Assembly (NCBI RefSeq): GCF_000026545.1
Contig: NC_011601.1
From: Escherichia coli O127:H6 str. E2348/69
Lineage (GTDB): Bacteria; Pseudomonadota; Gammaproteobacteria; Enterobacterales; Enterobacteriaceae
Strand: one strand, 5' to 3'
DNA length: 64,000 nucleotides
In this document: positions 1 to 64,000 of the stretch, one piece after another
How the letters are laid out: each line of letters starts with the position of its first letter
Position numbering within the stretch: the stretch's first letter is position 1
The notes under the pieces: model-generated
Database searches by the model: none
What the model saw: the letters and a program-made list of their open reading frames with translations, nothing else
Told to the model about the DNA's origin: nothing
Position numbers and translations under genes: made by a program

Positions 1-2375
1 GTAATATTAAGGAGCAGATTGCCGTTCTGAAGGGCAGTCTGCTGTTGTCACGTATCCTGTACCAGCAACAACAAACACTCCCCTCGGCAGATGAACTGGA
101 AAACATGACCAACCGCATCGCGGATTTGCGTCTCGAACAGTTTGAAGTCAACCAGCAGCGTGACGCGCTGTTCCAGAGCGATGCGTTCGTCAGCAAACTG
201 GAAGAAGGTCACACCAACGAAGTCAACAGCGAAGTTCACGATGCATTATTGCAAGTAGTTGATATGCGTCGCGAATTGCTGGATCAGCTTAACAAACAGT
301 TGGGTAACCAGCTGATGATGGCCATTAACCTGCAAATCAACCAGCAGCAGTTAATGAGTGTGTCGAAAAACCTGAAATCCATCCTGACGCAGCAAATTTT
401 TTGGGTGAACAGTAACCGCCCGATGGACTGGGACTGGATTAAAGCGTTCCCGCAAACGCTGAAAGATGAATTTAAGTCGATGAAAATCACGGTGAACTGG
501 GAAAAAGCCTGGCCCGCCGTATTCATCGCCTTCCTCGCTGGTTTGCCGCTGCTGTTGATTGCCGGGCTGATCCACTGGCGTCTGGGCTGGCTGAAAGCGT
601 ATCAACAAAAACTGGCTTCCGCTGTGGGTTCCCTGCGTAACGACAGCCAGCTCAACACACCAAAAGCGATCCTTATCGACCTGATCCGCGCACTGCCGGT
701 GTGCCTGATTATTCTCGCTGTCGGCCTGATTCTGCTGACTATGCAGCTCAATATCAGCGAGTTATTGTGGTCGTTCAGCAAAAAACTGGCGATTTTCTGG
801 CTGGTATTTGGCCTGTGCTGGAAAGTGCTGGAGAAAAATGGTGTTGCCGTGCGTCACTTTGGTATGCCGGAACAGCAGACCAGCCACTGGCGTCGGCAAA
901 TTGTCCGCATCAGCCTCGCGTTGCTGCCGATCCATTTCTGGTCTGTGGTGGCAGAACTCTCCCCGCTGCATTTGATGGATGATGTGCTGGGGCAGGCGAT
1001 GATTTTCTTCAACCTGCTGCTGATTGCCTTCCTGGTGTGGCCGATGTGCCGCGAAAGCTGGCGTGATAAAGAGTCGCACACCATGCGACTGGTCACCATT
1101 ACCGTGCTGTCGATTATCCCGATTGCGTTGATGGTGCTGACCGCCACGGGTTACTTCTACACCACGCTGCGCCTCTCCGGGCGTTGGATTGAAACCGTTT
1201 ATTTGGTGATCATCTGGAACCTGCTGTACCAGACGGTATTGCGCGGCTTAAGCGTAGCGGCGCGGCGTATCGCCTGGCGTCGTGCACTGGCGCGTCGGCA
1301 GAATCTGGTGAAAGAGGGCGCAGAAGGTGCCGAACCGCCGGAAGAACCCACCATTGCGCTGGAGCAGGTTAACCAGCAGACGCTGCGTATTACCATGTTG
1401 CTGATGTTTGCGCTGTTCGGTGTCATGTTCTGGGCAATTTGGTCTGATTTGATCACCGTGTTCAGCTATCTCGACAGCATTACGCTCTGGCATTACAACG
1501 CTACTGAAGCTGGTGCTGCGGTGGTGAAAAACGTCACCATGGGCAGTCTGTTGTTTGCGATTATCGCCTCAATGGTGGCCTGGGCGTTGATTCGCAACCT
1601 GCCTGGTTTGCTGGAAGTGCTGGTGCTCTCGCGACTGAATATGCGCCAGGGCGCGTCGTATGCCATTACTACCATCCTTAACTACATCATTATTGCCGTT
1701 GGTGCGATGACGGTGTTCGGATCGCTGGGCGTCTCGTGGGATAAACTCCAGTGGCTGGCGGCAGCATTATCCGTAGGTCTTGGTTTTGGTTTACAAGAGA
1801 TCTTCGGTAACTTCGTTTCCGGTTTGATCATTCTGTTCGAACGTCCGGTGCGCATAGGCGACACGGTAACCATTGGTAGCTTCTCGGGTACGGTCAGCAA
1901 GATCCGTATTCGTGCGACAACGATTACCGATTTCGATCGCAAAGAAGTGATTATCCCGAACAAAGCGTTTGTTACCGAGCGTCTGATCAACTGGTCGTTG
2001 ACTGACACGACTACGCGTCTGGTGATCCGTCTCGGCGTAGCCTATGGCTCCGATCTGGAAAAAGTGCGTAAAGTGTTGCTGAAGGCGGCGACTGAGCACC
2101 CAAGGGTGATGCACGAACCAATGCCGGAAGTCTTCTTTACGGCATTTGGTGCCAGCACGTTGGATCATGAGCTGCGTCTGTATGTGCGTGAACTGCGTGA
2201 CCGTAGCCGTACTGTCGATGAGCTGAACCGTACTATCGATCAGCTGTGCCGTGAAAACGACATCAACATTGCCTTTAACCAGCTTGAAGTGCATCTGCAC
2301 AACGAGAAGGGCGATGAAGTGACGGAAGTGAAACGCGACTACAAAGGCGACGATCCGACGCCAGCGGTAGGGTAA
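1..2375 (+). CDS. mscK: Mechanosensitive K+-regulated channel MscK (KefA), C-terminal part; 5' end lies upstream of the window
   Basis: ORF 45..2375 is open in frame back to position 1; multi-pass membrane region followed by MscS-like C-terminal domain; recognised from memory. Confidence 0.85.
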   Translation, partial: NIKEQIAVLKGSLLLSRILYQQQQTLPSADELENMTNRIADLRLEQFEVNQQRDALFQSDAFVSKLEEGHTNEVNSEVHDALLQVVDMRRELLDQLNKQLGNQLMMAINLQINQQQLMSVSKNLKSILTQQIFWVNSNRPMDWDWIKAFPQTLKDEFKSMKITVNWEKAWPAVFIAFLAGLPLLLIAGLIHWRLGWLKAYQQKLASAVGSLRNDSQLNTPKAILIDLIRALPVCLIILAVGLILLTMQLNISELLWSFSKKLAIFWLVFGLCWKVLEKNGVAVRHFGMPEQQTSHWRRQIVRISLALLPIHFWSVVAELSPLHLMDDVLGQAMIFFNLLLIAFLVWPMCRESWRDKESHTMRLVTITVLSIIPIALMVLTATGYFYTTLRLSGRWIETVYLVIIWNLLYQTVLRGLSVAARRIAWRRALARRQNLVKEGAEGAEPPEEPTIALEQVNQQTLRITMLLMFALFGVMFWAIWSDLITVFSYLDSITLWHYNATEAGAAVVKNVTMGSLLFAIIASMVAWALIRNLPGLLEVLVLSRLNMRQGASYAITTILNYIIIAVGAMTVFGSLGVSWDKLQWLAAALSVGLGFGLQEIFGNFVSGLIILFERPVRIGDTVTIGSFSGTVSKIRIRATTITDFDRKEVIIPNKAFVTERLINWSLTDTTTRLVIRLGVAYGSDLEKVRKVLLKAATEHPRVMHEPMPEVFFTAFGASTLDHELRLYVRELRDRSRTVDELNRTIDQLCRENDINIAFNQLEVHLHNEKGDEVTEVKRDYKGDDPTPAVG

Positions 2376-2383
2376 TAACCAAA

Positions 2384-2577
2384 GGGGGCGACATTTAGTT
2401 GCCCCGAGATTACTAACAAAGTGCGCGTTGTTCATGCCGGATGCGGCGTGACCGCCTTATCCGGCCTACGAAACCGCAAGAATTCAATATATTGCAGGAG
2501 CGGTGTAGGCCTGATAAGCGTAGCGCATCAGGCAGTTTTGCGTTTGCCCACAATCTTAGGGGACATTTAGCGGCCCC
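2384..2577. repeat. REP/BIME palindromic unit pair in the mscK-ybaM intergenic region
   Basis: gccggatgcggcgtgaccgccttatccggcctac and taggcctgataagcgtagcgcatcaggca, typical enterobacterial REP sequences. Confidence 0.7.
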
Positions 2578-2586
2578 ATTTATTTC

Positions 2587-2748
2587 TCACTTTTCCGCCT
2601 CATCATCGCGCGTTAATTTCTTTTCATAATCGCGTTTTACAATATCCAGCGCGCGCAGTACGGTGCGGGCTGGGATCTGATTTTCTTCCAGCAGCACAAT
2701 CAAATCGACGGCCAGTTTGACATCGTCAGGGGCATTTTCCAGTGACAT
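2587..2748 (-). CDS. ybaM: Small conserved protein YbaM (53 aa)
   Basis: Hand-translated minus-strand [56 protein letters not shown], directly upstream of priC; too short for the ORF track. Confidence 0.7.
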
Positions 2749-2761
2749 ACTCTCTCCATTG

Positions 2762-3289
2762 CTAGCGGGTTAAACGCGCTAACCTGTTTTCGATTTTTTC
2801 CAGCGCATGGCGGCAGCGTGCCAGGCGCGCTTCATAGGCTTCCACTTCACGATGCAGTGTCTGCTGTTCCACGAGAGCGGTCGCTCGCGCCAGACGGGCT
2901 CTACGTTCGGCAACCATCTCACGTAGCCGCCGCTCAAAATCCTGATGCTGAATACGTTTACGCTGCCAGCGGGCAATTTTCGGTGGTGCGCTATCCCACT
3001 CGCGTAGCGACCAGGCTGTGGCTTCACGCGCTATAGCCTCCAGTTGCGCCGCCAGATGTTCTGCCAGCCAGGCGACTTGCGGCAGCTGTTGCTGCTCAAC
3101 CGCATGACGAAGCGCAGCCAGGTTATCGCCCGCCTCATCGAGACAAGCCTGTAGTGTTGTCGCACGGGTCTGAAAAAGGTGCCTGTCAAAACGGGCACTT
3201 AGCGTGGCAAATTGCGCTACCGGGGCACAACGCTGACGCAGCGTGGCGAGCTGTCCTTCCAGTTTTTCCAGTAGCAGGGTGGTTTTCAC
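2762..3289 (-). CDS. priC: Primosomal replication protein N'' (PriC), 175 aa
   Basis: ORF track; size and sequence recognised; position between ybaM and ybaN. Confidence 0.85.
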
Positions 3290-3358
3290 GATAAGACCTC
3301 AATGAAAATGATAATTGTTATGCTAAAGTAGCCACTCTGTAAGCTGACAACACTCAAT

Positions 3359-3736
3359 ATGCAACGAATCATTTTAATCATCATTGGCTGGCTGGCGGTA
3401 GTGCTGGGTACGCTAGGCGTGGTATTACCGGTATTACCGACGACGCCGTTTATCCTGCTGGCGGCCTGGTGCTTTGCCCGTTCTTCCCCGCGCTTTCACG
3501 CCTGGTTGCTGTACCGCTCATGGTTTGGCAGTTATCTACGTTTCTGGCAGAAACATCATGCGATGCCGCGCGGCGCAAAACCACGGGCGATTTTGCTTAT
3601 TTTGATTACGTTTACGATTTCGCTGTGGTTCGTCCAGATGCCGTGGGTGCGCATCATGTTGCTGGTAATTCTCGCCTGTTTGCTTTTTTATATGTGGCGA
3701 ATTCCGGTGATTGATGAAAAGCAAGAAAAGCACTGA
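3359..3736 (+). CDS. ybaN: Inner membrane protein YbaN (DUF454), 125 aa
   Basis: ORF track; hydrophobic helices; conserved neighbour of apt. Confidence 0.8.
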
Positions 3737-3888
3737 AGCACAACAATCGCAGTTGCAATTATTGCGTACAGCCAGTACATTCTGGCGTTTTCGAGCACAG
3801 GCGCAGGCGGTCAAAGGTTAAACAACTGTTACTTTTGATACGTTCAAAACGCGCCGTGAGTACCACCGTAACAAGCAGGCATACACTT

Positions 3889-4440
3889 ATGACCGCGACT
3901 GCACAGCAGCTTGAGTATCTCAAAAATAGCATCAAAAGCATTCAGGACTACCCAAAACCCGGCATTCTTTTCCGCGATGTCACCAGCTTACTGGAAGACC
4001 CGAAAGCTTACGCTCTCAGCATCGACTTGCTGGTTGAGCGTTACAAAAATGCGGGCATTACCAAAGTGGTCGGCACCGAAGCGCGTGGCTTCTTGTTTGG
4101 CGCTCCGGTAGCTCTGGGTCTGGGCGTTGGCTTTGTACCGGTCCGTAAACCGGGCAAACTGCCGCGTGAAACCATCAGTGAAACTTACGACCTGGAATAC
4201 GGCACCGATCAGCTGGAAATCCACGTTGATGCCATCAAACCGGGCGATAAAGTTCTGGTGGTGGACGATCTGCTGGCAACCGGCGGCACTATCGAAGCGA
4301 CCGTTAAACTGATCCGTCGTCTGGGTGGTGAAGTAGCTGACGCTGCGTTCATTATCAACCTGTTCGATCTCGGCGGTGAACAGCGTCTCGAAAAACAGGG
4401 CATTACCAGCTACAGCCTTGTCCCGTTCCCGGGCCATTAA
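3889..4440 (+). CDS. apt: Adenine phosphoribosyltransferase, 183 aa
   Basis: ORF 3835..4440 trimmed to the internal ATG ([12 protein letters not shown]...); PRTase motif [13 protein letters not shown]. Confidence 0.9.
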
Positions 4441-4568
4441 TTATCGTCAGTCTTGCGCTGCTCACGCTACGGGCAGCACAAGATGTGCATTCAGCCTCGC
4501 CGTTCTGACGGGGCTGTGTTAGCATTACCCCTTCGTGAATCCACCTTCCAGCGTTTCAGAGCCTGCCA

Positions 4569-6500
4569 ATGAGTTATCAGGTCTTAGCCCGAAAATGGCG
4601 CCCACAAACCTTTGCTGACGTCGTCGGCCAGGAACATGTGCTGACCGCACTGGCGAACGGCTTGTCGTTAGGGCGTATTCATCATGCTTATCTTTTTTCC
4701 GGCACCCGTGGCGTCGGAAAAACCTCTATCGCCCGACTGTTGGCGAAGGGGCTAAACTGCGAAACCGGCATTACCGCGACGCCGTGCGGCGTGTGCGATA
4801 ACTGTCGTGAAATCGAGCAGGGGCGCTTTGTCGATCTGATTGAAATCGACGCCGCCTCGCGCACTAAAGTCGAAGATACCCGCGACCTGCTGGATAACGT
4901 TCAGTACGCTCCGGCGCGTGGTCGTTTCAAAGTTTATCTCATCGACGAAGTGCATATGCTGTCGCGTCACAGCTTTAACGCACTGTTAAAAACCCTTGAA
5001 GAGCCGCCAGAGCACGTTAAGTTTTTGCTGGCGACGACCGATCCGCAGAAATTGCCGGTGACGATTTTGTCACGCTGTCTGCAATTTCATCTCAAGGCGC
5101 TGGATGTCGAGCAAATTCGCCATCAGCTTGAGCACATCCTCAACGAAGAACATATCGCTCACGAGCCGCGGGCGCTGCAATTGTTGGCACGCGCCGCTGA
5201 AGGCAGCCTGCGAGATGCCTTAAGTCTGACCGACCAGGCGATTGCCAGCGGTGACGGCCAGGTTTCAACCCAGGCGGTCAGTGCGATGCTGGGTACGCTT
5301 GACGACGATCAGGCGTTATCGCTGGTTGAAGCGATGGTCGAGGCCAACGGCGAGCGCGTAATGGCGCTAATTAATGAAGCTGCTGCCCGTGGTATCGAGT
5401 GGGAAGCGTTGCTGGTGGAAATGCTCGGTCTGTTGCATCGTATTGCGATGGTACAACTTTCGCCTGCTGCTCTTGGCAACGACATGGCCGCCATTGAGCT
5501 GCGGATGCGTGAACTGGCGCGCACCATACCGCCGACGGATATTCAGCTTTACTATCAGACGCTGTTGATTGGTCGCAAAGAATTACCGTATGCGCCAGAC
5601 CGCCGTATGGGTGTTGAGATGACGCTGCTGCGCGCGCTGGCGTTCCATCCGCGTATGCCTCTGCCTGAGCCAGAAGTGCCACGCCAGTCCTTTGCGCCCG
5701 TTGCGCCAACGGCAGTAATGACGCCAACACAGGTGCCGCCGCAACCGCAATCAGCGCTGCAGCAGGCACCGACTGTACCGCTCCCGGAAACCACCAGCCA
5801 GGTGCTGGCGGCGCGCCAGCAGTTGCAGCGCGTGCAGGGAGCAACCAAAGCAAAAAAGAGTGAACCGGCAGCCGCTACCCGCGCGCGGCCGGTGAATAAC
5901 GCTGCGCTGGAAAGACTGGCTTCGGTCACCGATCGCGTTCAGGCGCGCCCGGTGCCATCGGCGCTGGAAAAAGCGCCAGCCAAAAAAGAAGCGTATCGCT
6001 GGAAGGCGACCACTCCAGTGATGCAGCAAAAAGAAGTGGTCGCCACGCCGAAGGCGCTGAAAAAAGCGCTGGAACATGAAAAAACGCCGGAACTGGCGGC
6101 GAAGCTGGCGGCAGAAGCCATTGAGCGCGACCCGTGGGCGGCTCAGGTGAGTCAACTTTCGCTACCAAAACTGGTCGAACAGGTGGCGTTAAATGCCTGG
6201 AAAGAGGAGAGCGACAACGCAGTATGTCTGCATTTGCGCTCCTCTCAGCGGCATTTGAACAACCGCGGCGCACAGCAAAAACTGGCTGAAGCGTTGAGCA
6301 CGTTAAAAGGTTCAACGGTTGAACTGACTATCGTTGAAGATGATAATCCCGCGGTGCGTACGCCGCTGGAATGGCGTCAGGCGATATACGAAGAAAAACT
6401 TGCGCAGGCGCGCGAGTCCATTATTGCGGATAATAATATTCAGACCCTGCGTCGATTCTTCGATGCGGAGCTGGATGAAGAAAGTATCCGCCCCATTTGA
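4569..6500 (+). CDS. dnaX: DNA polymerase III tau subunit (643 aa); gamma subunit made by -1 frameshift
   Basis: ORF track; AAA+ Walker A GTRGVGKT; slippery A AAA AAG at about 5852-5858 followed by a stem-loop. Confidence 0.95.
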   Translation: MSYQVLARKWRPQTFADVVGQEHVLTALANGLSLGRIHHAYLFSGTRGVGKTSIARLLAKGLNCETGITATPCGVCDNCREIEQGRFVDLIEIDAASRTKVEDTRDLLDNVQYAPARGRFKVYLIDEVHMLSRHSFNALLKTLEEPPEHVKFLLATTDPQKLPVTILSRCLQFHLKALDVEQIRHQLEHILNEEHIAHEPRALQLLARAAEGSLRDALSLTDQAIASGDGQVSTQAVSAMLGTLDDDQALSLVEAMVEANGERVMALINEAAARGIEWEALLVEMLGLLHRIAMVQLSPAALGNDMAAIELRMRELARTIPPTDIQLYYQTLLIGRKELPYAPDRRMGVEMTLLRALAFHPRMPLPEPEVPRQSFAPVAPTAVMTPTQVPPQPQSALQQAPTVPLPETTSQVLAARQQLQRVQGATKAKKSEPAAATRARPVNNAALERLASVTDRVQARPVPSALEKAPAKKEAYRWKATTPVMQQKEVVATPKALKKALEHEKTPELAAKLAAEAIERDPWAAQVSQLSLPKLVEQVALNAWKEESDNAVCLHLRSSQRHLNNRGAQQKLAEALSTLKGSTVELTIVEDDNPAVRTPLEWRQAIYEEKLAQARESIIADNNIQTLRRFFDAELDEESIRPI

Positions 6501-6537
6501 TCGTAAGCACAGCTTACGTTCGTCATCCTTAACGTGA

Positions 6538-6881
<344 letters not shown>

Positions 6882-6882
<1 letters not shown>

Positions 6883-7487
6883 TGCAAACCAGCCCGCTGT
6901 TAACACAGCTTATGGAAGCACTGCGCTGTCTGCCGGGCGTTGGCCCGAAGTCGGCGCAGCGTATGGCGTTCACGCTGCTTCAGCGCGATCGTAGCGGCGG
7001 GATGCGTCTGGCGCAGGCGCTCACCCGGGCGATGTCGGAAATCGGCCACTGCGCCGATTGCCGCACCTTCACCGAACAGGAAGTCTGTAACATCTGTTCG
7101 AATCCACGTCGTCAGGAAAACGGTCAAATCTGCGTGGTGGAGAGTCCGGCGGACATTTACGCCATTGAGCAGACGGGGCAGTTTTCAGGTCGTTATTTTG
7201 TGTTGATGGGGCATCTGTCACCGCTGGACGGCATCGGTCCTGATGATATCGGGCTTGATCGTCTGGAACAGCGTCTGGCAGAGGAAAAAATCACTGAAGT
7301 GATCCTCGCCACCAACCCCACGGTTGAAGGTGAAGCTACCGCTAACTACATTGCCGAGCTTTGTGCGCAATATGACGTGGAAGCCAGCCGAATCGCTCAT
7401 GGCGTACCGGTTGGCGGCGAACTGGAAATGGTCGATGGCACCACGCTGTCACACTCCCTTGCCGGGCGTCATAAGATTCGTTTTTAA
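6882..7487 (+). CDS. recR: Recombination protein RecR, 201 aa
   Basis: ORF track; C4 zinc finger [16 protein letters not shown] and Toprim region; start overlaps ybaB stop. Confidence 0.95.
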
Positions 7488-7516
7488 GCAAACGAGAGCA
7501 GGATCACCTGCTCTCG

Positions 7517-7545
7517 CTTGAAATTACTCTCCCTTGTCCCCATCT
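7517..7545 (+). promoter_or_regulatory. Sigma-32 heat-shock promoter of htpG
   Basis: CTTGAAA, about 14 bp spacer, CCCCATCT, matching the sigma-32 -35/-10 consensus upstream of htpG. Confidence 0.7.
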
Positions 7546-7596
7546 CTCCCTCATCCTGTTTTTAACCTTAAAATGGCATTATTGAGGTAGACCTAC

Positions 7597-9471
7597 ATGA
7601 AAGGACAAGAAACACGTGGTTTTCAGTCAGAAGTGAAACAGCTTCTGCACCTGATGATCCATTCTCTCTATTCCAATAAAGAAATCTTCCTGCGTGAGCT
7701 TATCTCTAACGCCTCCGATGCGGCGGACAAGCTGCGTTTCCGCGCGCTTTCTAACCCGGACCTGTACGAAGGTGATGGTGAACTACGCGTTCGTGTCTCT
7801 TTCGATAAAGACAAGCGCACGCTGACCATCTCCGATAACGGCGTGGGGATGACCCGCGACGAAGTGATTGACCATCTGGGGACTATCGCTAAATCCGGCA
7901 CCAAATCATTCCTCGAATCCCTGGGTTCTGACCAGGCGAAAGACAGCCAGCTGATCGGTCAGTTTGGTGTTGGTTTCTACTCTGCGTTTATCGTGGCTGA
8001 CAAAGTGACCGTGCGTACTCGCGCGGCAGGCGAAAAACCAGAAAACGGCGTCTTCTGGGAATCGGCTGGCGAAGGTGAATACACCGTTGCCGACATCACT
8101 AAAGAAGATCGTGGTACTGAAATCACCCTGCATCTGCGTGAAGGCGAAGACGAGTTCCTCGATGACTGGCGTGTGCGTTCCATCATCAGCAAATATTCCG
8201 ACCATATCGCGCTGCCGGTAGAGATCGAAAAACGCGAAGAGAAAGACGGCGAAACCATTATCTCCTGGGAGAAAATCAACAAAGCGCAGGCGCTGTGGAC
8301 TCGTAACAAGTCGGAAATCACCGATGAAGAGTACAAAGAGTTCTACAAACACATCGCCCACGACTTTAACGATCCGCTGACCTGGAGCCACAACCGCGTT
8401 GAAGGTAAGCAGGAGTACACCAGCCTGCTGTACATTCCGTCTCAGGCACCGTGGGATATGTGGAACCGCGATCATAAACACGGTCTGAAACTGTATGTTC
8501 AGCGTGTGTTCATCATGGACGACGCAGAACAGTTCATGCCGAACTATCTGCGCTTCGTGCGTGGTCTGATTGACTCCAGCGATCTGCCGCTGAACGTTTC
8601 CCGTGAAATCCTCCAGGACAGCACGGTAACGCGTAACCTGCGCAATGCGCTGACCAAGCGTGTGCTGCAAATGCTGGAAAAACTGGCGAAAGACGACGCG
8701 GAAAAATACCAGACCTTCTGGCAACAGTTTGGCCTGGTACTGAAAGAAGGTCCGGCGGAAGATTTCGCTAACCAGGAAGCGATCGCCAAACTGCTGCGTT
8801 TTGCTTCTACCCATACCGATTCTTCTGCGCAGACCGTGTCTCTGGAAGACTACGTTTCCCGCATGAAAGAAGGGCAGGAGAAAATCTACTATATCACCGC
8901 AGACAGCTACGCGGCAGCGAAGAGCAGCCCGCACCTGGAACTGCTGCGTAAGAAAGGCATCGAAGTTCTGCTGCTTTCCGACCGCATCGATGAGTGGATG
9001 ATGAACTATCTGACTGAGTTCGACGGTAAACCGTTCCAGTCTGTGTCTAAAGTTGACGAGTCGCTGGAAAAACTGGCTGACGAAGTTGATGAGAGCGCGA
9101 AAGAAGCGGAGAAAGCACTGACTCCGTTCATCGACCGTGTGAAAGCTCTGCTCGGCGAGCGCGTGAAAGATGTCCGTCTGACTCACCGTCTGACCGATAC
9201 GCCAGCGATCGTTTCGACCGACGCGGACGAAATGAGCACTCAGATGGCGAAACTGTTCGCTGCGGCGGGCCAGAAAGTGCCAGAAGTGAAATACATCTTC
9301 GAACTGAACCCGGATCACGTACTGGTGAAACGTGCGGCGGATACTGAAGATGAAGCGAAGTTCAGCGAGTGGGTAGAACTGCTGCTGGATCAGGCGCTGC
9401 TGGCAGAACGCGGCACGCTGGAAGATCCGAACCTGTTTATTCGTCGTATGAACCAGCTGCTGGTTTCTTGA
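7597..9471 (+). CDS. htpG: Chaperone HtpG (Hsp90), 624 aa
   Basis: ORF track; GHKL ATPase N-terminal motifs ([18 protein letters not shown]). Confidence 0.95.
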
Positions 9472-9475
9472 TGCC

Positions 9476-9510
9476 ATGCCGGATGACCTTCGTGTCATCC
9501 GGCATTTTTC
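9476..9510 (+). terminator. Intrinsic terminator after htpG
   Basis: gccggatgac...gtcatccggc hairpin followed by a T-rich run. Confidence 0.6.
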
Positions 9511-9579
9511 TTTTCTTCATCTGCACTTTCCGCAAATTATCTCGCCATTAACCGTTTCAGCCTCAGGTGCCTTTCTTGA

Positions 9580-10296
<717 letters not shown>

Positions 10297-10427
10297 TCAA
10301 GCCGCAGCAGATCTGCTTTCGGGCAGGTCTGCTCATCCTCCTCAGGCAATACCTCTTACAGCAATTAGTTCTTCTTCTTCACTTTTCCGCTACAATTATC
10401 AACAAGTTGAATCGATAAGAGGCGGTA

Positions 10428-11390
10428 ATGCGTCAGACTAAAACCGGTATCCTGCTGGCAAACCTGGGTACGCCCGATGCCCCCACACCTGAAGCGGTAA
10501 AACGCTATCTGAAACAATTTTTAAGCGACAGACGCGTGGTTGATACCTCACGGTTGTTATGGTGGCCGTTGCTGCGCGGCGTGATTTTGCCGCTGCGTTC
10601 GCCGCGTGTGGCGAAGCTGTATGCCTCTGTCTGGATGGAAGGTGGCTCGCCGCTGATGGTTTACAGCCGCCAGCAACAGCAGGCGCTGGCGCAACGTTTA
10701 CCGGAGACGCCCGTGGCGCTGGGAATGAGCTACGGCTCGCCATCACTGGAAAGCGCCGTAGATGAACTTCTGGCAGAGCATGTAGATCATATTGTGGTGC
10801 TGCCGCTTTATCCGCAATACTCCTGTTCAACGGTCGGTGCGGTATGGGATGAACTGGCACGCATTCTGGCGCGCAAACGTAGCATTCCGGGGATATCGTT
10901 TATTCGTGATTACGCCGATAACCACGATTATATTAATGCACTGGCGAACAGCGTACGTGCTTCTTTTGCCAAACATGGCGAACCGGATCTGTTGTTGCTC
11001 TCTTATCATGGCATTCCCCAGCGTTATGCAGATGAAGGCGATGATTACCCGCAACGTTGCCGCACAACAACTCGCGAACTCGCTTCCGCACTGGAGATGG
11101 CACCGGAAAAAGTGATGATGACCTTTCAGTCGCGCTTTGGCCGGGAACCCTGGCTGATGCCTTATACCGACGAAACGCTGAAAATGCTCGGAGAAAAAGG
11201 CGTGGGTCATATTCAGGTGATGTGCCCGGGCTTTGCTGCGGATTGTCTGGAGACGCTGGAAGAGATTGCCGAGCAAAACCGTGAAGTCTTCCTCGGCGCT
11301 GGCGGGAAAAAATATGAATATATTCCGGCGCTTAATGCCACGTCGGAACATATCGAAATGATGGCTAATCTTGTTGCCGCGTATCGCTAA
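10428..11390 (+). CDS. hemH: Ferrochelatase, 320 aa
   Basis: ORF track; size and position downstream of adk. Confidence 0.9.
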
Positions 11391-12346
11391 AGCTGAGCGG
11401 TAAAGAACTGAGCGCCGTCGAGAAGAGCCTCGTCGGCGGTTTTCATCATCCGTGAATAATGCAAAAAGGCGTGCAGCGTGCCTGGGTAGAGTTTGAACTC
11501 ACAGGGCTGCTGATGCGCCGCTAACGTCTGGTAAAGCAGACGGCTGTCATCCAGCAGTGGATCGAACTCCGCCCCGGCAATAAAACAGGGCGGAACTTCG
11601 CGAGTGAGATCATTATTAAACAGGCAGTAATATGGCGACTCGCGGTCCGCGTCGTTGCTTAAATACGCCTCTTCATACATCTGCAAATCCTGTTGCGTTA
11701 AGCCATCCCAGACACCACCCAACAGACGACGAGTCACGGAATCCCGTAATCCGTAAAGCCCATACCACAGCAAAACGCCCGCAACTTTACCGCAATCGAT
11801 CTGTTTATCGCGCAACCACAACGCACTGGCGAGCGCCAGCATGGCACCTGCGGAATCACCGGCAAAACCAATGCGGGACATATTGATTTGATAATCCTCC
11901 GCCTGCTGGTGGAAATAACAACAGGCAGCCACAATTTCCTCTATCGCTTGCGGAAAACGCGCTTCAGGTGAAAGGGTGTAATCAATGCCAATCACCGTAC
12001 ATTGGCTGTAGCTTGCCAGCAGGCGCATGATGCGATCGTGGGTATCGAGATTGCCGAGAATAAAACCGCCTCCATGCAAATAAAATAGCGTCGCCGGGCT
12101 ATCTGGCTGCGGATAAAAGATACGTGTTTTCACCTGCCCATATTTTGTTGGAACCCTGTAAGCTCTGGTTGCCATTTCTGGAGCGCCCACATTCCAGAAT
12201 CGGCGCTCAAGCGTGTAATACTGTCGTTGCTCAGCAATCGTTCCCGTTGCAGGCCAGGGCGGTAAATCCGGCTGAAGAGTATTCACAACGGTCTTCATTT
12301 CAGCAGAGATAAGGTCCAGAACGGGTAATTTGTTTTCCGGCTTCAT
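11387..12346 (-). CDS. aes: Acetyl esterase Aes, 319 aa
   Basis: ORF track; alpha/beta-hydrolase HGGGF oxyanion motif and GDSAG nucleophile elbow. Confidence 0.9.
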
Positions 12347-12497
12347 GCAAAAACTCCTTTCAAATTACGTCATTGTAAGGAACCACTGCCATGAAAATGC
12401 GATCCCGCCTGCTGATATTGAAACTGGCTGCGTCTCGCGCGCTCCCGTCAGATTGTGTTAACATTCGCCGCTCAGTTAACCACCCGTAAAAACAACC

Positions 12498-13802
12498 ATG
12501 AAATTTCCCGGTAAACGTAAATCCAAACATTACTTCCCCGTAAATGCACGCGATCCGCTGCTTCAGCAATTCCAGCCAGAAAACGAAACCAGCGCCGCCT
12601 GGGTAGTGGGTATCGATCAAACGCTGGTCGATATTGAAGCGAAAGTGGATGATGAATTCATTGAGCGTTATGGATTAAGCGCCGGGCATTCATTGGTGAT
12701 TGAGGATGACGTTGCCGAAGCGCTTTATCAGGAACTAAAACAGAAAAACCTGATTACCCATCAGTTTGCGGGTGGCACCATTGGTAACACCATGCACAAC
12801 TACTCGGTGCTCGCGGACGACCGTTCGGTGCTGCTGGGCGTCATGTGCAGCAATATTGAAATTGGCAGCTATGCCTATCGTTACCTGTGTAACACCTCCA
12901 GCCGTACCGATCTTAACTATCTACAAGGCGTGGATGGCCCAATTGGTCGTTGCTTTACGCTGATTGGCGAGTCCGGGGAACGTACCTTTGCTATCAGCCC
13001 CGGCCACATGAACCAGCTGCGGGCTGAAAGTATTCCGGAAGATGTGATTGCCGGAGCCTCGGCACTGGTTCTCACCTCTTATCTGGTGCGTTGCAAGCCG
13101 GGTGAACCCATGCCGGAAGCAACCATGAAAGCCATTGAGTACGCGAAGAAATATAACGTACCGGTGGTGCTGACGCTGGGCACCAAGTTTGTCATTGCCG
13201 AGAATCCGCAGTGGTGGCAGCAATTCCTCAAAGACCACGTCTCTATCCTTGCGATGAACGAAGATGAAGCCGAAGCGTTGACCGGAGAAAGCGATCCGTT
13301 GTTGGCATCTGACAAGGCGCTGGACTGGGTAGATCTGGTGCTGTGCACCGCCGGGCCAATCGGCTTGTATATGGCAGGCTTTACCGAAGACGAAGCGAAA
13401 CGTAAAACCCAGCATCCGCTGCTGCCGGGTGCTATAGCGGAATTTAACCAGTATGAGTTTAGCCGCGCCATGCGCCACAAGGATTGCCAGAATCCGCTGC
13501 GTGTCTATTCGCACATTGCGCCGTATATGGGCGGGCCGGAAAAAATCATGAACACTAACGGAGCAGGGGATGGCGCACTGGCAGCGTTGCTGCATGACAT
13601 TACCGCCAACAGCTACCACCGTAGCAACGTACCAAACTCCAGCAAACATAAATTCACCTGGTTAACTTATTCATCGTTAGCGCAGGTGTGTAAATATGCT
13701 AACCGTGTGAGCTATCAGGTACTGAACCAGCATTCACCTCGTTTAACGCGCGGCTTGCCGGAGCGTGAAGACAGCCTGGAAGAGTCTTACTGGGATCGTT
13801 AA
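12498..13802 (+). CDS. gsk: Inosine-guanosine kinase, 434 aa
   Basis: ORF track; PfkB-family sugar-kinase motifs (NTNGAGDGALAALL). Confidence 0.9.
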   Translation: MKFPGKRKSKHYFPVNARDPLLQQFQPENETSAAWVVGIDQTLVDIEAKVDDEFIERYGLSAGHSLVIEDDVAEALYQELKQKNLITHQFAGGTIGNTMHNYSVLADDRSVLLGVMCSNIEIGSYAYRYLCNTSSRTDLNYLQGVDGPIGRCFTLIGESGERTFAISPGHMNQLRAESIPEDVIAGASALVLTSYLVRCKPGEPMPEATMKAIEYAKKYNVPVVLTLGTKFVIAENPQWWQQFLKDHVSILAMNEDEAEALTGESDPLLASDKALDWVDLVLCTAGPIGLYMAGFTEDEAKRKTQHPLLPGAIAEFNQYEFSRAMRHKDCQNPLRVYSHIAPYMGGPEKIMNTNGAGDGALAALLHDITANSYHRSNVPNSSKHKFTWLTYSSLAQVCKYANRVSYQVLNQHSPRLTRGLPEREDSLEESYWDR

Positions 13803-13809
13803 GTTATCG

Positions 13810-13925
13810 TCGGTTCGTAGGCCAGATAAGGCGTTCACGCCGCATCTGGCATTTTGCTTTCAATGCCTGATGCGACGCTGGCGCGTCTTATCAGGCCTAC
13901 ATATCCGCGCCTATTATCCGGCAAC
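13810..13925. repeat. REP/BIME elements between gsk and ybaL
   Basis: taggccagataaggcgttcacgccgcatctggca and gcctgatgcgacgctggcgcgtcttatcaggcctac. Confidence 0.7.
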
Positions 13926-13931
13926 CACCGT

Positions 13932-15608
13932 TTACCCCGTCACCACCTCACCCGCCGGTGGCGTTTCCAGCAGTTCCAGCATAGTACGGGCAATTTCACG
14001 CTCACCCATCACTACCTGATTCGCACCACGTTCGGTGATATACGCCACTTCATCGTCATAATGGGCGCGGGCAATAATCTCAATATCCGGATTTTTCGCG
14101 CGGGCAGATGCCACAATCTCGCCCGCTTCATAGCCGTTGGGAATCGTCAGGATCAGCCATTTTGCACATTCCAGATGCGCCAGTTGCATAATTTCTTCGT
14201 TCGCCGCATTGCCCAATACTGCGCGGACCCCGCGCTCGCGCAGCTCATCAACACGGGTTCGTGACGTCTCAATCACCACCAGCGGAATATCAGAGGCGAG
14301 CAATTTCTCCCCCAGCAGGCTGCCTACACGACCGTAACCCACCAGTAGCGCATGGTTGCAAATATCCACTGGGATCTGCTTCTCTTCTTCGATTGCCTCT
14401 TCCAGCGTCTGCTCTTCCAGCGTTTCGGTCTTCGCCAGATATTTCTCCAGTAGTGCGAACAGTACCGGGTTGAGCATAATCGACAGGATCGCCCCTGCCA
14501 GTACCAGGTTTTGTCCGGCCTGCGGCAGTAAATTCAATGCCATTCCTAGTCCCGCCAGGATAAACGCGAACTCACCAATCTGCGCCAGGCTGGCGGCGAT
14601 GGTTAACGCCGTGCGCTGGGAGTGACCAAACAAACGCACAAGGAACAGGGCCGCGACCGATTTACCAAACAGAATAATTGCCAGCGTCGCCAGTACTGCC
14701 AGCGGTTGCTGAATCAGAATTAACGGATCAAACAACATCCCGACGGAGACAAAAAACAGCACCGCAAACGCGTCGCGCAATGGCAGTGTATCGTGGGCGG
14801 CACGGTGACTCAGTTCAGACTCGTTCAGTACCATCCCGGCAAAGAACGCACCGAGTGCAAAGGAGACATCAAACAGCTCTACCGCACCAAAGGCAATCCC
14901 TAACGCCAGCGCCAGCACCGACAGGGTAAACAGCTCGCGGGAACCGGTTGCTGCGCTGCGTGCCATAATCCACGGCACCAGACGGCGACCTACCAGCATC
15001 ATAATGGCGATAAATGCGATCACCTTGCCGATGGTGATCCCCATATCGACTGCAAGAGTGGCAAAGCCCACATCGCCCTGTTCCATCATTCCTGCTACCG
15101 CGGGTAGCAATACCAGCGTCAGGACCATCACCAGGTCTTCCACAATCAACCAACCGATGGCGATTTGCCCACGCTGACTGTCAATTAATTGCCGTTCTTC
15201 AAGTGCGCGCAGTAACACCACGGTACTGGCGGTGGAAAGACATAAGCCGAACACGATACCGGTCATTAACGACCAGCCCAGCACGGCGGAGAGCGCCATA
15301 CCCAGCAGCGTCGCCACGGCTATCTGGGCGATCGCGCCGGGAATGGCGATGGACTTTACCGCCATCAAATCCTTGAGCGAAAAATGCAAACCGACGCCGA
15401 ACATCAGCAAAATAACGCCCAGTTCAGCCAGTTCCGGCGCAAGCTTGGTATCGGCAACAAAGCCCGGAGTGAATGGTCCTGCCAGCACACCCGCTAACAG
15501 ATATCCCACCAGAGGAGAAATACGTAGTTTATTGGCCAGCATGCCGAGGATAAAGGCGAGCACAAGGCCGCCAACAATGGTGGTGATAAGCGGGGTGGTG
15601 TGATGCAT
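13932..15608 (-). CDS. ybaL: CPA2-family cation:proton antiporter YbaL (KefB-like, C-terminal TrkA-N/RCK domain), 558 aa
   Basis: ORF track; multi-pass N-terminus plus Rossmann-like GYGRVG motif. Confidence 0.85.
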   Translation of the reverse strand: MHHTTPLITTIVGGLVLAFILGMLANKLRISPLVGYLLAGVLAGPFTPGFVADTKLAPELAELGVILLMFGVGLHFSLKDLMAVKSIAIPGAIAQIAVATLLGMALSAVLGWSLMTGIVFGLCLSTASTVVLLRALEERQLIDSQRGQIAIGWLIVEDLVMVLTLVLLPAVAGMMEQGDVGFATLAVDMGITIGKVIAFIAIMMLVGRRLVPWIMARSAATGSRELFTLSVLALALGIAFGAVELFDVSFALGAFFAGMVLNESELSHRAAHDTLPLRDAFAVLFFVSVGMLFDPLILIQQPLAVLATLAIILFGKSVAALFLVRLFGHSQRTALTIAASLAQIGEFAFILAGLGMALNLLPQAGQNLVLAGAILSIMLNPVLFALLEKYLAKTETLEEQTLEEAIEEEKQIPVDICNHALLVGYGRVGSLLGEKLLASDIPLVVIETSRTRVDELRERGVRAVLGNAANEEIMQLAHLECAKWLILTIPNGYEAGEIVASARAKNPDIEIIARAHYDDEVAYITERGANQVVMGEREIARTMLELLETPPAGEVVTG

Positions 15609-15846
15609 TCCGTCTCCTTTTCCTGGTGGTTATTGTCCATTTTTGGCCGGGAAAACCAAAATTACAGGTAATAGTTTATGACAATTTCATTGATGATGTT
15701 TATGAATAATTGTTGAATTTTGCAGAAAAATGGAATTAGCTGCAAAAAAAAGCACGGATCGGAAAACAGAAGGCGGTTTAACAGAGGAAAGGCTTATGGC
15801 GACTGTAAAACGATGCAGCCAAAGTTTGCCTTTGGCTGCAATGAAA

Positions 15847-17067
15847 TCAGTCTTTATGCCGGTTATCAGGCAGGAATATGGTCAACATCCCCAATAGTGG
15901 CAGGAAAGCACAGATTTTATAGACTAACTCTATGCTGGTGTGGTCGGCGATAAGCCCCAGAACTGCCGCCCCCAGACCTCCCATGCCGAAAGCAAAACCG
16001 AAAAATAGTCCAGAAACCATACCGATACGTCCCGGAAGCAGCTCCTGGGCATAGACCAGAATGGCAGAGAATGCCGAAGCGAGGATAAATCCAATAATCA
16101 CCGTTAAAACCCCCGTCCAGTGCAGGCTGGCGTAGGGTAAAATCAGCGTAAACGGCGCAACGCCGAGGATAGAGCCCCAAATCACATATTTCCGTCCAAT
16201 TTTATCCCCTACAGGCCCGCCAATCACCGTACCTGCCGCAACGGCAAACAGGAAGGCAAACAAATGAAGCTGAGCATTCTGGATAGATAATCCGAATTTT
16301 TGCATCAGATAAAAGGTGTAATAGCTGCTGATGCTCGCCATATAGAAATATTTCGAGAAAATGAGGATTAACAGAATGCTGACCGCCAGAACAACTTTAT
16401 TGCGCGGCAGTGGATTGATAATCGTCGCTTTGGGTTTTCCTTTATTCATTCGGTGCTGTGCCGAGTACCAACGGCTGATTTGCGCCAACACCACGATCGC
16501 CAGCAGTGCCGCAAGCACAAACCAGGCAACGTTGCCTTTGCCATAAGGCGCGATAATCACCGCCGCCAGCAAGGGGCCCAGGGAACTGCCAAAGTTGCCG
16601 CCGACCTGAAATATAGATTGCGCCAGGCCATGACGCCCGCCGGAAGCCATACGGGCCACGCGAGAAGATTCCGGATGAAAGACCGATGAACCGGTACCGA
16701 CCAGCGCCGCTGCCAGCAGAACTGCGCCAAAACTGCCCGCCAGCGCCAGCAGCACCAGACCACTTAAGGTAAAACACATGCCAATCGGCAACGACCACGG
16801 CATCGGATATTTATCGGTCCAGTAGCCGACCACCGGTTGCAGTAGCGAAGAGGCGAGCTGGAAGGTGAGGGTTATCATGCCAATCTGCATAAATGTCAGA
16901 GAAAATTCTGACTGAAGCAGTGGATAAATCGCCAGAATCAGCGATTGGATCATGTCGTTCAGCAGATGTGAGAGGCTGATAGCACCTAAAATACCAAACG
17001 ATGTTCGGGCCTTAGTCGTTGACGCAGCCGCGCCCGCCACAGGCTGGGTTTGTTCACTCATTGCCAT
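15847..17067 (-). CDS. fsr: MFS transporter Fsr (fosmidomycin resistance), 406 aa
   Basis: ORF track; 12-helix MFS-like hydrophobicity; conserved position. Confidence 0.85.
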   Translation of the reverse strand: MAMSEQTQPVAGAAASTTKARTSFGILGAISLSHLLNDMIQSLILAIYPLLQSEFSLTFMQIGMITLTFQLASSLLQPVVGYWTDKYPMPWSLPIGMCFTLSGLVLLALAGSFGAVLLAAALVGTGSSVFHPESSRVARMASGGRHGLAQSIFQVGGNFGSSLGPLLAAVIIAPYGKGNVAWFVLAALLAIVVLAQISRWYSAQHRMNKGKPKATIINPLPRNKVVLAVSILLILIFSKYFYMASISSYYTFYLMQKFGLSIQNAQLHLFAFLFAVAAGTVIGGPVGDKIGRKYVIWGSILGVAPFTLILPYASLHWTGVLTVIIGFILASAFSAILVYAQELLPGRIGMVSGLFFGFAFGMGGLGAAVLGLIADHTSIELVYKICAFLPLLGMLTIFLPDNRHKD

Positions 17068-17284
17068 AGGAAAGTCACTTTTTCAGGGTTGCGATGTAAA
17101 GAATGATCTTATTTGTGATTATTACCCGACTAACATACCTGTATGCGCCGCCTGAAGGAAGTCTCAACGCGGAATACAGAATTTCTAATCTGGATGCAGA
17201 TTTATCTTCACCGGACGCAGACTTGTTTATGATGTCGCGTCATACTATTTTTCAACACGTTGAAATCAGGTCAGGGAGAGAAGT

Positions 17285-18937
17285 ATGAAATTATTGCAGC
17301 GGGGCGTGGCGTTAGCACTGTTAACCACATTTACACTGGCGAGTGAAACTGCTCTGGCGTACGAGCAGGATAAAACCTACAAAATTACAGTTCTGCACAC
17401 CAATGATCATCATGGGCATTTTTGGCGCAATGAATATGGTGAATATGGTCTGGCGGCGCAAAAAACGCTGGTGGATGGTATCCGCAAAGAGGTTGCGGCT
17501 GAAGGCGGTAGCGTGCTGCTACTTTCCGGTGGCGACATTAACACTGGCGTGCCCGAGTCCGACTTACAGGATGCCGAACCTGATTTTCGCGGTATGAATC
17601 TGGTGGGCTATGACGCGATGGCGATCGGTAATCATGAATTTGATAACCCGCTCACCGTATTACGCCAGCAGGAAAAGTGGGCTAAGTTCCCGTTGCTTTC
17701 CGCCAATATCTACCAGAAAAGTACCGGCGAGCGCCTGTTTAAACCATGGGCGCTGTTTAAGCGTCAGGATCTGAAAATTGCCGTTATTGGCCTGACGACG
17801 GATGACACAGCCAAAATTGGTAATCCGGAATATTTCACTGATATCGAATTTCGTAAGCCCGCTGATGAAGCGAAGCTGGTGATTCAGGAGCTGCAACAGA
17901 CAGAAAAGCCAGACATTATTATCGCGGCGACCCATATGGGGCATTACGACAATGGTGAGCACGGCTCTAACGCACCGGGCGATGTGGAGATGGCACGCGC
18001 GCTGCCTGCCGGATCGCTGGCGATGATCGTCGGTGGTCACTCGCAAGATCCGGTCTGTATGGCGGCAGAAAACAAAAAACAGGTCGATTACGTGCCGGGT
18101 ACGCCATGCAAACCGGATCAACAAAACGGCATCTGGATTGTGCAGGCGCATGAGTGGGGCAAATACGTGGGACGGGCTGATTTTGAGTTTCGTAATGGCG
18201 AAATGAAAATGGTTAACTACCAGCTGATTCCGGTGAACCTGAAGAAGAAAGTGACCTGGGAAGACGGGAAAAGCGAGCGCGTGCTGTACACCCCTGAAAT
18301 CGCTGAAAACCAGCAAATGATCTCGCTGTTATCACCGTTCCAGAACAAAGGCAAAGCGCAGCTGGAAGTGAAAATAGGCGAAACCAATGGTCGTCTGGAA
18401 GGCGATCGTGACAAAGTGCGTTTTGTACAGACCAATATGGGGCGGTTGATTCTGGCAGCACAAATGGATCGCACTGGTGCCGACTTTGCGGTGATGAGCG
18501 GAGGCGGAATTCGTGATTCTATCGAAGCAGGTGATATCAGCTATAAAAACGTACTGAAAGTGCAGCCATTCGGCAATGTGGTGGTGTATGCCGACATGAC
18601 CGGTAAAGAGGTGATTGATTACCTGACCGCCGTCGCACAAATGAAGCCAGATTCAGGTGCCTACCCGCAATTTGCCAACGTTAGCTTTGTGGCGAAAGAC
18701 GGCAAACTGGACGACCTTAAAATCAAAGGCGAACCGGTCGATCCGGCGAAAACTTATCGTATGGCGACATTAAACTTCAATGCCACCGGCGGTGATGGCT
18801 ATCCGCGCCTTGATAACAAACCGGGCTATGTGAATACCGGCTTTATTGATGCCGAAGTGCTGAAAGCGTATATCCAGAAAAGCTCGCCGCTGGATGTGAG
18901 TGTTTATGAACCGAAAGGTGAGGTGAGCTGGCAGTAA
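17285..18937 (+). CDS. ushA: Periplasmic UDP-sugar hydrolase / 5'-nucleotidase, 550 aa
   Basis: ORF track; signal peptide; metallophosphatase motifs (VLHTNDHHG, GNHEFD). Confidence 0.9.
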   Translation: MKLLQRGVALALLTTFTLASETALAYEQDKTYKITVLHTNDHHGHFWRNEYGEYGLAAQKTLVDGIRKEVAAEGGSVLLLSGGDINTGVPESDLQDAEPDFRGMNLVGYDAMAIGNHEFDNPLTVLRQQEKWAKFPLLSANIYQKSTGERLFKPWALFKRQDLKIAVIGLTTDDTAKIGNPEYFTDIEFRKPADEAKLVIQELQQTEKPDIIIAATHMGHYDNGEHGSNAPGDVEMARALPAGSLAMIVGGHSQDPVCMAAENKKQVDYVPGTPCKPDQQNGIWIVQAHEWGKYVGRADFEFRNGEMKMVNYQLIPVNLKKKVTWEDGKSERVLYTPEIAENQQMISLLSPFQNKGKAQLEVKIGETNGRLEGDRDKVRFVQTNMGRLILAAQMDRTGADFAVMSGGGIRDSIEAGDISYKNVLKVQPFGNVVVYADMTGKEVIDYLTAVAQMKPDSGAYPQFANVSFVAKDGKLDDLKIKGEPVDPAKTYRMATLNFNATGGDGYPRLDNKPGYVNTGFIDAEVLKAYIQKSSPLDVSVYEPKGEVSWQ

Positions 18938-18973
18938 TCCGAAAGTGCCGGATATTTGCATCCGGCACAATGC

Positions 18974-19468
<495 letters not shown>

Positions 19469-19573
19469 TTAAACAAAAAACGAAGCAAGCATACGCCTGA
19501 TGGCGGTCCCAAAAAAAGAGTCATCTTGCCTAAGAGTATTGGCAGGATGGTGAGATTGAGCGACAATCGACTT

Positions 19574-19656
19574 ACACCGTCGCTTAAAGTGACGGCATAA
19601 TAATAAAAATATGAAATTCCTCTTTGACGGGCCAATAGCGATATTGGCCATTTTTT
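19574..19656 (+). ncRNA. chiX: ChiX (MicM/SroB) Hfq-dependent small RNA
   Basis: acaccgtcgcttaaagtgacggcataataataaaaatatgaaattcctctttgacgggccaatagcgatattggccattttttt in the ybaK-ybaP intergenic region, ending in a hairpin plus T-run; matches ChiX as I recall it; coordinates approximate. Confidence 0.65.
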
Positions 19657-20450
19657 TAGCGCAACATCTGCGGCAAATTCCCTTCTCCATACAGATGTAA
19701 AGCACCGACCGCGACCACATAGCGCCCCGGCGGCATGTCGCGTAATTTGTCCCGCCAGGCGAGATTTCGCTGATGCATCAGCACATCGTACAGCGACTGA
19801 CTGAATGTATTGGGCAGCGTTATTTCATTATTTTGCGGCGGCGCATTCAGCCACCAGCCCATCATTTGTTGCAGCAACCGTGCATTGGTGTGCCAGTGGG
19901 TCAGCGTATCGTCCAGCAGCGCCAGTCCTTTGTCAGGGAGCTGGAGCAACATGGCAATCTGTTTTTCTGCGCCTTCCAGTTCAATTACAGGTTTATGTTG
20001 TTGCTTCGCCGCCTGCAATAGCTGGTAATCGATACCATATTCTGCCCGCAGCCCCAGTTTTTGCGCCTGCGTCGCCTGAAGAACCATCGCGATTTGCCAC
20101 AACGGTTGAGTAGAAAAGAGTGACGGAGAAATGCCCATCTCCTGGCTAATGTGCTGCAGGTTTTGGAGTTGCTCCTCGCTAATGCGCTCTTCCAGTGCCT
20201 CGCAGGCAGGCAAATTGGCAAAAGGCGTATCGCTGGTGGAAACATCCGCCTCGACGATCAGCGCATCGGCGTTTTTGAGCTTTTTGAGCAAACGGGTGGG
20301 CAGGGGAGCCATATCGTGGCTACCCATATGAATACTGCCGATCAGATGAAAATGGCGATTGCCGGGAAGAGAGATATCGATAGCAGGCCAGGTGTAATGA
20401 TTACCGCGCAGCGCGGCCCAAAGCGTTTTTACCCGGTACAACAGATCCAT
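19656..20450 (-). CDS. ybaP: TraB/GumN-family protein YbaP, 264 aa
   Basis: ORF track; conserved position. Confidence 0.8.
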   Translation of the reverse strand: MDLLYRVKTLWAALRGNHYTWPAIDISLPGNRHFHLIGSIHMGSHDMAPLPTRLLKKLKNADALIVEADVSTSDTPFANLPACEALEERISEEQLQNLQHISQEMGISPSLFSTQPLWQIAMVLQATQAQKLGLRAEYGIDYQLLQAAKQQHKPVIELEGAEKQIAMLLQLPDKGLALLDDTLTHWHTNARLLQQMMGWWLNAPPQNNEITLPNTFSQSLYDVLMHQRNLAWRDKLRDMPPGRYVVAVGALHLYGEGNLPQMLR

Positions 20451-20595
20451 ACGACCTCCCTTTGTGAAATATCATGCTAGCGCGCGGGGAGGGATGGCGC
20501 AAATCGCAAATGGAGTTGGGGACTTGTTTGATGTGTTTGTATGCTTCAGTATGTTCCTGTATCGCTATTTCACAAGGAAGCAACAGTTAAAAACC

Positions 20596-20937
20596 ATGAA
20601 ACAGGCAACAAGAAAACCGACGACACCTGGAGATATTCTTCTCTATGAATATCTGGAACCGCTCGATTTGAAAATCAATGAGTTAGCAGAGTTGCTGCAT
20701 GTTCATCGTAATAGCGTCAGTGCACTGATCAATAATAATCGTAAACTCACCACTGAAATGGCATTCCGTCTGGCGAAAGTTTTTGATACCACAGTCGATT
20801 TTTGGCTAAACCTCCAGGCGGCAGTTGATCTTTGGGAAGTTGAAAACAACATGCGTACCCAGGAAGAATTGGGACGGATTGAAACAGTGGCTGAATATTT
20901 GGCACGCCGTGAAGAGCGTGCAAAAAAGGTCGCGTAG
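20596..20937 (+). CDS. ybaQ: HTH (XRE/HigA-like) DNA-binding protein YbaQ, 113 aa
   Basis: ORF 20464..20937 trimmed to internal ATG (MKQATRKPTTPGDIL...). Confidence 0.75.
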   Translation: MKQATRKPTTPGDILLYEYLEPLDLKINELAELLHVHRNSVSALINNNRKLTTEMAFRLAKVFDTTVDFWLNLQAAVDLWEVENNMRTQEELGRIETVAEYLARREERAKKVA

Positions 20938-20994
20938 AATAATTTCCCTATAACGGATGCGCCACCCTAAAGCAGTGCATCCGTAATGATGTAA

Positions 20995-23499
20995 TTATTC
21001 CTTTGGTTTAAACCGCAGCAACCGGTTGGCGTTACTCACTACGGTAATCGACGAGAGCGCCATTGCCGCTCCGGCAACCACCGGGTTAAGCAGTGTTCCA
21101 GTGAACGGCCACAAAATACCGGCGGCGACCGGAATACCAATGCTGTTGTAGATAAACGCGCCGAGCAGGTTCTGCTTCATATTGCGCAGCGTTGCGCGGG
21201 AAATCGCGAGCGCATCTGCAACACCCATCAGGCTATGGCGCATCAGGGTAATCGCCGCGGTTTCAATGGCAACATCACTGCCGCCACCCATTGCAATGCC
21301 GACATCCGCCTGAGCCAGCGCTGGCGCGTCGTTAATGCCATCGCCCACCATTGCCACCTGACGTCCTTCACTTTGCAGACGTTTGATCGCTTCGGCTTTA
21401 CCGTCCGGCAGCACCCCGGCTATCACCTCATCAATCCCTGCTTCTTTGGCGATCGCATTGGCGGTGGTCGGGTTATCCCCGGTTAGCATCACCAGGCGAT
21501 ATCCCGCTTTATGCAGGCGTTGCAGCGCCGCCACGCTATCACTACGCAACGGATCGCGTACAGCCAGCAGGGCTACCGCTTTCCCGTCAACCGCCAGCAG
21601 CACAGGCGTTGCCCCTTGCGATGCCTGAGCTGAAATATCTGCTTCAATTGCTTTGGTATTGACCTGTTGGTCATTTAACAACGCCTGATTGCCCAGCAAT
21701 AACGCATGACCTTCAGCTTCACCGCTCACGCCCAGCCCGCGCAATGTGCGGAAACCGTTGACCTGCGGTAGCTGCATATCGCTTGCTTTATCGAGGATAG
21801 CCCGTGCCAGCGGGTGGCTGGAACCTTGCTCCAGCGCTGCCGCCAGACGCAATGCTTGCGCTTCATCAATATCAGCAAATGTTTTTACTGCGACAACCTG
21901 CGGCTTCCCTTCGGTCAGCGTCCCGGTTTTATCGAACACTACGGTGTCGAGCGTACTGGCGCGTTGCAGCGCGTCGGCGTCCCGTACCAGCACGCCAAAC
22001 TCAGCCGCCCGCCCGACGCCCGAAATAATCGACATCGGCGTCGCCAGCCCCAGCGCACACGGACAGGCAATAATCAGCACCGTGGTGGCAATCACCAGGG
22101 TATAGACAATCTGCGGTGCCGGACCAAAGAAATACCAGATTGCCGCACTGATCAGCGCAATCACCACCACTACCGGCACAAATACGGCTGAGATTTTATC
22201 CGCCAGCTGACCGATTTCTGGCTTACTGCTCTGGGCCTGGCGCACCATACGAATAATCCGCGACAGCGTAGTATGGCTGCCAACCGCACTGGCGCGAAAC
22301 AACACGCTACCGTCCTGCACCACTGTCCCGGCATGGACGCTATCGCCTTCGCCTTTTTGCTGCGGTATAGGTTCGCCCGTCAGCATCGCTTCATCCAGCC
22401 ACGCTTCGCCCTGGGTGATCTCACCATCTACCGGTACGCGATCGCCGGTCGTCAGGCGCAGCAACATACCTGGCTGCACTTCCGCCAGCGGCACGCTTTT
22501 TTCACCTTCGTCAGTAACCAGGCGCGCCGTCGGCGGAGTTAAATCGAGTAATTTCTCCAGCGCCTTTGAAGAACGCTGACGTGCGCGCGCTTCCAGCATA
22601 TGACCGAGATTAATCAGACCGATAATCATCGCACTGGCTTCATAGTAAAGATGCCGCGCTTCCATCGGGAACCACTGCGGCCACAGGTTAACGCTCATCG
22701 AATAGAGCCACGCCACACCAGTACCCAGCGCCACCAGCGTATCCATCGTCGCTGCACCGTTCAGCAGGCTTTTCCATGCACTACGGTAAAAATGGCCGCC
22801 GGCGAAAACCATCACTGCCAGGGTTATCAGGCCGATAACCAACCACAGGCTGCGGTTGTCAGCGGTGACCATCATGTTATCGCCGATCATCCCCCAGACC
22901 ATCACCGGGATACCCACCGCCAGTGCGACAATCGCCTGCCAGCGGAAGCGCTTCATCGTAGCGACGGCGGTTTCTTGCTGGCGCTCGCGGCGTTTAGCGT
23001 CATCTTCAATCGCTTCCGCGCCGTAGCCCGCTTTTTCCACCGCCTGCACTAAATCTTGTGGGGAGGCACTGCCCATCACCAGCGCAGTACGCTCCGCCAG
23101 GTTTACCCGTGCCTGAGTGACGCCCGGTACGCTTTGCAGCGCATTTTGTACGCGGGTGACACAGCTGGCGCAGCTCATGCCGCTCAGCAGCAACTGCTGG
23201 CTGTCATCATCATCGGCGGTCGCTGCCGGAAGCGCCTCAGAAACCGCTGTCAGTGCTTCCGACGGGATTGATGACTCCGCCAGCGGTTTAGCCTTTGGGT
23301 GGCTTACAGATGCGTCATAACCCGCTTGTTTGATGGTTTCGATCAGCTGTTCTGCACTGGCAGTCCCGGTAACGTGCGCTTCAGTGACAGACACATCCGC
23401 CTGCTCAACATCCGGGCGCTGTTCGAGACTTTCTTTCACGCGTTTAACGCAGTGACCGCAGGACAGGCCGTCCAGGGTCAGGTCGATAGTTTGTGACAT
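20995..23499 (-). CDS. copA: Cu(I)-exporting P1B-type ATPase CopA, 834 aa
   Basis: ORF track; two N-terminal GxxCxxC metal-binding domains, CPC, DKTGT and GDGxND motifs. Confidence 0.95.
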
Positions 23500-23547
23500 A
23501 AAACACTCCTTTTAAGACAGTTTTGACTGGCTGTGATAAAGGTTAAA

Positions 23548-23570
23548 CCTTCCAGCAAGGGGAAGGTCAA
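23548..23570 (-). promoter_or_regulatory. CueR (MerR-type) operator within the copA promoter
   Basis: Inverted repeat ccttccagcaaggggaagg next to a TTGACC -35 element on the copA strand, consistent with a 19-bp-spacer MerR-type promoter. Confidence 0.65.
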
Positions 23571-23761
23571 GAAATTAATAAACCAGGCGGGTAAAAGTCC
23601 GTAAAGATTAAAAAATCGGCTCGATTTGCATCAGGATTAGACATTTATCTCTTTGTTTTCCTGTGGTTAAGTTGCGGGTGCTAAGTTAAATCAGGATGCC
23701 TGAAAATCGGCACCGGGGTGAGGAATTACCTCCCGCATCTATAAAAAGGAGTTAACAAAAG

Positions 23762-24694
23762 ATGTTAGATGCAAACAAATTACAGCAGGCAGTGGATCAG
23801 GCTTACACCCAATTTCACTCACTTAACGGCGGACAAAATGCCGACTACATTCCCTTTCTGGCGAATGTACCTGGTCAACTGGCAGCAGTGGCTATTGTGA
23901 CCTGCGATGGCAACATCTATCGCGCGGGTGATAGTGATTACCGCTTTGCGCTGGAATCCATCTCGAAAGTCTGTACGTTAGCCCTTGCGTTAGAAGATGT
24001 CGGCCCGCAGGCGGTACAGGACAAAGTTGGCGCTGACCCGACCGGATTGCCCTTTAACTCAGTTATCGCCTTAGAGTTGCATGGCGGCAAACCGCTTTCG
24101 CCACTGGTAAATGCTGGCGCTATTGCCACCACCAGCCTGATTAACGCTGAAAATACTGAACAACGCTGGCAGCGAATTTTACATATCCAACAACAACTGG
24201 CTGGTGAGCAGGTAGCGCTCTCTGATGAAGTCAACCAGTCGGAACAAACAACCAACTTCCATAACCGGGCCATTGCCTGGCTGCTGTACTCCGCCGGATA
24301 TCTCTATTGTGATGCAATGGAAGCCTGTGACGTGTACACCCGTCAGTGCTCCACGCTCATCAATACTATTGAACTGGCAACGCTTGGCGCGACGCTGGCG
24401 GCGGGTGGTGTGAATCCGCTGACGCATAAACGCGTTCTTCAGGCCGACAACGTGCCGTACATTCTGGCTGAAATGATGATGGAAGGGCTGTATGGTCGCT
24501 CTGGTGACTGGGCGTATCGCGTTGGTTTACCGGGCAAAAGCGGTGTAGGTGGCGGTATTCTGGCGGTCGTCCCTGGCGTGATGGGAATTGCCGCGTTCTC
24601 ACCACCGCTGGACGAAGAAGGCAACAGTGTTCGCGGTCAAAAAATGGTGGCATCGGTCGCTAAGCAACTCGGCTATAACGTGTTTAAGGGCTGA
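23762..24694 (+). CDS. glsA: Glutaminase 1 (YbaS), 310 aa
   Basis: ORF track; serine-dependent glutaminase family; recognised. Confidence 0.9.
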   Translation: MLDANKLQQAVDQAYTQFHSLNGGQNADYIPFLANVPGQLAAVAIVTCDGNIYRAGDSDYRFALESISKVCTLALALEDVGPQAVQDKVGADPTGLPFNSVIALELHGGKPLSPLVNAGAIATTSLINAENTEQRWQRILHIQQQLAGEQVALSDEVNQSEQTTNFHNRAIAWLLYSAGYLYCDAMEACDVYTRQCSTLINTIELATLGATLAAGGVNPLTHKRVLQADNVPYILAEMMMEGLYGRSGDWAYRVGLPGKSGVGGGILAVVPGVMGIAAFSPPLDEEGNSVRGQKMVASVAKQLGYNVFKG

Positions 24695-24696
24695 TC

Positions 24697-25989
24697 ATGA
24701 TGAACACGGAAGGTAATAACGGTAACAAACCCCTCGGTCTATGGAACGTCGTTTCCATCGGTATTGGGGCAATGGTGGGGGCGGGGATCTTCGCGCTGCT
24801 GGGTCAGGCTGCGTTGCTAATGGAAGCCTCGACCTGGGTCGCCTTTGCTTTTGGCGGTATTGTGGCGATGTTTTCCGGTTATGCCTATGCGCGTCTGGGG
24901 GCGAGCTATCCCAGCAATGGCGGTATTATCGACTTCTTTCGTCGCGGATTAGGCAACGGCGTCTTTTCGCTGGCGCTCTCGTTATTGTACCTGTTGACGC
25001 TGGCGGTGAGCATCGCCATGGTCGCCCGTGCTTTTGGCGCTTATGCCGTGCAGTTTTTGCATGAAGGCAGTCAGGAGGAGCACCTTATATTGCTCTACGC
25101 GTTGGGGAGCATTGCGGTGATGACGCTTTTCAACTCCTTAAGCAACCATGCAGTAGGGCGGCTGGAAGTGATCCTCGTCGGCATTAAAATGATGATTCTG
25201 TTATTGCTGATTATTGCCGGTGTCTGGTCGCTGCAACCGGCGCATATTTCCGTCTCTGCGCCCCCCAGCTCCGGTGCGTTCTTCTCCTGTATCGGGATAA
25301 CCTTCCTTGCCTATGCGGGCTTTGGCATGATGGCGAACGCGGCGGATAAAGTGAAAGATCCGCAGGTCATTATGCCACGGGCGTTTCTGGTGGCGATTGG
25401 CGTTACCACGTTGCTTTATATCTCGCTGGCGCTGGTTTTGCTTAGCGATGTATCGGCATTAGAGTTAGAAAAATATGCCGATACCGCCGTAGCGCAGGCT
25501 GCTTCTCCGCTGCTCGGGCATGTGGGTTATGTGATCGTCGTCATCGGCGCTTTACTGGCGACGGCTTCAGCCATCAACGCGAACCTGTTCGCCGTGTTTA
25601 ACATCATGGACAACATGGGCAGCGAACGCGAACTGCCGAAGCTAATGAATAAATCCCTGTGGCGGCAGAGTACCTGGGGCAACATCATTGTCGTGGTGTT
25701 GATTATGCTGATGACGGCGGCGCTGAATTTAGGCTCACTCGCCAGCGTTGCCAGCGCCACCTTTTTGATTTGCTATCTGGCGGTGTTTGTGGTGGCGATC
25801 CGCCTGCGTCATGATATTCACGCCTCGTTGCCGATTCTTATCGTAGGTACGTTGGTGATGTTGTTGGTGATCGTTGGCTTTATCTACAGTCTCTGGTCCC
25901 AGGGCAGCCGTGCGCTGATATGGATTATTGGCGCACTCTTACTCAGCCTTATTGTGGCAATGGTCATGAAGCGCAATAAAACCGTATAA
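24697..25989 (+). CDS. ybaT: APC-family amino-acid transporter YbaT, 430 aa
   Basis: ORF track; 12-helix permease; 3-bp gap after glsA. Confidence 0.85.
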   Translation: MMNTEGNNGNKPLGLWNVVSIGIGAMVGAGIFALLGQAALLMEASTWVAFAFGGIVAMFSGYAYARLGASYPSNGGIIDFFRRGLGNGVFSLALSLLYLLTLAVSIAMVARAFGAYAVQFLHEGSQEEHLILLYALGSIAVMTLFNSLSNHAVGRLEVILVGIKMMILLLLIIAGVWSLQPAHISVSAPPSSGAFFSCIGITFLAYAGFGMMANAADKVKDPQVIMPRAFLVAIGVTTLLYISLALVLLSDVSALELEKYADTAVAQAASPLLGHVGYVIVVIGALLATASAINANLFAVFNIMDNMGSERELPKLMNKSLWRQSTWGNIIVVVLIMLMTAALNLGSLASVASATFLICYLAVFVVAIRLRHDIHASLPILIVGTLVMLLVIVGFIYSLWSQGSRALIWIIGALLLSLIVAMVMKRNKTV

Positions 25990-26113
25990 CATCTCTCTGT
26001 GCGCAGTACTTCCTGTATTATTGTGGTGGCGGTCGATATTCGCACTGGCAAAAAAACGTGCTTGAATATTTGTTGAAACCCTTTAACAAAGCACAGGAGG
26101 CGTTGCGCGAACG

Positions 26114-26521
26114 ATGAACATTAGCGATGTAGCAAAAATTACCGGCCTGACCAGCAAAGCCATTCGCTTCTATGAAGAGAAGGGGCTGGTGACGCCGCCG
26201 ATGCGCAGCGAAAACGGTTATCGCACCTACACGCAGCAGCATCTCAACGAACTGACCTTACTGCGCCAGGCACGCCAGGTGGGCTTTAACCTGGAGGAGA
26301 GCGGCGAACTGGTGAATCTGTTTAACGATCCGCAGCGTCACAGCGCCGACGTCAAACGTCGTACGCTGGAGAAAGTAGCGGAGATCGAACAGCATATCGA
26401 AGAACTGCAATCCATGCGTAACCAGCTGCTGGCGCTGGCGAATGCCTGTCCCGGTGATGACAGCGCCGACTGCCCGATTATCGAAAATCTCTCCGGCTGC
26501 TGTCATCATCGGGCGGGGTGA
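26114..26521 (+). CDS. cueR: Copper-responsive MerR-family regulator CueR, 135 aa
   Basis: ORF track; N-terminal MerR HTH ([25 protein letters not shown]) and C-terminal CxxxxxxxC metal site. Confidence 0.95.
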
Positions 26522-27252
26522 TTAAGGCTTGCGAAAATAGTCGTCCATTATTTTCGTCAGCTCCGGACGTTCCCCGTCATCATTGATGGCAAAATCCAGA
26601 AAAAAAGCATCTGCTTGCGGCGTTCGGTTTTGCGCCATCAACCGGAAGGTGAGGGGGCCTGACCAGGTTTCGGATGGGCTGATGTGCTTATCAGGGCCGA
26701 AACTCTCCCATGCGTTGGGCGGTAATGTTTTGCACGCGGTGAGTTTTGGTATGTGGTATTGCAGCTCTGTTTTGTGCAGACATTCCCCGCCAGGAAATAC
26801 CAGGGTTTGTTGCTCATCATTAAAATGGGTTGCCGTGCTGAGCACCAGTGTTTTGAGCGGTCGCCCTTCCAGCGCGGCGGCAGTAGCCTTATGGTGTCCG
26901 TCGAGCAGAACGCAGAGATAGGAATCAGGGAGATACCAGGCCAGAGCGCGGGCGATTCCAGTTTTCGAGAGCAGACAAAAACCGGGCGGCTCCCTGTTCA
27001 TCCTCCGCAAAACCGCTGTAGACAAATTCCGCACAGGTAGGGCAATCAGCCTCGGACCAGAAACGTATTAACGGGACATCCTTGCCAGCAGAGCGAATGG
27101 ATAAGACCGTGCGAGTGCGGATCGTAAATCACACATTGACGCAGAAATCCTTTCCCGGACTTCACCGAAAAAATGACGCCCGCAGCGGTATTTTTCAGCA
27201 GACGTACTTCAGGTTTTCGAAAGGGGAAAAAGCATGGCCACTCCTTAGCCAA
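26522..27252 (-). pseudogene. Hypothetical accessory gene of about 240 codons, split by an apparent frameshift near 27046-27068
   Basis: Two adjacent minus-strand ORFs (27046..27252 and 26522..27034) in different frames; the downstream frame stays open up to 27067; no family confidently recognised; stop abuts cueR stop. Confidence 0.45.
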
Positions 27253-27323
27253 AATTTCAGTTCCCTGAACTGTGCCAGAAAATTACGCTGGTGACTATTG
27301 CTCTGGAAATGGAAACGGTGTCC

Positions 27324-27530
27324 TTACCCATTAATCCCCGTTTGCACCGAAAGAATATGCTGCAAACTTTCTACCATTATGCGCCCCGACTGAAATAAGC
27401 CTTCCTGGATTTCGTTGTTAACATTCACAGCGTGAACCAGGGAGGCTAATAACACCACTTGCAAGAAGGCAAAAATAAACGCACCGATAATCATAATATG
27501 CGTCAGGGGGATTTTCCTTTGCTCCTTCAT
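27324..27530 (-). CDS. Small single-pass membrane protein (68 aa), hypothetical
   Basis: ORF track; one hydrophobic helix IIGAFIFAFLQVVLLASLV; start overlaps the stop of the upstream lipoprotein gene by 4 bp. Confidence 0.5.
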   Translation of the reverse strand: MKEQRKIPLTHIMIIGAFIFAFLQVVLLASLVHAVNVNNEIQEGLFQSGRIMVESLQHILSVQTGING

Positions 27531-27949
27531 TTTAAATAACCCACAAACTGGCCTTCTTTCATTAAGGCGACTTTTCCTGTGTGATGATAAACAATGACAT
27601 TATACAGACCCGACTGATAAACAGTAGCATCTTTATTGTCTTCATCAATTACACATAATGAATCATTGAGATAAGCAAAGTTCTTACTGCTCATTCTAAA
27701 GGTCATGCCAAATCCTTTATAAATGGCTTTCTTTGCCGCCTGGGCATGTTGTGCGGCTTCTGCATTTTTAAATGCCTGCGCCTCGGATGCACTTAAAATA
27801 GCCGTCTGACGCTGTTGTTCTGCGAGGTAACAGGTGTCATGGCTGACGCCCTGCGCCTGGCAATCTGCGATGCGGGAAGTGGGTGAACTACAGCCAGCCA
27901 GTAATATAACCGCCAGCAGGGAAAACGATTTAATGGAGCTATTCATCAT
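27527..27949 (-). CDS. Predicted lipoprotein (140 aa), hypothetical
   Basis: ORF track; signal peptide with lipobox LLAGC followed by S at +2; not a K-12 core protein I recognise. Confidence 0.6.
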   Translation of the reverse strand: MMNSSIKSFSLLAVILLAGCSSPTSRIADCQAQGVSHDTCYLAEQQRQTAILSASEAQAFKNAEAAQHAQAAKKAIYKGFGMTFRMSSKNFAYLNDSLCVIDEDNKDATVYQSGLYNVIVYHHTGKVALMKEGQFVGYLK

Positions 27950-28002
27950 TGTTAACCTTAAATAATGTGCGGAAAATTGCGAATAAGAAATTGCTGTTAA
28001 AA

Positions 28003-29019
28003 TTAGAACGAATATCCCACGCCGACACCCGCACCGAAATCAGATTGTGTATCCGCAGAAATACCTGCTTTAAGTACCGTATGCGTTCCGGCATTAAAAG
28101 ATGTTCCGACAGACACCGCAGATTCACCGTTAAAGGTTCCCGCTCCCGCTGAGACCATCATCAAGTCACCGGTTTTCACCTGTGGTTGTGAGGCGATAGC
28201 GATGGCAGATGCAGTTCCCGCATTGGCTTCTTTACGATTGTCCTCAACTTCGTTTTTTAGCGAACTGAAATGGTTATTGAGCGTGTTAATTTGCTGGCTG
28301 TTATCTGCAACCCGTTTTTGGGTGTTGGTTAACTGTTGCTGCGTTTGTGCGGAATCTTGTCTCAGACTTTCAATTTGCTCATGTGCCTGGACAGACTTCT
28401 GCGCCAGACTTTGCATTTGTTTATCGTATTGAGCCCTTTCTTTTTGCTGTTGTGCTGCCACATCGGTTGTCAGTGCATTCATTTTCTGCCCTTGTTCCGT
28501 GGTAGTGCGCTGATTAGCCTCATTTTGAGCCGCCAGCCTGGCATTAATCATCTCCTGATAATGCGCGGTATTTTGCGTATCTCCAGTCGCGGCGAGCGTT
28601 TTTTGTGTGGCTACGATCTGCGCCTGTTGCTCTGTAATTTGCGTTTGCTGGGCATCAGTTACCGTAGACTGTCGGGCGTTGATCATGCTCTGATAACGGG
28701 CGGTTGTCTGTACATCACCTGTAGCGGCAACGGTTTTTTGTCCTGCGTCAGGATCTGTCTGGACAGGGGGAGTCTGAGTGGTATCAGGTGTTTCAGAAGG
28801 GATGTAGTGATGTTCAGTCAAATAGGTATATGCAGCGGGGCTGTTGTCGGTGCGTTCTAAAAAGCGGGTAATCTTCTGCTCAATCTCCGATTGCGACATG
28901 CCCGAGTTAATGGCTGAAAGCTCTGTTGCCGCCGCTTCAATGGTATCACCAGCTAAAACAAAAGGGCTGGATGTTGCTGAAATTATGAGTGCCAGTAAAG
29001 CTACGTTTACAGTTTTCAT
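28003..29019 (-). CDS. Short trimeric-autotransporter-like protein with YadA-type C-terminal membrane anchor (338 aa)
   Basis: ORF track; N-terminal signal peptide, Q/T/A-rich coiled-coil repeats, C-terminus ...GESAVSVGTSFNAG...GAGVGVGYSF resembling the YadA anchor and ending in an aromatic residue. Confidence 0.7.
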   Translation of the reverse strand: MKTVNVALLALIISATSSPFVLAGDTIEAAATELSAINSGMSQSEIEQKITRFLERTDNSPAAYTYLTEHHYIPSETPDTTQTPPVQTDPDAGQKTVAATGDVQTTARYQSMINARQSTVTDAQQTQITEQQAQIVATQKTLAATGDTQNTAHYQEMINARLAAQNEANQRTTTEQGQKMNALTTDVAAQQQKERAQYDKQMQSLAQKSVQAHEQIESLRQDSAQTQQQLTNTQKRVADNSQQINTLNNHFSSLKNEVEDNRKEANAGTASAIAIASQPQVKTGDLMMVSAGAGTFNGESAVSVGTSFNAGTHTVLKAGISADTQSDFGAGVGVGYSF

Positions 29020-29386
29020 TCATTTTCTCTCGATCAAAATAAGTTGCATTAATGTTTCTATAAGAAACAAATAATATTGTTATTAAGAAATAAAATACGT
29101 TGCAATATGATCGAAATCTACGCCGCCATTTGTGTGATGTAAAGCGCATTTTTGTCTGTTGTAAGCGTAAATATCACCAATAAGAAACAAAAAATGTTTC
29201 TTTTATAAATTAAAAAGGAAAACATTTCGTGCTCTTTCAATGTAAAAAAGAGTAAAGACTTGTTTTGATAAGCGAAATAAATTCTGTTTCTGGACTAAAC
29301 GTGAACCGGTTCCTGATGTGTGCTAAAATGCGTTTCTTTGATAAATCTCAATTTTTAAGAGGTTTACGCCAGGCAGGAACATTTAA

Positions 29387-29749
29387 ATGAATGAATTTGA
29401 GAAGATTTTTAATGAAATGAATCTGGACCGGGCATTGCTACCGATCCTTTTTCGTTCGAACCGGTCAACAGTGTGGAAGTATTTAAGCGGCGATAGTACG
29501 GCTCCTGCCTCAGCTATGTCACTGATTATGCTGTTGCAGTTAATCCAGAAACGAAACCCCGATCTATTAGCCGAATGGTTAACGCTTTCTGATTTCACCA
29601 TTCCGCCAGAAGTTTACCTGGACCAGCCTGATTACTGGAAAGGGTGGGTGTATACCCAACACAAGGTCAATAAAAACGTCCTGGAATATCTAAAAAAACA
29701 TTATCCGGATGAAGACCAAAAAAGTATGGGTAAAGGCCGGGAAGAGTAA
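29387..29749 (+). CDS. Putative HTH DNA-binding regulator (120 aa), hypothetical
   Basis: ORF track; HTH-like segment RSNRSTVWKYLSGDSTAP; divergent from the autotransporter-like gene across a 370-bp AT-rich region. Confidence 0.45.
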   Translation: MNEFEKIFNEMNLDRALLPILFRSNRSTVWKYLSGDSTAPASAMSLIMLLQLIQKRNPDLLAEWLTLSDFTIPPEVYLDQPDYWKGWVYTQHKVNKNVLEYLKKHYPDEDQKSMGKGREE

Positions 29750-29754
29750 TTTTG

Positions 29755-29850
29755 CCTCTACTCGGCTATATGCCGGATGCGGCGCAAGCGCCTTATCTGG
29801 CCTACGATTCGGGCATATTTTGTAGGCATGATAAGACGCGCCAGCGTCGC
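29755..29850. repeat. REP/BIME elements at the island-ybbJ junction
   Basis: gccggatgcggcgcaagcgccttatctggcctac and gcgacgctggcgcgtcttatcatgcctac (revcomp) between 29749 and the ybbJ stop. Confidence 0.65.
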
Positions 29851-29851
29851 A

Positions 29852-30310
29852 TCAGGCGATGACCGCACGGATAATCAGCGTTATTCCTTCTATCGCAATC
29901 ACCTCAACATGCGTACCAGCGCCGAGATCCTCGCTGGCGCTGACAGGCCATGAACTGTCACCGACGCGCATATGACCGCGCCCGTTGACCAGCGGAGATT
30001 CCAGAACAAAACGTTGGCCAATCAACTGCTGCCCGCGCTGGTTTAAATGACTGTCGCTGTGCTTTTGTTCGCGCACCCGCCGCGACAACCATTTCCACCA
30101 CAGCCAGGCGGCGAGCAGCGTCAGGACGGCAAACATTACCCCTTGCCACTCCCAACCCAGCGGCAGCAACCAGACCACCAGACCGGTAATCACCGCTGCC
30201 ACGCCGCTCCACAACAGATAACCATTGCCGCCCAACATCTCGGCTGCCAGCAGCAAACCGCCGAGACTTAGCCAGAAAATATGTTGATGGACGACCATTA
30301 ACTCCATCAT
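29852..30310 (-). CDS. ybbJ: NfeD-like inner membrane protein YbbJ, 152 aa
   Basis: ORF track; overlaps qmcA stop; conserved NfeD-SPFH pair. Confidence 0.85.
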
Positions 30311-31224
30311 GGCTGAGTCCGTTTGTTGGCGCTGTCTTTCACCAGCTCAGCAATCCCGGCAATCGACCCCATCAGGCTGCTGGCCTCTAATGGCATCATC
30401 ACCACTTTGCTGTTACTGGACGAACCGATCTGCTGTAACGCTTCGGTGTATTTCTGTGCGACGAAGTAGTTCACCGCCTGAATATCGCCGGAGGCGATGG
30501 CTTCAGACACCATTTTGGTGGCGCGGGCTTCTGCTTCAGCGGAACGTTCACGCGCTTCAGCCTGTAAAAACGCCGACTGACGTTCGCCTTCCGCTTTCAG
30601 GATTTGTGACTGTTTTTCACCTTCGGCTTTGAGGATTTCCGCCTGACGGATCCCTTCCGCTTCAAGGATGTAAGCGCGTTTGGTACGTTCCGCTTTCATC
30701 TGCGCGTTCATTGAAGAGATAAGCTCTGCGGGCGGGCGCACATCACGAATTTCAATACGGGTGACTTTAATCCCCCACGGGTTGGTGGCCTCATCGACAA
30801 TATGCAGCAGACGCGAGTTAATGCTGTCGCGCTGAGAGAGCATTTCATCAAGTTCCATTGAACCCAGCACGGTACGGATGTTAGTCATAGTCAGATTGAT
30901 GATTGCCAGCTCCAGATTGCTGACTTCATAAGCCGCGCGCGGCGCGTCAATTACCTGAATAAAGCACACGGCGTCGATGGTAACGTTGGCGTTATCTTTC
31001 GAGATAACTTCCTGGGAAGGGATGTCGAGCACTTGCTCCATCATATTGATCTTGCGACCAATGCGATCCATAAAGGGCACCACCAGGCTTAGACCTGGCT
31101 GTAACGTTTTGGTATAGCGACCAAAGCGTTCTACCGTCCATTGATAGCCCTGCGGCACGATTTTGACGCCCGCGCCGACAATGACCAGCGCGACAAAAAT
31201 GAGAATCGGGATAAAGATAATCAT
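30307..31224 (-). CDS. qmcA: SPFH/band-7 (stomatin-like) protein QmcA (YbbK), 305 aa
   Basis: ORF track; SPFH domain plus KAEGE repeat tail. Confidence 0.9.
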
Positions 31225-31369
31225 CGGAAAAACCTCCTGTTGTACCGTCCATAATCAGCAAAATTGCTGCTTGATTAAACAAATTATACCTGATTACTGA
31301 AAGAGAGTTCCCCCTTATTCCTGCGAAGGATAAACTGTTTTTAGTAAAAATCAGAAAAAGGGAACAGCG

Positions 31370-32047
31370 ATGCAGGAAAATAGTCCTTTGCTTCAGCTAC
31401 AAAACGTAGGATATCTGGCGGGTGATACGAAGATTCTTAATAACATCAATTTTTCGCTGCGTGCTGGCGAATTTAAGTTAATTACCGGTCCTTCTGGTTG
31501 TGGCAAAAGTACACTGCTAAAAATAGTTGCTTCATTGATCAGCCCAACCAGCGGAACGTTACTGTTTGAAGGTGAGGATGTCAGCACACTAAAGCCAGAA
31601 ATCTACCGCCAGCAAGTCTCTTACTGCGCCCAGACGCCGACGCTGTTTGGCGATACGGTATACGATAACCTGATTTTTCCCTGGCAGATCCGTAACCAGC
31701 AGCCTGACCCGGCCATTTTTCTCGATTTTCTTGAACGCTTCGCTTTACCGGACAGCATTTTGACGAAGAATATCGCCGAGCTATCTGGTGGTGAAAAACA
31801 ACGCATCTCATTGATTCGTAACCTGCAATTTATGCCGAAGGTTTTATTGCTCGACGAAATCACCAGTGCGCTGGATGAAAGTAATAAACATAACGTTAAT
31901 GAGATGATCCACCGTTATGTGCGCGAGCAAAATATTGCCGTGCTGTGGGTGACACACGATAAAGACGAAATTAATCATGCGGATAAGGTGATTACACTGC
32001 AACCGCATGCCGGAGAAATGCAGGAAGCACGCTATGAACTCGCATAA
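31370..32047 (+). CDS. fetA: ABC transporter ATP-binding protein FetA (YbbL), 225 aa
   Basis: ORF track; Walker A GPSGCGKST and signature LSGGEKQR. Confidence 0.85.
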   Translation: MQENSPLLQLQNVGYLAGDTKILNNINFSLRAGEFKLITGPSGCGKSTLLKIVASLISPTSGTLLFEGEDVSTLKPEIYRQQVSYCAQTPTLFGDTVYDNLIFPWQIRNQQPDPAIFLDFLERFALPDSILTKNIAELSGGEKQRISLIRNLQFMPKVLLLDEITSALDESNKHNVNEMIHRYVREQNIAVLWVTHDKDEINHADKVITLQPHAGEMQEARYELA

Positions 32048-32813
32048 TATTACTAACGAATCATTAGCACTGGCATTAATGCTGGTGGTGGTGGCAATCT
32101 TAATTAGCCATAAAGAAAAACTAGCGCTGGAGAAAGATATTCTCTGGAGTGTCGGGCGCGCGATAATCCAGCTGATTATTGTCGGCTATGTGCTGAAGTA
32201 TATTTTCAGCGTGGATGATGCCTGTCTGACATTATTGATGGTGTTATTTATCTGCTTTAATGCGGCGTGGAACGCGCAAAAACGCAGTAAATATATTGCT
32301 AAAGCTTTTATCTCATCGTTTATTGCCATTACGGTCGGAGCGGGAATTACCCTGGCGGTACTGATCCTCTCTGGGTCGATTGAATTTATCCCGATGCAGG
32401 TGATCCCTATCGCCGGGATGATAGCCGGTAACGCCATGGTAGCGGTGGGGGTGTGTTACAACAATTTAGGGCAACGGGTCATTAGCGAACAGCAACAGAT
32501 TCAGGAGAAACTGAGTCTTGGCGCGACACCAAAACAGGCTTCAGCGATATTGATTCGCGACAGTATTCGCGCGGCTTTAATTCCGACGGTCGATTCAGCA
32601 AAAACGGTTGGCTTAGTGAGTTTACCAGGAATGATGTCCGGGCTGATATTTGCCGGGATTGATCCGGTGAAGGCGATTAAATATCAGATTATGGTGACCT
32701 TTATGCTGCTCTCAACTGCCAGCCTGTCTACCATTATTGCCTGCTATTTAACCTATCGTAAATTTTATAATTCGCGCCACCAGTTGGTGGTGACGCAATT
32801 GAAGAAGAAATGA
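32034..32813 (+). CDS. fetB: ABC transporter permease FetB (YbbM), 259 aa
   Basis: ORF 32007..32813 trimmed to MNSHNITNES...; overlaps fetA end. Confidence 0.8.
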   Translation: MNSHNITNESLALALMLVVVAILISHKEKLALEKDILWSVGRAIIQLIIVGYVLKYIFSVDDACLTLLMVLFICFNAAWNAQKRSKYIAKAFISSFIAITVGAGITLAVLILSGSIEFIPMQVIPIAGMIAGNAMVAVGVCYNNLGQRVISEQQQIQEKLSLGATPKQASAILIRDSIRAALIPTVDSAKTVGLVSLPGMMSGLIFAGIDPVKAIKYQIMVTFMLLSTASLSTIIACYLTYRKFYNSRHQLVVTQLKKK

Positions 32814-32875
32814 TGCGATGCCGGATGCGCAGCATCGCATCCGGCGTTGTGGTTCATGTGCCGATCAACAAAACA

Positions 32876-33772
<897 letters not shown>

Positions 33773-33790
33773 TTAAGCGCGCGCTTCAAC

Positions 33791-34600
33791 TCACCCCTGC
33801 AATATTTTGTCCATCACGCGCCCCGGCAGCAGGCGCTTAAGCACCATTACCGCCCAGGTCACCAGCGTCACCGGATAGCGCATCTTCGGCTTCTCGCTAA
33901 TAAAAGCATGGCGCACTTTGTCGACCACCGCTTCCGGTCCCAACGTAAAGCGGGCGGCGATGCCAGGATTTTCGACTGGTTTATCACTTTGCGTCTGATT
34001 GACGTTGTCGGTGAAGCGAGTACGAATGGGACCAGGTTCGATCAGGCTGACTTTAATTCCGCTGTGGCGCAGCTCCATGCGCAGTGCGTCTGACCACGCC
34101 TCCAGCGCATATTTACTGGCCGCGTAAGCGCCACGACCCGGTGTGGAGATTAATCCCATCACCGATGAGGTCATCACAATACGCCCTTCACCGTGCGGCA
34201 ACATCGCGGGTAACAGGCGCATGGTGAGCTGGTGTGCGCCGAAAAAGTTGGCGGAAAACTGCTGTTCCATCTGCGCACGGCTGATGGTGGAAAGGGGGCC
34301 ATACATGCCGAATCCGGCATTGTTATAGATCCCATACAGACAATTATCGGTCAGGGCGATCACTTCGTCGGCTGCGCGATCAACACTTTCTGGTGAATCC
34401 AGATCGATCAACACGCCGGTAAATCCCATGCTGTTCATGCGCTCAACATCATCCGGTTTCCGGCAACCTGCCAGCACATGAAAACCCTGGCGTTTTAATT
34501 CGAGCGCGCTTTCCAGGCCAATACCACTGGAACATCCGGTAATTAAGACCGATTTTTGCATAACTTTACCTGTCAGGATCTCCGTTGCTTTATGAGTCAT
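33791..34600 (-). CDS. ybbO: Short-chain dehydrogenase/reductase YbbO, 269 aa
   Basis: ORF track; SDR glycine motif TGCSSGIG and YxxxK. Confidence 0.85.
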   Translation of the reverse strand: MTHKATEILTGKVMQKSVLITGCSSGIGLESALELKRQGFHVLAGCRKPDDVERMNSMGFTGVLIDLDSPESVDRAADEVIALTDNCLYGIYNNAGFGMYGPLSTISRAQMEQQFSANFFGAHQLTMRLLPAMLPHGEGRIVMTSSVMGLISTPGRGAYAASKYALEAWSDALRMELRHSGIKVSLIEPGPIRTRFTDNVNQTQSDKPVENPGIAARFTLGPEAVVDKVRHAFISEKPKMRYPVTLVTWAVMVLKRLLPGRVMDKILQG

Positions 34601-35216
34601 GATTTACTAAAGGCTGCAACTGCTTCGCCATCCAGTCGGCAATAAACGGCTGGGCGTCGCGGTTGGGATGAATACCGTCATCCTGCATCCATTGTGGCTT
34701 GAGGTAGACCTCTTCCATAAAAAAGGGCAGCAGCGGAACATCAAACTCTTTGGCGAGTTTGGGGTAAATGGCGCTAAAGGCTTCATTATAACGGCGACCA
34801 TAGTTTGCAGGCAGACGTATTTGCATTAACAATGGTTCAGCGTTGGCGGCTTTGACATCCTGCAAAATCTGGCGCAGCGTTTGCTCGGTTTGCTGTGGCT
34901 GAAAACCACGCAAACCGTCATTGCCGCCCAGTTCAACCAGCACCCAGCGCGGCTGATGCTGTTTCAGCAGAGCCGGAAGGCGCGCCAGCCCTTGTTGCGA
35001 GGTGTCGCCGCTGATGCTGGCATTGATTACCGACGTTTTACTCTGCCACTTATCATTCAACAAGGCAGGCCAGGCCGCGCTGGCAGACATTCGATACCCG
35101 GCGCTCAGGCTATCACCCAGAATCAATAACGTGTCCGCTGCGGCGGCACGGAAGGTTAACAGGACCAGGAACAGGAAGGGCAAATGCCAGCGGAAAACAT
35201 TGTTGAAGTTCATCAT
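34590..35216 (-). CDS. tesA: Acyl-CoA thioesterase I / protease I / lysophospholipase L1 (SGNH hydrolase), 208 aa
   Basis: ORF 34590..35246 trimmed to MMNFNNVFRW...; GDSLS motif. Confidence 0.9.
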   Translation of the reverse strand: MMNFNNVFRWHLPFLFLVLLTFRAAAADTLLILGDSLSAGYRMSASAAWPALLNDKWQSKTSVINASISGDTSQQGLARLPALLKQHQPRWVLVELGGNDGLRGFQPQQTEQTLRQILQDVKAANAEPLLMQIRLPANYGRRYNEAFSAIYPKLAKEFDVPLLPFFMEEVYLKPQWMQDDGIHPNRDAQPFIADWMAKQLQPLVNHDS

Positions 35217-35870
35217 CTTAAGAAGTCCGTCGGTCAGGGGGAGCATGAACTCTCCATCCTCACCGGAGTTGAGCTGGTTGTCAAACGTGGTGAGACCATT
35301 GCACTGGTGGGCGAGTCGGGATCGGGTAAGTCAACCTTGCTGGCGATCCTCGCAGGGCTGGATGACGGCAGCAGTGGCGAAGTGAGTCTGGTGGGACAAC
35401 CGCTACATAATATGGACGAAGAAGCGCGGGCAAAGTTGCGCGCGAAGCACGTAGGCTTTGTTTTTCAGTCATTTATGTTAATTCCTACCCTTAACGCGCT
35501 GGAAAACGTCGAGCTTCCGGCGCTGCTGCGCGGTGAGAGTAGCGCAGAAAGTCGTAACGGGGCGAAAGCGTTGCTCGAACAGTTAGGGCTGGGTAAACGT
35601 CTTGATCATCTTCCGGCACAGCTTTCTGGCGGCGAACAGCAACGAGTGGCGCTGGCGCGAGCCTTTAATGGTCGACCTGATGTGCTGTTTGCCGACGAGC
35701 CCACCGGCAACCTTGACCGCCAGACCGGCGATAAAATTGCCGACCTGCTGTTTTCCCTCAACCGTGAGCATGGCACCACGTTGATTATGGTGACCCACGA
35801 CCTGCAACTGGCGGCACGCTGCGACCGCTGCTTACGGCTGGTGAACGGGCAGTTGCAGGAGGAAGTATGA
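35184..35870 (+). CDS. ybbA: ABC transporter ATP-binding protein YbbA, 228 aa
   Basis: ORF track; Walker A GESGSGKST, LSGGEQQR. Confidence 0.85.
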   Translation: MPAENIVEVHHLKKSVGQGEHELSILTGVELVVKRGETIALVGESGSGKSTLLAILAGLDDGSSGEVSLVGQPLHNMDEEARAKLRAKHVGFVFQSFMLIPTLNALENVELPALLRGESSAESRNGAKALLEQLGLGKRLDHLPAQLSGGEQQRVALARAFNGRPDVLFADEPTGNLDRQTGDKIADLLFSLNREHGTTLIMVTHDLQLAARCDRCLRLVNGQLQEEV

Positions 35871-38281
35871 TTGCACGTTGGTTCTGGCGCGAATGGCGTT
35901 CGCCGTCGCTATTAATTGTCTGGCTGGCGCTAAGCCTGGCGGTGGCCTGCGTGCTGGCGCTGGGCAATATCAGCGATCGCATGGAGAAGGGCTTAAGCCA
36001 GCAAAGCCGGGAGTTTATGGCGGGCGATCGGGCGTTGCGCAGTTCGCGCGAAGTGCCGCAAGCATGGCTGGAGGAAGCGCAAAAGCGCGGCCTGAAAGTC
36101 GGCAAGCAGCTGACTTTCGCCACCATGACCTTTGCAGGCGACACGCCGCAACTGGCGAACGTCAAAGCGGTGGATGATATCTACCCGATGTATGGCGAGC
36201 TACAAACCAATCCCCCTGGCCTGAAACCGCAGGCGGGCAGCGTATTGCTGGCCCCACGCCTGATGGCACTGCTTAACCTGAAAACGGGCGACACCATTGA
36301 CGTGGGCGATGCCACCTTGCGGATTGCCGGAGAAGTGATTCAGGAACCGGATTCCGGTTTTAACCCCTTCCAGATGGCTCCGCGTCTGATGATGAATCTG
36401 GCGGATGTCGATAAAACCGGAGCCGTGCAGCCGGGGAGTCGGGTCACCTGGCGCTATAAATTCGGCGGCAGCGAGAACCAGCTCGACGGCTATGAGAAAT
36501 GGTTGTTACCCCAGCTTAAACCTGAACAACGCTGGTACGGTCTGGAACAGGACGAAGGCGCGCTGGGGCGATCGATAGAACGTTCGCAACAGTTCCTGCT
36601 GCTTTCGGCGCTTCTGACCTTGCTGCTGGCGGTGGCGGCGGTTGCGGTGGCGATGAATCATTACTGTCGCAGTCGCTACGACTTGGTGGCGATCCTCAAG
36701 ACGCTGGGGGCAGGGCGAGCGCAACTGCGTAAGTTAATCGTCGGTCAGTGGTTGATGGTGCTGGCGCTTTCAGCCGTTACCGGTGGGGCGATAGGCCTGT
36801 TGTTCGAAAACGTGTTGATGGTGCTGCTCAAGCCCGTGCTACCTGCCGCTTTACCTCCTGCCAGCCTCTGGCCGTGGCTGTGGGCGCTCGGCACCATGAC
36901 GGTTATTTCGCTGCTGGTGGGGCTACGACCATACCGCCTGTTGTTGGCAACGCAGCCTTTACGCGTATTACGTAATGATGTGGTAGCGAACGTCTGGCCG
37001 CTGAAGTTTTATCTGCCGATTGTCACCGTGGTGGTTGTGCTGCTGCTCGCCGGATTAATGGGTGGCAGTATGCTGCTCTGGGCGGTGCTGGCGGGCGCGG
37101 TAGTACTGGCTTTGCTGTGCGGTGTGCTGGGCTGGATGCTGCTGAATGTACTTCGCCGCATGACGCTGAAATCGCTACCTCTGCGCCTGGCGGTTAGCCG
37201 CCTGTTACGTCAGCCGTGGTCAACGTTAAGCCAGCTTTCGGCATTTTCGCTCTCCTTTATGCTGCTGGCACTGTTGCTGGTGTTGCGTGGCGATCTGCTC
37301 GACCGTTGGCAACAACAACTGCCGCCAGAAAGCCCGAACTACTTTTTAATCAACATCGCTACGGAACAGGTTACGCCGCTGAAAGCGTTTCTCGCGGAAC
37401 ATCAAATAGTCCCGGAATCGTTTTATCCGGTGGTGCGGGCGCGGTTGACGGCGATTAACGACAAGCCGACAGAAGGCAATGGAGATGAGGCGCTCAACCG
37501 CGAGCTGAATCTCACCTGGCAAAATACGCGGCCTGATCATAACCCGATCGTCGCCGGTAACTGGCCGCCAAAAGCGGATGAAGTGTCGATGGAAGAGGGG
37601 CTGGCGAAACGCTTAAACGTTGCCCTCGGCGATACCGTGACTTTTATGGGCGATACCCAGGAGTTCCGCGCTAAAGTGACCAGCCTGCGCAAAGTGGACT
37701 GGGAAAGTCTGCGGCCTAATTTCTATTTTATTTTCCCGGAAGGGGCATTAGACGGGCAACCGCAGAGCTGGCTTACCAGTTTCCGCTGGGAGAATGGCAA
37801 CGGCATGTTGACGCAACTCAACCGCCAGTTCCCGACCATTAGCCTGTTAGACATTGGCGCGATTTTAAAACAGGTCGGTCAGGTGCTGGAGCAGGTAAGT
37901 CGGGCGCTGGAAGTGATGGTGGTGCTGGTCACCGCCTGCGGCATGTTGCTGTTGCTGGCGCAGGTGCAGGTGGGAATGCGTCAGCGTCATCAGGAGCTGG
38001 TGGTGTGGCGCACACTTGGTGCGGGGAAAAAACTGCTGCGCACGACATTGTGGTGTGAGTTCGCCATGCTCGGGTTTGTATCCGGCCTGGTGGCCGCAAT
38101 TGGTGCGGAAACGGCACTGGCGGTACTGCAATCGAAAGTGTTTGATTTCCCGTGGGAGCCAGACTGGCGATTGTGGATTGTTCTGCCGTGCAGCGGTGCG
38201 CTACTGCTGTCGCTTTGCGGCGGCTGGCTGGGTGCGCGACTGCTTAAGGGTAAGGCGCTGTTCAGGCAGTTTGCGGGGTGA
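35867..38281 (+). CDS. ybbP: FtsX-like ABC transporter permease YbbP, 804 aa
   Basis: ORF track; overlaps ybbA stop. Confidence 0.85.
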   Translation: MIARWFWREWRSPSLLIVWLALSLAVACVLALGNISDRMEKGLSQQSREFMAGDRALRSSREVPQAWLEEAQKRGLKVGKQLTFATMTFAGDTPQLANVKAVDDIYPMYGELQTNPPGLKPQAGSVLLAPRLMALLNLKTGDTIDVGDATLRIAGEVIQEPDSGFNPFQMAPRLMMNLADVDKTGAVQPGSRVTWRYKFGGSENQLDGYEKWLLPQLKPEQRWYGLEQDEGALGRSIERSQQFLLLSALLTLLLAVAAVAVAMNHYCRSRYDLVAILKTLGAGRAQLRKLIVGQWLMVLALSAVTGGAIGLLFENVLMVLLKPVLPAALPPASLWPWLWALGTMTVISLLVGLRPYRLLLATQPLRVLRNDVVANVWPLKFYLPIVTVVVVLLLAGLMGGSMLLWAVLAGAVVLALLCGVLGWMLLNVLRRMTLKSLPLRLAVSRLLRQPWSTLSQLSAFSLSFMLLALLLVLRGDLLDRWQQQLPPESPNYFLINIATEQVTPLKAFLAEHQIVPESFYPVVRARLTAINDKPTEGNGDEALNRELNLTWQNTRPDHNPIVAGNWPPKADEVSMEEGLAKRLNVALGDTVTFMGDTQEFRAKVTSLRKVDWESLRPNFYFIFPEGALDGQPQSWLTSFRWENGNGMLTQLNRQFPTISLLDIGAILKQVGQVLEQVSRALEVMVVLVTACGMLLLLAQVQVGMRQRHQELVVWRTLGAGKKLLRTTLWCEFAMLGFVSGLVAAIGAETALAVLQSKVFDFPWEPDWRLWIVLPCSGALLLSLCGGWLGARLLKGKALFRQFAG

Positions 38282-38289
38282 TGACAGGT

Positions 38290-38400
<111 letters not shown>

Positions 38401-38498
38401 CAGTGTGCATTTTGGCAATAAATATGAAACCAACTGTCATGTCGGTTTTTTTAAAGGCCGAAGGTGGTAAACCTTCGGCCTTAGCTACGTTTCCTCAG

Positions 38499-38582
38499 TT
38501 ATTCAATAAATTGACGGATCAGTTCTAGCAGCGCGATTAGCGCCTTAAGAACGATGAGAACTTTATCGAGAAAAGTTTTCAT
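38499..38582 (-). CDS. Putative 27-aa amphipathic micro-protein (MKTFLDKVLIVLKALIALLELIRQFIE)
   Basis: Hand-translated; AAGGGAG Shine-Dalgarno 6 nt upstream of the ATG; followed downstream by a perfect 10-bp-stem hairpin (about 38456-38480). Confidence 0.35.
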   Translation of the reverse strand: MKTFLDKVLIVLKALIALLELIRQFIE

Positions 38583-38656
38583 CCGTTGCTCCCTTAAGGG
38601 AGAAAGACAATCACAGCTTACCCTTACGTTGCCTGTAACTATGATTTTCTTCATGT

Positions 38657-39958
38657 GCTAGATGAGGACTGCCTCTCTCCAAATTAGAGCACCAGAATCA
38701 GCACCACCTGTATCCTGACCAGGACTTAAAAGTACTTTTCCGCACTGCGGTAATCCCTTGAGGCAGTATCACTACTAGCGTCGGGATTGTATCGCCAACA
38801 TAGCTGTTGTGTAAGTTCACAGAGATATTGCAATTGCCTCCGGATAAGTAAGGGGAGATTGCACTATGCAAATGCAGCATCTGATGGTTGGCTATCCTAA
38901 GTACTACCAAACGGCCGATTATGCGTTGAGGCTTTCAGTGATGGCTGATATAGCAACAATGAGAATGAAGGCTCTGCACTTCTGGGATAAACACGGTATT
39001 TCTGCAGCTTCTGAAGCCTTTGGCGTGTCCTGCCGCACGCTTTACTGGTGGCGTCAGTTACTGAACAAGGAAGGACCTGAGGGGCTAATCCCGCACAGTA
39101 AGGCACCTCTGGTGCGACGAAAAAAACACTGGCATCCCGATGTGCTGAAAGAGATTCGACGCCTCAGGACAGAGCTGCCGAACCTCGGTAAAGAGCAGAT
39201 TTTTGTTCGCCTGAAGCCCTGGTGCGAACAGCGCTATCTGGCCTGTCCGAGTGTTTCCACCATCGGCAGAATGATCGCTGCCGCACATGATAAAATGCGG
39301 ATGATACCTGTGCGTCTGGGATCGCGGGGGAAGGCACTGCTTGTCAAAAAGCGGTCTGCCAAACCCCGCAGGCCAAAGCACTACCGCCCGGTAAAGACAG
39401 GTGAGCTCATTGGGATGGACGCCATTGAGCTCAGAATGGGCGAACTGCGTCGCTATGTCATCACCATGATCGACGAATGCAGCAATTACGCGCTGGCGCT
39501 GGCTGTGCCGTCACTCAACAGTGATATCGTCAATCACTTCTTCAGCCGCGCAGCCCGGTTGTTCCCGGTCGGTATCAGCCAGATAATCACAGATAACGGA
39601 AAAGAGTTCCTGGGAAACTTCGACAAAACGCTGCAGGAAGCCGCTATCAAACACCTCTGGACCTATCCCTACACGCCAAAAATGAACGCTATCTGTGAAC
39701 GTTTTAACCGGACGTTAAGAGAGCAGTTTATTGAATTTAATGAGATTTTACTCTTTGAAGATCTGGCGCTATTTAACCAGAAGCTGGCGGAATATCTGGT
39801 GCTGTATAACAGCAAAAGACCCCACAAGGCGCTCGCACTAATGACGCCCGTGGAATATATTTTAAAAGAGAATAAAAATTGCAATATGTGGTGGACCCAT
39901 ACAGCTGTTTGAATATGTAGGCATCCTGACTTATAATTCACTTGCTAGATGAGGACTG
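38657..39958 (+). mobile_element. Putative insertion sequence carrying one DDE transposase gene (IS481-like architecture); ends uncertain
   Basis: Transposase ORF bracketed by a 16-bp direct repeat tgctagatgaggactg at about 38657-38672 and 39943-39958; occupies the position where K-12 has the rhsD element. Confidence 0.45.
38866..39912 (+). CDS. DDE transposase, N-terminal HTH plus integrase-core (rve) domain, 348 aa
   Basis: ORF track; catalytic D (GMDAIE), D (ITDNGKEF) and E (ICERFNRT) with 35-residue D-to-E spacing. Confidence 0.7.
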   Translation: MQMQHLMVGYPKYYQTADYALRLSVMADIATMRMKALHFWDKHGISAASEAFGVSCRTLYWWRQLLNKEGPEGLIPHSKAPLVRRKKHWHPDVLKEIRRLRTELPNLGKEQIFVRLKPWCEQRYLACPSVSTIGRMIAAAHDKMRMIPVRLGSRGKALLVKKRSAKPRRPKHYRPVKTGELIGMDAIELRMGELRRYVITMIDECSNYALALAVPSLNSDIVNHFFSRAARLFPVGISQIITDNGKEFLGNFDKTLQEAAIKHLWTYPYTPKMNAICERFNRTLREQFIEFNEILLFEDLALFNQKLAEYLVLYNSKRPHKALALMTPVEYILKENKNCNMWWTHTAV

Positions 39959-40094
39959 TTTCATTTCTGCCCGGAACCACCAAGTCTTGGGCGGAAAAAA
40001 TAAAAAAACCGACTGTCATGTCGGTTTTTTTATATCTGTATTCTGGTGCAACCATTCTGTTCTCACGACAATCGCCGTTTCAGAATACCGCCCA

Positions 40095-41204
<1,110 letters not shown>

Positions 41205-41257
41205 TCAAATCAGCTTGCGCGCTATTTTACGCGCCAACGCGCAAGGAAACTTGATTT

Positions 41258-42184
41258 TTAACTGCGTGGGTTGCCGAAAATTTCTAAAAATCCGCTGATT
41301 TCTGGCCTGCGCTGGGTAAACAAGGTCACAATATCTTCTACCGCTTTGCCGCTGCCAAATTTGCGCCATGCCAGACTCAATGGCGAAGGAGGGCGCATCG
41401 TTGGGATTACCCGGCTGACCAGTTGTTGATTATCGAGCATTGACTGGCAAAGTGATTTTGGCAAAAAACCAATGCCAACGCCCGCCAGATGGGCGGCGAT
41501 TTTCGTTTCCATATCGGGAACAATAATCTCTTTTTGCCCCGGCAATCGCCAGGCGACGCGTTTGGTTAAGGTGCGGGCGCTGTCTTCAATATTGACCGCC
41601 GGAAAGCGCCGCAACTGTGCTTCTGTTAGCGGCTCTTCAACGTTCGCCAGCGGATGATCCGCCGCCATGACAAAGCGCCATTGCACCGATCCTAAGGGAT
41701 CAAGACTAAAGGTATTTGCCAGCGCCTCGGTTCCCGTGACGCCGATAGCCAGTGAAAAACCTTCGTACAATAGCGAGTCCCAGACGCCCATATAGATTTG
41801 TCGGGAGATGTGAAATTGGGTAAACGGGTAACGTTCATTTAGCCACGCCAGCAGCCTGGCAACGGCCTGGGGGTTGTAGAGCAGGTTGTTGATGACAATA
41901 TTCACCTGGCGTTCCACGCCATCATTCACCTGTTGCAGCTCGCTGGGCATACTTTCCAGCCAGCTCAGCCAGTCTCTGGCCTGACAAAGTAGATGCTCGC
42001 CAGCCGCTGTCAACGTCACGCTGCGAGTCGTGCGGAAAAAGAGCGCCACTCCGGTATTCTCTTCCAGAAGTTTAATGCGATAACTAATCGTCGCCGTGGT
42101 TTTACATAATCGTTCTGCCGCTTTTGAAAAACTTCCTGTTTCAGCAACCGCAATGAAAGTCCGCAAGGTTTCTGGATCGAACAT
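41258..42184 (-). CDS. allS: LysR-type activator of allantoin catabolism AllS, 308 aa
   Basis: ORF track; LysR HTH; divergent from allA. Confidence 0.85.
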
Positions 42185-42291
42185 CTTCAGGTATCCCCTT
42201 TTAAATCCGCAAGTTGCGTGATTTTCTTATCCTCTGATTTATCAGTATTTTTACATGATAACCCTGTTCAATTTGTGGACTAAATCTAGTT

Positions 42292-42308
42292 TTGGAAAAA
42301 TATTCCAA
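42292..42308. promoter_or_regulatory. Candidate AllR operator in the allS-allA intergenic region
   Basis: Perfect palindrome TTGGAAAAATATTCCAA. Confidence 0.6.
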
Positions 42309-42413
42309 CTTTTGTGTTGATGTTGTTCTCTTAAGGTTTTAGATTGCCTGTTATTGAAACCAAGCTGACCGGTCGGTGGTGGTTGAACGGAATTATGTTA
42401 CAAGGACAAAAAG

Positions 42414-42896
42414 ATGAAACTTCAGGTATTACCGTTAAGTCAGGAAGCCTTTAGTGCTTATGGCGACGTAATCGAAACGCAGAAACGGGATTTTTTCCAT
42501 ATTAACAATGGACTGGTGGAGCGTTACCACGATTTGGCGCTGGTTGAGATTCTTGAGCAAGACCGTACGCTTATCAGCATTAACCGCGCGCAACCGGCGA
42601 ATCTGCCGCTGACCATTCACGAACTCGAACGTCATCCGCTGGGCACTCAGGCCTTTATCCCGATGAAAGGTGAAGTGTTTGTGGTAGTCGTGGCGTTAGG
42701 TGACGACAAACCAGACCTGTCAACCCTGCGGGCGTTTATTACCAATGGCGAACAGGGAGTGAATTACCATCGTAACGTCTGGCATCACCCACTTTTCGCC
42801 TGGCAGCGCGTCACCGATTTTCTGACCATCGATCGCGGCGGCAGTGACAACTGTGATGTTGAAAGTATTCCTGAACAGGAACTCTGTTTTGCGTGA
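42414..42896 (+). CDS. allA: Ureidoglycolate lyase AllA, 160 aa
   Basis: ORF track; recognised. Confidence 0.9.
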
Positions 42897-42973
42897 CGCC
42901 TGCAACCGACTTGCATAAGATAAACGAATTGTTCATTGTTTATGCTCATTTGTAGGTCGGAGTTAACGTAGGT

Positions 42974-43789
42974 ATGACGGAAGTTAGACGGCGCGGCAGG
43001 CCAGGACAGGCGGAGCCTGTGGCACAGAAGGGTGCACAGGCGTTAGAGCGGGGAATTGCGATTCTGCAATATCTGGAAAAAAGTGGGGGAAGTTCGTCGG
43101 TTAGCGATATCTCTCTCAATCTGGATTTGCCGCTCTCCACGACCTTTCGCTTGCTGAAGGTTTTACAGGCAGCGGATTTTGTCTATCAGGACAGTCAGTT
43201 AGGCTGGTGGCATATAGGATTAGGTGTCTTTAACGTCGGTGCAGCGTACATCCATAACCGCGATGTCCTCTCCGTCGCCGGGCCGTTTATGCGCCGCCTG
43301 ATGTTACTTTCCGGCGAAACGGTCAATGTCGCGATCCGTAACGGCAATGAAGCGGTATTAATTGGTCAGTTAGAGTGTAAATCGATGGTCAGAATGTGTG
43401 CGCCGCTGGGCAGTCGTCTGCCGCTGCATGCTTCCGGTGCGGGCAAGGCGCTGCTTTATCCGCTGGCGGAAGAAGAGTTGATGAGCATCATTCTGCAAAC
43501 CGGTTTGCAGCAGTTTACGCCAACGACGCTTGTGGATATGCCCACCTTGCTGAAGGACCTGGAACAAGCGCGTGAACTGGGCTATACCGTAGATAAAGAA
43601 GAGCATGTTGTCGGCCTGAATTGCATAGCTTCAGCAATTTACGATGATGTAGGTAGTGTTGTTGCCGCTATCTCCATCTCCGGCCCTTCATCAAGACTGA
43701 CAGAAGATCGTTTTGTCAGTCAGGGTGAGCTGGTCAGAGACACCGCCCGTGATATCAGCACGGCGTTGGGACTGAAAGCACATCCATAG
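42974..43789 (+). CDS. allR: IclR-family repressor AllR, 271 aa
   Basis: ORF track; IclR HTH and effector domain. Confidence 0.9.
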
Positions 43790-43800
43790 TGTCTGTCGTA

Positions 43801-43826
43801 TCCCGCTCTGCGGAGCGGGTTTTTTT
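43801..43826 (+). terminator. Intrinsic terminator after allR
   Basis: cccgctc tgcg gagcggg hairpin followed by TTTTTTT. Confidence 0.7.
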
Positions 43827-43841
43827 GACAAAATTTGAGAG

Positions 43842-43858
43842 TTGGAAAATTTTTCCAA
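43842..43858. promoter_or_regulatory. Candidate AllR operator in the gcl promoter
   Basis: Palindrome TTGGAAAATTTTTCCAA about 20 bp upstream of the gcl start. Confidence 0.6.
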
Positions 43859-43878
43859 TTAATAGAGGTAGGAATAAA

Positions 43879-45660
43879 ATGGCAAAAATGAGAGCCGTTG
43901 ACGCGGCAATGTATGTGCTGGAGAAAGAAGGTATCACCACCGCCTTCGGCGTTCCGGGAGCTGCAATCAATCCGTTCTACTCAGCGATGCGTAAGCACGG
44001 CGGTATTCGTCACATTCTGGCGCGTCATGTGGAAGGCGCTTCGCACATGGCGGAAGGTTATACCCGCGCAACGGCAGGGAATATCGGCGTATGTCTGGGG
44101 ACTTCCGGTCCTGCGGGCACGGACATGATCACCGCGCTCTATTCCGCTTCTGCTGATTCCATTCCTATTCTGTGTATTACCGGCCAGGCCCCGCGCGCCC
44201 GTTTGCATAAAGAAGATTTCCAGGCCGTTGATATTGAAGCAATTGCTAAACCGGTCAGCAAAATGGCGGTTACAGTTCGTGAAGCGGCGCTGGTGCCTCG
44301 TGTGCTGCAACAGGCGTTTCACCTGATGCGTTCTGGTCGCCCGGGTCCGGTACTGGTGGATTTACCGTTCGACGTACAGGTTGCGGAAATCGAGTTTGAT
44401 CCTGATATGTACGAACCGCTGCCGGTCTACAAACCTGCTGCCAGCCGTATGCAGATCGAAAAAGCTGTAAAAATGTTAATCCAGGCCGAACGTCCGGTGA
44501 TTGTTGCCGGAGGCGGGGTAATCAATGCTGACGCAGCTGCACTGTTACAACAGTTTGCTGAACTGACCAGCGTTCCGGTGATCCCAACGCTGATGGGCTG
44601 GGGCTGTATCCCGGACGATCATGAACTGATGGCCGGGATGGTGGGTCTGCAAACCGCGCATCGTTACGGTAACGCAACGTTGCTGGCGTCCGATATGGTG
44701 TTTGGTATCGGTAACCGTTTCGCCAACCGTCATACCGGTTCGGTAGAGAAATACACCGAAGGGCGCAAAATCGTTCATATCGATATTGAGCCGACGCAAA
44801 TTGGCCGCGTGCTGTGTCCGGATCTCGGCATTGTCTCTGATGCTAAAGCGGCGCTGACACTGCTGGTTGAAGTGGCGCAGGAGATGCAAAAAGCGGGTCG
44901 TCTGCCGTGTCGTAAAGAGTGGGTCGCCGACTGCCAGCAGCGCAAACGCACTTTGCTGCGCAAAACCCACTTCGACAACGTGCCGGTGAAACCGCAGCGC
45001 GTGTATGAAGAGATGAACAAAGCTTTTGGCCGCGATGTTTGTTATGTCACCACCATTGGCCTGTCACAAATCGCTGCGGCACAAATGCTGCATGTCTTTA
45101 AAGACCGCCACTGGATCAACTGTGGGCAGGCAGGCCCGCTGGGCTGGACGATTCCGGCGGCGCTGGGGGTTTGTGCCGCTGATCCAGAGCGCAATGTGGT
45201 GGCGATTTCCGGTGACTTCGACTTCCAGTTCCTGATTGAAGAATTAGCCGTTGGCGCACAGTTCAACATTCCGTACATCCATGTACTGGTCAATAACGCC
45301 TATCTGGGTCTGATTCGCCAGTCGCAACGTGCCTTTGATATGGATTACTGCGTACAGCTCGCGTTCGAAAATATTAACTCCAGCGAAGTGAACGGTTATG
45401 GCGTCGACCACGTAAAAGTAGCGGAAGGTTTAGGTTGTAAAGCAATTCGCGTTTTCAAACCGGAAGATATTGCACCAGCCTTTGAACAGGCGAAAATCTT
45501 AATGGCGCAATATCGGGTACCGGTAGTCGTGGAAGTTATTCTCGAGCGTGTGACCAATATTTCGATGGGCAGTGAACTGGATAACGTCATGGAATTTGAA
45601 GATATCGCCGATAACGCCGCGGACGCACCGACTGAAACCTGTTTCATGCACTATGAATAA
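43879..45660 (+). CDS. gcl: Glyoxylate carboligase (TPP-dependent), 593 aa
   Basis: ORF 43789..45660 trimmed to [18 protein letters not shown]... Confidence 0.9.
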
Positions 45661-45672
45661 GGGAGATAAATA

Positions 45673-46449
45673 ATGTTACGTTTCTCTGCTAATTTATCGA
45701 TGTTATTTGGTGAATATGATTTTCTCGCCCGTTTTGAGAAAGCTGCGCAGTGTGGTTTTCGCGGCGTTGAATTTATGTTCCCTTATGACTACGACATTGA
45801 AGAATTAAAACAGGTGCTGGCGAGTAATAAACTCGAACATACGCTGCACAATTTACCGGCAGGTGACTGGGCGGCGGGCGAGCGGGGTATTGCCTGTATT
45901 CCTGGCCGTGAAGAAGAGTTTCGGGATGGCGTAGCAGCAGCGATTCGTTATGCTCGTGCTCTGGGTAATAAAAAAATTAACTGTCTGGTCGGTAAAACGC
46001 CGACTGGTTTCAGCAGTGAACAGATTCACACAACGCTTGTAGAAAACCTGCGTTATGCCGCAAATATGCTGATGAAAGAAGATATTTTATTACTGATTGA
46101 ACCTATTAACCATTTTGATATTCCTGGTTTCCATCTCACCGGAACCCGGCAGGCACTGAAACTGATTGACGATGTTGGTTGCTGCAATTTGAAAATTCAG
46201 TATGACATTTATCACATGCAGCGGATGGAAGGTGAATTAACTAATACCATGACTCAGTGGGCCGATAAAATTGGTCACCTGCAAATTGCTGATAATCCGC
46301 ATCGCGGCGAACCGGGAACCGGAGAAATTAATTACGAATATCTCTTTACGGTAATTGAAAATTCTGACTACAACGGTTGGGTTGGCTGTGAATATAAACC
46401 CCAAACCACCACGGAAGCTGGTTTAGGCTGGATGGATCCGTACCGTTAA
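45673..46449 (+). CDS. hyi: Hydroxypyruvate isomerase, 258 aa
   Basis: ORF track; recognised. Confidence 0.9.
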   Translation: MLRFSANLSMLFGEYDFLARFEKAAQCGFRGVEFMFPYDYDIEELKQVLASNKLEHTLHNLPAGDWAAGERGIACIPGREEEFRDGVAAAIRYARALGNKKINCLVGKTPTGFSSEQIHTTLVENLRYAANMLMKEDILLLIEPINHFDIPGFHLTGTRQALKLIDDVGCCNLKIQYDIYHMQRMEGELTNTMTQWADKIGHLQIADNPHRGEPGTGEINYEYLFTVIENSDYNGWVGCEYKPQTTTEAGLGWMDPYR

Positions 46450-46548
46450 AACGTAACGCTATTCAGACAATGCTTTTTTAGGCCGCTAAGTTGGCAGGGG
46501 ATCGTGTTGTCTGAATTCAGGAAAAGCGAAATTTAAAAGAGGTTAATT

Positions 46549-47427
46549 ATGAAACTGGGATTTATTGGCTTAGGCATTATGGGTACACCGATGGCCATTA
46601 ATCTGGCACGTGCCGGTCATCAACTGCATGTCACAACCATTGGTCCGGTTGCTGATGAATTACTGTCACTGGGCGCCGTTAGTGTTGAAACTGCGCGCCA
46701 GGTAACGGAAGCATCGGACATCATTTTTATTATGGTGCCGGATACGCCACAGGTTGAAGACGTTCTGTTTGGTGAAAATGGTTGTACCAAAGCCTCGCTG
46801 AAGGGCAAAACCATTGTTGATATGAGCTCCATTTCCCCGATTGAAACTAAACGTTTCGCTCGTCAGGTGAATGAACTGGGCGGCGATTATCTCGATGCGC
46901 CAGTCTCCGGCGGTGAAATCGGCGCGCGTGAAGGGACGTTATCGATTATGGTTGGCGGTGATGAAGCAGTATTTGAACGTGTAAAACCGCTGTTTGAACT
47001 GCTCGGTAAAAATATCACTCTCGTGGGCGGTAACGGCGACGGTCAAACCTGCAAAGTGGCAAATCAGATTATCGTGGCGCTCAATATTGAAGCGGTTTCT
47101 GAAGCCTTGTTGTTTGCTTCAAAAGCCGGTGCGGACCCGGTACGTGTGCGCCAGGCGCTGATGGGCGGCTTTGCTTCCTCACGTATTCTGGAAGTTCACG
47201 GTGAGCGCATGATTAAACGCACCTTTAATCCAGGTTTCAAAATTGCGCTGCACCAGAAAGATCTCAACCTGGCACTGCAAAGTGCGAAAGCACTGGCGCT
47301 GAACCTGCCAAACACCGCGACCTGCCAGGAATTGTTTAATACATGTGCGGCAAACGGTGGCAGCCAGTTGGATCACTCTGCGTTAGTGCAGGCGCTGGAA
47401 TTAATGGCTAACCATAAACTGGCCTGA
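46549..47427 (+). CDS. glxR: Tartronate semialdehyde reductase, 292 aa
   Basis: ORF track; Rossmann motif GFIGLGIMG. Confidence 0.9.
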   Translation: MKLGFIGLGIMGTPMAINLARAGHQLHVTTIGPVADELLSLGAVSVETARQVTEASDIIFIMVPDTPQVEDVLFGENGCTKASLKGKTIVDMSSISPIETKRFARQVNELGGDYLDAPVSGGEIGAREGTLSIMVGGDEAVFERVKPLFELLGKNITLVGGNGDGQTCKVANQIIVALNIEAVSEALLFASKAGADPVRVRQALMGGFASSRILEVHGERMIKRTFNPGFKIALHQKDLNLALQSAKALALNLPNTATCQELFNTCAANGGSQLDHSALVQALELMANHKLA

Positions 47428-47596
47428 TACCCGCAATAAAAATGGCCGATATCAGAAAATGAATCGGCCAGCAATATTAAAAAAAGAAAGCAGCCAAAGA
47501 TGTTGCTTCAGTATTAAAAATAATATTTTTATTTTATTTGTTCCTCATAGCTAGATTAAAACAACGTTATTCGATACGTGAAATTAAGAGGGATTT

Positions 47597-49051
47597 ATGG
47601 AACATCAGAGAAAATTATTCCAGCAACGCGGCTATAGCGAAGATCTACTGCCGAAAACGCAAAGTCAGCGGACCTGGAAAACATTTAACTATTTTACCTT
47701 ATGGATGGGTTCGGTTCATAACGTTCCCAATTATGTGATGGTTGGCGGCTTTTTTATTCTCGGCTTGTCTACCTTTAGTATTATGCTGGCAATTATCCTC
47801 AGCGCCTTTTTCATTGCCGCGGTAATGGTATTAAACGGTGCTGCGGGCAGTAAATACGGCGTACCGTTTGCCATGATCCTGCGTGCTTCTTACGGCGTAC
47901 GTGGTGCACTGTTTCCCGGATTATTAAGAGGCGGTATTGCTGCCATTATGTGGTTTGGCCTGCAATGTTACGCGGGGTCACTGGCCTGCTTGATTCTGAT
48001 TGGCAAAATCTGGCCGGGATTTTTGACTCTCGGTGGCGATTTCACACTGTTAGGCCTTTCTCTACCGGGCTTAATTACTTTTTTACTCTTCTGGCTGGTT
48101 AACGTTGGTATTGGTTTTGGCGGCGGAAAAGTTTTAAATAAATTCACTGCCATTCTTAACCCGTGCATCTATATCGTTTTCGGCGGTATGGCGATTTGGG
48201 CGATTTCGCTGGTCGGGATCGGTCCAATCTTTGACTACATTCCGGGCGGTATTCAGAAAGCAGAAAACAGTGGCTTCCTGTTTCTGGTGGTGATAAACGC
48301 GGTGGTTGCGGTCTGGGCGGCACCGGCGGTGAGCGCATCCGACTTTACGCAAAACGCCCACTCGTTTCGTGAGCAGGCGTTGGGGCAAACGCTGGGTTTA
48401 GTTGTGGCCTATATTCTGTTTGCGGTCGCCGGGGTATGTATTATTGCCGGAGCCAGTATTCATTACGGCGCTGACACCTGGAACGTGCTGGATATTGTTC
48501 AGCGTTGGGACAGCCTGTTCGCCTCGTTCTTTGCGGTACTGGTTATTCTGATGACGACTATCTCTACTAACGCCACCGGTAATATTATTCCGGCTGGTTA
48601 TCAGATTGCCGCCATTGCACCGACGAAACTGACCTATAAAAACGGCGTACTGATTGCCAGTATTATCAGCCTGCTGATCTGCCCGTGGAAATTAATGGAA
48701 AATCAGGACAGTATTTATCTGTTCCTCGATATTATCGGCGGAATGCTTGGTCCGGTAATTGGTGTGATGATGGCGCATTATTTTGTGGTGATGCGTGGGC
48801 AAATTAATCTTGATGAACTGTACACCGCACCTGGCGATTATAAATATTACGATAACGGTTTTAACCTCACCGCGTTTTCAGTAACTCTGGTGGCCGTTAT
48901 TTTATCTCTTGGCGGTAAGTTTATTCCCTTTATGGAACCGTTATCACGTGTTTCATGGTTTGTCGGCGTCATCGTCGCCTTTGCGGCCTACGCCTTATTA
49001 AAGAAACGTACAACAGCAGAAAAAACAGGAGAACAAAAAACCATAGGTTAA
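47597..49051 (+). CDS. ybbW: NCS1-family allantoin permease, 484 aa
   Basis: ORF track; multi-pass permease; position between glxR and allB. Confidence 0.8.
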   Translation: MEHQRKLFQQRGYSEDLLPKTQSQRTWKTFNYFTLWMGSVHNVPNYVMVGGFFILGLSTFSIMLAIILSAFFIAAVMVLNGAAGSKYGVPFAMILRASYGVRGALFPGLLRGGIAAIMWFGLQCYAGSLACLILIGKIWPGFLTLGGDFTLLGLSLPGLITFLLFWLVNVGIGFGGGKVLNKFTAILNPCIYIVFGGMAIWAISLVGIGPIFDYIPGGIQKAENSGFLFLVVINAVVAVWAAPAVSASDFTQNAHSFREQALGQTLGLVVAYILFAVAGVCIIAGASIHYGADTWNVLDIVQRWDSLFASFFAVLVILMTTISTNATGNIIPAGYQIAAIAPTKLTYKNGVLIASIISLLICPWKLMENQDSIYLFLDIIGGMLGPVIGVMMAHYFVVMRGQINLDELYTAPGDYKYYDNGFNLTAFSVTLVAVILSLGGKFIPFMEPLSRVSWFVGVIVAFAAYALLKKRTTAEKTGEQKTIG

Positions 49052-49110
49052 TTAATCACGATATTGAACATTGAGTTAAAAACCAATCTGTATTTTACAA
49101 GGAGTTTGTT

Positions 49111-50472
49111 ATGTCTTTTGATTTAATCATTAAAAACGGCACCGTTATTTTAGAAAACGAAGCTCGCGTTGTAGATATCGCCGTTAAAGACGGAAAAATT
49201 GCTGCTATCGGTCAGGATCTGGGCGATGCAAAAGACGTTATGGATGCGTCTGGTCTGGTGGTTTCGCCGGGCATGGTTGATGCGCACACCCATATTTCTG
49301 AACCGGGTCGCAGCCACTGGGAAGGTTATGAAACCGGTACTCGCGCAGCAGCAAAAGGTGGTATCACCACCATGATCGAAATGCCGCTCAACCAGCTGCC
49401 TGCAACGGTTGACCGCGCCTCAATTGAACTGAAGTTCGATGCCGCTAAAGGAAAGCTGACTATCGATGCGGCACAACTCGGTGGCCTGGTGTCTTACAAC
49501 ATTGACCGTCTGCATGAGTTGGATGAAGTGGGTGTTGTCGGTTTCAAATGCTTCGTTGCGACCTGTGGCGATCGCGGTATCGACAACGACTTCCGTGACG
49601 TCAATGACTGGCAATTCTTCAAAGGCGCGCAGAAGCTGGGTGAACTAGGCCAGCCGGTGCTGGTGCACTGCGAAAACGCGCTGATCTGTGACGCACTGGG
49701 CGAAGAAGCGAAGCGTGAAGGTCGCGTAACTGCCCATGACTATGTGGCTTCGCGTCCGGTATTTACCGAAGTGGAAGCGATTCGCCGCGTACTGTACCTG
49801 GCGAAAGTCGCTGGTTGCCGTCTGCACGTTTGCCACGTCAGCAGCCCGGAAGGTGTTGAGGAAGTGACTCGTGCACGTCAGGAAGGTCAGGATGTTACTT
49901 GTGAATCCTGCCCGCATTACTTTGTGCTGGATACCGATCAGTTCGAAGAAATCGGTACTCTGGCGAAGTGTTCACCGCCGATCCGCGATCTGGAAAACCA
50001 GAAAGGCATGTGGGAAAAACTGTTTAACGGTGAAATAGACTGCCTGGTTTCCGACCACTCTCCATGCCCGCCGGAAATGAAAGCCGGTAACATCATGAAA
50101 GCGTGGGGCGGTATCGCTGGTCTGCAAAGCTGCATGGACGTGATGTTCGATGAAGCGGTACAGAAACGCGGAATGTCTCTGCCAATGTTCGGCAAATTAA
50201 TGGCGACTAACGCAGCAGATATTTTCGGTCTGCAGCAAAAAGGCCGTATCGCCCCAGGAAAAGATGCCGACTTCGTCTTCATTCAGCCGAATAGCAGCTA
50301 TGTTCTTACCAATGACGATCTGGAATATCGCCACAAAGTCAGCCCGTATGTTGGCCGTACTATTGGCGCGCGTATCACGAAAACCATCTTACGTGGTGAT
50401 GTGATTTACGATATCGAACAGGGCTTCCCTGTTGCGCCGAAAGGTCAATTTATCCTTAAACATCAGCAGTAA
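49111..50472 (+). CDS. allB: Allantoinase, 453 aa
   Basis: ORF track; amidohydrolase metal ligands (DAHTH). Confidence 0.9.
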
Positions 50473-50521
50473 TCTGGCCCTGCAATGCCCGTCCTTGTGG
50501 CGGGCATTCTCCGGTTAAGGT

Positions 50522-51829
50522 GTGTTTATGTTCAATTTTGCAGTGGGCCGCGAAAGCCTGTTATCAGGATTTCAGTGGTTTTTCTTTATTTTTTGCAACA
50601 CGGTTGTGGTTCCTCCTACGCTACTTTCTGCTTTTCAGTTGCCTCAAAGTAGCCTGCTTACGCTCACGCAATATGCTTTTCTTGCTACCGCACTGGCCTG
50701 CTTCGCTCAGGCGTTCTGCGGTCATCGTCGCGCTATTATGGAGGGGCCGGGCGGCCTGTGGTGGGGAACCATCCTGACTATCACCCTTGGCGAAGCATCG
50801 CGCGGGACACCGATCAACGATATCGCTACCAGTCTGGCGGTGGGGATTGCGCTCTCCGGCGTGCTGACGATGTTGATTGGTTTTAGCGGATTAGGCCATC
50901 GCCTGGCACGGTTATTTACGCCGTCTGTGATGGTCTTGTTTATGTTGATGCTGGGTGCGCAACTGACCACTATCTTTTTCAAAGGTATGCTCGGGCTGCC
51001 GTTTGGCATAGCCGACCCGAATTTTAAAATTCAATTACCGCCGTTCGCGCTCTCGGTGGCGGTGATGTGCCTGGTACTGGCGATGATTATTTTCCTGCCA
51101 CAACGTTTTGCCCGTTACGGCCTGCTGGTCGGTACGATAACCGGCTGGTTGTTGTGGTACTTTTGCTTTCCTTCTTCGCATTCGCTCTCCGGTGAGTTGC
51201 ACTGGCAGTGGTTCCCGCTCGGCAGTGGCGGTGCTTTGTCGCCGGGGATTATTCTGACGGCGGTGATTACAGGTCTGGTAAATATCAGCAATACCTACGG
51301 TGCGATTCGGGGCACGGATGTTTTTTATCCGCAGCAGGGCGCGGGGAATACGCGTTATCGTCGCAGCTTTGTGGCGACCGGATTTATGACACTGATAACC
51401 GTGCCGCTGGCAGTAATTCCATTTTCACCGTTTGTTTCATCCATTGGTTTATTAACCCAGACTGGCGATTACACGCGGCGTTCGTTTATTTATGGCAGCG
51501 TTATTTGCCTGCTGGTGGCACTGGTTCCGGCACTCACGCGACTGTTTTGCAGTATCCCTTTACCCGTGAGTAGCGCGGTCATGCTGGTTTCTTATCTGCC
51601 TTTACTCTTTTCCGCGCTGGTGTTTAGCCAGCAAATAACGTTTACCGCTCGCAATATTTATCGACTCGCATTGCCGTTATTTGTCGGCATATTTTTAATG
51701 GCATTACCGCCTGTGTATCTGCAAGACCTTCCATTAACGCTTCGTCCTCTGCTCAGTAACGGCTTACTGGTCGGAATTTTACTGGCTGTTCTTATGGATA
51801 ATCTTATTCCGTGGGAACGCATCGAATAA
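50522..51829 (+). CDS. ybbY: Putative purine/uracil-family permease YbbY, about 433 aa (start uncertain)
   Basis: ORF track; hydrophobic multi-pass; conserved position. Confidence 0.75.
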   Translation: MFMFNFAVGRESLLSGFQWFFFIFCNTVVVPPTLLSAFQLPQSSLLTLTQYAFLATALACFAQAFCGHRRAIMEGPGGLWWGTILTITLGEASRGTPINDIATSLAVGIALSGVLTMLIGFSGLGHRLARLFTPSVMVLFMLMLGAQLTTIFFKGMLGLPFGIADPNFKIQLPPFALSVAVMCLVLAMIIFLPQRFARYGLLVGTITGWLLWYFCFPSSHSLSGELHWQWFPLGSGGALSPGIILTAVITGLVNISNTYGAIRGTDVFYPQQGAGNTRYRRSFVATGFMTLITVPLAVIPFSPFVSSIGLLTQTGDYTRRSFIYGSVICLLVALVPALTRLFCSIPLPVSSAVMLVSYLPLLFSALVFSQQITFTARNIYRLALPLFVGIFLMALPPVYLQDLPLTLRPLLSNGLLVGILLAVLMDNLIPWERIE

Positions 51830-51850
51830 TTTGTTGAAAAAGGATTGATA

Positions 51851-52996
51851 ATGAAGATTGTCATTGCGCCAGACTCTTTTAAAGAGAGCTTAAGTGCAGA
51901 AAAATGTTGTCAGGCAATTAAAGCCGGGTTTTCGACCCTCTTTCCCGATGCGCACTATATCTGTTTGCCGATAGCGGATGGCGGCGAAGGGACGGTGGAG
52001 GCGATGGTTGCCGCGACGGACGGTAACATCGTGAAGCTTGAAGTCTGTGGACCGATGGGCGAAACAGTGAATGCTTTTTATGGCCTTACCGGCGACGGGA
52101 AAACGGCAGTGATTGAGATGGCGGCAGCAAGTGGCCTGATGCTGGTCGCGCCTGAAAAGCGTAATCCGTTGCTGGCCTCCAGTTTTGGTACGGGGGAGTT
52201 AATTCGCCATGCGCTGGATAACGGCATTCGCCATATTATTCTCGGCATTGGCGGCAGTGCGACGGTCGACGGCGGTATGGGCATGGCGCAGGCGCTCGGT
52301 GTGCGTTTCCTTGATGCCGACGGTCAGCCGCTGGCGGCTAACGGCGGCAATTTAGCGCGCGTGGCAAGTATTGAGATGAATGAATGCGATCCGCGTCTGG
52401 CGAACTGTCATATTGAAGTCGCATGTGATGTTGATAACCCGCTGGTAGGGGCACGCGGCGCGGCGGCGGTGTTTGGCCCGCAAAAAGGGGCAACGCCGGA
52501 GATGGTCGAAGAGCTGGAACAGGGGCTGCAAAATTACGCCCGTGTTTTACAACAGCTAACTGAAATCAACGTCTGCCAGATGGCGGGTGGTGGCGCGGCG
52601 GGCGGTATGGGCATTGCGGCGGCGGTATTCCTCAATGCGGATATTAAACCGGGTATTGAGATTGTGTTGAATGCGGTCAATCTTGCGCAGGCAGTGCAGG
52701 GTGCAGCACTGGTGATCACCGGGGAAGGGCGCATCGACTCGCAAACGGCAGGCGGTAAAGCGCCGCTGGGTGTGGCATCGGTGGCGAAGCAGTTTAATGT
52801 CCCGGTGATTGGGATTGCTGGCGTATTGGGTGATGGCGTGGAAGTGGTGCACCAGTACGGCATTGACGCGGTATTCAGCATTTTGCCTCGTCTGGCACCT
52901 TTAGCCGAAGTGCTCGCCAGCGGTGAAACCAATCTCTTCAACAGCGCGCGTAATATTGCCTGCGCCATTAAAATAGGTCAGGGAATTAAAAACTGA
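51851..52996 (+). CDS. glxK: Glycerate 2-kinase (glycerate kinase II), 381 aa
   Basis: ORF 51845..52996 trimmed to [16 protein letters not shown]. Confidence 0.85.
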
Positions 52997-53124
52997 CTAT
53001 TACCTTTAAAGCGGATGCGATTTATATCGCATCTTTTTTTACCTGAATTGACTACAAAAAAAGCCACGGAATAAACCGTGGCAAAATCCAACATAGCTAA
53101 AAATAATCAGGCGAGTGGTATGAC

Positions 53125-53910
53125 TTAAATCTCTACGTCGCGGTTGCAATCTTTCGAGTAAATATAGCTGAACGCTTCACCACGCCCCACGCCATAACCG
53201 GCCTGTAAGGAATAAGCGCCCATAAAGATGTAATCGCCTTTTTTCACCGGGATCCAGTTATTGTCGAGGTTATAAACCCCCTGACCGGAAAGAATATAGG
53301 CACCGTGTTCCTGAACGTGTGTTTCGATATAACCATGGCTGGCACCTGGCGCAAAAGAGAGGATATGCATGTTCATATCAAAACCTAACTCTTTGGGCAG
53401 AAAATCCAGCAGAATAACATCGTCCATGCCTTCATAATGAATGCGTTCCAGTTCGCTGGCATTGCCAGAAACCAGCCACGGCGCATGACCTTCTACCGGA
53501 ATATAGCGACGCTTATATAAAAAGATTTGGCTGTCTTCGGCCTGGGCGTTAACAAACGTCATTAAGGAGCCTGGCGGGCAATAAAGATAGCCACCTTCAC
53601 TTAAGGTAAATGTTTTCCCTTCGGCTTTGGCAGTGATATTTCCAGAGATCACATACAGGAACGTTTCAATGCCTTCGCCACCGAAGCCCTGTTGGTTGCC
53701 GCCGTTTTGATGCAGTGTGACCAGATAATCAACAAAAGAGGCACCCAGCTTTGGCGTGGAGAGGATTGTCGCGTCACAATTTTCAAAGCCCGGAATAATA
53801 TTTTTTACCAGACCGTCTGGTGTTAACAGTGCGAAATTACCGTGTTTCACAATCGCACGGTTAGCCAGTAAATCATCGCGGTAACCGGTGACGTTATTTA
53901 AATATCCCAT
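53125..53910 (-). CDS. allE: (S)-ureidoglycine aminohydrolase (cupin; YlbA), 261 aa
   Basis: ORF track; recognised. Confidence 0.85.
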   Translation of the reverse strand: MGYLNNVTGYRDDLLANRAIVKHGNFALLTPDGLVKNIIPGFENCDATILSTPKLGASFVDYLVTLHQNGGNQQGFGGEGIETFLYVISGNITAKAEGKTFTLSEGGYLYCPPGSLMTFVNAQAEDSQIFLYKRRYIPVEGHAPWLVSGNASELERIHYEGMDDVILLDFLPKELGFDMNMHILSFAPGASHGYIETHVQEHGAYILSGQGVYNLDNNWIPVKKGDYIFMGAYSLQAGYGVGRGEAFSYIYSKDCNRDVEI

Positions 53911-53920
53911 TTATAACTCC

Positions 53921-55156
53921 TTATTTCTGCCAGGCAAGTTGATAAAGCATGAGTGCCAACGTTTTGACCCCTTCGGCAAGGTCGGTAATATTGGTGCGTT
54001 CCGCCGGGTTATGGCTGATCCCGTTGATGCTGGGAATGAAAATCATGCAGGTCGGCACGCGAGGCGCGAAAATTTGCGCGTCGTGCCCGGCACCACTGTG
54101 CATCACCCGGTAATTCAGTTTTTCGCTTTCACACAATTCTGTCAGGGTGGCGACCAACTCCTTATTCATCGGCACGGGTTCTTCGTCCATCCATAAATCG
54201 ATATCAATACCAATATCCATTTCATCGCAAATCGCCCGCATGTCGTTTTCTAACTGTTGGGTGAAATCGCGCAGCACGGTAGCGTCGGTATGACGACAAT
54301 CAATGGTGAACGTGGTTTTACCCGGCACTACATTCACCGTATTCGGGCGCGGCTCTACTTTGCCAAAGGTCAGAACCAGCGGGTCGCCCATCTTTTTCGC
54401 TTTTTCGACAGACTGATGGCAAATGCGACTGAAAGCGTAAACCGTATCACGACGATAACCCATCGGCGTGGTGCCTGCATGGTTTGATTCGCCATTCAGC
54501 GTCACCGTATAACGACGCTGCCCGACAATTGCATTCACCACGCCAATTGATTGCCCATTACTTTCCAGCACACAGCCCTGTTCGATATGCAGTTCGACAA
54601 AGGCTTTAATATCCTGACGCGGAGTTAGTGGGGCGTTCGGCAGAGTAAATCCGCAAGCCTTCATCGCATCGACAAAACTATTTCCTTTGGCATCACAGAT
54701 ATTCCGCACGTCGTCAGGATTCGACAGCCCAAAAATATTTTTACTGCCCCAGAAAACATACGGGAAGCGGCTGCCTTCTTCTTCTGCCATCGCCACCACT
54801 TCGACCGTACGTAACGGCGCGCCGTATTGCGTTTTCAGCCAGTCAATAGCCAGCCACGCCGCCAGCGCACCGAATTGCCCGTCGAGGTTACCGCCGTTAA
54901 CCACGGTATCGATATGCGAACCGCTCAGAACCACTTCCTGTGGATATTCGGTGCCACTCAGGCGACCGTATAAATTCCCCACTTCATCGAAACGTGTTTC
55001 CAGCCCGCTTGCTGCCATTCTTTTTTTAAACTGCTGCTGGGTTTCCAGCCATTCCGGCGAATAAAGTAAACGGGTCATCCCACCCGCTGGGTCAGCGCCA
55101 AAAGAGGAAAGCCAGGGCAGCGTTTCTTCTATAGCTTGACGGAAATGTGTAATCAT
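53921..55156 (-). CDS. allC: Allantoate amidohydrolase, 411 aa
   Basis: ORF 53921..55174 trimmed to MITHFRQAIEE... Confidence 0.85.
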   Translation of the reverse strand: MITHFRQAIEETLPWLSSFGADPAGGMTRLLYSPEWLETQQQFKKRMAASGLETRFDEVGNLYGRLSGTEYPQEVVLSGSHIDTVVNGGNLDGQFGALAAWLAIDWLKTQYGAPLRTVEVVAMAEEEGSRFPYVFWGSKNIFGLSNPDDVRNICDAKGNSFVDAMKACGFTLPNAPLTPRQDIKAFVELHIEQGCVLESNGQSIGVVNAIVGQRRYTVTLNGESNHAGTTPMGYRRDTVYAFSRICHQSVEKAKKMGDPLVLTFGKVEPRPNTVNVVPGKTTFTIDCRHTDATVLRDFTQQLENDMRAICDEMDIGIDIDLWMDEEPVPMNKELVATLTELCESEKLNYRVMHSGAGHDAQIFAPRVPTCMIFIPSINGISHNPAERTNITDLAEGVKTLALMLYQLAWQK

Positions 55157-55177
55157 AAGAAAGTCCTGTCTCAATAA

Positions 55178-56227
55178 TTATTGCGCAAAGGGATTTTTCG
55201 TTTCGTATGACGTGTTATAAAGCGCGTCGGAAATTAAATACTGGTAAATATCATCAACAATTTCGATGCCTTCGACGGCGGCTTTGCGTTGTTTAATATC
55301 CTGATCCTGTCCGGGATAATAAACCTGATTAAAACCGGGCGCGGGGGTAATGGTATTTAATTCGCGCATGGTCTGGCTAAGATGTTGACGGAATAATTCG
55401 CTGGAGGAGAAAAAGTTCGGGTTAATAACTATATGTAATTGCCCCAAATTACGCCCGGCGTGTAAATCGTCATACATCGAACTAACCTGTCGCCCGAACG
55501 GTAAGCCGAGTAAGACGCCTGAGAGGACGTCAATCATCATCATCAGGCCATACCCTTTCGGCCCAGCGGCGGGGAGCAGAGCATGTACCGCGAACGGATC
55601 GGTTGTTGGTGCACCGTTTTTATCGACTGCCCAGGTATCCGGGATAGACATATTGCGCGAGCGGGCGTCGAGCACTTTTCCCCATGCCTGTACGGTAGTC
55701 GCCATATCGAAGGTAAGGATCTCATCGCCTTCTCCCGGCGCGGCAAAGGCCAGTGGGTTAGTGCCGTAGTAAATTTCCGCGCCGCCAAACGGCACCACCA
55801 TTGGATCGGACTGGCACAGCGAAATGCCAATCAATCCGGCGCGGGCAGCCTGCTGCACAAAATAAGAGATTGCGCCGCTGTGACCCATCCGGCTGATACC
55901 GACCACCGCAACGCCTTTTTGCTGGGCGGTTTTGATGGCATGTTCCATACCCATTTTCGCCGCGACCTGTCCGGCGGCATTGTCGGCATGTAAAATTGCC
56001 GAGCACGGTCCGGTTTCCTCAAGACGAAACTCCGGTTCGCGGTTGGTGCCGCCTTTTGAAATGCGTTCGGCGTAGTATTCAACGCGCACCGCGCCATGAG
56101 AGTGGATCCCTCTGGCATCGGCGTAAACCAATACTTCAGCCACGGTTGCAGCGTGCTCACGTTTTAACCCAGCCTGGCAGAGTTTATTCTCGATTAGCTG
56201 GTGGAGTGTTTCCCGACTGATTTTCAT
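55178..56227 (-). CDS. allD: Ureidoglycolate dehydrogenase, 349 aa
   Basis: ORF track; recognised. Confidence 0.85.
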   Translation of the reverse strand: MKISRETLHQLIENKLCQAGLKREHAATVAEVLVYADARGIHSHGAVRVEYYAERISKGGTNREPEFRLEETGPCSAILHADNAAGQVAAKMGMEHAIKTAQQKGVAVVGISRMGHSGAISYFVQQAARAGLIGISLCQSDPMVVPFGGAEIYYGTNPLAFAAPGEGDEILTFDMATTVQAWGKVLDARSRNMSIPDTWAVDKNGAPTTDPFAVHALLPAAGPKGYGLMMMIDVLSGVLLGLPFGRQVSSMYDDLHAGRNLGQLHIVINPNFFSSSELFRQHLSQTMRELNTITPAPGFNQVYYPGQDQDIKQRKAAVEGIEIVDDIYQYLISDALYNTSYETKNPFAQ

Positions 56228-56543
56228 CTGTCTTCCTTTTTAACGACGGTGTGAAGCATGACTGCAATTAACATACAGGGAAAATATCTGGATTATGTGA
56301 TCCAGACAGGCAAAAAAATATAGTTAGAATTTATTTGATAATCTTCGTGCTTTTAACCTGGTTTTTAAAACAACCATGCTTATTAAAAAATAACGCGTAA
56401 TAGTCTGGCGGTTATTTGAATTCTTTTGTTAATAATCCACGTGTGATATTCATCACCTTATTTACTCGTTGTCATCGATACCGTAATCGCCACATTAACA
56501 CTGCTCGTGCAATTGCCATGGGTGCAATTTTTAAGGAGTTGTT

Positions 56544-58211
56544 ATGATCCACGCCTTTATTAAAAAAGGGTGTTTTCAGGATTCGGTCAGTTTAATGATT
56601 ATTTCACGAAAACTCAGCGAATCAGAAAATGTTGATGATGTTTCCGTAATGATGGGTACGCCCGCCAATAAAGCGTTATTAGATACTACAGGTTTCTGGC
56701 ATGACGATTTTAATAACGCCACGCCGAACGATATTTGCGTGGCAATTCGTAGCGAAGCGGCGGATGCGGGGATCGCGCAGGCGGTTATGCAGCAGCTTGA
56801 AGAGGCGCTAAAACAACTGGCGCAGGGTTCAGGCAGCAGCCAGGCGTTGACGCAGGTGCGTCGCTGGGACAGTGCCAGTCAGAAATTACCCGATGCCAAT
56901 CTGGCGCTGATTTCAGTGGCTGGTGAGTATGCGGCGGAGCTGGCGAACCAGGCGCTGGATCGCAACCTCAACGTGATGATGTTCTCCGATAACGTCACGC
57001 TGGAAGATGAAATCCAACTTAAAACCCGCGCGCGGGAAAAAGGCTTGCTGGTGATGGGGCCAGACTGCGGTACGTCGATGATTGCCGCCACGCCGCTGGC
57101 TTTTGCTAACGTGATGCCGGAAGGCAACATTGGCGTCATAGGCGCTTCCGGTACCGGGATTCAGGAGCTGTGCTCACAGATTGCGCTGGCAGGGGAGGGA
57201 ATTACTCACGCGATTGGTCTTGGCGGGCGCGATCTCAGCCGTGAAGTGGGCGGCATCAGTGCGCTAACGGCGCTGGAAATGCTCAGTGCAGACGAGAAAA
57301 GCGAAGTGCTGGCATTTGTTTCAAAACCACCTGCCGAAACTGTGCGTCTGAAAATTGTTAATGCCATGAAAGCAACTGGCAAAACGACGGTGGCGCTGTT
57401 TTTAGGTTATACCCCGGCGGTGGCCCGCGACGAGAATGTCTGGTTTGCCTCCTCGCTGGATGAGGCCGCTCGTCTGGCTTGTCTGCTTTCACGCGTCACT
57501 GCGCGACGTAACGCGATAGCGCCTGCCAGCAGCGGATTTATTTGCGGTTTGTATACCGGCGGTACGCTGGCTGCTGAAGCGGCGGGATTACTTGCCGGAC
57601 ACCTTGGCGTGGAAGCCGACGATACCCATCAACATGGCATGATGCTGGACGCCGACGGACATCAGATCCTCGACCTGGGCGATGATTTTTACACCGTCGG
57701 GCGTCCCCATCCGATGATCGACCCGACCTTACGCAACCTGTTAATTGCCGATCTCGGCGCTAAACCGCAAGTGCGCGTGTTGCTGCTTGATGTCGTGATT
57801 GGCTTCGGTGCGACCGCCGATCCTGCCGCCTCGCTGGTGAGCGCCTGGCAAAAAGCCTGTGCCGCGCGTTCAGACAATCAACCACTGTATGCCATTGCCA
57901 CGGTGACAGGCACTGAACGTGACCCGCAATGCCGCGCGCAGCAAATCGCCACGCTGGAAGATGCGGGGATCGCGGTAGTGAGTTCGCTACCGGAAGCCAC
58001 CTTGCTGGCGGCGGCGTTAATTCATCCGCTCTCGCCTGCCACACAGCAACACACACCGTCATTACTGGAAAACGTCGCCGTGATTAACATCGGATTACGC
58101 AGCTTTGCGCTGGAGCTACAAAGCGCCAGCAAACCGGTTGTGCATTACCAATGGTCGCCAGTCGCCGGCGGCAATAAAAAACTGGCTCGTTTATTAGAAC
58201 GTTTGCAATAA
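56544..58211 (+). CDS. fdrA: FdrA (acyl-CoA-synthetase-like; proposed oxamate-branch component), 555 aa
   Basis: ORF track; recognised. Confidence 0.85.
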   Translation: MIHAFIKKGCFQDSVSLMIISRKLSESENVDDVSVMMGTPANKALLDTTGFWHDDFNNATPNDICVAIRSEAADAGIAQAVMQQLEEALKQLAQGSGSSQALTQVRRWDSASQKLPDANLALISVAGEYAAELANQALDRNLNVMMFSDNVTLEDEIQLKTRAREKGLLVMGPDCGTSMIAATPLAFANVMPEGNIGVIGASGTGIQELCSQIALAGEGITHAIGLGGRDLSREVGGISALTALEMLSADEKSEVLAFVSKPPAETVRLKIVNAMKATGKTTVALFLGYTPAVARDENVWFASSLDEAARLACLLSRVTARRNAIAPASSGFICGLYTGGTLAAEAAGLLAGHLGVEADDTHQHGMMLDADGHQILDLGDDFYTVGRPHPMIDPTLRNLLIADLGAKPQVRVLLLDVVIGFGATADPAASLVSAWQKACAARSDNQPLYAIATVTGTERDPQCRAQQIATLEDAGIAVVSSLPEATLLAAALIHPLSPATQQHTPSLLENVAVINIGLRSFALELQSASKPVVHYQWSPVAGGNKKLARLLERLQ

Positions 58212-58220
58212 GGGGTTCCC

Positions 58221-59480
58221 ATGTTTACATCAGTGGCGCAAGCCAATGCTGCGGTTATCGAACAAATTCGTCGGGCTCGTCCACACTGGCTGGATGTGCA
58301 ACCGTCTTCTTCACTTATCAGCGAACTAAACAAGGGCAAAACACTGCTTCACGCCGGGCCGCCAATGCGCTGGCAGGAGATGACCGGACCCATGAAAGGT
58401 GCATGTGTGGGCGCATGTCTGTTCGAAGGCTGGGCGAAAGATGAAGCGCAGGCGCTGGCAATACTGGAGCAGGGGGAAGTGAACTTCATTCCTTGTCACC
58501 ATGTGAATGCTGTCGGGCCAATGGGCGGTATTACTTCTGCCAGTATGCCGATGCTGGTGGTCGAGAACGTGACCGACGGCAACCGGGCGTACTGCAACCT
58601 CAACGAAGGTATCGGCAAAGTGATGCGTTTTGGCGCTTACGGCGAAGATGTCCTGACTCGCCATCGCTGGATGCGCGATGTGTTAATGCCAGTATTAAGC
58701 GCGGCGCTGGGGCGCATGGAGCGCGGTATCGATCTCACGGCAATGATGGCGCAGGGCATTACCATGGGCGATGAGTTCCATCAACGCAATATTGCTTCCT
58801 CAGCACTGTTAATGCGTACGCTGGCCCCACAAATTGCTCGCCTCGATCATGATAAACAGCACATTGCGGAAGTGATGGATTTCCTCAGCGTGACCGATCA
58901 GTTCTTCCTCAACCTCGCGATGGCCTACTGCAAGGCGGCGATGGATGCTGGCGCGATGATCCGCGCAGGCAGCATCATTACGGCTATGACCCGCAACGGC
59001 AATATGTTCGGGATTCGGGTAAGCGGGCTGGGTGAACGCTGGTTTACTGCGCCTGTAAACACTCCGCAAGGTCTGTTTTTCACCGGCTTCTCGCAGGAGC
59101 AGGCGAACCCGGATATGGGCGATAGCGCGATTACCGAAACCTTTGGTATCGGAGGTGCGGCAATGATCGCAGCGCCTGGCGTAACGCGCTTTGTCGGTGC
59201 GGGTGGCATGGAAGCGGCCAGAGCGGTATCTGAAGAGATGGCGGAAATTTACCTTGAACGCAATATGCAGTTGCAGATCCCCGGCTGGGATTTCCAGGGT
59301 GCGTGCCTGGGGCTGGACATTCGTCGCGTGGTAGAAACCGGCATTACGCCACTCATCAATACCGGTATCGCCCATAAAGAGGCGGGGATCGGGCAGATTG
59401 GCGCAGGCACCGTGCGGGCACCGCTGGCGTGCTTTGAGCAGGCGCTGGAAGCACTGGCTGAAAGCATGGGGATTGGTTGA
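58221..59480 (+). CDS. ylbE: DUF1116 protein YlbE, intact 419 aa
   Basis: ORF track; single uninterrupted frame. Confidence 0.8.
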
Positions 59481-59490
59481 GGAACGCACA

Positions 59491-60306
59491 ATGACGATCA
59501 TCCATCCTCTACTTGCCAGCCGTAGCGCACCGAATTATCGCCAGTCCTGGCGGTTAGCGGGAGTGTGGCGGCGGGCGATTAACCTGATGACGGAAAGCGG
59601 CGAACTGTTAACGCTGCATCGTCAGGGGAGTGGTTTCGGCCCCGGCGGATGGGTGCTTCGCCGCGCGCAATTCGATGCGTTATGCGGTGGATTATGCGGC
59701 AATGAACGACCACAGGTTGTGGCACAAGGGATTCGCCTCGGGCGTTTCACGGTTAAACAGCCACAGCGTTATTGTTTGCTACGTATTACGCCGCCTGCGC
59801 ATCCTCAAGCGCTTGCCGTTGCATGGATGCAACGCGCGGAGGAAACCGGGCTTTTCGGGCCACTGGCATTGGCGGCAAGCGATCCGCTGCCTGCTGAATT
59901 ACGCCAGTTTCGTCACTGTTTTCAGGCCGCGCTCAATGGCGTTAAGACCGACTGGCGGCACTGGCTGGGTAAAGGCCCCGGATTAACGCCAAGTCATGAT
60001 GACACGCTGAGCGGAATGCTGCTGGCGGCCTGGTATTATGGCGCTTTAGATGCGCGCTCCGGTCGCCCGTTTTTTGCCTGTTCCGACAATCTTCAACTCG
60101 TTACCACTGCGGTGAGCGTCAGTTATTTACGTTATGCCGCGCAAGGATATTTCGCCTCGCCACTCCTGCACTTTGTTCATGCTCTGAGTTGCCCGAAACG
60201 TACCGCAGCGGCGATCGATTCGCTGCTGGCGCTGGGGCATACGTCAGGGGCCGATACGCTGCTGGGGTTCTGGCTTGGCCAACAATTATTACAAGGAAAA
60301 CCATGA
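59491..60306 (+). CDS. ylbF: DUF2877 protein YlbF, 271 aa
   Basis: ORF 59398..60306 trimmed to [12 protein letters not shown]...; overlaps ybcF start. Confidence 0.75.
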
Positions 60307-61196
60307 AAACACTGGTTGTGGCTCTTGGGGGCAACGCCTTACTCCAGCGCGGTGAGGCGCTGACGGCAGAAAATCAATATCGCAATATTGCCAGTGCTGT
60401 ACCCGCGCTGGCGCGCCTGGCCCGTTCTTATCGGCTGGCGATTGTTCACGGCAACGGACCGCAGGTGGGGCTGCTGGCGTTACAGAATCTGGCGTGGAAA
60501 GAGGTAGAACCGTATCCGCTGGATGTACTGGTGGCGGAAAGCCAGGGGATGATTGGCTATATGCTGGCGCAGAGCTTGAGCGCACAGCCGCAGATGCCGC
60601 CTGTCACGACGGTGCTGACGCGCATTGAGGTTTCGCCTGATGATCCGGCGTTTTTACAGCCAGAGAAGTTTATCGGTCCGGTTTATCAGCCAGAAGAACA
60701 AGAGGCACTGGAAGCGGCTTACGGCTGGCAGATGAAACGTGATGGTAAATATTTACGCCGGGTGGTGGCGTCTCCGCAACCGCGTAAAATTCTCGACAGC
60801 GAAGCCATCGAGTTGTTGCTCAAAGAGGGGCATGTGGTGATTTGCAGTGGCGGCGGCGGTGTGCCTGTGGCGGAAGACGGGGCAGGGAGTGAAGCGGTGA
60901 TTGATAAAGATCTCGCCGCTGCGTTGCTCGCCGAGCAGATTAATGCCGATGGACTGGTGATCCTCACCGATGCTGATGCGGTATATGAAAACTGGGGAAC
61001 GCCGCAGCAACGTGCCATTCGCCATGCCACACCGGATGAGTTAGCGCCATTTGCCAAAGCCGATGGTTCGATGGGGCCGAAGGTAACGGCGGTGAGTGGC
61101 TATGTCAGAAGCCGTGGTAAACCCGCGTGGATTGGGGCGTTATCGCGGATTGAAGAGACGCTGGCGGGCGAAGCGGGGACTTGTATTTCGCTGTAG
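60303..61196 (+). CDS. ybcF: Carbamate-kinase-like protein, 297 aa
   Basis: ORF 60189..61196 trimmed to [17 protein letters not shown] (amino-acid kinase fold). Confidence 0.85.
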
Positions 61197-61214
61197 TGAT
61201 GGGCACCAGGCAAT

Positions 61215-61420
61215 TGGCACATCTAGCCTGATGCGATGCTGGCGCGTCTTATCAGGTCTACAGGCGGTGTCGGAACGGTAGGCCGGATAAGGCGTTCACG
61301 CCGCATCCGGCAATCGGCACACCATGCCTGATGCGATGCTGGCGCATCTTATCAGGCCTACAGTCGGTGTTGGAACGGTAGGCCTGATAAGGCGTTCACG
61401 CCGCATGCGGCAAGAAAATG
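61215..61420. repeat. Tandem BIME: two roughly 100-bp units, each a REP pair
   Basis: gcctgatgcgatgctggcgcgtcttatcagg...taggccggataaggcgttcacgccgcatccggca repeated almost exactly. Confidence 0.8.
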
Positions 61421-61428
61421 AGCATCAA

Positions 61429-62496
61429 TTAACTGAACTTACTCTGCGCCCACATCACGCCGCTGGCATACTCCGGCGGCAGCAGTGGGATTAAGGCTTC
61501 CAGCGTCGCGGTCAGACGCGATGTGTCGCTGTCGGTCAAATTCAAATGCCCCACTTTACGGCCCGGACGGACTTCTTTGTCGTACCAGTGCAGATGCACA
61601 AGCGGCAGTTTCAGCCAGTCATAATTCAGATCGCTACCAATCAGATTGATCATCACCGACGGATTATTCACTACTGGTTGCGGTAACGGCAGATCGGTAA
61701 TTGCCCGCAGATGTAGCTCAAACTGGCTGATGCTGGCACCGTTTTGTGTCCAGTGCCCACTGTTATGCACACGCGGAGCCAGTTCGTTGATCAGCAGACC
61801 TTGTGGGGTGACAAAACACTCCATTGCCATCACGCCTACATAGCTCAGCTCCTGCATAATCGCCGACAACATCTCTTCAGCTTGCGCCTGTTGCTGTGCG
61901 TTGGCCTGCGGGAAAGCGACGCTGGTGCGCAAAATGCCGTCCTGATGCAGGTTATGCGTCAGCGGATAAAACACGGTGCTGCCATCAAAACCGCGCGCGC
62001 CAACCAGCGACACTTCACCAGAGAAGTTTATGCCCTGCTCGACAATACATTCGCCGTAGCATTCAGCCGGTAACTGTTCGGTTTCAGCGGCGCGTAAACG
62101 CCATTGACCGCGTCCGTCATAGCCACCAGTGCGGCGCTTAACAATCGCCAGCTCACCTAAACGATCAAACACCGCAGGCCACTCGCTGCGTTCGGCAAGT
62201 AACTGCCACGGTGCGGTCGGCAGGTGGAGTTTATCGAAAAGCTGCTTCTGAGTCAGACGGTCGGCAATAATCGGGAACACATCGCGGTTCACAAAGGCCG
62301 GATGGCGTGCCAGCTCGCGGGTTAATGCGGTTTCCGGCCAGCGTTCGATCTCAGCGGTAATCACGCTTTGTTGAAAAGGCACCGCCGCCGGTTCAGCGTC
62401 CAGCCCGACCGGCCAGACAGCAATGCCTAACGGTTCGCCTGCCTGACGTAGCATACGGCCTAACTGCCCGTTCCCGAGGACGCAAACCTGTTTCAT
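61429..62496 (-). CDS. purK: N5-carboxyaminoimidazole ribonucleotide synthase, 355 aa
   Basis: ORF track; ATP-grasp; overlaps purE stop. Confidence 0.9.
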
Positions 62497-63002
62497 GCCG
62501 CACCTCGCGGGTCCGGGTTTTCCAGCACTTCATCAGTTTGTGCTTTGCGCCATTCATTCAGACGCTGGTGCAGTTCTTTATCATGAGTCGCAAGAATTTG
62601 TGCTGCCAGTAACGCCGCGTTTGCCGCGCCAGCTTTACCAATCGCCAGCGTACCCACCGGAATGCCGCGCGGCATTTGTACGATGGAGTAGAGGCTATCG
62701 ACACCGCTCAGTGCGGCGCTCTGTACTGGCACGCCCAGCACCGGCACCAGCGTTTTGGCGGCAATCATGCCAGGCAGGTGCGCTGCGCCGCCTGCGCCCG
62801 CAATAATCACCTGATAACCGTTCTCTTCGGCGCTTTCGGCGAAGCTGAACAGTTTATCGGGGGTGCGGTGAGCAGAAACCACTTCAACGTGGTGCGGGAC
62901 ATTCAGGATTTCGAAGATTTCGGCGGCGAACTGCATGGTAGCCCAGTCGCTTTTGGACCCCATCACGATGGCGACACGCGCCGGATTATTGCGGGAAGAC
63001 AT
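62493..63002 (-). CDS. purE: N5-CAIR mutase, 169 aa
   Basis: ORF 62493..63029 trimmed to [20 protein letters not shown]. Confidence 0.9.
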
Positions 63003-63074
63003 GCGTCTTAAAACTCCTGTGGTGCACAACTCTCGGCTTTAGAGGGCACAGAGAATAGCACGGAAAGAGAGCAA

Positions 63075-63090
63075 GGAAAACGGTTGCGTG
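63075..63090 (-). promoter_or_regulatory. Candidate PurR box upstream of purEK
   Basis: Minus strand reads ACGCAACCGTTTTCC, close to the PurR operator consensus as I recall it. Confidence 0.5.
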
Positions 63091-63119
63091 GCTGTGAAAT
63101 CAGCAAAGTTGCGGGTTTT

Positions 63120-63842
63120 TTAAAACGGGAAATGAATCAGCTCAACGTCATCCGCCGTGACTTTCACCATTGAACCTTCCGTATGCCAGGCACCCAGCAC
63201 GACGCGGAAAGCAGGTTGCTGATTGGCGATAAGTTCATGTACTGCCGGGCGATGGGTATGCCCGTGAATCAGCCATTGCACCTGATGTTTTTCCATCGCA
63301 TTGACCACCGCGTTTTGGTTAACGTCCATGATCGCCAGCGATTTACTGCTGTTGGCTTCTTTGCTGTTCGCTCGCATTCGCGCGGCAATGCGTTTGCGCA
63401 CAAACAACGGCAGGGCGAGAAATAGCGTTTGCAGCCAGGGTTTGTGGACTTTGGCGCGAAAAGCCTGATAACCCGCGTCATCGGTGCACAGCGTGTCGCC
63501 ATGCATAATCAACACCCGACGACCATAAAGTTCGAGCACCTTCTCTTCCGGCAATAACGTCATGCCGCTTTCACGGGCAAAGCGTTTGCCGAGCAGAAAA
63601 TCACGGTTGCCATGAATGAAATAACAGGGAACGCCGGAATCGGACACCGCTTTGATCGCTGCCGCCATCTGGTGATGAAGTGGGTTGGGATCGTCGTCGC
63701 CGATCCAGGCTTCAAACAGATCGCCAAGAATATACAGCGCATCGGCCTTGCGGGCCTCCCCCGCTAAAAAACGCAGAAAACCGGCGGTGATCGCCGGTTC
63801 TTCCACGCAGAGATGAAGATCTGCAATAAAGAGTGTCGCCAC
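63120..63842 (-). CDS. lpxH: UDP-2,3-diacylglucosamine hydrolase, 240 aa
   Basis: ORF track; metallophosphatase motifs (DLHL, GNRDF). Confidence 0.9.
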
Positions 63843-63844
63843 GA

Positions 63845-64000
63845 TTACTCGCTAACGGTCACGCTTTCAATGATAACGTCTTCTTTTGGCACGTCCTGGT
63901 GCATACCGCTACGACCGGTTGCCACACCTTTGATTTTGTCTACCACGTCCATGCCTTCAACCACTTCAGCAAATACGCAGTAGCCCCAACCTTGCAGGCT
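63845..64000 (-). CDS. ppiB: Peptidyl-prolyl isomerase B, C-terminal fragment; rest lies beyond the window
   Basis: Minus-strand frame ends ...ESVTVSE* with cyclophilin-like upstream residues; conserved neighbour of lpxH. Confidence 0.7.

Follow-up and report, generated by a model that had tools for sequence, protein, structure and literature searches.

Stem-loop repeats around a BIME-1 element between mscK and rsmS as a probable duplication of one terminator hairpin

Introduction

REP/BIME repeats occur in ~600 copies and make up ~1% of the E. coli genome. By definition a BIME-1 has two palindromic units, a Y and a Z1, that are inverted with respect to each other and separated by a long conserved linker (PMC3333891); its presence varies among isolates (PMC1187871). 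A single-copy Y1 HUH transposase acting in trans has been proposed to mobilise REP doublets (PMC3333891, PMC2817692, PMC3337134). The mechanism by which REP/BIME repeats spread is described as unknown, and the proposed transposase should leave no duplication (PMC3333891).

In E. coli E2348/69 the convergent genes mscK and rsmS (ybaM) are separated by a REP pair that is bracketed by two near-identical hairpin strings. The locus raises the question of how such a bracket arises. An earlier reading of the sequence alone had offered two answers, a footprint of REP mobilisation or simply the two convergent terminators of the neighboring genes. We examined the element, its termini, its flanks at other sites, and alleles with and without it.

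Results

A complete BIME-1 abuts two copies of a hairpin

The window is the whole stretch of DNA that was analysed, 64,000 nucleotides; its positions 2200-2760, used as a query, match E. coli E2348/69 at 100%. The spacer between mscK and rsmS is 211 bp long in the window. The left hairpin copy, M1, lies 8 nt from the mscK stop codon, and the right copy, M2, 9 nt from that of rsmS (Table 1). Both strings were found as the sequence-only reading had quoted them, on either side of a REP pair that consists, again as described, of a Y-type and a Z1-type unit in inverted orientation. The coordinates given for M1 hold, and those for M2 are one base off, its true start being 2559 and not 2558.

Table 1. 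Features of the mscK-rsmS spacer and its borders, in window positions
Feature	Position	Strand	Remarks
mscK CDS, 3' part	45..2375	+	stop codon 2373-2375; in the ORF list; annotated as mscK in E2348/69 and K-12
M1, left hairpin copy	2384..2405	.	GGGGGCGACATTTAGTTGCCCC; 8-bp stem, 5-nt loop, well preserved
BIME-1 left outer arm (A-type motif)	2406..2434	+	GAGATTACTAACAAAGTGCGCGTTGTTCA; aligns to 30-site consensus TCAGATTGCTGACAAAGTGCGCTTTGTTCA
Y-type REP (palindromic unit)	2435..2469	+	1 mismatch to the search pattern
BIME-1 L linker	2470..2504	+	core TCAATATATTGCA exact in >100 other BIME-1 copies
IHF-like site within the L linker	2482..2494	+	ATTCAATATATTG; 1 mismatch to WATCAANNNNTTR; a sequence match alone
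Z1-type REP, inverted relative to the Y REP	2505..2534	+	0 mismatches to the Z1 pattern
BIME-1 right outer arm (B-type motif)	2535..2558	+	GTTTTGCGTTTGCCCACAATCTTA; aligns to consensus ATTTTGCGTTTGTCATCAGTCTCA; imperfect inverted repeat of the left arm
M2, right hairpin copy	2559..2577	.	GGGGACATTTAGCGGCCCC; degraded by a deletion in the 5' arm
T-rich tract	2578..2596	+	ATTTATTTCTCACTTTTCC; overlaps the rsmS stop codon; matches CCCTTTATTTTTTAC of the single-hairpin allele
rsmS (ybaM) CDS	2587..2748	-	ORF list and annotation; convergent with mscK

The interval between the copies, 2406-2558, is a complete 153-bp BIME-1, in the order A-arm, Y REP, L linker, Z1 REP and B-arm. One Y-type and one Z1-type unit stand in inverted orientation around a 35-nt conserved L linker with an IHF-like site. 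The conserved motifs outside the palindromic units, A and B, could both be aligned to the 30-site consensus described below, and the element is extragenic and present as a single unit at the 3' ends of two convergent genes. The search patterns for the Y and Z1 REPs were consensus sequences, and the motif names A and B are those that we gave to the outer arms. A search of Rfam gave only sub-threshold naRNA4/ES036 matches, reflecting the REP sequence. BIME-1 linkers are described as carrying an IHF site (PMC3333891).

To place the ends of the element, we used 120 loci in metagenome contigs found with an exact linker/Z1 pattern, a sample that is not an unbiased census. They collapse to 30 distinct genomic sites, a second BIME-1 copy of the window included. 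The consensus reads TCAGATTGCTGACAAAGTGCGCTTTGTTCA, Y REP, linker, Z1 REP, ATTTTGCGTTTGTCATCAGTCTCA, and column conservation drops from ~0.7-0.9 to ~0.3-0.4 right at the arm ends. Thus, M1 and M2 abut the termini of BIME-1, with gaps of 0 nt. The termini themselves, TCAGATTG...CAGTCTCA, are constant at all sites. The outer arms form imperfect inverted repeats, complementary at 13/16 positions in the consensus and more weakly, at 9/16, in the window copy. As single-stranded DNA the whole BIME-1 folds into one long hairpin that pairs arms and REPs (-41.7 kcal/mol, z -4.1).

A further insertion was seen at this locus in E. coli strain 600468, whose contig carries an IS621 (IS110-family) transposase gene between mscK and rsmS (L004, 1915-2895); its match to the window breaks off within the Z1 REP, at position 2508 of the window.

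A repeat search returned M1 and M2 as a 19-nt direct repeat with 84% identity (16/19), 172 nt apart, and an alignment with a 3-nt gap gives 17 matches and 2 mismatches. The 9-mer GACATTTAG, common to both copies, has no further occurrence in the 64 kb (expected 0.42). M1 folds into a strong 8-bp hairpin (-15.6 kcal/mol, z -4.6), and its stem is maintained despite changes on both arms in K-12, E. albertii and strain E69. The M2 hairpin is degraded and folds no better than shuffled sequence (-6.9 kcal/mol, z ~0); in E. coli it has lost part of its 5' arm, and a fuller version, GGGACGGCATCTAGCCACCCC, is found in strain E69. A scan with a terminator consensus called no terminator at M1 or at M2. 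M1 lacks a U-tract on the + strand, CUUUGG being all that it has on the - strand, and the weak stem of M2 is followed by the T-rich tract.

Alleles without BIME-1 hold a single hairpin

The sequence-only reading had proposed a comparison with genomes that lack the REP at this site. The occupied allele is present in ~3,880 of ~5,426 complete E. coli genomes, and a synthetic empty-site query, from which the element and M2 had been removed, is covered in 5,227. Therefore, ~1,350 E. coli genomes carry an allele that is 170 bp shorter. In these REP-less genomes the spacer is 38 bp long and contains exactly one hairpin, AAAGGGCGACAGTGATGCCGCCCTTTATTTTTT, built as a classical bidirectional terminator with an A-tract, a GC-rich stem and a T-tract. 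The T-rich tract that follows M2 in the window reads as the downstream half of this original bidirectional terminator.

The short allele differs from the window by more than the insert. Comparison of L001-L003 with window positions 2376-2640 showed ~8% divergence over ~100 bp that include the 3' end of rsmS, and the C-terminus of RsmS is QSDETSQSE in the short allele versus TRDDEAEK in the window; the adjacent coding sequence is nearly identical to that of the window. The short allele may represent an old haplotype or an import. A query joining the left flank, M1 and the right flank had no single-piece E. coli match above 92.4%, and so the diverged short allele is the only E. coli allele without BIME-1; a single hairpin of the long-allele type was seen in no E. 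coli genome. For the polarity of the change at mscK-rsmS we rely on outgroups and on the parallel with other loci.

We compared the spacer across 80 species, with one genome per species. Directly behind the stop codon of mscK, a single GGGGCGGC-N-GCCGCCCC hairpin is present in Raoultella, in Klebsiella and in some Citrobacter, Enterobacter and Kosakonia-like genomes. E. albertii shows the same M1-BIME-1-M2 arrangement as the window, indicating that the insertion predates the split of E. coli and E. albertii.

Strain E69 (L009, ~2100-2339), which represents a separate species cluster, has kept both hairpins and both outer arms of BIME-1, and its Y-linker-Z1 core is replaced by a ~150-bp boxC-like palindrome, CCCCTCGCCCC...GGGGAGAGGGCTAGGGTGAGGGG, that none of the 5,426 E. 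coli genomes contains. Formally, this strain presents both hairpins without the REP, which the sequence-only reading had said would imply independent terminators. We rejected it as such a case, since both BIME-1 arms remain and the site is thus a modified occupied site and not a naive one.

The length of the mscK-rsmS spacer ranges from 0 to 1,171 bp across the 80 species (L010-L086). Inside it are various REP types or CCCTCTCCC/GGGAGAGGG repeats, which extend over the stop codon of rsmS. Salmonella arizonae and diarizonae, three Klebsiella species (including K. pneumoniae), Trabulsiella and some Citrobacter have spacers of ~0.9-1.2 kb.

The bracket recurs at other BIME-1 sites with other hairpins

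At each of the 30 sites we aligned the 36 nt to the left of the element with the 36 nt to its right. As controls, each left flank was paired with the right flanks of different BIME-1 sites (n=870), giving scores with a mean of 5.7, a 99th percentile of 10 and a maximum of 11. The mscK-rsmS flanks score 13, above all 870 controls. Flanking direct repeats that reach the 99th percentile (score of at least 10) are present at 10/30 sites, eight of which exceed the control maximum. At all 10 scoring sites the repeats are palindromic stem-loops 0-6 nt from the ends of the element, and their sequence is different at each site.

At 21/30 sites the element has a strong hairpin (-8 kcal/mol or better) directly against one end or both, compared with 7/30 control flanks, which were taken at a distance of 60-90 nt (Mann-Whitney p=2.6e-5). 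A clear two-sided duplication is missing in about two thirds of the sample, decay being a plausible explanation, and many of these sites have a one-sided hairpin. Two of the one-sided sites, cysM and ybiT/ybiU, were considered for comparison with an empty site and set aside; their alleles differ by larger rearrangements and are too complex for it.

The two copies of a pair do not fold alike. The copy beside the A-arm, at the Y-REP end, folds better than the copy at the B-arm/Z1 end in 10/10 duplicated sites (binomial p=0.002), and near-equal folding of both was seen only in a perfect, recent insertion in E. albertii. One site, L106, has a direct repeat of at least 33 nt (TTGCTTTTGGCGAAAAAA...CCCGCAGAGCGGG) and a largely replaced B-arm, an exception to the 20-23-bp pattern reported next.

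One hairpin becomes two at three loci with empty alleles

We compared empty and occupied alleles of BIME-1 at other loci. Between rutG and ymdF the empty allele is 174 bp shorter and carries one ACCGCCGGGGTTACCGGCGGTG; in the occupied allele ACCGCCGGGGTTACCGGCGGTG is followed by a 153-bp BIME-1 and then by ACCACCGGGTAACCGGCGGTG. This occupied allele is found in 1,734 E. coli genomes, among them a strain of the K-12 serotype (O16:H48) and BL21(DE3). Between ysgA and metE the empty E. coli allele has one CCGGGTGGTATTACCACCCGG, and an E. albertii contig has two copies around the element. The site is empty in all E. coli among the matches listed, and 0/5,425 genomes cover 80% of the occupied query. 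At fbp, E. coli has one hairpin and no element, whereas E. albertii has a perfect 23/23 repeat, AAACGCCGGAGCAATCCGGCGTT, around it. The occupied ysgA-metE and fbp alleles come from the same E. albertii assembly, to which contigs L098, L107 and L108 all belong; L098 is 99.2% identical to E. albertii. At all three loci the duplication takes in the whole stem-loop (20-23 bp), with its junctions at both feet of the stem.

A fourth locus, katE-chbG, was tried as an empty-site test and proved uninformative, its BIME-less allele being a replaced segment.

A single terminator hairpin as the probable origin of the bracket

We suggest that BIME-1, on inserting, duplicated a whole terminator stem-loop as its target site and that the bracket is the result. 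This view is based on the single hairpin in BIME-less alleles and other genera, on the 10/30 bracketed sites and on the three pairs of empty and occupied alleles, and we put its probability at roughly 0.8. The suspicion that the bracket is a footprint of REP mobilisation thereby gains weight from the three other BIME-1 loci at which one hairpin becomes two.

The ancestral mscK-rsmS spacer would have held one bidirectional intrinsic terminator composed of an A-tract, a ~21-nt GC-rich stem-loop and a T-tract. The 153-bp BIME-1 would have entered at the foot of the stem-loop and the stem-loop would have been duplicated, so that M1 came to flank the A-arm and M2 the B-arm. We infer two nicks, one per strand, at opposite feet of the palindrome, either in B-form DNA cut about two helical turns apart or in an extruded cruciform whose feet lie side by side. 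Next the element would be joined at its ends, leaving two single-stranded hairpin gaps to be filled. A cruciform target would make the length of the duplication follow that of the palindrome; as the observed duplications are all 20-23 bp, a stagger defined by structure and a fixed ruler of ~21 bp fit equally.

After insertion the left copy would retain only the A-tract and the right copy only the T-tract, so that each convergent transcript would reach a hairpin with a U-tract only past BIME-1. Both transcripts are thus predicted to gain the element in their 3' UTRs, that of mscK as well as that of rsmS. M1 would have been kept as a stable hairpin while M2 decays. The ancestral single hairpin would resemble any bidirectional Rho-independent terminator, in contrast to the copies left by the insertion, each of which keeps one tract.

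Weighing of other explanations

M1 and M2 might be independent convergent terminators of mscK and rsmS, alike by chance or by convergence. The genes do converge, each copy lies within 9 nt of a stop codon, and a T-rich tract follows M2. Nevertheless, the stems and loops of the two copies are paralogous, with GACATTTAG in common and a flank score that no control reaches, M1 is without a U-tract on the + strand, and M2 barely folds. Furthermore, BIME-less E. coli alleles and other genera have one hairpin where this explanation, the second of the two offered by the sequence-only reading, needs two, and the bracket is repeated at other BIME-1 sites with different hairpins. We consider independent terminators highly improbable. 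Even less credence is due to the idea that the hairpin is part of the mobile unit, travels with BIME-1 and lands near a similar hairpin. Nothing more than its adjacency to the element speaks for this; the hairpin differs from site to site, matches the local empty allele, and lies beyond the arms, where conservation across sites stops.

The order of events might also have been reversed, slippage or unequal exchange first giving a tandem pair of terminators, between which BIME-1 inserted later. Palindromes are prone to slippage, and the polarity at mscK-rsmS is indirect. However, the same two-step accident would be needed at at least 10 independent sites, with the repeats at the termini of the element every time, and no tandem hairpins free of an insert were seen at mscK-rsmS, rutG-ymdF, ysgA-metE or fbp, making this order very unlikely. 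In another scheme the target drives the process: an extruded palindrome is cut by a structure-specific nuclease, repair captures or copies BIME-1, and the arms are filled in. This would suit the fact that the whole stem-loop is always the duplicated unit, and in the window a duplicated terminator hairpin also surrounds a different insert, a dinQ-like module, although a strain without that module lacks both hairpin copies. Since the ends of the element, TCAGATTG...CAGTCTCA, are constant, which points to defined end processing and not to random capture, we regard such break repair as the weaker alternative to a target-site duplication made by BIME-1 insertion, and as unlikely.

Discussion

The bracketed element at mscK-rsmS is the same as published BIME-1 (RIP or RIB) in composition, in its size of ~140-150 bp, in being a single copy and in its position between convergent genes. 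The published descriptions that we searched omit the 20-23-bp duplication of the target hairpin seen here. A BIME-1 that duplicates a whole hairpin also bears on how REP doublets move, and several known systems offer a comparison.

The single-strand mechanism of the IS200/IS605 type is the model invoked for RAYT/TnpA-REP and REP doublets (PMC3333891, PMC2817692), and the family has neither terminal inverted repeats nor flanking direct repeats (PMC3333891). BIME-1 is like REPIN/RAYT doublets in folding, as a REP doublet, into one long single-stranded hairpin. It differs from IS200/IS605 in its inverted outer arms (13/16 in the consensus) and in its long direct repeats, for insertion is not free of repeats: repeats of 20-23 bp flank 10/30 sites, and three insertions were verified against empty alleles. 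The hairpin duplication, as read from these alleles, argues against a single-strand mechanism of this type.

BIME-1 resembles MITEs in being short, multicopy and without an ORF, in its TIR-like arms, in the direct repeats of its target and in its long stem-loop. The arms are complementary at 13/16 positions in the consensus and 9/16 in the window copy, and a target-site duplication is seen against the empty site at rutG-ymdF, ysgA-metE and fbp, the empty allele at mscK-rsmS being diverged. A review states that REPs show no MITE signatures (PMC3184786). In BIME-1 a whole palindrome of 20-23 bp is duplicated, a difference from MITEs. MITEs make short duplications whose length is fixed, typically at 2-10 bp. 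We know of no parent IS with ends that match those of BIME-1, of the TCAGATTGCTGACAAA type. IS186, of the IS4 family, is autonomous, encodes a DDE transposase and inserts in palindromes of a G-run, N and a C-run with duplications of ~6-12 bp and variable length. BIME-1 is similar in duplicating a GC-rich palindromic target as a unit, and different in the length of the duplication and in its unrelated ends.

The integration of CRISPR spacers is formally the same reaction as the one that we propose. IHF takes part in it in E. coli. Staggered nicks at both ends of the palindromic repeat duplicate the repeat (PMC4081107), and in Cas1-Cas2 and casposon integration, as would be the case for BIME-1, stagger, joining and gap filling place a copy on both sides of the insert. 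By this analogy the bracket favours staggered cuts at both feet of the palindrome. The differences are a 153-bp insert with fixed ends, scattered and unrelated terminators as targets, and the lack of an array, of a leader and of evidence for Cas1. Instead of an array of identical repeats with a leader and ~32-bp spacers, there are two copies of a hairpin specific to the site around a 153-bp insert.

If the duplication is indeed made at insertion, BIME-1 might spread by concerted staggered integration that recognises both feet of a terminator palindrome and duplicates all of its stem-loop, in a MITE-like manner with a target duplication defined by structure, and by a reaction resembling Cas1- or DDE-type integration rather than by peel-and-paste, with a signature previously unreported; we put this forward tentatively and think it somewhat less probable than its opposite. 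To our knowledge, no enzyme makes such a hairpin duplication. A whole-hairpin duplication that is reproducible constrains the reaction to two cuts, one per foot of the palindrome. It also provides a simple read-out for an assay, in which a cloned bidirectional terminator should turn into two copies around a 153-bp insert. Where genomes are annotated, a pair of near-identical terminators flanking a REP doublet should be treated as a single ancestral one.

BIME-1 has been described before, and so has its presence/absence polymorphism (PMC1187871, PMC3333891); the insertion signature is possibly a new variant of known transposition footprints. A search of full-text literature, with the 1990s BIME papers outside its scope, found no description of a hairpin-sized target duplication by BIME-1. 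Papers of the 1990s reportedly described the "excision of a whole BIME-1", and a duplication would most likely be mentioned in Bachellier et al. 1997 (Genetics) or in Boccard & Prentki 1993 (EMBO J). We consider the odds that an earlier published notice of the signature exists to be about even.

A duplicated hairpin at the transposase locus, and a second BIME-1 in the window

The sequence-only reading had drawn a parallel between mscK-rsmS and a transposase locus further along the window. At 38414-40033 a terminator hairpin, AAAAAACCGACTGTCATGTCGGTTTTTTT, is indeed duplicated around an insert, a dinQ-like type I toxin module in which an IS481-family transposase gene (38866-39912) is nested. 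The parallel holds only in part: strain PSUO2 (L213) is without the module and without both hairpin copies, and we rejected the locus as a second case of the same process. The dinQ-like module is found without the IS in L214. Next to it, at 38298-38424, the window carries its second BIME-1, in minus orientation, whose B-arm is cut short at a distance of 17 nt from the stop codon of ybbP and whose A-arm abuts the left copy of the AAAAAACCGACTGTCATGTCGGTTTTTTT hairpin.

Follow-up and report, generated by a model that had tools for sequence, protein, structure and literature searches.

The present analysis assigns the site upstream of htpG in Escherichia coli O127:H6 str. E2348/69 to htpG P1, and it is almost certainly the sigma-32 (RpoH) heat-shock promoter of that gene. 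The promoter is already known as a textbook sigma-32 promoter, described here as its E2348/69 allele, and it is said to have been among those from which Cowing et al. derived the sigma-32 consensus in 1985. All of the features that define a sigma-32 promoter at the level of sequence are present in this DNA, and those that define it in vivo are present in K-12 according to published data. The start-site, ChIP and reporter evidence comes entirely from K-12 and not from the EPEC strain of the window (the whole stretch of 64,000 nucleotides that was analyzed), and from it we infer the same start site and the same sigma-32 dependence in E2348/69.

From the recR stop codon (TAA, 7485-7487) to the htpG ATG (7597), the plus strand reads gcaaaCGAGAGCAGGatcaCCTGCTCTCGCTTGAAAttactctcccttgtCCCCATCTctccctcAtcctgtttttaaccttaaaatggcattattGAGGtagacctacATG, and the promoter segment within it reads ...gctctcgCTTGAAAttactctcccttgtCCCCATCTctccctcAtcc... 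The -35 element, CTTGAAA, with its core TTGAAA at 7518-7523, matches the consensus at seven of seven positions, and the -10 element, CCCCATCT, matches all seven specified positions of CCCCATNT. A sequence-only reading of this DNA had proposed that these two elements, about 14 bp apart, fit the sigma-32 consensus; both elements are confirmed and the spacer is exactly 14 nt, or 15 nt if counted from CTTGAA rather than CTTGAAA, which is inside the quoted N13-17 range. The interval that it had given, 7510-7596, encloses both elements, which lie 51 nt upstream of the htpG ATG, and ends one base before that codon. Two forms of the consensus are quoted in open papers, one being CTTGAA-N13-17-CCCCATNT and another TNtCNCcCTTGAA at -35 with CCCCATtTa at -10; by manual count, the upstream extension of the htpG -35 element fits nine of the 11 specified positions of the extended form. 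Gene order around the promoter is apt-dnaX-ybaB-recR-htpG-adk-hemH. The region is 100% identical to E2348/69, and the first 50 kb of the window correspond without mismatch to positions 448001-498000 of an E2348/69 record (NZ_LT827011.1). A 301-nt query spanning the promoter matched 5,424 of the 5,426 complete genomes of E. coli, once in each and always at 95% identity or more. Coordinates are collected in Table 1.

Table 1. Features of the recR-htpG boundary, in window coordinates.
Feature	Position	Strand	Source
recR CDS, upstream gene	6882..7487	+	ORF list; RefSeq annotation of E2348/69
recR 3' hairpin	7493..7516	+	RNA fold, Enterobacterales comparison, covariation
recR mRNA primary 3' end, K-12 equivalent, within -35 element	7519	+	Term-seq
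htpG -35 element CTTGAAA	7517..7523	+	motif scan; same in K-12
14-nt spacer TTACTCTCCCTTGT, one SNP vs K-12 (C7527 vs T)	7524..7537	+	K-12 alignment
htpG -10 element CCCCATCT	7538..7545	+	motif scan; same in K-12
htpG transcription start +1 (A), inferred from K-12	7553	+	Cho 2014, Cappable-seq
44-nt htpG 5' untranslated leader	7553..7596	+	sequence
htpG CDS, Hsp90-family chaperone, 624 aa	7597..9471	+	ORF list; RefSeq annotation

Two independent genome-wide maps agree on the dominant htpG start in K-12. RACE-seq with 5'-triphosphate enrichment placed it at U00096.2 494300 on the plus strand with 29 reads (Cho 2014, PMC3923258), and Cappable-seq placed a start at the same position with an RRS of 125.2 and a log2 enrichment of 4.2 (Ettwiller 2016, PMC4782308), by far the strongest from ybaB (493189, 10.3) to adk (496357, 105.7). 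The 51-mer tabulated for this start, ATCACCTGCTCTCGCTTGAAATTATTCTCCCTTGTCCCCATCTCTCCCACA, ends in ...CCCCATCTCTCCCACA, and the table header identifies the final base as the start (Cho 2014, PMC3923258). Located in the K-12 locus, the 51-mer equates 494300 with NC_000913.3 495076 and with A7553 of the window, the coordinates being transferred through the htpG ATG, which lies at NC_000913.3 495120 and at window position 7597. A7553 is 7 nt beyond T7545, with which the -10 element ends, and precedes the ATG by 44 nt. Comparison with a mapped start was the check named by the sequence-only reading, and because A7553 falls 7 nt after the -10 element, the usual distance for the sigma-70 family, the K-12 start is compatible with both proposed elements. 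As to the sigma factor, the network table of Cho 2014 (PMC3923258), based on ChIP-chip, gives sigma-32 ('H') as the sole sigma factor occupying each of the four htpG starts, and ChIP-exo in K-12 found one predominant RpoH site at htpG, compared with several at dnaK. Strain CAG45146, which carries an htpG P1-lacZ fusion, serves as a sigma-32 reporter (Hayden and Ades 2008), and overexpression of ptsN lowered envelope-stress reporters while leaving the htpG sigma-32 reporter unaffected. Thus the start maps, ChIP and reporter use in K-12 all support the original assignment of a sigma-32 promoter to this position.

The conditions under which the start was detected bear on an alternative explanation. 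In the table of Cho 2014 (PMC3923258), the single condition code given for the 494300 start is S, which we read as stationary phase, and the start is absent under the heat-shock code H; in Cappable-seq (PMC4782308) it was strong in unstressed minimal-medium cells. The alternative is a dual or overlapping promoter at which sigma-70 holoenzyme would give most of the unstressed transcription and sigma-32 would only add heat induction, and both the RRS of 125 in unstressed cells and the code S in place of H would be consistent with it. Overlap between sigma-32 and sigma-70 promoter use, reportedly described by Wade in 2006, was also counted in its favor. The unstressed signal shows basal htpG activity but does not prove sigma-32 dependence; it fits the known basal expression of htpG, and basal sigma-32 activity at 37 C would be enough to produce it. 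No sigma-70-like promoter (TTGACA/TATAAT-like hexamers 16-18 nt apart) was found on either strand of 7300-7800, and CCCCATCT shares just the A and one T of TATAAT. Moreover, ChIP-chip gives sigma-32 alone, with no sigma-70, at the four htpG starts, and the promoter serves as a specific sigma-32 reporter that did not respond to the ptsN overexpression that lowered the envelope-stress reporters. Dual use of this kind therefore appears unlikely, though sigma-70 might account for a minor share of transcription, and a promoter driven by sigma-32 is the preferred reading.

Some weak additional 5' ends have been given to htpG in K-12; three correspond to leader positions 7571, 7581 and 7589, and three lie inside recR, at the equivalents of 7071, 7085 and 7293. 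In Cappable-seq their signal is at least 12-fold below that of 7553 (RRS 3.2 and 10.1), or else they have single-digit read counts, with 4-14 reads in Cho and Kim. A mismatch-tolerant scan of the window found no sigma-32-like site of 11/14 or better before any of the six, and with one predominant RpoH site by ChIP-exo, additional sigma-32 promoters for these ends were rejected. For the 7589 end, TGgCATTAT (7574-7582) could serve as a weak extended -10 element. Klebsiella pneumoniae has a start, supported by 3 reads, 2 nt ahead of the htpG ATG.

The 3' end of recR carries a hairpin immediately before the -35 element, with a 10-bp G+C-rich stem (7493-7502 paired with 7507-7516) and a loop at 7503-7506 (ATCA). 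In the minimum-energy fold an outer stem is added, in which UUUUAAGC (7482-7489, including the recR stop codon) pairs with GCUUGAAA (7516-7523, the -35 element), and the hairpin including this outer stem has a predicted energy of -22.6 kcal/mol (z = -5.9; none of 200 shuffles was as stable). Of 117 Enterobacterales loci listed, 70 had a similar hairpin that stops at the -35 element, and these were mainly from Enterobacteriaceae and Erwiniaceae; it was mostly missing among the loci listed from Yersinia, Serratia, Photorhabdus and relatives (most Yersiniaceae and Morganellaceae). RNAalifold predicted no structure when given all 62 hairpin-bearing sequences, because two stem registers were mixed, the stems of the Pantoea-type hairpin taking in the C of CTTGAAA; pairs were therefore counted on the 28 sequences in the same register alone. 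In these, 95.7% of cells were paired, compared with 41-55% when the partner was slid by 1 to 3 columns, a percentage inflated by the preselection of the 28 sequences for folding. Compensatory changes, which remain informative in a fixed register, occurred in nine of the ten pairs, and none of 500 shuffles reached the observed value.

Term-seq in K-12 reported a 'primary' recR 3' end at NC_000913.3 495042 (Adams 2021, PMC7815308). This corresponds to window position 7519, 3 nt past the stem and within CTTGAAA, and therefore the upstream transcript ends within the htpG -35 element. Term-seq alone cannot tell termination at this point from trimming back to a protective hairpin. There is no U-run directly after the stem, where the tail reads CUUGAAAUUACUC, and the terminator scan called no canonical terminator on either strand of 7300-7800. 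The hairpin thus has the G+C-rich stem and the mapped 3' end of a canonical intrinsic terminator and lacks one defining feature, the U-run.

A second alternative is that read-through from the dnaX-ybaB-recR operon is the main source of htpG mRNA, the consensus match being conserved but minor. The lack of a U-run and of a terminator call could be taken as support for this, as could the low-count starts inside recR that have been assigned to htpG. Rather, the primary recR 3' end by Term-seq is at the 7519 equivalent, directly past the hairpin; the 5' end at 7553 was enriched (log2 4.2) by a method specific for 5' triphosphates; its signal is more than 10 times that of any neighboring start, including ybaB (RRS 10.3); and the transcription unit tables keep ybaB-recR apart from htpG. 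Read-through as the main source is highly improbable on these data. A separate question is whether the hairpin is functionally coupled to the htpG promoter rather than merely packed against its -35 element. The inverted repeat might, for instance, insulate htpG and hold it strictly under sigma-32 control, or access of sigma-32 to the -35 element might be modulated by transcription from upstream or by DNA or RNA structure that forms at the repeat in a temperature-dependent way. We regard coupling of either sort as quite improbable.

Within the window the match to the consensus is singular. Counting both strands of its 64 kb (128 kb of strand), there is a single instance of CTTGAAA-N12-16-CCCCATNT, and there was none in 100 dinucleotide-preserving shuffles. 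When mismatches were tolerated, the htpG site was the sole 14/14 match, followed by one 12/14 and eleven 11/14 sites, and simulating the window 100 times with a first-order Markov model never gave 14/14, the maximum being 13, in 14 of the 100. A chance origin of the htpG motif match is excluded.

Conservation was assessed at htpG loci picked by degenerate back-translation of the first 14 htpG codons, one genome per species, a procedure blind to the promoter. This gave at least 120 Enterobacterales loci, and 118 of those listed had enough upstream sequence; the loci listed span Enterobacteriaceae, Erwiniaceae, Pectobacteriaceae, Yersiniaceae, Hafniaceae and Morganellaceae together with several endosymbionts. 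Within the 220 nt preceding the ATG, the highest-scoring match was 14/14 at 72 of the 118 loci listed, 13/14 at 34, 12/14 at ten and 11/14 at two, so that 106 of 118 had at least 13/14, while in shuffled upstream regions (2,380 trials) 13/14 was reached in 0.04% and 12/14 or more in 0.4%. Spacer length was 13 or 14 nt at all 118 loci listed, with a sequence that drifts and carries almost no information. TTGAA was invariant in 119 sequences (the 118 loci listed and the window) and CCCCA was nearly so. Because the loci were anchored on their best match, information values at both elements are too high; the unbiased measure is how the scores are distributed relative to the shuffled null. A second, small peak of conservation with the consensus CTCA is found at the start site, and its A aligns with A7553. 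One lineage, including Cedecea, Enterobacter sp. Ag1, Klebsiella sp. BIGb0407 and relatives (five loci), has CTTGAAA-N13-TACCATAT before htpG, in which the first two C residues of the -10 element, near-invariant elsewhere, are replaced. The probability that the site resembles a promoter by chance and does not function as one is close to nil. Nothing favors this reading beyond the general point that short consensus matches can arise by chance, and it is opposed by the absence of matches in shuffles, by a mapped start at the expected distance, and by elements conserved over seven Enterobacterales families while the spacer drifts.

The window and K-12 MG1655 differ at three positions in 151 nt around the promoter, two of them in the promoter region (7527 and 7551), and both of these SNPs fall outside the -35 and -10 elements, which are the same in the two strains. 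At 7527, in the unconserved spacer, the window has C and K-12 has T. The base at 7551 (position -2) is T in the window, in line with the Enterobacterales consensus for the conserved CTCA start motif, and A, the derived state, in K-12. It is possible that T7551 could move the start by one or two bases, though T is the consensus in Enterobacterales. In uropathogenic E. coli SA186 (NZ_CP022730.1; 3129-4229 of locus L124), ISApl1, an IS30-like element, is inserted after the equivalent of window position 7567, at +15 of the htpG leader, and parts the sigma-32 promoter and start site from the htpG ribosome-binding site and CDS.

The leader itself carries a Shine-Dalgarno sequence, GAGG, at 7584-7587, 9 nt before the htpG ATG. 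No significant structure was found in the leader (7553-7596; z = +1.1, with 176 of 200 shuffles folding at least as well), and no Rfam family reached gathering score over the promoter region, where matches with E up to 1 gave only a chance-level hit. An RNA thermometer (ROSE, fourU and similar) in the leader was considered and is unsupported, there being no significant fold and no Rfam family. Minus-strand ORFs at the locus are short and overlap recR or htpG, and the ORF list suggests no minus-strand feature at the promoter.

The abundance and activity of sigma-32 are set by the thermosensor of the rpoH mRNA and by feedback that depends on DnaK/J, GroEL/S, SRP and FtsH, and the contacts of sigma-32 regions with -35 and -10 elements are taken from established knowledge of the sigma-70 family. 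On this background, sigma-32 RNA polymerase would recognize TTGAAA (7518-7523, with the preceding C7517) and CCCCATCT (7538-7545) across the 14-nt spacer, and the holoenzyme would open the DNA and initiate at A7553. The resulting htpG mRNA would have an unstructured 44-nt leader and would be translated from GAGG-N9-AUG. Output of htpG would be expected to track the level and activity of sigma-32, being basal at 37 C and rising on heat shock or protein misfolding. The dnaX-ybaB-recR transcript would end at the conserved hairpin, the 3' side of which adjoins the -35 element, and with the upstream transcript ending there htpG would constitute its own transcription unit.

Elsewhere in the window, the second-best sigma-32-like site (12/14) is a candidate promoter of cnoX (ybbN, chaperedoxin), GTTGAAG-N13-CCCCATGT, on the minus strand at 33790..33763. 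The candidate sits directly past the ybbO stop codon, with the cnoX ATG (33730) 32 nt downstream, and is the same in K-12. ChIP-chip reported sigma-32 binding for a ybbN start (Cho 2014, PMC3923258); a start at the place expected for the candidate was not found in that table, where the ybbN starts are at other positions. The window also holds a strain-specific gene block between cueR and ybbJ (26522-29749), containing a frameshifted hypothetical gene, two small hypotheticals, a protein with a YadA C-terminal domain (trimeric autotransporter-like) and another hypothetical; cueR and ybbJ are presumably adjacent in K-12. Between ybbP and mnmH (38319-40033), a dinQ-like type I toxin gene (38499-38654) and Rfam matches to ES036 (38319-38361, minus strand) and AgrB antisense RNA (39945-40033) flank an IS481-family transposase (38866-39912). 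Other Rfam matches at gathering score, at 5833-5897, 13820-13897, 19574-19657, 53052-53118 and 61281-61358, belong to the DnaX frameshift element, naRNA4 (two matches, REP-derived), sroB/ChiX and STnc480.

The htpG P1 call has value only as a calibration point. The site had been put forward as a positive control for reading promoters in this window, and that use is valid: the by-eye promoter call holds at single-base level and is in accord with published data on start sites, ChIP and reporters. The cross-species footprint, in which Enterobacterales keep both elements and let the spacer vary, and the end of the recR transcript overlapping the htpG -35 element, a tidy textbook case of compact gene boundaries, are not new biology.

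Compared with its K-12 counterpart, the promoter in the window shares both elements, the 14-nt spacer, the distance to the ATG, the recR hairpin and the recR-htpG-adk order, is identical at 49 of 51 bases up to the start site, and differs by C7527 in place of T and T7551 in place of A, in an EPEC O127:H6 background. The cnoX candidate fits the sigma-32 consensus less well than htpG P1 and is known from its motif alone. With dnaK P1, groE and the general sigma-32 consensus (CTTGAA-N13-17-CCCCATNT), htpG P1 shares the architecture of two elements and a spacer within the range, while dnaK has several RpoH sites and htpG one that predominates. A further difference from these promoters is that the htpG -35 element overlaps the transcript end of the upstream gene.

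Follow-up and report, generated by a model that had tools for sequence, protein, structure and literature searches.

The locus described here lies between ybaK and ybaP in Escherichia coli O127:H6 strain E2348/69 (EPEC). All positions refer to the window, by which we mean the whole 64,000-nt stretch of DNA that was analyzed; window position x corresponds to position x + 448000 of NZ_LT827011.1. The entire window was scanned against Rfam 15 at gathering thresholds, and one of the seven matches was RF00368 (sroB), found on the plus strand at the 202-nt region between the two genes (19454-19655). The features of the locus are as follows:

18974-19453, minus strand: ybaK, Cys-tRNA(Pro)/Cys-tRNA(Cys) deacylase, the divergent upstream neighbor (ORF and RefSeq)
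19539-19544 and 19562-19567, plus strand: putative sigma-70-like promoter, with TTGGCA as the -35 element, a 17-nt spacer, and GACAAT as the -10 element (consensus scan)
19574-19657, plus strand: chiX (sroB/micM/rybC) sRNA gene, 84 nt (RF00368 match and identity to K-12 b4585)
19577-19595, plus strand: 5' stem-loop, nt 4-11 paired with nt 15-22, loop UAA (MFE fold and covariation)
19599-19610, plus strand: A-rich linker AAU AAU AAA AAU, nt 26-37, presumed Hfq distal-face site (sequence)
19618-19631, plus strand: target-pairing (seed) region UCCUCUUUGACGGG, nt 45-58 (complementarity to chiP and chbBC)
19630-19649, plus strand: intrinsic terminator hairpin GGCCAAUA-GCGA-UAUUGGCC (terminator scan and fold)
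19651-19657, plus strand: U7 3' tail, nt 78-84, putative Hfq proximal-face site (sequence)
19656-20450, minus strand: ybaP, TraB/GumN family, the convergent downstream neighbor (ORF and RefSeq)

The RF00368 match covers the Rfam model over its full length (positions 1-83 of 83), with a score of 81.1 bits (gathering score, 44) and an E-value of 2.8e-10. ChiX, SroB, RybC, and MicM are names for one RNA (PMC4098024; PMC5006887). In K-12 MG1655, the ncRNA chiX (b4585) occupies 507204-507287, also in the ybaK-ybaP interval, and the E2348/69 sequence is identical to it at 83 of 84 positions. A second covariance model, built from the homologues described below, scored the E2348/69 gene at 105.1 bits. 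The initial annotation had recognized ChiX between ybaK and ybaP and had proposed an Infernal scan and an alignment to K-12 chiX as checks. The identification was borne out by the Rfam score, which is well over the gathering score, by the alignment, in which the single mismatch falls outside the pairing region and the terminator, and by the flanking genes. The interval that had been given for it, 19560-19660, did cover the gene, and it overshot by 14 nt of promoter sequence on one side and by 3 nt past the 3' end on the other. We conclude, with a probability of about 0.97, that 19574-19657 on the plus strand is ChiX, an 84-nt Hfq-dependent trans-acting sRNA. Its identity was already known, and the finding of this well-studied sRNA is real but ordinary. 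When the 84-nt sequence was used as a query, a chiX match was present in 5422 of the 5426 complete E. coli genomes and absent from the other four. Two of the 5422 matches were on plasmid-labelled records.

The E2348/69 RefSeq records hold no feature between ybaK and ybaP, in keeping with the earlier remark that a protein-only annotation would miss the gene. The same RefSeq/PGAP pipeline annotated rprA in this strain, as an antisense_RNA at NZ_LT827011.1 1801010-1801117, and likewise the dnaX frameshift element. The omission of chiX reflects how the pipeline chooses its features, not a missing signal. Protein-centered analyses of E2348/69 will read chiX as empty intergenic DNA, and the regulator overlooked in this way is one that controls chitosugar uptake and competes strongly for Hfq. 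Beyond annotation hygiene, the identification matters little. ChiX is among the best-characterized enterobacterial sRNAs, the textbook example of an sRNA that is itself controlled by a target-mimic decoy, and a model for class II Hfq binding.

The promoter-like site upstream of the gene matches the consensus at 9 of 12 positions and is at the right distance from the start, lying 7 nt upstream of the start in K-12. Going by the K-12 gene, transcription would begin at the A at 19574. Most Enterobacteriaceae loci among the matches listed have the sequence GAGCGACAAT upstream. The MFE fold of the RNA has an energy of -23.9 kcal/mol, compared to -12.95 ± 2.88 kcal/mol for shuffled sequences (z = -3.8), and none of 200 shuffles was as good. 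In this fold, nt 23-56 are unpaired between two hairpins. The second hairpin is the terminator, in which nt 57-64 pair with nt 69-76 to form a stem of 8 bp, 4 of them GC, followed by A77 and U78-U84. A terminator hairpin with a T-run next to the ybaP stop had been described in the initial annotation, and this is what we found: the hairpin occupies 19630-19649, the T7 run follows at 19651-19657, and the run overlaps the ybaP stop codon (complement of 19656-19658) by 2 nt. The same 2-nt overlap is present in K-12, where ybaP occupies 507286-508080. A seven-nucleotide single-stranded 3' tail has been described for ChiX (10.1101/2021.04.25.441314), and the U7 tail and terminator of E2348/69 agree with that description.

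Another possible explanation for the hairpin and T-run is that they are merely a terminator or 3'-end element of the neighboring genes, with no independent sRNA. The hairpin adjoins the ybaP stop codon and could be mistaken for a terminator shared by convergent genes, but a T-run follows it on the plus strand only; the minus strand has CGTCAAAGAGG and no terminator was called there. Nor is there an upstream plus-strand gene to terminate, since ybaK is on the minus strand. The promoter-like site, the extension of the Rfam match beyond the hairpin to the full 84 nt, and the covariation of the 5' stem-loop all speak against this explanation as well, and we consider it extremely unlikely compared to an independent sRNA gene, chiX.

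Homologues were collected by an exact-pattern scan for AAATTCCTCTTTGACNGGCC in one genome per species. This gave at least 120 loci, which span the Enterobacteriaceae, Yersiniaceae, Erwiniaceae, Hafniaceae, and Proteus. The pattern was the seed, and conservation of the seed within this set is therefore circular. Because the search pattern was the seed itself, the Rfam consensus, in which the seed positions are upper-case (conserved; AAAUUCCUCUUUGAC), provides the independent evidence for seed conservation. In 108 of 120 loci among the matches listed, ybaK is found upstream of the RNA gene and ybaP downstream of it, with both genes on the opposite strand. The 12 exceptions among these matches are six loci that are cut short on one side and six from Proteus.

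Several of these loci are unusual in other ways. In Proteus (L092, L099, L110, and L117; also L068 and L107), the ChiX-like RNA lies outside the ybaK-ybaP interval, and ybaK and ybaP, where found, are both 1.5-2.7 kb upstream on the same side. The 5' part of the Proteus RNA is longer and different. One locus from an assembly titled Chryseobacterium sp. 18061 (L113) has an Enterobacteriaceae-type ybaK-chiX-ybaP arrangement, and one titled Enterobacter ludwigii (L067) has a Pantoea-type ChiX region that is the same as those of L123 and L074. L113 and L067 are probably contaminated or mislabelled assemblies.

Covariation was used to evaluate the predicted structure. A MAFFT alignment of 106 homologues matched up the 3' arm of the 5' hairpin, yet it was unusable for counting the pairs of helix 1 (the 5' stem-loop): genera differ in the lengths of stem and loop, and this shifted their 5' arms relative to one another. 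A covariance model was built from 15 sequences of the same geometry and returned 83 matches, and 82 distinct Enterobacterales homologues were used. In this alignment, which is fitted to the model structure and so favors it, 94.7% of structure cells were paired, compared to 78.9% in shuffles, among the matches listed. Compensatory changes were present in 11 of the 16 pairs, and the covariation score was 0.340 versus 0.111, a value reached by none of 500 shuffles (82 homologues, among the matches listed). When the partners were slid by 1-3 columns, pairing fell to 21-50% and the covariation score collapsed. The effect is large despite the model-fitted alignment. Across the 82 homologues, all eight pairs of helix 1 change on both sides and 89% of its cells are paired; in helix 2 (the terminator), three of eight pairs have compensatory changes and 99% of cells are paired.

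These results also bear on the position of the seed, which the initial annotation had assigned to a C/A-rich stretch at the 5' end. The 5' end (ACACCGUCGC) is indeed C/A-rich. It forms the 5' arm of the stem-loop, however, and was rejected as the seed; its bases are paired in the fold and its sequence is not conserved. Because all eight helix 1 pairs covary, the 5' arm is free to vary while pairing is kept, and a seed would behave in the opposite way. The seed is instead internal and C/U-rich (nt 45-58), located just upstream of the terminator stem and running into it.

The RNA also contains an AUG at nt 38-40, and a small protein could be proposed to start there, instead of or beside a regulatory RNA. 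Mechanical ORFs of 61 and 83 aa on the minus strand overlap the region as well. We give almost no weight to a coding function. The plus-strand frame opened by this AUG runs into the terminator without a stop, and the AUG has no Shine-Dalgarno sequence ahead of it. The AUG is AAG in Serratia and AAC in Pantoea and is shifted in Yersinia, whereas the RNA downstream of it is conserved. The minus-strand ORFs span intergenic sequence that is not conserved. A regulatory RNA, ChiX, is the reading that we retain.

Next, pairing was examined with chiP and chb operon target sequences taken from the E2348/69 genome itself. ChiX nt 45-56 (UCCUCUUUGACG) are complementary, at all 12 positions, to the chiP leader at -19 to -8 (CGUCAAAGAGGA), a segment that includes the Shine-Dalgarno sequence AGAGGA. 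Nucleotides 47-58 (CUCUUUGACGGG) are a perfect 12-nt complement of the chbB-chbC spacer, the known decoy, and a second block of chbBC pairing, with ChiX nt 37-44 (8 nt), lies 2 nt further on. K-12 and E2348/69 have the same spacer sequence. With the sRNA limited to single-stranded nt 23-60, the chiP duplex was predicted at -21.2 kcal/mol and the chbBC duplex at -29.6 kcal/mol. Whole-molecule RNAduplex predictions for the chiP leader and the chbBC spacer over-extended into the hairpins and were dropped for the nt 23-60 duplexes and the exact-complement search; for chiP, the whole-molecule prediction was ahead of its shuffled controls by a modest margin only, and 27 of the 500 did as well.

In K-12 and Salmonella, ChiX is constitutive and, with Hfq, pairs at the chiP ribosome-binding site and blocks translation (PMC4098024; PMC7815308). 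It also silences chiP by enhancing Rho-dependent termination inside the gene (PMC4098024; PMC7815308). When chb mRNA is induced by chitobiose, the chbBC spacer pairs with ChiX, and the resulting decay of ChiX leads to de-repression of chiP; a fragment of the chiP leader, ChiZ, sponges ChiX as well (PMC4098024; PMC7815308). These two, chbBC and ChiZ, are the described sponges of ChiX (PMC7815308). By analogy to these organisms, from which we infer its transcription, Hfq binding, and regulation, E2348/69 ChiX would be expressed from its own sigma-70-like promoter and ended by the intrinsic terminator with its U7 tail. Together with Hfq, it would act on the chiP leader through translation block and Rho-dependent termination, keeping the chitoporin off. 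Chitosugars would induce the chb operon, whose chbBC spacer would pair with ChiX and cause its decay, turning chiP on, and ChiZ would be expected to promote ChiX decay too.

ChiX binds Hfq on its proximal as well as its distal face and dislodges other RNAs (PMC7987339; PMC5006887), and it is therefore a strong Hfq competitor. It reportedly carries four AAN motifs, which are needed to compete for the distal face (PMC7987339). The E2348/69 RNA has (AAN)4 and U7, and going by these sequence features it would belong to the class II Hfq-dependent sRNAs. As in K-12 and Salmonella, the U-tail would be on the proximal face and the AAN repeats on the distal face. Other class II sRNAs, such as MgrR, are alike in having an A-rich (AAN)n stretch and a 3' U-tail (PMC7987339), a likeness that is drawn here from sequence features. 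MgrR is a separate gene and has other targets, and the likeness is one of working mode only. ChiX also resembles sRNAs that are controlled by decoys or sponges, such as GcvB with SroC and RybB with 3'ETS-leuZ, in that activity is set by a target-mimic and not by transcription of the sRNA, although these are different RNAs and pathways from ChiX.

The E2348/69 and K-12 genes are alike in locus, 84-nt length, 5' stem-loop, pairing region, terminator, U7 tail, and ybaP overlap. K-12 differs in having A37 in the linker and G at -3, and in that chiX is annotated there but absent from the E2348/69 RefSeq records. The sole change within the RNA is thus A37U, at window position 19610. Outside the RNA, the base at -3 relative to the start of transcription is C in place of G, and two more changes are found further upstream between the genes, namely the loss of 1 nt from an A-run and an A to C substitution. 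Both promoter hexamers, like the pairing region and the terminator, are the same in the two strains. Full identity (100%) across the intergenic region was limited to three records, all of E2348/69.

One could argue from A37U in the linker and G to C at -3 that E2348/69 has a weakened or functionally altered chiX allele. Both changes from K-12 are real, and the exact 84-nt E2348/69 version is a minority allele: among the 5422 complete E. coli genomes with a match, only 382 have it. An altered allele is still very unlikely in our view, since A37U keeps the AAN register (AAA AAA becomes AAA AAU), nt 37 varies among genera, and neither the seed nor the terminator nor either promoter hexamer is altered. 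As U37 is found in E. albertii, E. whittamii, and Escherichia sp. E1V33 too, it is probably an old and tolerated state; these three and one further E. coli share it, and it may even be the ancestral one in Escherichia.

For an allele that we take to be a regular ChiX, the predicted effect of A37U is small. The predicted chbBC duplex has an energy of -29.6 kcal/mol with U37 versus -28.5 kcal/mol with the K-12 allele. U37 therefore adds one predicted A-U pair, and only in the decoy duplex. The core chiP helix (nt 45-56) is unchanged by A37U, and the whole predicted chiP duplex differs by 0.2 kcal/mol. These modelled energies leave some room, though we think it improbable, for A37U to slightly shift the chitosugar threshold for ChiX destruction and chiP de-repression in U37 lineages. 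This minority allele, with a predicted effect of one extra decoy base pair, is the only mildly new item at the locus.

Several other elements were observed elsewhere in the window. Rfam matches were obtained for STnc480 at 53052-53118 (84.1 bits), for naRNA4/CssrE REP-type elements at 13820-13897 (79.8 bits) and 61281-61358 (83.1 bits), and for the dnaX frameshift element at 5833-5897 (96.8 bits). Between ybbP and mnmH, the RefSeq annotation has a dinQ-like type I toxin gene (38499-38654, minus strand). An ES036 match was found at 38319-38361 on the minus strand and an AgrB match (RF02891, 53.6 bits) at 39945-40033 on the plus strand. A CDS for an IS481-family transposase (38866-39912, plus strand) lies between the dinQ-like gene and the AgrB match, and 38319-40033 looks like a DinQ/AgrB-type toxin-antisense locus that was split by an insertion sequence. 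Lastly, the block between cueR and ybbJ (26522-29749) contains frameshifted or hypothetical CDSs and a gene for a protein with a YadA C-terminal domain (trimeric autotransporter-like), and it may be a strain-specific islet.

Follow-up and report, generated by a model that had tools for sequence, protein, structure and literature searches.

Frameshifting in copA of Escherichia coli K-12 reportedly gives rise to a small protein, CopA(Z), as described by Meydan et al. 2017 (Mol Cell 65:207) and Drees et al. 2017 (Mol Microbiol 106:635). The K-12 annotation carries the corresponding joined CDS (YP_009518752.1, 511168-511379) as a 'soluble Cu(+) chaperone'. In the later literature, these two studies are credited with having shown the K-12 frameshift experimentally (PMC9548414, PMC7558416, PMC6771820), and a ribosome-profiling drop-off at the site is reported along with independent confirmation (PMC9548414). 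The shift is reported to be efficient in K-12, its frequency is listed as ~0.5 (PMC9375231), the nascent CopA peptide also contributes to stimulating the shift in K-12 (PMC7558416), and CopA(Z) helps cells survive toxic copper (PMC7558416, PMC6771820, PMC9375231). The copA frameshift is also covered in PMC10861913, where copA is one of only three E. coli chromosomal frameshift genes outside mobile elements, the others being dnaX and prfB.

We analysed a 64,000-nt stretch (the window) of the chromosome of E. coli O127:H6 str. E2348/69 (NC_011601.1), in which copA lies in the locus order glsA-copA-ybaQ, as in K-12, and encodes a P1B-type ATPase that exports Cu(I); its two N-terminal HMA domains precede the E1-E2_ATPase and Hydrolase/HAD domains (Pfam matches). 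This strain, a phylogroup B2 EPEC, has the K-12 cassette in the same gene and locus; the heptamer, -1 stop, spacer and both stems are identical, and from codon 39 through codon 96 the copA genes of E2348/69 and K-12 MG1655 agree at every nucleotide. The predicted small products differ at residue 38 (Ile in K-12, Val in E2348/69), and two further differences upstream are synonymous. We regard the site as almost certainly the E. coli copA cassette for programmed -1 ribosomal frameshifting (PRF) (Table 1). The copA frameshift is already known, and our analysis confirms it rather than discovering it. That E2348/69 itself frameshifts here we infer from the identity of its cassette sequence to that of K-12.

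Table 1. Features of the copA frameshift locus in the E2348/69 window (position 1 is the first nucleotide of the window)
Feature	Position	Strand	Evidence
copA CDS, 0 frame, 834 aa	20995..23499	-	ORF list, Pfam, RefSeq annotation
CopA(Z) coding region (putative), 212 nt	23288..23499	-	translations; layout as K-12 joined CDS
CGHC (CxxC) copper-binding motif, first HMA domain, C14-G-H-C17	23449..23460	-	translation and HMA match
copA promoter region (context)	23540..23570	-	sequence and inverted repeat
Slippery heptamer C_CCA_AAG	23293..23299	-	sequence, in frame, species conservation
UAA stop, -1 frame, one codon past heptamer	23288..23290	-	translation; same position in 78 species
Predicted pseudoknot S1, 5' arm CCGCUGgCG	23278..23286	-	inverted repeat, RNAalifold consensus, pair counts
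Predicted pseudoknot S1, 3' arm UGaCAGCGG	23244..23252	-	inverted repeat, RNAalifold consensus, pair counts
Predicted pseudoknot S2, 5' arm GUCGGAAGC, between the S1 arms	23255..23263	-	inverted repeat, MFE/centroid helix, pair counts
Predicted pseudoknot S2, 3' arm GCUUCCGGC, 3' end of cassette	23225..23233	-	MFE/centroid helix, pair counts, inverted repeat

The region ahead of copA has a -35 element TTGACC and a dyad ACCTTCC-N7-GGAAGGT at 23567-23547, which is presumably the operator for CueR in a long-spacer promoter of the MerR type. A consensus promoter scan restricted to spacers of 16-18 nt found nothing for copA, and this miss does not mean that the promoter is absent, because a long-spacer MerR-type promoter falls outside the spacer range that the scan accepts. 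The cueR gene is encoded close to copA in the window.

The region 23299-23291 reads CCCAAAGGC on the minus strand and GCCTTTGGG on the plus strand (23291-23299), and a preliminary description of this DNA made from the sequence had both the position and the letters right, as well as the naming of the site as C CCA AAG-type. It had also given codons 69-71 as CCC AAA GGC; these letters are present, but they are the -1 frame reading and the numbering is off by one, the 0 frame being CAC CCA AAG GCU, that is, H67 (CAC, 23301-23299), P68 (CCA, 23298-23296), K69 (AAG, 23295-23293) and A70 (GCU, 23292-23290). The heptamer thus runs from the third base of codon 67 through codon 69, in the 0 frame, and the -1 frame from the same point reads CCC AAA GGC UAA. 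CopA(Z) would be read in the 0 frame over codons 1-69 (23499-23293) from an ATG at 23499; after a -1 slip G23293 would be read again, followed by GGC (Gly70) and UAA, for a product of 70 aa with the C-terminus ...SVSHPKG. This product comprises a single complete HMA domain (PF00403, residues 8-62, E = 8.4e-14, 52.1 bits against a cut-off of 24.8) and still has the CGHC motif at codons 14-17, the role of CxxC being established for HMA and CopZ proteins (PMC9470648). The truncated protein with the first metal-binding domain that had been proposed in the preliminary description agrees with this reading, as does the near-immediate stop, here one Gly and then UAA, in a cassette that is the same as that of K-12.

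The bare heptamer occurs five times in the window against 9.35 copies expected, so the motif alone carries no information. C_CCA_AAG is the only in-frame X_XXY_YYZ heptamer anywhere in copA, and among the ~20,000 codons of window ORFs of at least 150 aa there are only two in-frame X_XXA_AAG sites, the copA site and the dnaX frameshift site, each with a -1 stop one codon later. Taken together, the heptamer, its frame, the stop and their conservation are not due to chance.

Of 5422 E. coli genomes, 5343 have the 81-nt cassette without a single difference, and only 2603 reach an identity of 99% or more over the 501 nt around it; the cassette is ordinary for the species and fully intact in E2348/69. 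Across the order, 78 of 79 Enterobacterales species have an in-frame C_CCA_AAR (CCCAAAG or CCCAAAA), followed at a distance of exactly one codon by a stop in the -1 frame. This stop, UAA or UGA, is at the same position in all 78 heptamer-bearing species, while the 0-frame codons that overlap it vary (A/S/T/P/V; K/E/D/N). Pairwise synonymous diversity is 0.18-0.27 over codons 64-96 vs 0.50 gene-wide, falling to 0.00-0.08 at P72, S80, T84, A85, L90 and P91. This trough, which ends at about codon 92-96, is unique, as all other nine-codon windows within codons 1-357 have values of at least 0.36. The residues upstream of the heptamer are conserved too, yet they are also part of the HMA fold.

A spacer of 6 nt (GCUAAA) separates the heptamer from the first of two stems that are predicted to form an H-type pseudoknot with covariation support. 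We derived the pairs of both stems from sequence and covariation, independently of the published pseudoknot model. The region contains two crossing perfect inverted repeats, AAACCGCUG/CAGCGGUUU and CGGAAGC/GCUUCCG. S1 would pair 23286-23278 with 23252-23244, with an internal G.A mismatch opposite G23280 (G.A or A.A in 61 of 77 sequences), and S2 would pair 23263-23255 with 23233-23225, a helix present in both the MFE and centroid folds. RNAalifold recovered S1 independently. Over 77 sequences, 90.2% of cells in S1 and S2 pair vs 14-51% when the partners are slid; double-sided changes occur in 11 of the 18 pairs overall (7 of 9 in S2), and none of 500 shuffles reached any of the pairing measures. 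A C-G to U-A double change in S1 of Pantoea keeps the pairing CCGUUG:CAACGG at the cost of an Ala (GCG) to Thr (ACG) replacement. Each stem folded alone with ViennaRNA has -8.3 kcal/mol (S1) and -14.2 kcal/mol (S2). For 100 nt folded without crossing pairs, the MFE is unremarkable (z = -1.01); this is expected of a program that scores no pseudoknot, and uninformative, since the crossing stems cannot be scored together. The downstream pseudoknot and the conservation of the slippery sequence, to which the preliminary description had pointed as checks on its proposal, are thus both borne out, the latter among the E. coli genomes and Enterobacterales species counted above.

We envisage that ribosomes would initiate at the AUG at 23499 and translate the first HMA domain, until tRNA-Pro on CCA (codon 68) occupied the P site and tRNA-Lys on AAG (codon 69) the A site. 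The mRNA entry channel would then meet S1 of the H-type pseudoknot, 6 nt downstream, and its resistance to unwinding would let both tRNAs slip back by one base, from CCA to CCC and from AAG to AAA. Shifted ribosomes would add Gly (GGC) and stop at the UAA (23290-23288), setting free CopA(Z), a soluble HMA protein of 70 residues, which would act as a CopZ-type Cu(I) chaperone, and ribosomes that did not shift would melt the pseudoknot and go on to make the 834-residue pump.

Much of the nucleotide conservation could in principle be explained, without any recoding, by constraint on the peptide that links the two HMA domains (H-P-K...P-L...P-S-E-A-L-T-A...L-P-A), as the amino acids P68, K69, P72, L73 and P91 are 99-100% conserved. 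We consider this highly improbable: the synonymous sites are frozen as well, to the near-zero values at six codons given above against the gene-wide 0.50; Pantoea keeps its base pairs through the Ala to Thr change (GCG to ACG opposite CUG to UUG); the -1 stop is fixed in 78 species while the 0-frame codons over it vary; and experiments have documented frameshifting in K-12, whose sequence here is identical. Transcriptional slippage, with RNA polymerase slipping at CCC or AAA, would give the same truncated protein as ribosomal slippage, and we give it next to no credence. The homopolymer runs here are just 3 nt; known transcriptional slippage sites are runs of ~6-9 or more A or T. The conserved traits, namely the X_XXY_YYZ frame, the 6-nt spacer and the pseudoknot, are those of ribosomal PRF.

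Two further explanations accept the small product and differ on its origin or its use. The main source of the small HMA protein might be a distinct, shortened copA transcript whose 3' end, made by termination or processing, lies near the pseudoknot, with the frameshift minor or incidental; a separate short transcript is reported by Drees et al. 2017, which is cited for two copA mRNA species (PMC9217107), and in principle RNA polymerase could pause at the stable structure at 23286-23225, or a 3' end could be protected by it. Against this, a terminator scan of the copA strand past the pseudoknot found no intrinsic terminator (stem and U-run), though RNA processing could still produce such an end, and a stopless mRNA would yield a tmRNA-tagged, degraded product unless ribosomes shifted to the UAA, so that the conserved -1 stop argues for the shift as the selected event. 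Frameshifting is also reported by Drees et al. 2017, and ribosome profiling has a drop-off at the site (PMC9548414). We therefore think this explanation unlikely as the main source, although a truncated transcript and PRF are not mutually exclusive routes, and PRF may be one of several routes to the small protein. It is also conceivable, but in our estimation quite improbable, that the frameshift is a fixed translational attenuator that lowers full-length CopA, the 70-residue peptide having no role of its own. Efficient PRF into an immediate stop necessarily cuts downstream translation, and a frequency of ~0.5 is listed (PMC9375231). However, the shift falls precisely where a complete, foldable HMA domain with its CxxC motif ends; in species whose CopA has three HMA domains it likewise coincides with a domain boundary, the one that follows the second domain; and CopA(Z) is reported to aid survival in toxic copper (PMC7558416, PMC6771820, PMC9375231).

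These three-HMA lineages, which include Serratia, Yersinia, Dickeya, Pectobacterium, Brenneria, Xenorhabdus, Edwardsiella, Hafnia, Budvicia and Morganella, have the cassette after the second domain and retain in it the heptamer, as CCCAAAA, along with the -1 stop and the two stems (S1 93% paired, S2 80% paired). We tentatively suggest, with somewhat less than even confidence, that the cassette is an ancient, order-wide Enterobacterales element and that three-HMA species would release a tandem two-HMA chaperone of ~139 residues. If true, this would make two-domain chaperones a testable prediction for Yersinia, Serratia and plant pathogens. This placement of the cassette is the only mildly new point of our analysis; no description of a two-HMA frameshift product was found in the copA literature searched, and the primary paper (Meydan et al. 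2017) may already mention it.

As a programmed frameshift, copA is a textbook case of recoding, with one gene giving a membrane copper pump and a soluble chaperone, and an RNA pseudoknot that would set their ratio. The K-12 annotation includes the chaperone CDS and the E2348/69 RefSeq annotation lacks it; this omission arises because the element has no Rfam or annotation model. For the copA element no Rfam family came up, whether the region was searched at permissive E-values or the whole window at gathering thresholds; the matches to it were noise only. By implication most PGAP-annotated genomes omit CopA(Z) likewise, and the Enterobacterales cassette alignment from this analysis could seed an annotation model.

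Within the same window, dnaX (5833-5897) likewise has a chromosomal -1 PRF site, an X_XXA_AAG heptamer read by tRNA-Lys, and as in copA its -1 stop one codon later gives a truncated functional protein. The two differ in that the dnaX heptamer is A_AAA_AAG, whereas copA combines C_CCA_AAG with a predicted pseudoknot. The stimulators in dnaX are an upstream Shine-Dalgarno-like element and a downstream simple stem-loop. In addition, dnaX has an Rfam family and a PGAP mark, and the copA element has neither. At the protein level, the stand-alone CopZ/Atx1-type chaperones such as copZ of Enterococcus hirae and Bacillus subtilis are also HMA proteins of ~70 residues with a ferredoxin-like fold and a CxxC (PMC7558416, PMC9470648); CopZ, however, has its own gene, whereas CopA(Z) would be the pump's own first domain, set free through recoding. 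A slippery site and pseudoknot were claimed in the same 2017 paper for human ATP7B, an ortholog of copA. The ATP7B frameshift claim was not reproduced, and the ATP7B site is without synonymous-site conservation (PMC9548414). The bacterial copA site, in contrast, has strong synonymous suppression and covariation, and our comparative data thus provide independent evolutionary support for it, of the kind found lacking for the disputed human site.

A 501-nt query around the copA site was 100% identical to NZ_CP059840.2, and the window is chromosome of E. coli E2348/69. The CopA encoded there has, by Pfam, two HMA domains followed by E1-E2 ATPase and HAD hydrolase domains. The preliminary description had placed a programmed -1 frameshift site in this gene; its coordinates and plus-strand string were exact (minus strand 23299-23291 is CCCAAAGGC), and its reading of codons 69-71 as CCC AAA GGC was wrong, as this is the -1 reading. 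Counting from the 23499 AUG, the 0 frame reads H67 CAC, P68 CCA (23298-23296), K69 AAG (23295-23293) and A70 GCU, and with frame and numbering thus corrected the site itself was confirmed. Translation from 23299 gave P K G and then the anticipated stop (UAA, 23290-23288). With C_CCA_AAG followed one codon later by a -1 stop, a -1 slip would therefore give a 70-residue protein ending ...SVSHPKG, which comprises one whole HMA domain (PF00403, E = 8.4e-14) with the C14-G-H-C17 motif.

The downstream region contains two crossing perfect inverted repeats, AAACCGCUG/CAGCGGUUU and CGGAAGC/GCUUCCG, and, guided by the comparative alignment, we extended these to delimit stems S1 and S2 of an H-type pseudoknot, the structure that the preliminary description had expected, whose two crossing helices are supported by covariation. 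The spacer from heptamer to S1 measures 6 nt, and the loops of the pseudoknot 14, 2 and 10 nt. The stems evaluated singly scored -8.3 (S1) and -14.2 kcal/mol (S2); nested MFE folding (z = -1.01) was uninformative for this element. Escherichia S1 can lengthen outward by three A-U pairs (AAACCGCUG:CAGCGGUUU, 23281-23289 / 23241-23249, minus strand), and because these pairs are missing from most other genera the extension probably lies outside the conserved core. Such lengthening would sequester both A's of the -1 UAA and reduce the spacer to 3 nt.

Coordinates of features in the window
Feature	Position	Strand	Remarks
copA	20995-23499	-	834 aa
S1	23286-23278 : 23252-23244	-	CCGCUGgCG : UGaCAGCGG; one internal G.A mismatch
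S2	23263-23255 : 23233-23225	-	GUCGGAAGC : GCUUCCGGC
dnaX frameshift element	5833-5897	+	inside dnaX 4569-6500 (+); Rfam RF00382, 96.8 bits
ES036 sRNA match	38319-38361		
dinQ-like type I toxin gene	38499-38582	-	
IS481-family transposase	38866-39912	+	between dinQ-like gene and AgrB match
AgrB antisense RNA match	39945-40033	+	Rfam

Codons 39-96 are identical to those of K-12 MG1655, with two synonymous differences and I38V upstream of codon 39. The slippery sequence proved conserved at both scales: the 81-nt cassette (23305-23225) was identical in 5343 of 5422 complete E. coli genomes, with 99% identity or more across the surrounding 501 nt in only 2603, and among 79 Enterobacterales copA loci (one genome per species, 49-99% identity over the N-terminal 211 aa) 78 had an in-frame C_CCA_AAR and then a -1 stop exactly one codon on. 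The one E. coli variant inspected, from strain GN4738, differed solely at the terminal G.U pair of S1. CCCAAAG occurs in genera including Citrobacter, Enterobacter, Pantoea and Erwinia, and CCCAAAA in genera including Yersinia, Serratia, Pectobacterium, Dickeya, Xenorhabdus, Proteus, Morganella, Hafnia, Edwardsiella and Budvicia. Heptamer and pseudoknot were absent from just one of the 79 species, Moellerella wisconsensis (locus L073, ~1400-2300), in whose copA an HMA domain is duplicated exactly in tandem (LSGLHCMKCAAKTQTALLAVEGVISADVDTHSAKVYGSATAETLIAAVEQLGYQA, twice). The copA of Erwinia persicina CFBP8797 (L062, 1713-1812 and downstream) appears to be a pseudogene: a 0-frame TAA lies ten codons past its heptamer, and the ATPase portion shows a large internal deletion or a change of frame; its first HMA domain and cassette are intact, with a compensatory C-G to A-U change at the outermost S1 pair.

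In a MAFFT alignment of 77 distinct cassettes, pseudoknot pairing was found in 90.2% of cells, versus 14-51% with the partners slid 1-3 columns; two-sided changes occurred at 11 of 18 pairs, and none of 500 shuffles reached any of five covariation measures. Pantoea S1 (CCGUUG:CAACGG) exchanges C-G for U-A at the cost of Ala (GCG) to Thr (ACG), and S2 varies from GGAAGC:GCUUCC to GGAGUC:GACUCC and GGAAU:AUUCC. S1 was also recovered independently, with the same pairs, by RNAalifold, a program that does not model crossing helices. The seventh S1 position (alignment columns 20/74; window 23280/23250) is a purine-purine mismatch (G.A, A.A, G.G or A.G) in 61 of the 77 sequences and A-U, G-C, U-A or C-G in the other 16; a mismatch kept in the stem first met by the ribosome may tune unwinding. 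In a codon alignment of 76 sequences, synonymous pair diversity was 0.50 gene-wide and 0.18-0.27 in every 9-codon window across codons 64-96, no other such window in codons 1-357 falling under 0.36. This trough, in which stem codons P72 CCG, S80 UCG, T84 ACA and A85 GCG (0.00 each) and P91 CCG (0.08) are frozen, is characteristic of an RNA element embedded in coding sequence.

Nineteen of the 77 cassettes belong to copA genes encoding three HMA domains (L048, L052, L056-L061, L064, L066, L068, L069, L071, L072, L074, L075, L077, L078 and L082; genera Serratia, Yersinia, Dickeya, Pectobacterium, Brenneria, Xenorhabdus, Edwardsiella, Hafnia, Budvicia and Morganella). There the cassette lies after the second domain, with the heptamer at codons 132-139, and retains CCCAAAA, the -1 stop and both stems (S1 93%, S2 80% paired), so that the product predicted there would contain, by Pfam, two HMA domains in ~139 aa. 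We found no description of this two-HMA arrangement in the literature compared, Meydan et al. 2017 itself being outside that comparison.

We are highly confident that classical simultaneous-slippage -1 frameshifting on C_CCA_AAG, which would yield the 70-residue HMA protein, best explains the site, and the interpretation in the preliminary description is supported. That protein-level constraint alone explains the conservation is most improbable: as a sole cause it is ruled out by the frozen synonymous sites and contradicted by the covariation, and the 0-frame residues overlapping the -1 stop vary among species. A truncated transcript is an unlikely main source of the small protein; it would not exclude frameshifting, but no intrinsic terminator was found on the copA strand after the pseudoknot, and conservation of the -1 stop speaks for the shift. 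We give still less credence to a frameshift that merely attenuates CopA and makes a functionless product, as the position of the site coincides in every case with an HMA domain boundary, and transcriptional slippage is barely credible with homopolymer runs of just 3 nt.

Two sources (PMC9548414; PMC5009743) credit the discovery of copA frameshifting from ribosome-profiling data, and its demonstration, to Meydan et al. 2017 and independent confirmation to Drees et al. 2017. The CopA(Z) product protects against copper (PMC6771820; PMC9375231), the pseudoknot has been employed in single-molecule studies (PMC6182138), and the parallel claim about ATP7B in humans was not reproduced (PMC9548414). 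The feature is already known, and ours is a routine confirmation for E2348/69.

Elsewhere in the window, ~3.2 kb between cueR and ybbJ (~26522-29749) hold a YadA C-terminal-domain protein, three hypothetical ORFs and one frameshifted ORF; this is probably a strain-specific islet, because cueR and ybbJ are adjacent in K-12. A frameshifted ORF fragment also lies between cueR and ybaT. The region 38319-40033, between mnmH and ybbP, resembles a toxin-antitoxin locus of the dinQ/agrB type that an insertion sequence has interrupted.

K-12 copA carries an additional, joined CDS (YP_009518752.1, "soluble Cu(+) chaperone", 511168-511379, 212 nt) of the same layout as E2348/69 23499-23288, where PGAP/RefSeq annotates only full-length CopA, with no CopA(Z) CDS at 23288-23499 (-), yet flags the frameshifting element of DnaX. 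The copA element is not represented by a family in Rfam 15; our alignment could seed one. The bare heptamer is not enriched in the window (5 copies versus 9.35 expected), and C_CCA_AAG is the sole in-frame X_XXY_YYZ heptamer of copA. Among 40 such in-frame heptamers in window ORFs of at least 150 aa (~20,000 codons), just two are X_XXA_AAG, each with a -1 stop one codon after: the copA site and, ~17 kb away, A_AAA_AAG at codon 429 of dnaX, which like copA is an established, classical chromosomal -1 frameshift site of E. coli.

Follow-up and report, generated by a model that had tools for sequence, protein, structure and literature searches.

Ordinary gene decay in Escherichia coli pathotypes leaves one-base slips in short runs, deletions between short direct repeats, and combinations of lesions that are specific to lineages. 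Genes with programmed frameshifts, of the prfB and dnaX type, present two adjacent open reading frames (ORFs) in different frames on one strand. The locus described here lies beside cueR in a 64,000-nt stretch of the E. coli O127:H6 E2348/69 chromosome ("the window"). It shares the paired ORFs with prfB and dnaX, but unlike them it has no conserved shift site, its homologues are unshifted, and it carries large deletions in addition. Set against ordinary E. coli gene decay it likewise shows each of the three hallmarks and nothing unusual, apart from the detail that one deletion, of 287 nt, has two crossover points within the same 15-nt repeat (ST131 versus E2348/69). The RefSeq/PGAP entry BQ9544_RS02350 (NZ_LT827011.1) describes the same locus with the same call, a frameshifted hypothetical gene beside cueR, and gives no ancestral length, lesion list, family or fold.

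Alignment to intact alleles indicates that the segment at 26522..27235 on the minus strand is very probably a non-functional, multiply damaged pseudogene, whose parent is a 407-codon chromosomal gene found between ybbJ and cueR in other Escherichia and in other enterobacteria. The feature is an ordinary pseudogene that RefSeq already annotates (26522..27201, "hypothetical protein; frameshifted"), and the pseudogene call itself is not new. What is added to the annotation is the set of four lesions, the layout over three frames, the 407-codon ancestor, its shared position across genera and its predicted fold. Coordinates are collected in Table 1.

Table 1. Features of the cueR-ybbJ interval (window coordinates) and predicted domains of the intact protein (residue numbers).
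Feature	Position	Strand	Description and basis
cueR, convergent neighbour	26114..26521	+	TGA stop directly before pseudogene stop; ORF list, RefSeq
Whole pseudogene remnant	26522..27235	-	714 nt, native ATG 27235..27233 to TAA 26524..26522; alignment A1
Upstream ORF	27046..27252	-	68 aa, TTG start; ORF list
Downstream ORF	26522..27034	-	170 aa, GTG start, frame differs from 27046..27252; ORF list
Shine-Dalgarno AAGGAG, kept	27241..27246	-	5 nt before native ATG; conserved in 5/5 A1 alleles
Lesion 1, +1 in pyrimidine tract after ATG	27223..27232	-	C T5 C4 in window; A1
Lesion 2, extra A at ancestral codon 51	27082..27083	-	GGCAGG to GGCAAGG; A1 column 287
Lesion 3, 287-nt deletion, junction 26955/26954	26954..26955	-	about ancestral codons 94-189; A1 columns 416-702
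Lesion 4, 225-nt deletion, junction 26659/26658	26658..26659	-	about ancestral codons 288-362; A1 columns 999-1223
Frame-1 segment	27084..27222	-	about ancestral codons 4-50, FRKPEVRLLKNT...SLCW, and start of Q51
Frame-2 segment	26955..27080	-	ancestral codons 52-93, DVPLIRFWSEADCPTCAEFVYSGFAEDEQGAARFLSALENWN, with CPTC motif; translation
Frame-3 segment a	26660..26954	-	about ancestral codons 190-287, ARALAWYLPDSYLCVLLDGHHKATAAAL...SETWS, DGHHK kept
Frame-3 segment b	26522..26658	-	ancestral codons 363-407 and stop, PLTFRLMAQNRTPQADAFFLDFAINDDGERPELTKIMDDYFRKP*
Overlapping small ORFs	27324..27530, 27527..27949		annotated lipoprotein in RM9872
YadA C-terminal-domain protein gene	28003..29019		338 aa in window, 436 aa in RM9872-C1
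N-terminal beta domain	residues 9-73		predicted; CPTC at 64-67; AlphaFold2
Central mixed alpha/beta domain	about residues 96-245		predicted; AlphaFold2
C-terminal all-helical domain	residues 268-405		predicted; AlphaFold2

The gene order around the pseudogene is copA, glsA, ybaT, cueR, pseudogene, two small hypothetical genes, a gene for a YadA C-terminal-domain protein, a hypothetical gene, ybbJ and qmcA. The sequence-level description in the original prediction was borne out: the ORF list holds the two minus-strand ORFs in different frames, and translation of 26522-27070 places the first in-frame stop upstream of the downstream ORF at 27068-27070, so that its frame is open to 27067. The stop was also said to abut that of cueR; since cueR ends at 26521 on the plus strand and the minus-strand TAA begins at 26522, the two stop codons are directly adjacent. 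The TTG start at 27252 lies 5' of the retained Shine-Dalgarno sequence and reads across it. An Rfam scan of 25900-30400 gave no RNA match to the pseudogene, and only sub-threshold REP/naRNA4 matches near ybbJ; a promoter and terminator scan was uninformative for the remnant.

Lesion positions were read from a five-way nucleotide alignment (A1) of the E2348/69, RM9872-C1, HM670, ST131 and JA0072 alleles and converted to window coordinates. With the intact RM9872-C1 and HM670 alleles as reference, the parent is a gene of 1224 nt and 407 codons, and the window copy differs from it by two +1 insertions and deletions of 287 nt and 225 nt (net -510 nt). Outside these lesions there are 5 substitutions in 712 aligned nt relative to HM670. 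The start tract reads C T5 C3 in RM9872, T4 C5 in HM670 and T3 C5 in ST131; because of the extra base in the window's tract, the native ATG now translates to MLFPLSKT*, 8 residues. After the extra A of the second lesion, which is present in the JA0072 allele and absent from that of ST131, frame 1 no longer follows the ancestral reading, until it stops at 27046. The ends of the 287-nt deletion are, in intact genes, the 15-nt imperfect direct repeats CGCCCGTGGTCTGGC and CGCCCGCGCTCTGGC. This deletion takes out the invariant YPTDGNGHFFW and PxQ motifs (Y118, G130, F135 and Q171 in a protein alignment of 46 family members, A2) and would cost the N-terminal half of a predicted ParB/Srx domain, including those 4 invariant residues. 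The 225-nt deletion, whose length is divisible by three, would cost the first helices of a predicted C-terminal helical repeat domain.

Two +1 slips in short runs, a repeat-flanked deletion of 287 nt and a further deletion of 225 nt have scattered the ancestral codons over three frames, in which roughly 57% of them survive. The true coding portion of the upstream ORF is the frame-1 segment. The frame-2 segment lies outside both of the ORFs originally proposed, and the downstream ORF opens with ~27 codons (27034..26955) that are out of frame and non-ancestral. Because the ancestral codons lie in three frames, joining the two listed ORFs, which one base change could do, gives a chimera and not the ancestral protein. 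Judged from its sequence, the remnant is unable to encode the ancestral function, because of the 287-nt and 225-nt deletions and because the start-proximal +1 ends translation after 8 codons. A fragment may still be expressed at a low level, for example the predicted 170-aa ORF that keeps DGHHK.

Among 5426 complete E. coli genomes, 965 carry the gene or its remnant. When the intact gene served as the query, 271 of the 965 carriers (~28%) matched over at least 80% of its 1224 nt, Nissle 1917, 'Seattle 1946' and O145:H28 strains among them. RM9872-C1 and HM670 hold an uninterrupted 1224-nt CDS of 407 codons that ends in the same way against cueR, and RefSeq carries the intact forms as 'hypothetical protein' (WP_000492611.1, the protein of Nissle 1917, and WP_000898667.1); in the RefSeq annotations the gene is an intact 407-aa CDS in these two strains and frameshifted in E2348/69, ST131 and JA0072. 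About 72% of the complete genomes that carry the locus, E2348/69, ST131 and LF82 among them, have deleted versions. The shares of the allele classes are approximate, as they come from an evenly spaced sample of the 965 matches: the ST131 class (711 nt) accounts for ~57% of carriers, the E2348/69 class (712-714 nt) for ~10%, and the LF82/JA0072 class (79% coverage, with only the extra A and the 287-nt deletion) for ~5%. A remnant of the same 714-nt span occurs in other strains, and 89 genomes match it at 99% or higher.

The lesions are spread as a mosaic across lineages in A1. The ST131 allele has a -1 in the start tract, lacks the extra A and has both deletions (net -513 nt). At the 287-nt junction, the repeat copy left in ST131 is the upstream one (GTGG) and that left in E2348/69 and JA0072 is the downstream one (GCGC), which indicates two crossover points within the same repeat. 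Such a mosaic fits recurrent deletion, recombination between alleles, or both.

Of the explanations offered in the original prediction, a pseudogene was the right one, as the four lesions in A1 show, though the proposed gene of about 240 codons was not: that figure, like the 731-nt span of the ORF pair (27252..26522), measures the remnant only. The accompanying idea, that one indel near 27046-27068 separates the ORFs and that its removal would restore the gene, is suggested by neighbouring same-strand ORFs with overlapping open frames, and an extra A does occur close by. It lies at 27082/27083, however, ~15 nt outside the proposed zone, and is one of four lesions, the start-proximal +1 and the two deletions being the others. 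As the orthologues have 407 codons, the stretch 27034..26955 is out of frame with respect to the ancestor, and the protein search gave no intact ~240-codon homologue collinear with the fused ORF, a single frameshift is highly improbable. It is similarly hard to credit that the two ORFs are genuine separate genes, although each has a possible start (TTG, GTG) and more than 60 codons. The alignment to intact homologues, which had been proposed as a check, places both fragments collinearly on one 407-aa protein, and since both match that single family they are not chance ORFs; moreover the TTG start lacks a Shine-Dalgarno sequence, its reading frame running across the one that serves the native ATG, and the GTG ORF begins with out-of-frame sequence.

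A sequencing or assembly error, in an organism whose gene is really whole, is plausible for the one-base lesions when these are taken by themselves, because they fall in short runs (the T5 C4 tract and an AA pair) that can be miscalled. However, the three chromosome records of E. coli O127:H6 E2348/69 are each 100% identical to the window over the pseudogene region and the allele class recurs in other strains, which rules against an error; in any case, errors in base calling do not account for gaps of 287 nt and 225 nt, and these deletions recur in the ST131 and LF82-type alleles. We regard this explanation as having next to no probability. Programmed frameshifting, or phase variation in the pyrimidine tract, would yield a functional product, and in its favour the tract length varies by allele (10, 9, 9 and 8 nt) and the lesions add up to a multiple of three in E2348/69 and in ST131 alike. 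Yet intact homologues in all lineages are single uninterrupted ORFs, which argues against a programmed shift, GGCAAGG is no slippery heptamer, and its extra A is missing from intact alleles. For phase-variable switching, runs of at most five bases are short, and the large deletions cannot be reversed and have taken invariant residues with them, so that neither mechanism has more than a very slight chance of applying here. The suggestion that a VFPGGE motif relates the product to PlsC-type acyltransferases (PF01553), with their FPEGTR motif, derives from the visual resemblance of one hexapeptide. VFPGGE falls in a variable stretch of A2 and is not conserved in the family, none of the 46 members has an acyltransferase match, the intact protein matches 0 Pfam families at E ≤ 10, and the structural matches are ParB/Srx proteins and alpha-solenoids with no acyltransferases among them; a PlsC relationship can be given almost no credence. 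The reading that we prefer is that of a multiply damaged pseudogene derived from the 407-codon gene.

Both fragments match a single family of 407-aa proteins (best E 1.5e-284). In a search of ~5.8 billion proteins the family comprised 117 clusters, typically of 400-460 aa at full length, from Enterobacteriaceae and Clostridia. Identities are 88-90% in E. albertii, ~55% in Salmonella, 48% in Superficieibacter, and 23-36% in Clostridia and in Ruminococcus-type metagenomes. Intact members had no match in Pfam, NCBIfam, PADLOC or PHROGs, and among the 117 clusters the only precomputed Pfam domain was PF02527, on a 290-aa fragment (P0013). The residues invariant in A2 are P54, C64 and T66 (CPTC), Y118, G130 and F135 (YPTDGNGHFFW), Q171, and D207-G208-H209-H210 (LLDGHHKA.AAA), the residue after DGHH being K in most members and R in a few. 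Two intact E. coli alleles differ at 43 synonymous and 31 non-synonymous sites (dN/dS 0.19), and at the level of substitutions the intact gene is evidently under purifying selection.

The order ybbJ (NfeD), 407-codon gene, cueR is found in E. albertii, in a divergent Escherichia, in Superficieibacter electus and in another metagenome-assembled contig; in the last two the gene overlaps the 3' end of cueR by 4 nt. This shared position across lineages gives the gene the look of a long-standing resident and not of a recent island, and suggests that the ybbJ-cueR site has probably been its home for a long time. The Salmonella and Firmicute copies are not near cueR. The Salmonella enterica orthologue (contig 6001..7239, ~55% identity, cluster of 2700) has a rihA-like nucleoside hydrolase gene on one side and an Hsp70-family (HscC-like) gene on the other, the latter followed by pairs of DjlB_C/DUF1266 genes. 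The Firmicute surroundings are mutually unrelated, and no partner gene is common to the Firmicute and Salmonella loci. An origin in a mobile element or a defence system was considered and rejected: the phage collection held no match to the family, the plasmid collection held a single one, on a 2.1-Mb Fusobacterium replicon, so that the family is effectively absent from it, and there is no shared partner gene.

AlphaFold2, run with the family alignment, gave a confident model of the intact protein (pLDDT 86, pTM 0.86) with the three domains listed in Table 1. In a comparison with PDB40 the predicted central domain superposes on structures of the ParB/Srx fold and on almost nothing else, and it would accordingly be modelled as a ParB/sulfiredoxin fold; the predicted C-terminus matches alpha-solenoids and resembles a HEAT-like repeat. 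Foldseek against the PDB returned nothing significant, with Noc and SerK at the head of the list; searching PDB chains, by sequence or by profile, produced only noise in the form of weak alphaRep and troponin matches, with no ParB/Srx protein in the profile search; and none of the 46 members matched PF02195 at E ≤ 1. DGHH[K/R] sits where predicted strand 202-207 meets helix 209-218, a strand-to-helix junction that would correspond to the site of ParB's phosphate-binding GxxR box. When the domain alignment was compared with K-12 YbdM by hhalign, LLDGHHKA fell on IVDGFHRH, although not significantly (E 0.074).

In its fold the predicted central domain resembles sulfiredoxin, the free serine kinases SerK and SbnI, and the CTP-binding proteins KorB, PadC and ParB. 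The family differs from ParB/Srx proteins in that it has no PF02195 match, no HTH or other DNA-binding domain and no ParA partner. Its architecture is its own, with a CPTC beta domain, an insertion bearing YPTDGNGHFFW, a HEAT-like C-terminus, and mostly K in place of R. PF02195 was the search model of a 2025 ParB-CTPase fold survey (PMC12704722), which probably missed the family, since PF02195 does not match it.

If the model is correct, the intact protein would most likely bind a nucleotide and act as a phosphotransferase or as a nucleotide-dependent switch on a protein partner. A link to copper, by way of CPTC and the cueR/copA neighbourhood, is speculation. A wider proposal can be framed, and we consider it unlikely, if less so than any of the rivals above: the family would form a ParB/Srx-fold branch not yet described (CPTC, YPTDGNGHFFW, DGHH[K/R], HEAT-like repeat), a nucleotide-dependent enzyme or switch that several enterobacterial lineages have retained beside cueR/copA, with its CxxC as a possible connection to thiol or copper stress, and would be repeatedly inactivated in phylogroup-B2-type pathogens (ST131, EPEC E2348/69, LF82), in part by recurrent deletion at the 15-nt repeat, because its loss was favoured.

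The window feature itself carries little weight, being one more decaying gene in pathogenic E. coli. It does illustrate that adjacent ORFs in different frames can conceal far larger damage, here an ancestor 70% longer with its codons in three frames, and annotators should for this reason compare such pairs with intact orthologues before calling a simple frameshift. The parent is a conserved and selected family with no Pfam or NCBIfam match and with a predicted ParB/Srx-type fold that PF02195 surveys would miss. As an uncharacterised family it is only a modest lead; since the gene is intact in Nissle 1917 and deleted in ST131, E2348/69 and LF82, it is a cheap candidate for a first round of biochemistry.

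The surroundings of the pseudogene also vary among strains. K-12 lacks the 407-codon gene entirely, and its ybbJ stop abuts the cueR stop (TGA, then TTAAG...); in a comparison of K-12 MG1655 1899..1910 with window 26519..26530 the cueR stop junction is at the same position, and the last few ybbJ codons of K-12 are unlike those of the E2348/69-type ybbJ. The arrangement suggests that the K-12 loss had its endpoints at or near both stop codons, and a REP-like sequence (GATAAGACG) was perhaps involved. REP-type palindromic elements lie beside the 3' end of ybbJ at window 29735..29886, where naRNA4 Rfam matches reach 29-32 bits, below the gathering score of 59.5. Between the pseudogene and ybbJ is a variable segment, window 27324..29750, which is missing from HM670 and ST131 and which holds, besides the small ORFs and the YadA C-terminal-domain gene, a hypothetical gene of 120 aa.

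On the other side of cueR, window 26020..26117 (plus strand), ~85-98 nt directly 5' of the gene, is the 3' remnant of a gene for an HlyD-family type I secretion adaptor. RM9872-C1 has an intact copy, located after a gene for a type I secretion permease/ATPase and sharing 4 nt with the start of cueR. One nucleotide is missing from an A run in the remnant, which K-12 carries as well; together with the 407-codon pseudogene, this remnant leaves gene wreckage on both flanks of cueR.

What the first reader, a model, noticed from the sequence alone, without database searches (positions are those of the whole stretch)
27324..27949. Translationally coupled lipoprotein and small membrane protein downstream of the autotransporter-like gene
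A 140-aa predicted lipoprotein (lipobox LLAGC) and a 68-aa single-helix protein overlap by 4 bp and sit 54 bp downstream of the autotransporter-like gene on the same strand, suggesting one operon. In Salmonella the SadA autotransporter is assisted by the lipoprotein SadB, so these may be dedicated export or assembly partners, though the gene order differs.
Basis: inference. Interest (0 to 1): 0.6.

Follow-up and report, generated by a model that had tools for sequence, protein, structure and literature searches.

The report
Adhesin-linked lipoprotein pair in O-island 29
Two small envelope-protein genes, one for an outer-membrane lipoprotein and one for a tiny inner-membrane protein, sit directly behind a short trimeric adhesin gene in E. 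coli; the lipoprotein belongs to an undescribed family that follows such adhesin genes in many enterobacteria, so it may be a new kind of adhesin helper, but this has not been tested.

Summary

Both small genes are under purifying selection and occur in about 26% of complete E. coli genomes. The lipoprotein matches no Pfam, NCBIfam, PHROG or PADLOC family and shows no sequence or fold similarity to SadB or TpgA. Its model is a helix followed by a small 8-stranded beta-barrel.

In 17 of 27 enterobacterial species the lipoprotein gene lies just downstream of a YadA-anchor gene, in different chromosomal contexts. This supports a functional partnership. The other 10 species have it alone. The 68-aa partner is limited to Escherichia and Pseudocitrobacter.

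Best reading (about 0.4): a third, unrelated class of TAA accessory lipoprotein, on the periplasmic side of the outer membrane. Interest is moderate.

The parts
29387..29749 (+). [not shown]
   Evidence: The published z0640 deletion primers map here. It co-occurs with the TAA-lipoprotein unit in 12 loci. The AF2 model (pLDDT 83, all-helical) has its best PDB matches among XRE-HTH domains: HigA2, P2 C repressor, Aca2 and C.Esp1396I. These matches are weak (E about 0.2-5). Pfam gives MqsA HTH at E=0.12.
29115..29143 (-). Sigma-70-like promoter match about 100 nt upstream of the TAA start
   Evidence: Consensus scan, 9 of 12 matches. The number of sites in the region is no higher than in shuffles, so this is only a candidate.
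28003..29019 (-). [not shown]
   Evidence: Pfam YadA_anchor E=1.6e-11. Matches the AtaA and Hia translocator domains in the PDB. PHROG 'adhesin' E=5.8e-23. RefSeq names it 'YadA C-terminal domain-containing protein'. The homology arms of the gmrA-03 deletion primers map at 27965-28002 and 29020-29058, flanking exactly this ORF.
27950..28002 (-). 53-bp TAA-lipoprotein spacer with an AAGG Shine-Dalgarno sequence
   Evidence: No promoter-like site. RNA folding is no better than shuffles (z=0.09). The one terminator-like hit is weak and overlaps the TAA stop codon.
27527..27949 (-). [not shown]
   Evidence: ORF and lipobox. Family alignment with invariant C20 and conserved C30 and C40. AF2 model with helix 37-69 and strands 75-139 at pLDDT above 90. 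No Pfam or NCBIfam family. z0638 primer mapping. dN/dS 0.01-0.06.
27324..27530 (-). 68-aa bitopic membrane protein whose start overlaps the lipoprotein stop by 4 bp (ATGA)
   Evidence: ORF, hydrophobic helix and overlap. Intact orthologues in E. coli, E. marmotae, E. whittamii and Pseudocitrobacter. dN/dS 0.05-0.4. No Pfam, NCBIfam, PHROG or PADLOC match.
27235..27251 (-). Weak terminator-like hairpin with a T-rich tail about 75 nt after the 68-aa gene
   Evidence: Pattern scan. The folding energy is not better than shuffles, so this is a candidate only.
26522..27201 (-). Frameshifted remnant of a fifth same-strand gene, which is intact (407 aa) in some E. coli
   Evidence: RefSeq lists a pseudogene, 'hypothetical protein, frameshifted'. 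An intact 407-aa version follows the 68-aa gene in L061 and L062. It has no Pfam or NCBIfam match and is absent from O157:H7.

Best explanation
The two ORFs are real genes and form the distal part of a TAA operon inside O-island 29. The island is laid out as an HTH regulator gene facing the TAA, lipoprotein and 68-aa genes.

The lipoprotein is made with a Sec signal and lipidated at Cys20. Because it has Ser, not Asp, at +2, the Lol pathway should send it to the inner leaflet of the outer membrane. I infer that it acts there as an accessory partner of its cognate short, head-less TAA. The short disulfide-looped module would hold it close to the membrane. The conserved Q/A-rich helix and the small 8-stranded beta-barrel would face the periplasmic side of the 12-stranded TAA anchor, or its assembly intermediate. 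The effect would be to stabilise, tether or assist the adhesin.

This role is analogous to TpgA, whose gene also lies downstream of its TAA, and to SadB. The protein is unrelated to both in sequence and fold.

The 68-aa inner-membrane protein (N-terminus in the cytoplasm, about 35-aa helical periplasmic tail) is a lineage-specific, translationally coupled add-on. It is not a core component.

- **Shown here:** the genes, the lipobox, conservation, synteny with TAAs, and lack of homology to known helpers.
- **Inferred:** outer-membrane location, physical contact with the TAA, and a helper function.
For: - **Real genes.** Both show purifying selection and a conserved 4-bp overlap, and 1416 of 5426 E. 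coli genomes carry them.
- **Operon-like layout.** Same strand, 53-bp gap, no terminator. The literature reports the OI-29 genes as co-regulated.
- **Conserved linkage.**
  - 17 of 27 species have an intact YadA-anchor gene directly upstream, in different genomic neighbourhoods: cueR-ybbJ in Escherichia, thiM in Enterobacter, and a recombinase island in Pseudocitrobacter.
  - Metagenomic loci L064 and L065 add further cases.
  - Degraded versions in L012 and L029 keep TAA remnants beside lipoprotein-domain genes.
  - The linked state is spread across the whole lipoprotein tree, and the distance matrices correlate.
- **What varies and what does not.** In E. coli the TAA passenger varies greatly between alleles (338 to 577 aa) while the C-terminal part, the lipoprotein and the small ORF stay conserved. 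Any contact would therefore be with the anchor or stalk end.
- **Precedent.** TpgA binds the periplasmic face of the AtaA anchor as an A3B3 complex. SadB assists SadA.
- **Why it could have been missed.** A 2026 global survey of TAA neighbours required a YadA head domain, so it would have excluded these head-less TAAs.
Against: - 10 of 27 species have the lipoprotein with no adjacent TAA. K. aerogenes keeps it alone at the thiM site where Enterobacter has TAA plus lipoprotein.
- In EHEC, gmrA (the TAA gene) alone complemented the island deletion for motility. The z0638 deletion also removes the start codon of the small ORF, and it had no motility phenotype. Deleting OI-29 did not change adherence to HeLa or Caco-2 cells. 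The lipoprotein is therefore not needed for the only phenotype reported for the TAA.
- Related phage-borne TAAs exist, yet no phage genome encodes the lipoprotein.
- The downstream partner is not conserved. It is a membrane protein in Escherichia, an unrelated soluble protein of about 75 aa in Rahnella and Serratia, and absent elsewhere.
- There is no structural or sequence link to any known chaperone or assembly factor.
Confidence: 0.4

Rival explanations
1. The lipoprotein works independently in the periplasm and merely travels with the TAA on the same small island. For example, it could be a protective binder or inhibitor such as the MliC/PliC/ACP lysozyme inhibitors, which are also small lipoproteins with 8-stranded barrels.
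For: - 10 of 27 species have the gene alone, in core-like chromosomal contexts.
- The C-domain also occurs as a free-standing secreted protein.
Against: - There is no Pfam MliC or PliC match even at E up to 10.
- Tight same-strand linkage to TAAs persists across lipoproteins only 40-50% identical and in different genomic sites. Hitch-hiking alone explains this poorly.
Confidence: 0.2
2. The lipoprotein and the 68-aa inner-membrane protein together form a two-component complex that spans the envelope from inner to outer membrane, in the manner of a spanin or a Tol-Pal-like tether. Their function would be their own, and the TAA only an operon neighbour.
For: - The genes overlap by 4 bp, which implies coupled translation.
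- Predicted topologies are complementary: an outer-membrane lipoprotein and an inner-membrane protein with a helical periplasmic tail.
- Both are conserved together in Escherichia and Pseudocitrobacter.
Against: - The small membrane protein is absent from 22 of the 27 species loci that carry the full-length lipoprotein.
- In five Rahnella and Serratia-type loci it is replaced by an unrelated soluble protein with no signal peptide.
- The only spanin signal is a PHROG Rz-like hit at E=0.028, limited to the signal-peptide region.
- The lipoprotein has no phage homologues.
Confidence: 0.12
3. The lipoprotein is exposed on the cell surface and acts outside the cell together with the TAA, as a co-adhesin or immune-evasion factor. 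Neisseria surface lipoproteins with 8-stranded barrels (NHBA, fHbp, TbpB lobes, ACP) would be the model.
For: - The island is enriched in pathogenic E. coli lineages according to the OI-29 paper.
Against: - No Slam-like or other surface-lipoprotein exporter is present in the island.
- The lipoprotein is 97-99% conserved while the surface-exposed TAA passenger is hypervariable. This is the pattern expected for a protein that is not exposed.
- The fold matches are generic.
Confidence: 0.08
4. The lipoprotein is a diverged SadB/YajI-family export factor, which is the strict form of the first reader's analogy.
For: It shares only a coarse architecture with SadB: lipid anchor, helix and beta-domain.
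Against: - No sequence similarity to any named family.
- The beta-domain is an 8-stranded barrel of about 65 aa, against a MATH-like sandwich of about 120 aa in SadB.
- Position +2 is Ser, against Asp in SadB.
- The gene lies downstream of its TAA, not upstream.
Confidence: 0.02

Closest known systems
TpgA of Acinetobacter sp. Tol 5 (partner of the TAA AtaA)
   Same: The gene lies immediately downstream of its TAA gene. It is a periplasmic protein acting at the inner face of the outer membrane, and it is a partner dedicated to a TAA.
   Different: TpgA has a BamE-like N-domain and an OmpA-like peptidoglycan-binding C-domain. The protein here has neither. It has a Cys-loop module, a Q/A-rich helix and an 8-stranded barrel. 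No complex with its TAA has been shown.
SadB of Salmonella (helper of the TAA SadA) and its paralogue YajI
   Same: It is an enterobacterial lipoprotein encoded next to a TAA. Its coarse layout is lipid anchor, helix and beta-domain.
   Different: [quoted passage not shown] The protein here has Ser at +2, a helix of about 33 aa and a barrel of about 65 aa, and its gene is downstream. No sequence or fold match was found.
[quoted passage not shown]
   Same: An autotransporter adhesin gene shares an operon with a small lipoprotein gene and further small genes of unknown function (abstract of PMC7023056).
   Different: RadD is a monomeric type Va autotransporter in a different phylum. No homology was tested or expected.
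MliC/PliC/ACP lysozyme-inhibitor lipoproteins
   Different: Identity is only 7-13%. There is no Pfam MliC or PliC match. These proteins lack the N-terminal Cys-loop and helix, and they are not linked to TAAs.
Braun lipoprotein Lpp
   Same: It is a small outer-membrane lipoprotein with an alanine- and glutamine-rich helix and a C-terminal Lys. In the family here, 76 of 99 members end in Lys and 53 of 99 end in aromatic-x-K. There is a weak NCBIfam 'Ala_zip_lipo' hit at E=0.03.
   Different: The hit is far below the curated cut-off. The protein here has an extra beta-barrel domain. Attachment to peptidoglycan is entirely untested.

Membership tests
Bacterial lipoprotein (Lgt/LspA substrate) | N-terminal signal peptide ending in a lipobox [LVI][ASTVI][GAS]C | tested here: met
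   The sequence MMNSSIKSFSLLAVILLAG|C has a Cys that is invariant in 21 of 21 homologues. Some RefSeq records name it 'lipoprotein'.
Bacterial lipoprotein (Lgt/LspA substrate) | Actual lipid modification and globomycin-sensitive processing | not testable with these tools
   This needs palmitate labelling, globomycin treatment or mass spectrometry.
SadB/YajI TAA-export lipoproteins | Sequence or fold homology to the SadB/YajI C-domain (MATH-like beta-sandwich) | tested here: not met
   [not shown]
SadB/YajI TAA-export lipoproteins | Inner-membrane retention signal (Asp at +2) | tested here: not met
   Positions +2 and +3 are Ser-Ser. SadB has Asp at +2 and fractionates with the inner membrane.
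SadB/YajI TAA-export lipoproteins | Gene immediately upstream of its TAA in one operon | tested here: not met
   The gene is downstream of the TAA in all 17 linked loci.
SadB/YajI TAA-export lipoproteins | Homotrimer held by an N-terminal coiled coil | not testable with these tools
   Only a monomer model was possible. The helix at 37-69 has moderate to low pLDDT, and its conserved A/Q face (A59, A63, Q67, Q70) is only suggestive.
SadB/YajI TAA-export lipoproteins | Co-expression improves TAA integrity or surface display | not testable with these tools
   This needs an experiment. Published z0638 and OI-29 deletions were scored only for motility and adherence.
TpgA-type TAA partners | BamE-like N-domain and OmpA-like peptidoglycan-binding C-domain | tested here: not met
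   [not shown]
TpgA-type TAA partners | Gene directly downstream of the TAA gene | tested here: met
   The gap is 53 bp here and -38 to 468 nt in 16 loci.
TpgA-type TAA partners | Stable complex with the TAA transmembrane domain | not testable with these tools
   No multimer prediction or coordinate output was available. This needs a pull-down or a structure.
MliC/PliC lysozyme inhibitors | Match to the MliC or PliC sequence family | tested here: not met
   [not shown]
MliC/PliC lysozyme inhibitors | 8-stranded antiparallel beta-barrel | tested here: met
   [not shown]
Phage spanins (Rz/Rz1) | Homology to spanin families, or a phage lysis-cassette context | tested here: not met
   The only hit is PHROG Rz-like at E=0.028, covering residues 11-27 (the signal peptide). 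There are no tblastn hits in 50,697 phage genomes and no lysis genes nearby.
Trimeric autotransporter adhesin (the upstream neighbour) | C-terminal YadA-type 4-strand anchor plus an N-terminal signal peptide | tested here: met
   Pfam YadA_anchor at 1.6e-11. PDB AtaA and Hia anchors at 4e-7 to 1e-5. The N-terminus is MKTVNVALLALIISATSSPFVLA.

The most novel reading that the evidence does not exclude
Probability: 0.06. Interest if true: 0.8.

Novelty: new variant of a known kind. Interest (0 to 1): 0.5.

Why it matters
Only two TAA accessory proteins are known, SadB and TpgA. A 2026 global survey of TAA neighbourhoods reported no further candidates, but it considered only TAAs with a YadA head domain.

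A conserved, unannotated lipoprotein family that follows short head-less TAAs across Enterobacterales would be a third kind of helper. It would also give a handle on how minimal TAAs are stabilised in the envelope.

The locus is present in about a quarter of E. coli genomes, including EHEC O157:H7, EPEC, and APEC/NMEC and ST95-type strains. Its central gene is treated in the literature as a cytoplasmic transcription factor, although its sequence is that of an outer-membrane adhesin. Clarifying the module would therefore also correct the functional picture of O-island 29.

Tried and rejected
**Family and homology searches**
- Pfam, NCBIfam, PHROG and PADLOC scans of both small proteins found nothing above threshold.
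- The weak TraV (E=0.0013), XAC1346 'secretion chaperone' (0.0016) and Lpp-type (0.03) NCBIfam hits are far below their cut-offs and cover the signal peptide and Cys-loop. A literature search for XAC1346 found nothing.
- PDB sequence search found nothing meaningful.
- tblastn against phage genomes found no hit. Against plasmids it found essentially only mislabelled chromosomes and C-domain fragments.

**Leads that did not hold up**
- Large proteins with repeated matches to the C-domain (P0160, P0183, P0185) are Cys-rich repeat surface proteins that share only a hairpin-like motif. I did not treat them as informative.
- A terminator or promoter between the TAA and lipoprotein genes: none was convincing.

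**Not attempted**
- I considered a linker-fused AF2 prediction of a TAA-lipoprotein complex. I dropped it because the tool returns no coordinates or PAE, so an interface could not be assessed.

Full report
**1. What is in the sequence**

The window is 100% identical to EPEC O127:H6 strain E2348/69. The finding lies in an island of about 3.3 kb between cueR (26114-26521, +) and ybbJ (29852-30310, -). The minus strand carries three genes in order:

- **TAA, 28003-29019 (338 aa).** It has a signal peptide, a coiled-coil-rich passenger and a YadA-type anchor. Pfam gives PF03895 at E=1.6e-11. The anchor matches the AtaA and Hia translocator domains.
- **Lipoprotein, 27527-27949 (140 aa).** It starts 53 bp after the TAA stop. 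Its lipobox is LAG|C and positions +2 and +3 are Ser-Ser.
- **Small protein, 27324-27530 (68 aa).** It overlaps the lipoprotein gene by ATGA. It has a basic N-terminus, one hydrophobic helix and a C-terminal tail of about 35 aa.

The 53-bp spacer has no promoter-like site and no convincing terminator. Co-transcription is therefore plausible but unproven.

**2. Are the two small ORFs real genes?**

Yes.

- The lipobox Cys is invariant across the family.
- dN/dS is 0.01-0.06 for the lipoprotein and 0.05-0.4 for the 68-aa ORF within Escherichia.
- The 4-bp overlap and the membrane-protein character persist in Pseudocitrobacter at only 36-40% identity.
- DNA of the pair is present in 1416 of 5426 complete E. 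coli genomes. The TAA is present in 1382. All copies are chromosomal.

**3. Link to the literature**

The island is O-island 29 (OI-29) of EHEC O157:H7 EDL933 (Yang et al. 2018, PMC5826968). I mapped that paper's deletion primers onto the window and onto an O157:H7 genome:

| Published name | Gene in the window |
|---|---|
| z0638 | the lipoprotein |
| z0639, 'gmrA' | the 338-aa YadA-anchor ORF (E2348/69 primer arms at 27965-28002 and 29020-29058) |
| z0640 | the divergent 120-aa gene |

The paper describes all three as hypothetical proteins. It reports the following:

- Deleting OI-29 does not change adherence to HeLa or Caco-2 cells.
- Deleting z0638 or z0640 does not affect motility.
- gmrA alone restores motility to the island deletion.

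The 67/68-aa ORF is not among the three genes the paper lists for the island. The published z0638 deletion also removes its start codon.

**4. What the lipoprotein is**

It has no Pfam, NCBIfam, PHROG or PADLOC family and no PDB sequence relative. The family is small: 152 representatives at 50% identity among 1.8 billion proteins. It is almost confined to Enterobacterales.

The alignment and the AF2 model show four parts:

1. Signal peptide and lipobox.
2. A module of about 25 aa with two conserved cysteines, of the form C-x-A-x-G-[VI]-S-x-D-[TA]-C-Y.
3. A Q/A-rich helix (about residues 37-69) with one conserved face.
4. An 8-stranded beta-domain (residues 75-139, pLDDT above 90).

The N-module and the beta-domain also occur separately. 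The N-module alone forms lipoproteins of about 65 aa in Buttiauxella, Aeromonas, Pseudomonas and others. In Citrobacter and Symbiopectobacterium the two parts are split into adjacent genes.

**5. Genomic association**

A scan of one genome per species gave 51 loci. Of these, 27 encode a full-length homologue. I built an HMM for the YadA anchor. With it, 17 of the 27 have an intact anchor-bearing ORF upstream on the same strand, and in 16 the gap is between -38 and 468 nt. TAA lengths range from 221 to 728 aa.

The chromosomal contexts differ:

- cueR-ybbJ in Escherichia.
- thiM/thiD in Enterobacter.
- A serine-recombinase island in Pseudocitrobacter.

Further evidence points the same way:

- Two degraded loci (Pantoea sp. 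IMH, Symbiopectobacterium) keep anchor-less TAA remnants beside lipoprotein-domain genes.
- Metagenomic loci L064 and L065 add two more linked cases.
- Lelliottia has a variant with the same N-module but a different C-domain, and it is also TAA-linked.
- On a lipoprotein NJ tree the TAA-linked state is spread throughout, and solo genes are nested within it.
- Lipoprotein and TAA C-terminal distances correlate (Mantel r=0.50, p about 2e-4). This shows co-inheritance, not necessarily physical contact.
- A homologue of the 120-aa divergent gene accompanies the unit in 12 loci. Its model resembles XRE-type HTH domains, although the scores are weak.

**6. What is not conserved**

- The 68-aa membrane protein occurs only in Escherichia and Pseudocitrobacter.
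- Five Rahnella, Serratia or Enterobacterales loci carry an unrelated soluble protein of about 75 aa at the same 4-bp-overlap position. Other loci have nothing there.
- Ten of 27 species have the lipoprotein without an adjacent TAA. K. aerogenes keeps it alone at the thiM site, where Enterobacter asburiae has TAA plus lipoprotein.
- Within E. coli the TAA passenger is hypervariable (alleles of 338, 436, 457, 471, 497 and 577 aa; about 50% overall identity). The lipoprotein and small ORF stay 96-100% identical among the E. coli strains compared.

**7. Mechanism**

The best-supported reading is as follows. The lipoprotein is sorted to the outer membrane and faces the periplasm. It acts as an accessory partner of the conserved C-terminal (anchor) end of its cognate short TAA, stabilising, tethering or assisting it.

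This parallels TpgA, whose gene also lies downstream of its TAA and which forms an A3B3 complex with the AtaA anchor. It also parallels SadB.

The genes, lipobox, conservation, synteny and lack of homology to known helpers are shown. Outer-membrane location follows from the +2 rule, which is established knowledge of Lol sorting. Contact with the TAA and a helper function are inferences from guilt by association. I give about 0.4 to this reading as a whole, and above 0.8 to the narrower claim of a real, conserved TAA-linked gene pair.

The main evidence against it is the solo occurrences, the variable third gene, and the published result that the TAA gene alone complements the only phenotype known for the island.

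Four rivals are scored in the report:

- An independent periplasmic protector with an MliC/PliC-like fold.
- A lipoprotein plus inner-membrane-protein pair that spans the envelope.
- A surface-exposed co-factor.
- True SadB homology, which is effectively excluded.

**8. Novelty**

If the helper reading holds, this is a new variant of a known kind: a TAA accessory lipoprotein with an unrelated fold. If it does not hold, the pair remains a conserved but ordinary island gene pair of unknown function.

**9. An unexplained feature**

Among family members whose C-domain reaches the end of the protein, 76 of 99 end in Lys and 53 of 99 end in aromatic-x-Lys. This recalls the YRK terminus of Lpp, which is cross-linked to peptidoglycan. 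I treat it only as the basis of the low-probability novel case.

Noticed in passing
[not shown]
   Followed up: partly
window 27527-27530; L057 3695-3698: The published z0638 deletion in EDL933 removes the start codon of the unannotated 67-aa ORF, so it is effectively a double knockout. It still showed no motility phenotype.
   Followed up: yes
[not shown]
   Followed up: partly
window 28003-29019; loci L058, L059, L061: The TAA passenger is hypervariable between E. coli strains at the same locus (338 to 577 aa; about 50% overall identity). The C-terminal part and the two downstream genes are nearly invariant.
   Followed up: partly
window 26522-27201 (-); L061 7079-8302: The frameshifted 'hypothetical protein' after the 68-aa gene is the remnant of a 407-aa same-strand ORF that is intact in some E. 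coli and absent from O157:H7. It has no family match.
   Followed up: partly
lipoprotein C-terminus, window 27527-27535; family-wide: The C-terminal residue is Lys in 76 of 99 family members, and 53 of 99 end in aromatic-x-Lys, reminiscent of the peptidoglycan-linked YRK end of Lpp. The short N-module-only lipoproteins also mostly end in Lys.
   Followed up: partly
loci L030-L056 (Buttiauxella, Aeromonas, Pseudomonas, Atlantibacter, Skermanella and others): The N-terminal Cys-loop module (GCSSPAQRMADCQAQGISKDTCYLAEQNRQ...) exists on its own as an unannotated mini-lipoprotein of about 65 aa. It is found widely in Gammaproteobacteria and some Alphaproteobacteria and is not linked to TAAs.
   Followed up: no
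loci L013, L016, L018, L023, L024: In Rahnella, Serratia and related loci the gene that overlaps the lipoprotein stop by 4 bp (5-nt gap in Serratia silvae L023) encodes an unrelated soluble protein of about 75 aa (MKKHHTDQFKHLPPEQQ...) with no signal peptide and no family match.
   Followed up: no
loci L029, L050, L053, L012: Split or degraded versions exist. In some, the N-module lipoprotein and the beta-domain protein (with its own signal peptide) are adjacent genes. L012 and L029 keep anchor-less TAA passenger remnants.
   Followed up: partly
window about 26020-26117 (+): RefSeq annotates a 98-bp frameshifted gene fragment between ybaT and cueR. At this position O157:H7 and other strains carry a type I secretion system and a giant RTX-like adhesin cluster ending at cueR.
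   Followed up: no
locus L017: A contig labelled 'Chryseobacterium sp. 18061' carries an Enterobacter-like locus with the lipoprotein. This is probably a mislabelled or contaminated assembly.
   Followed up: no
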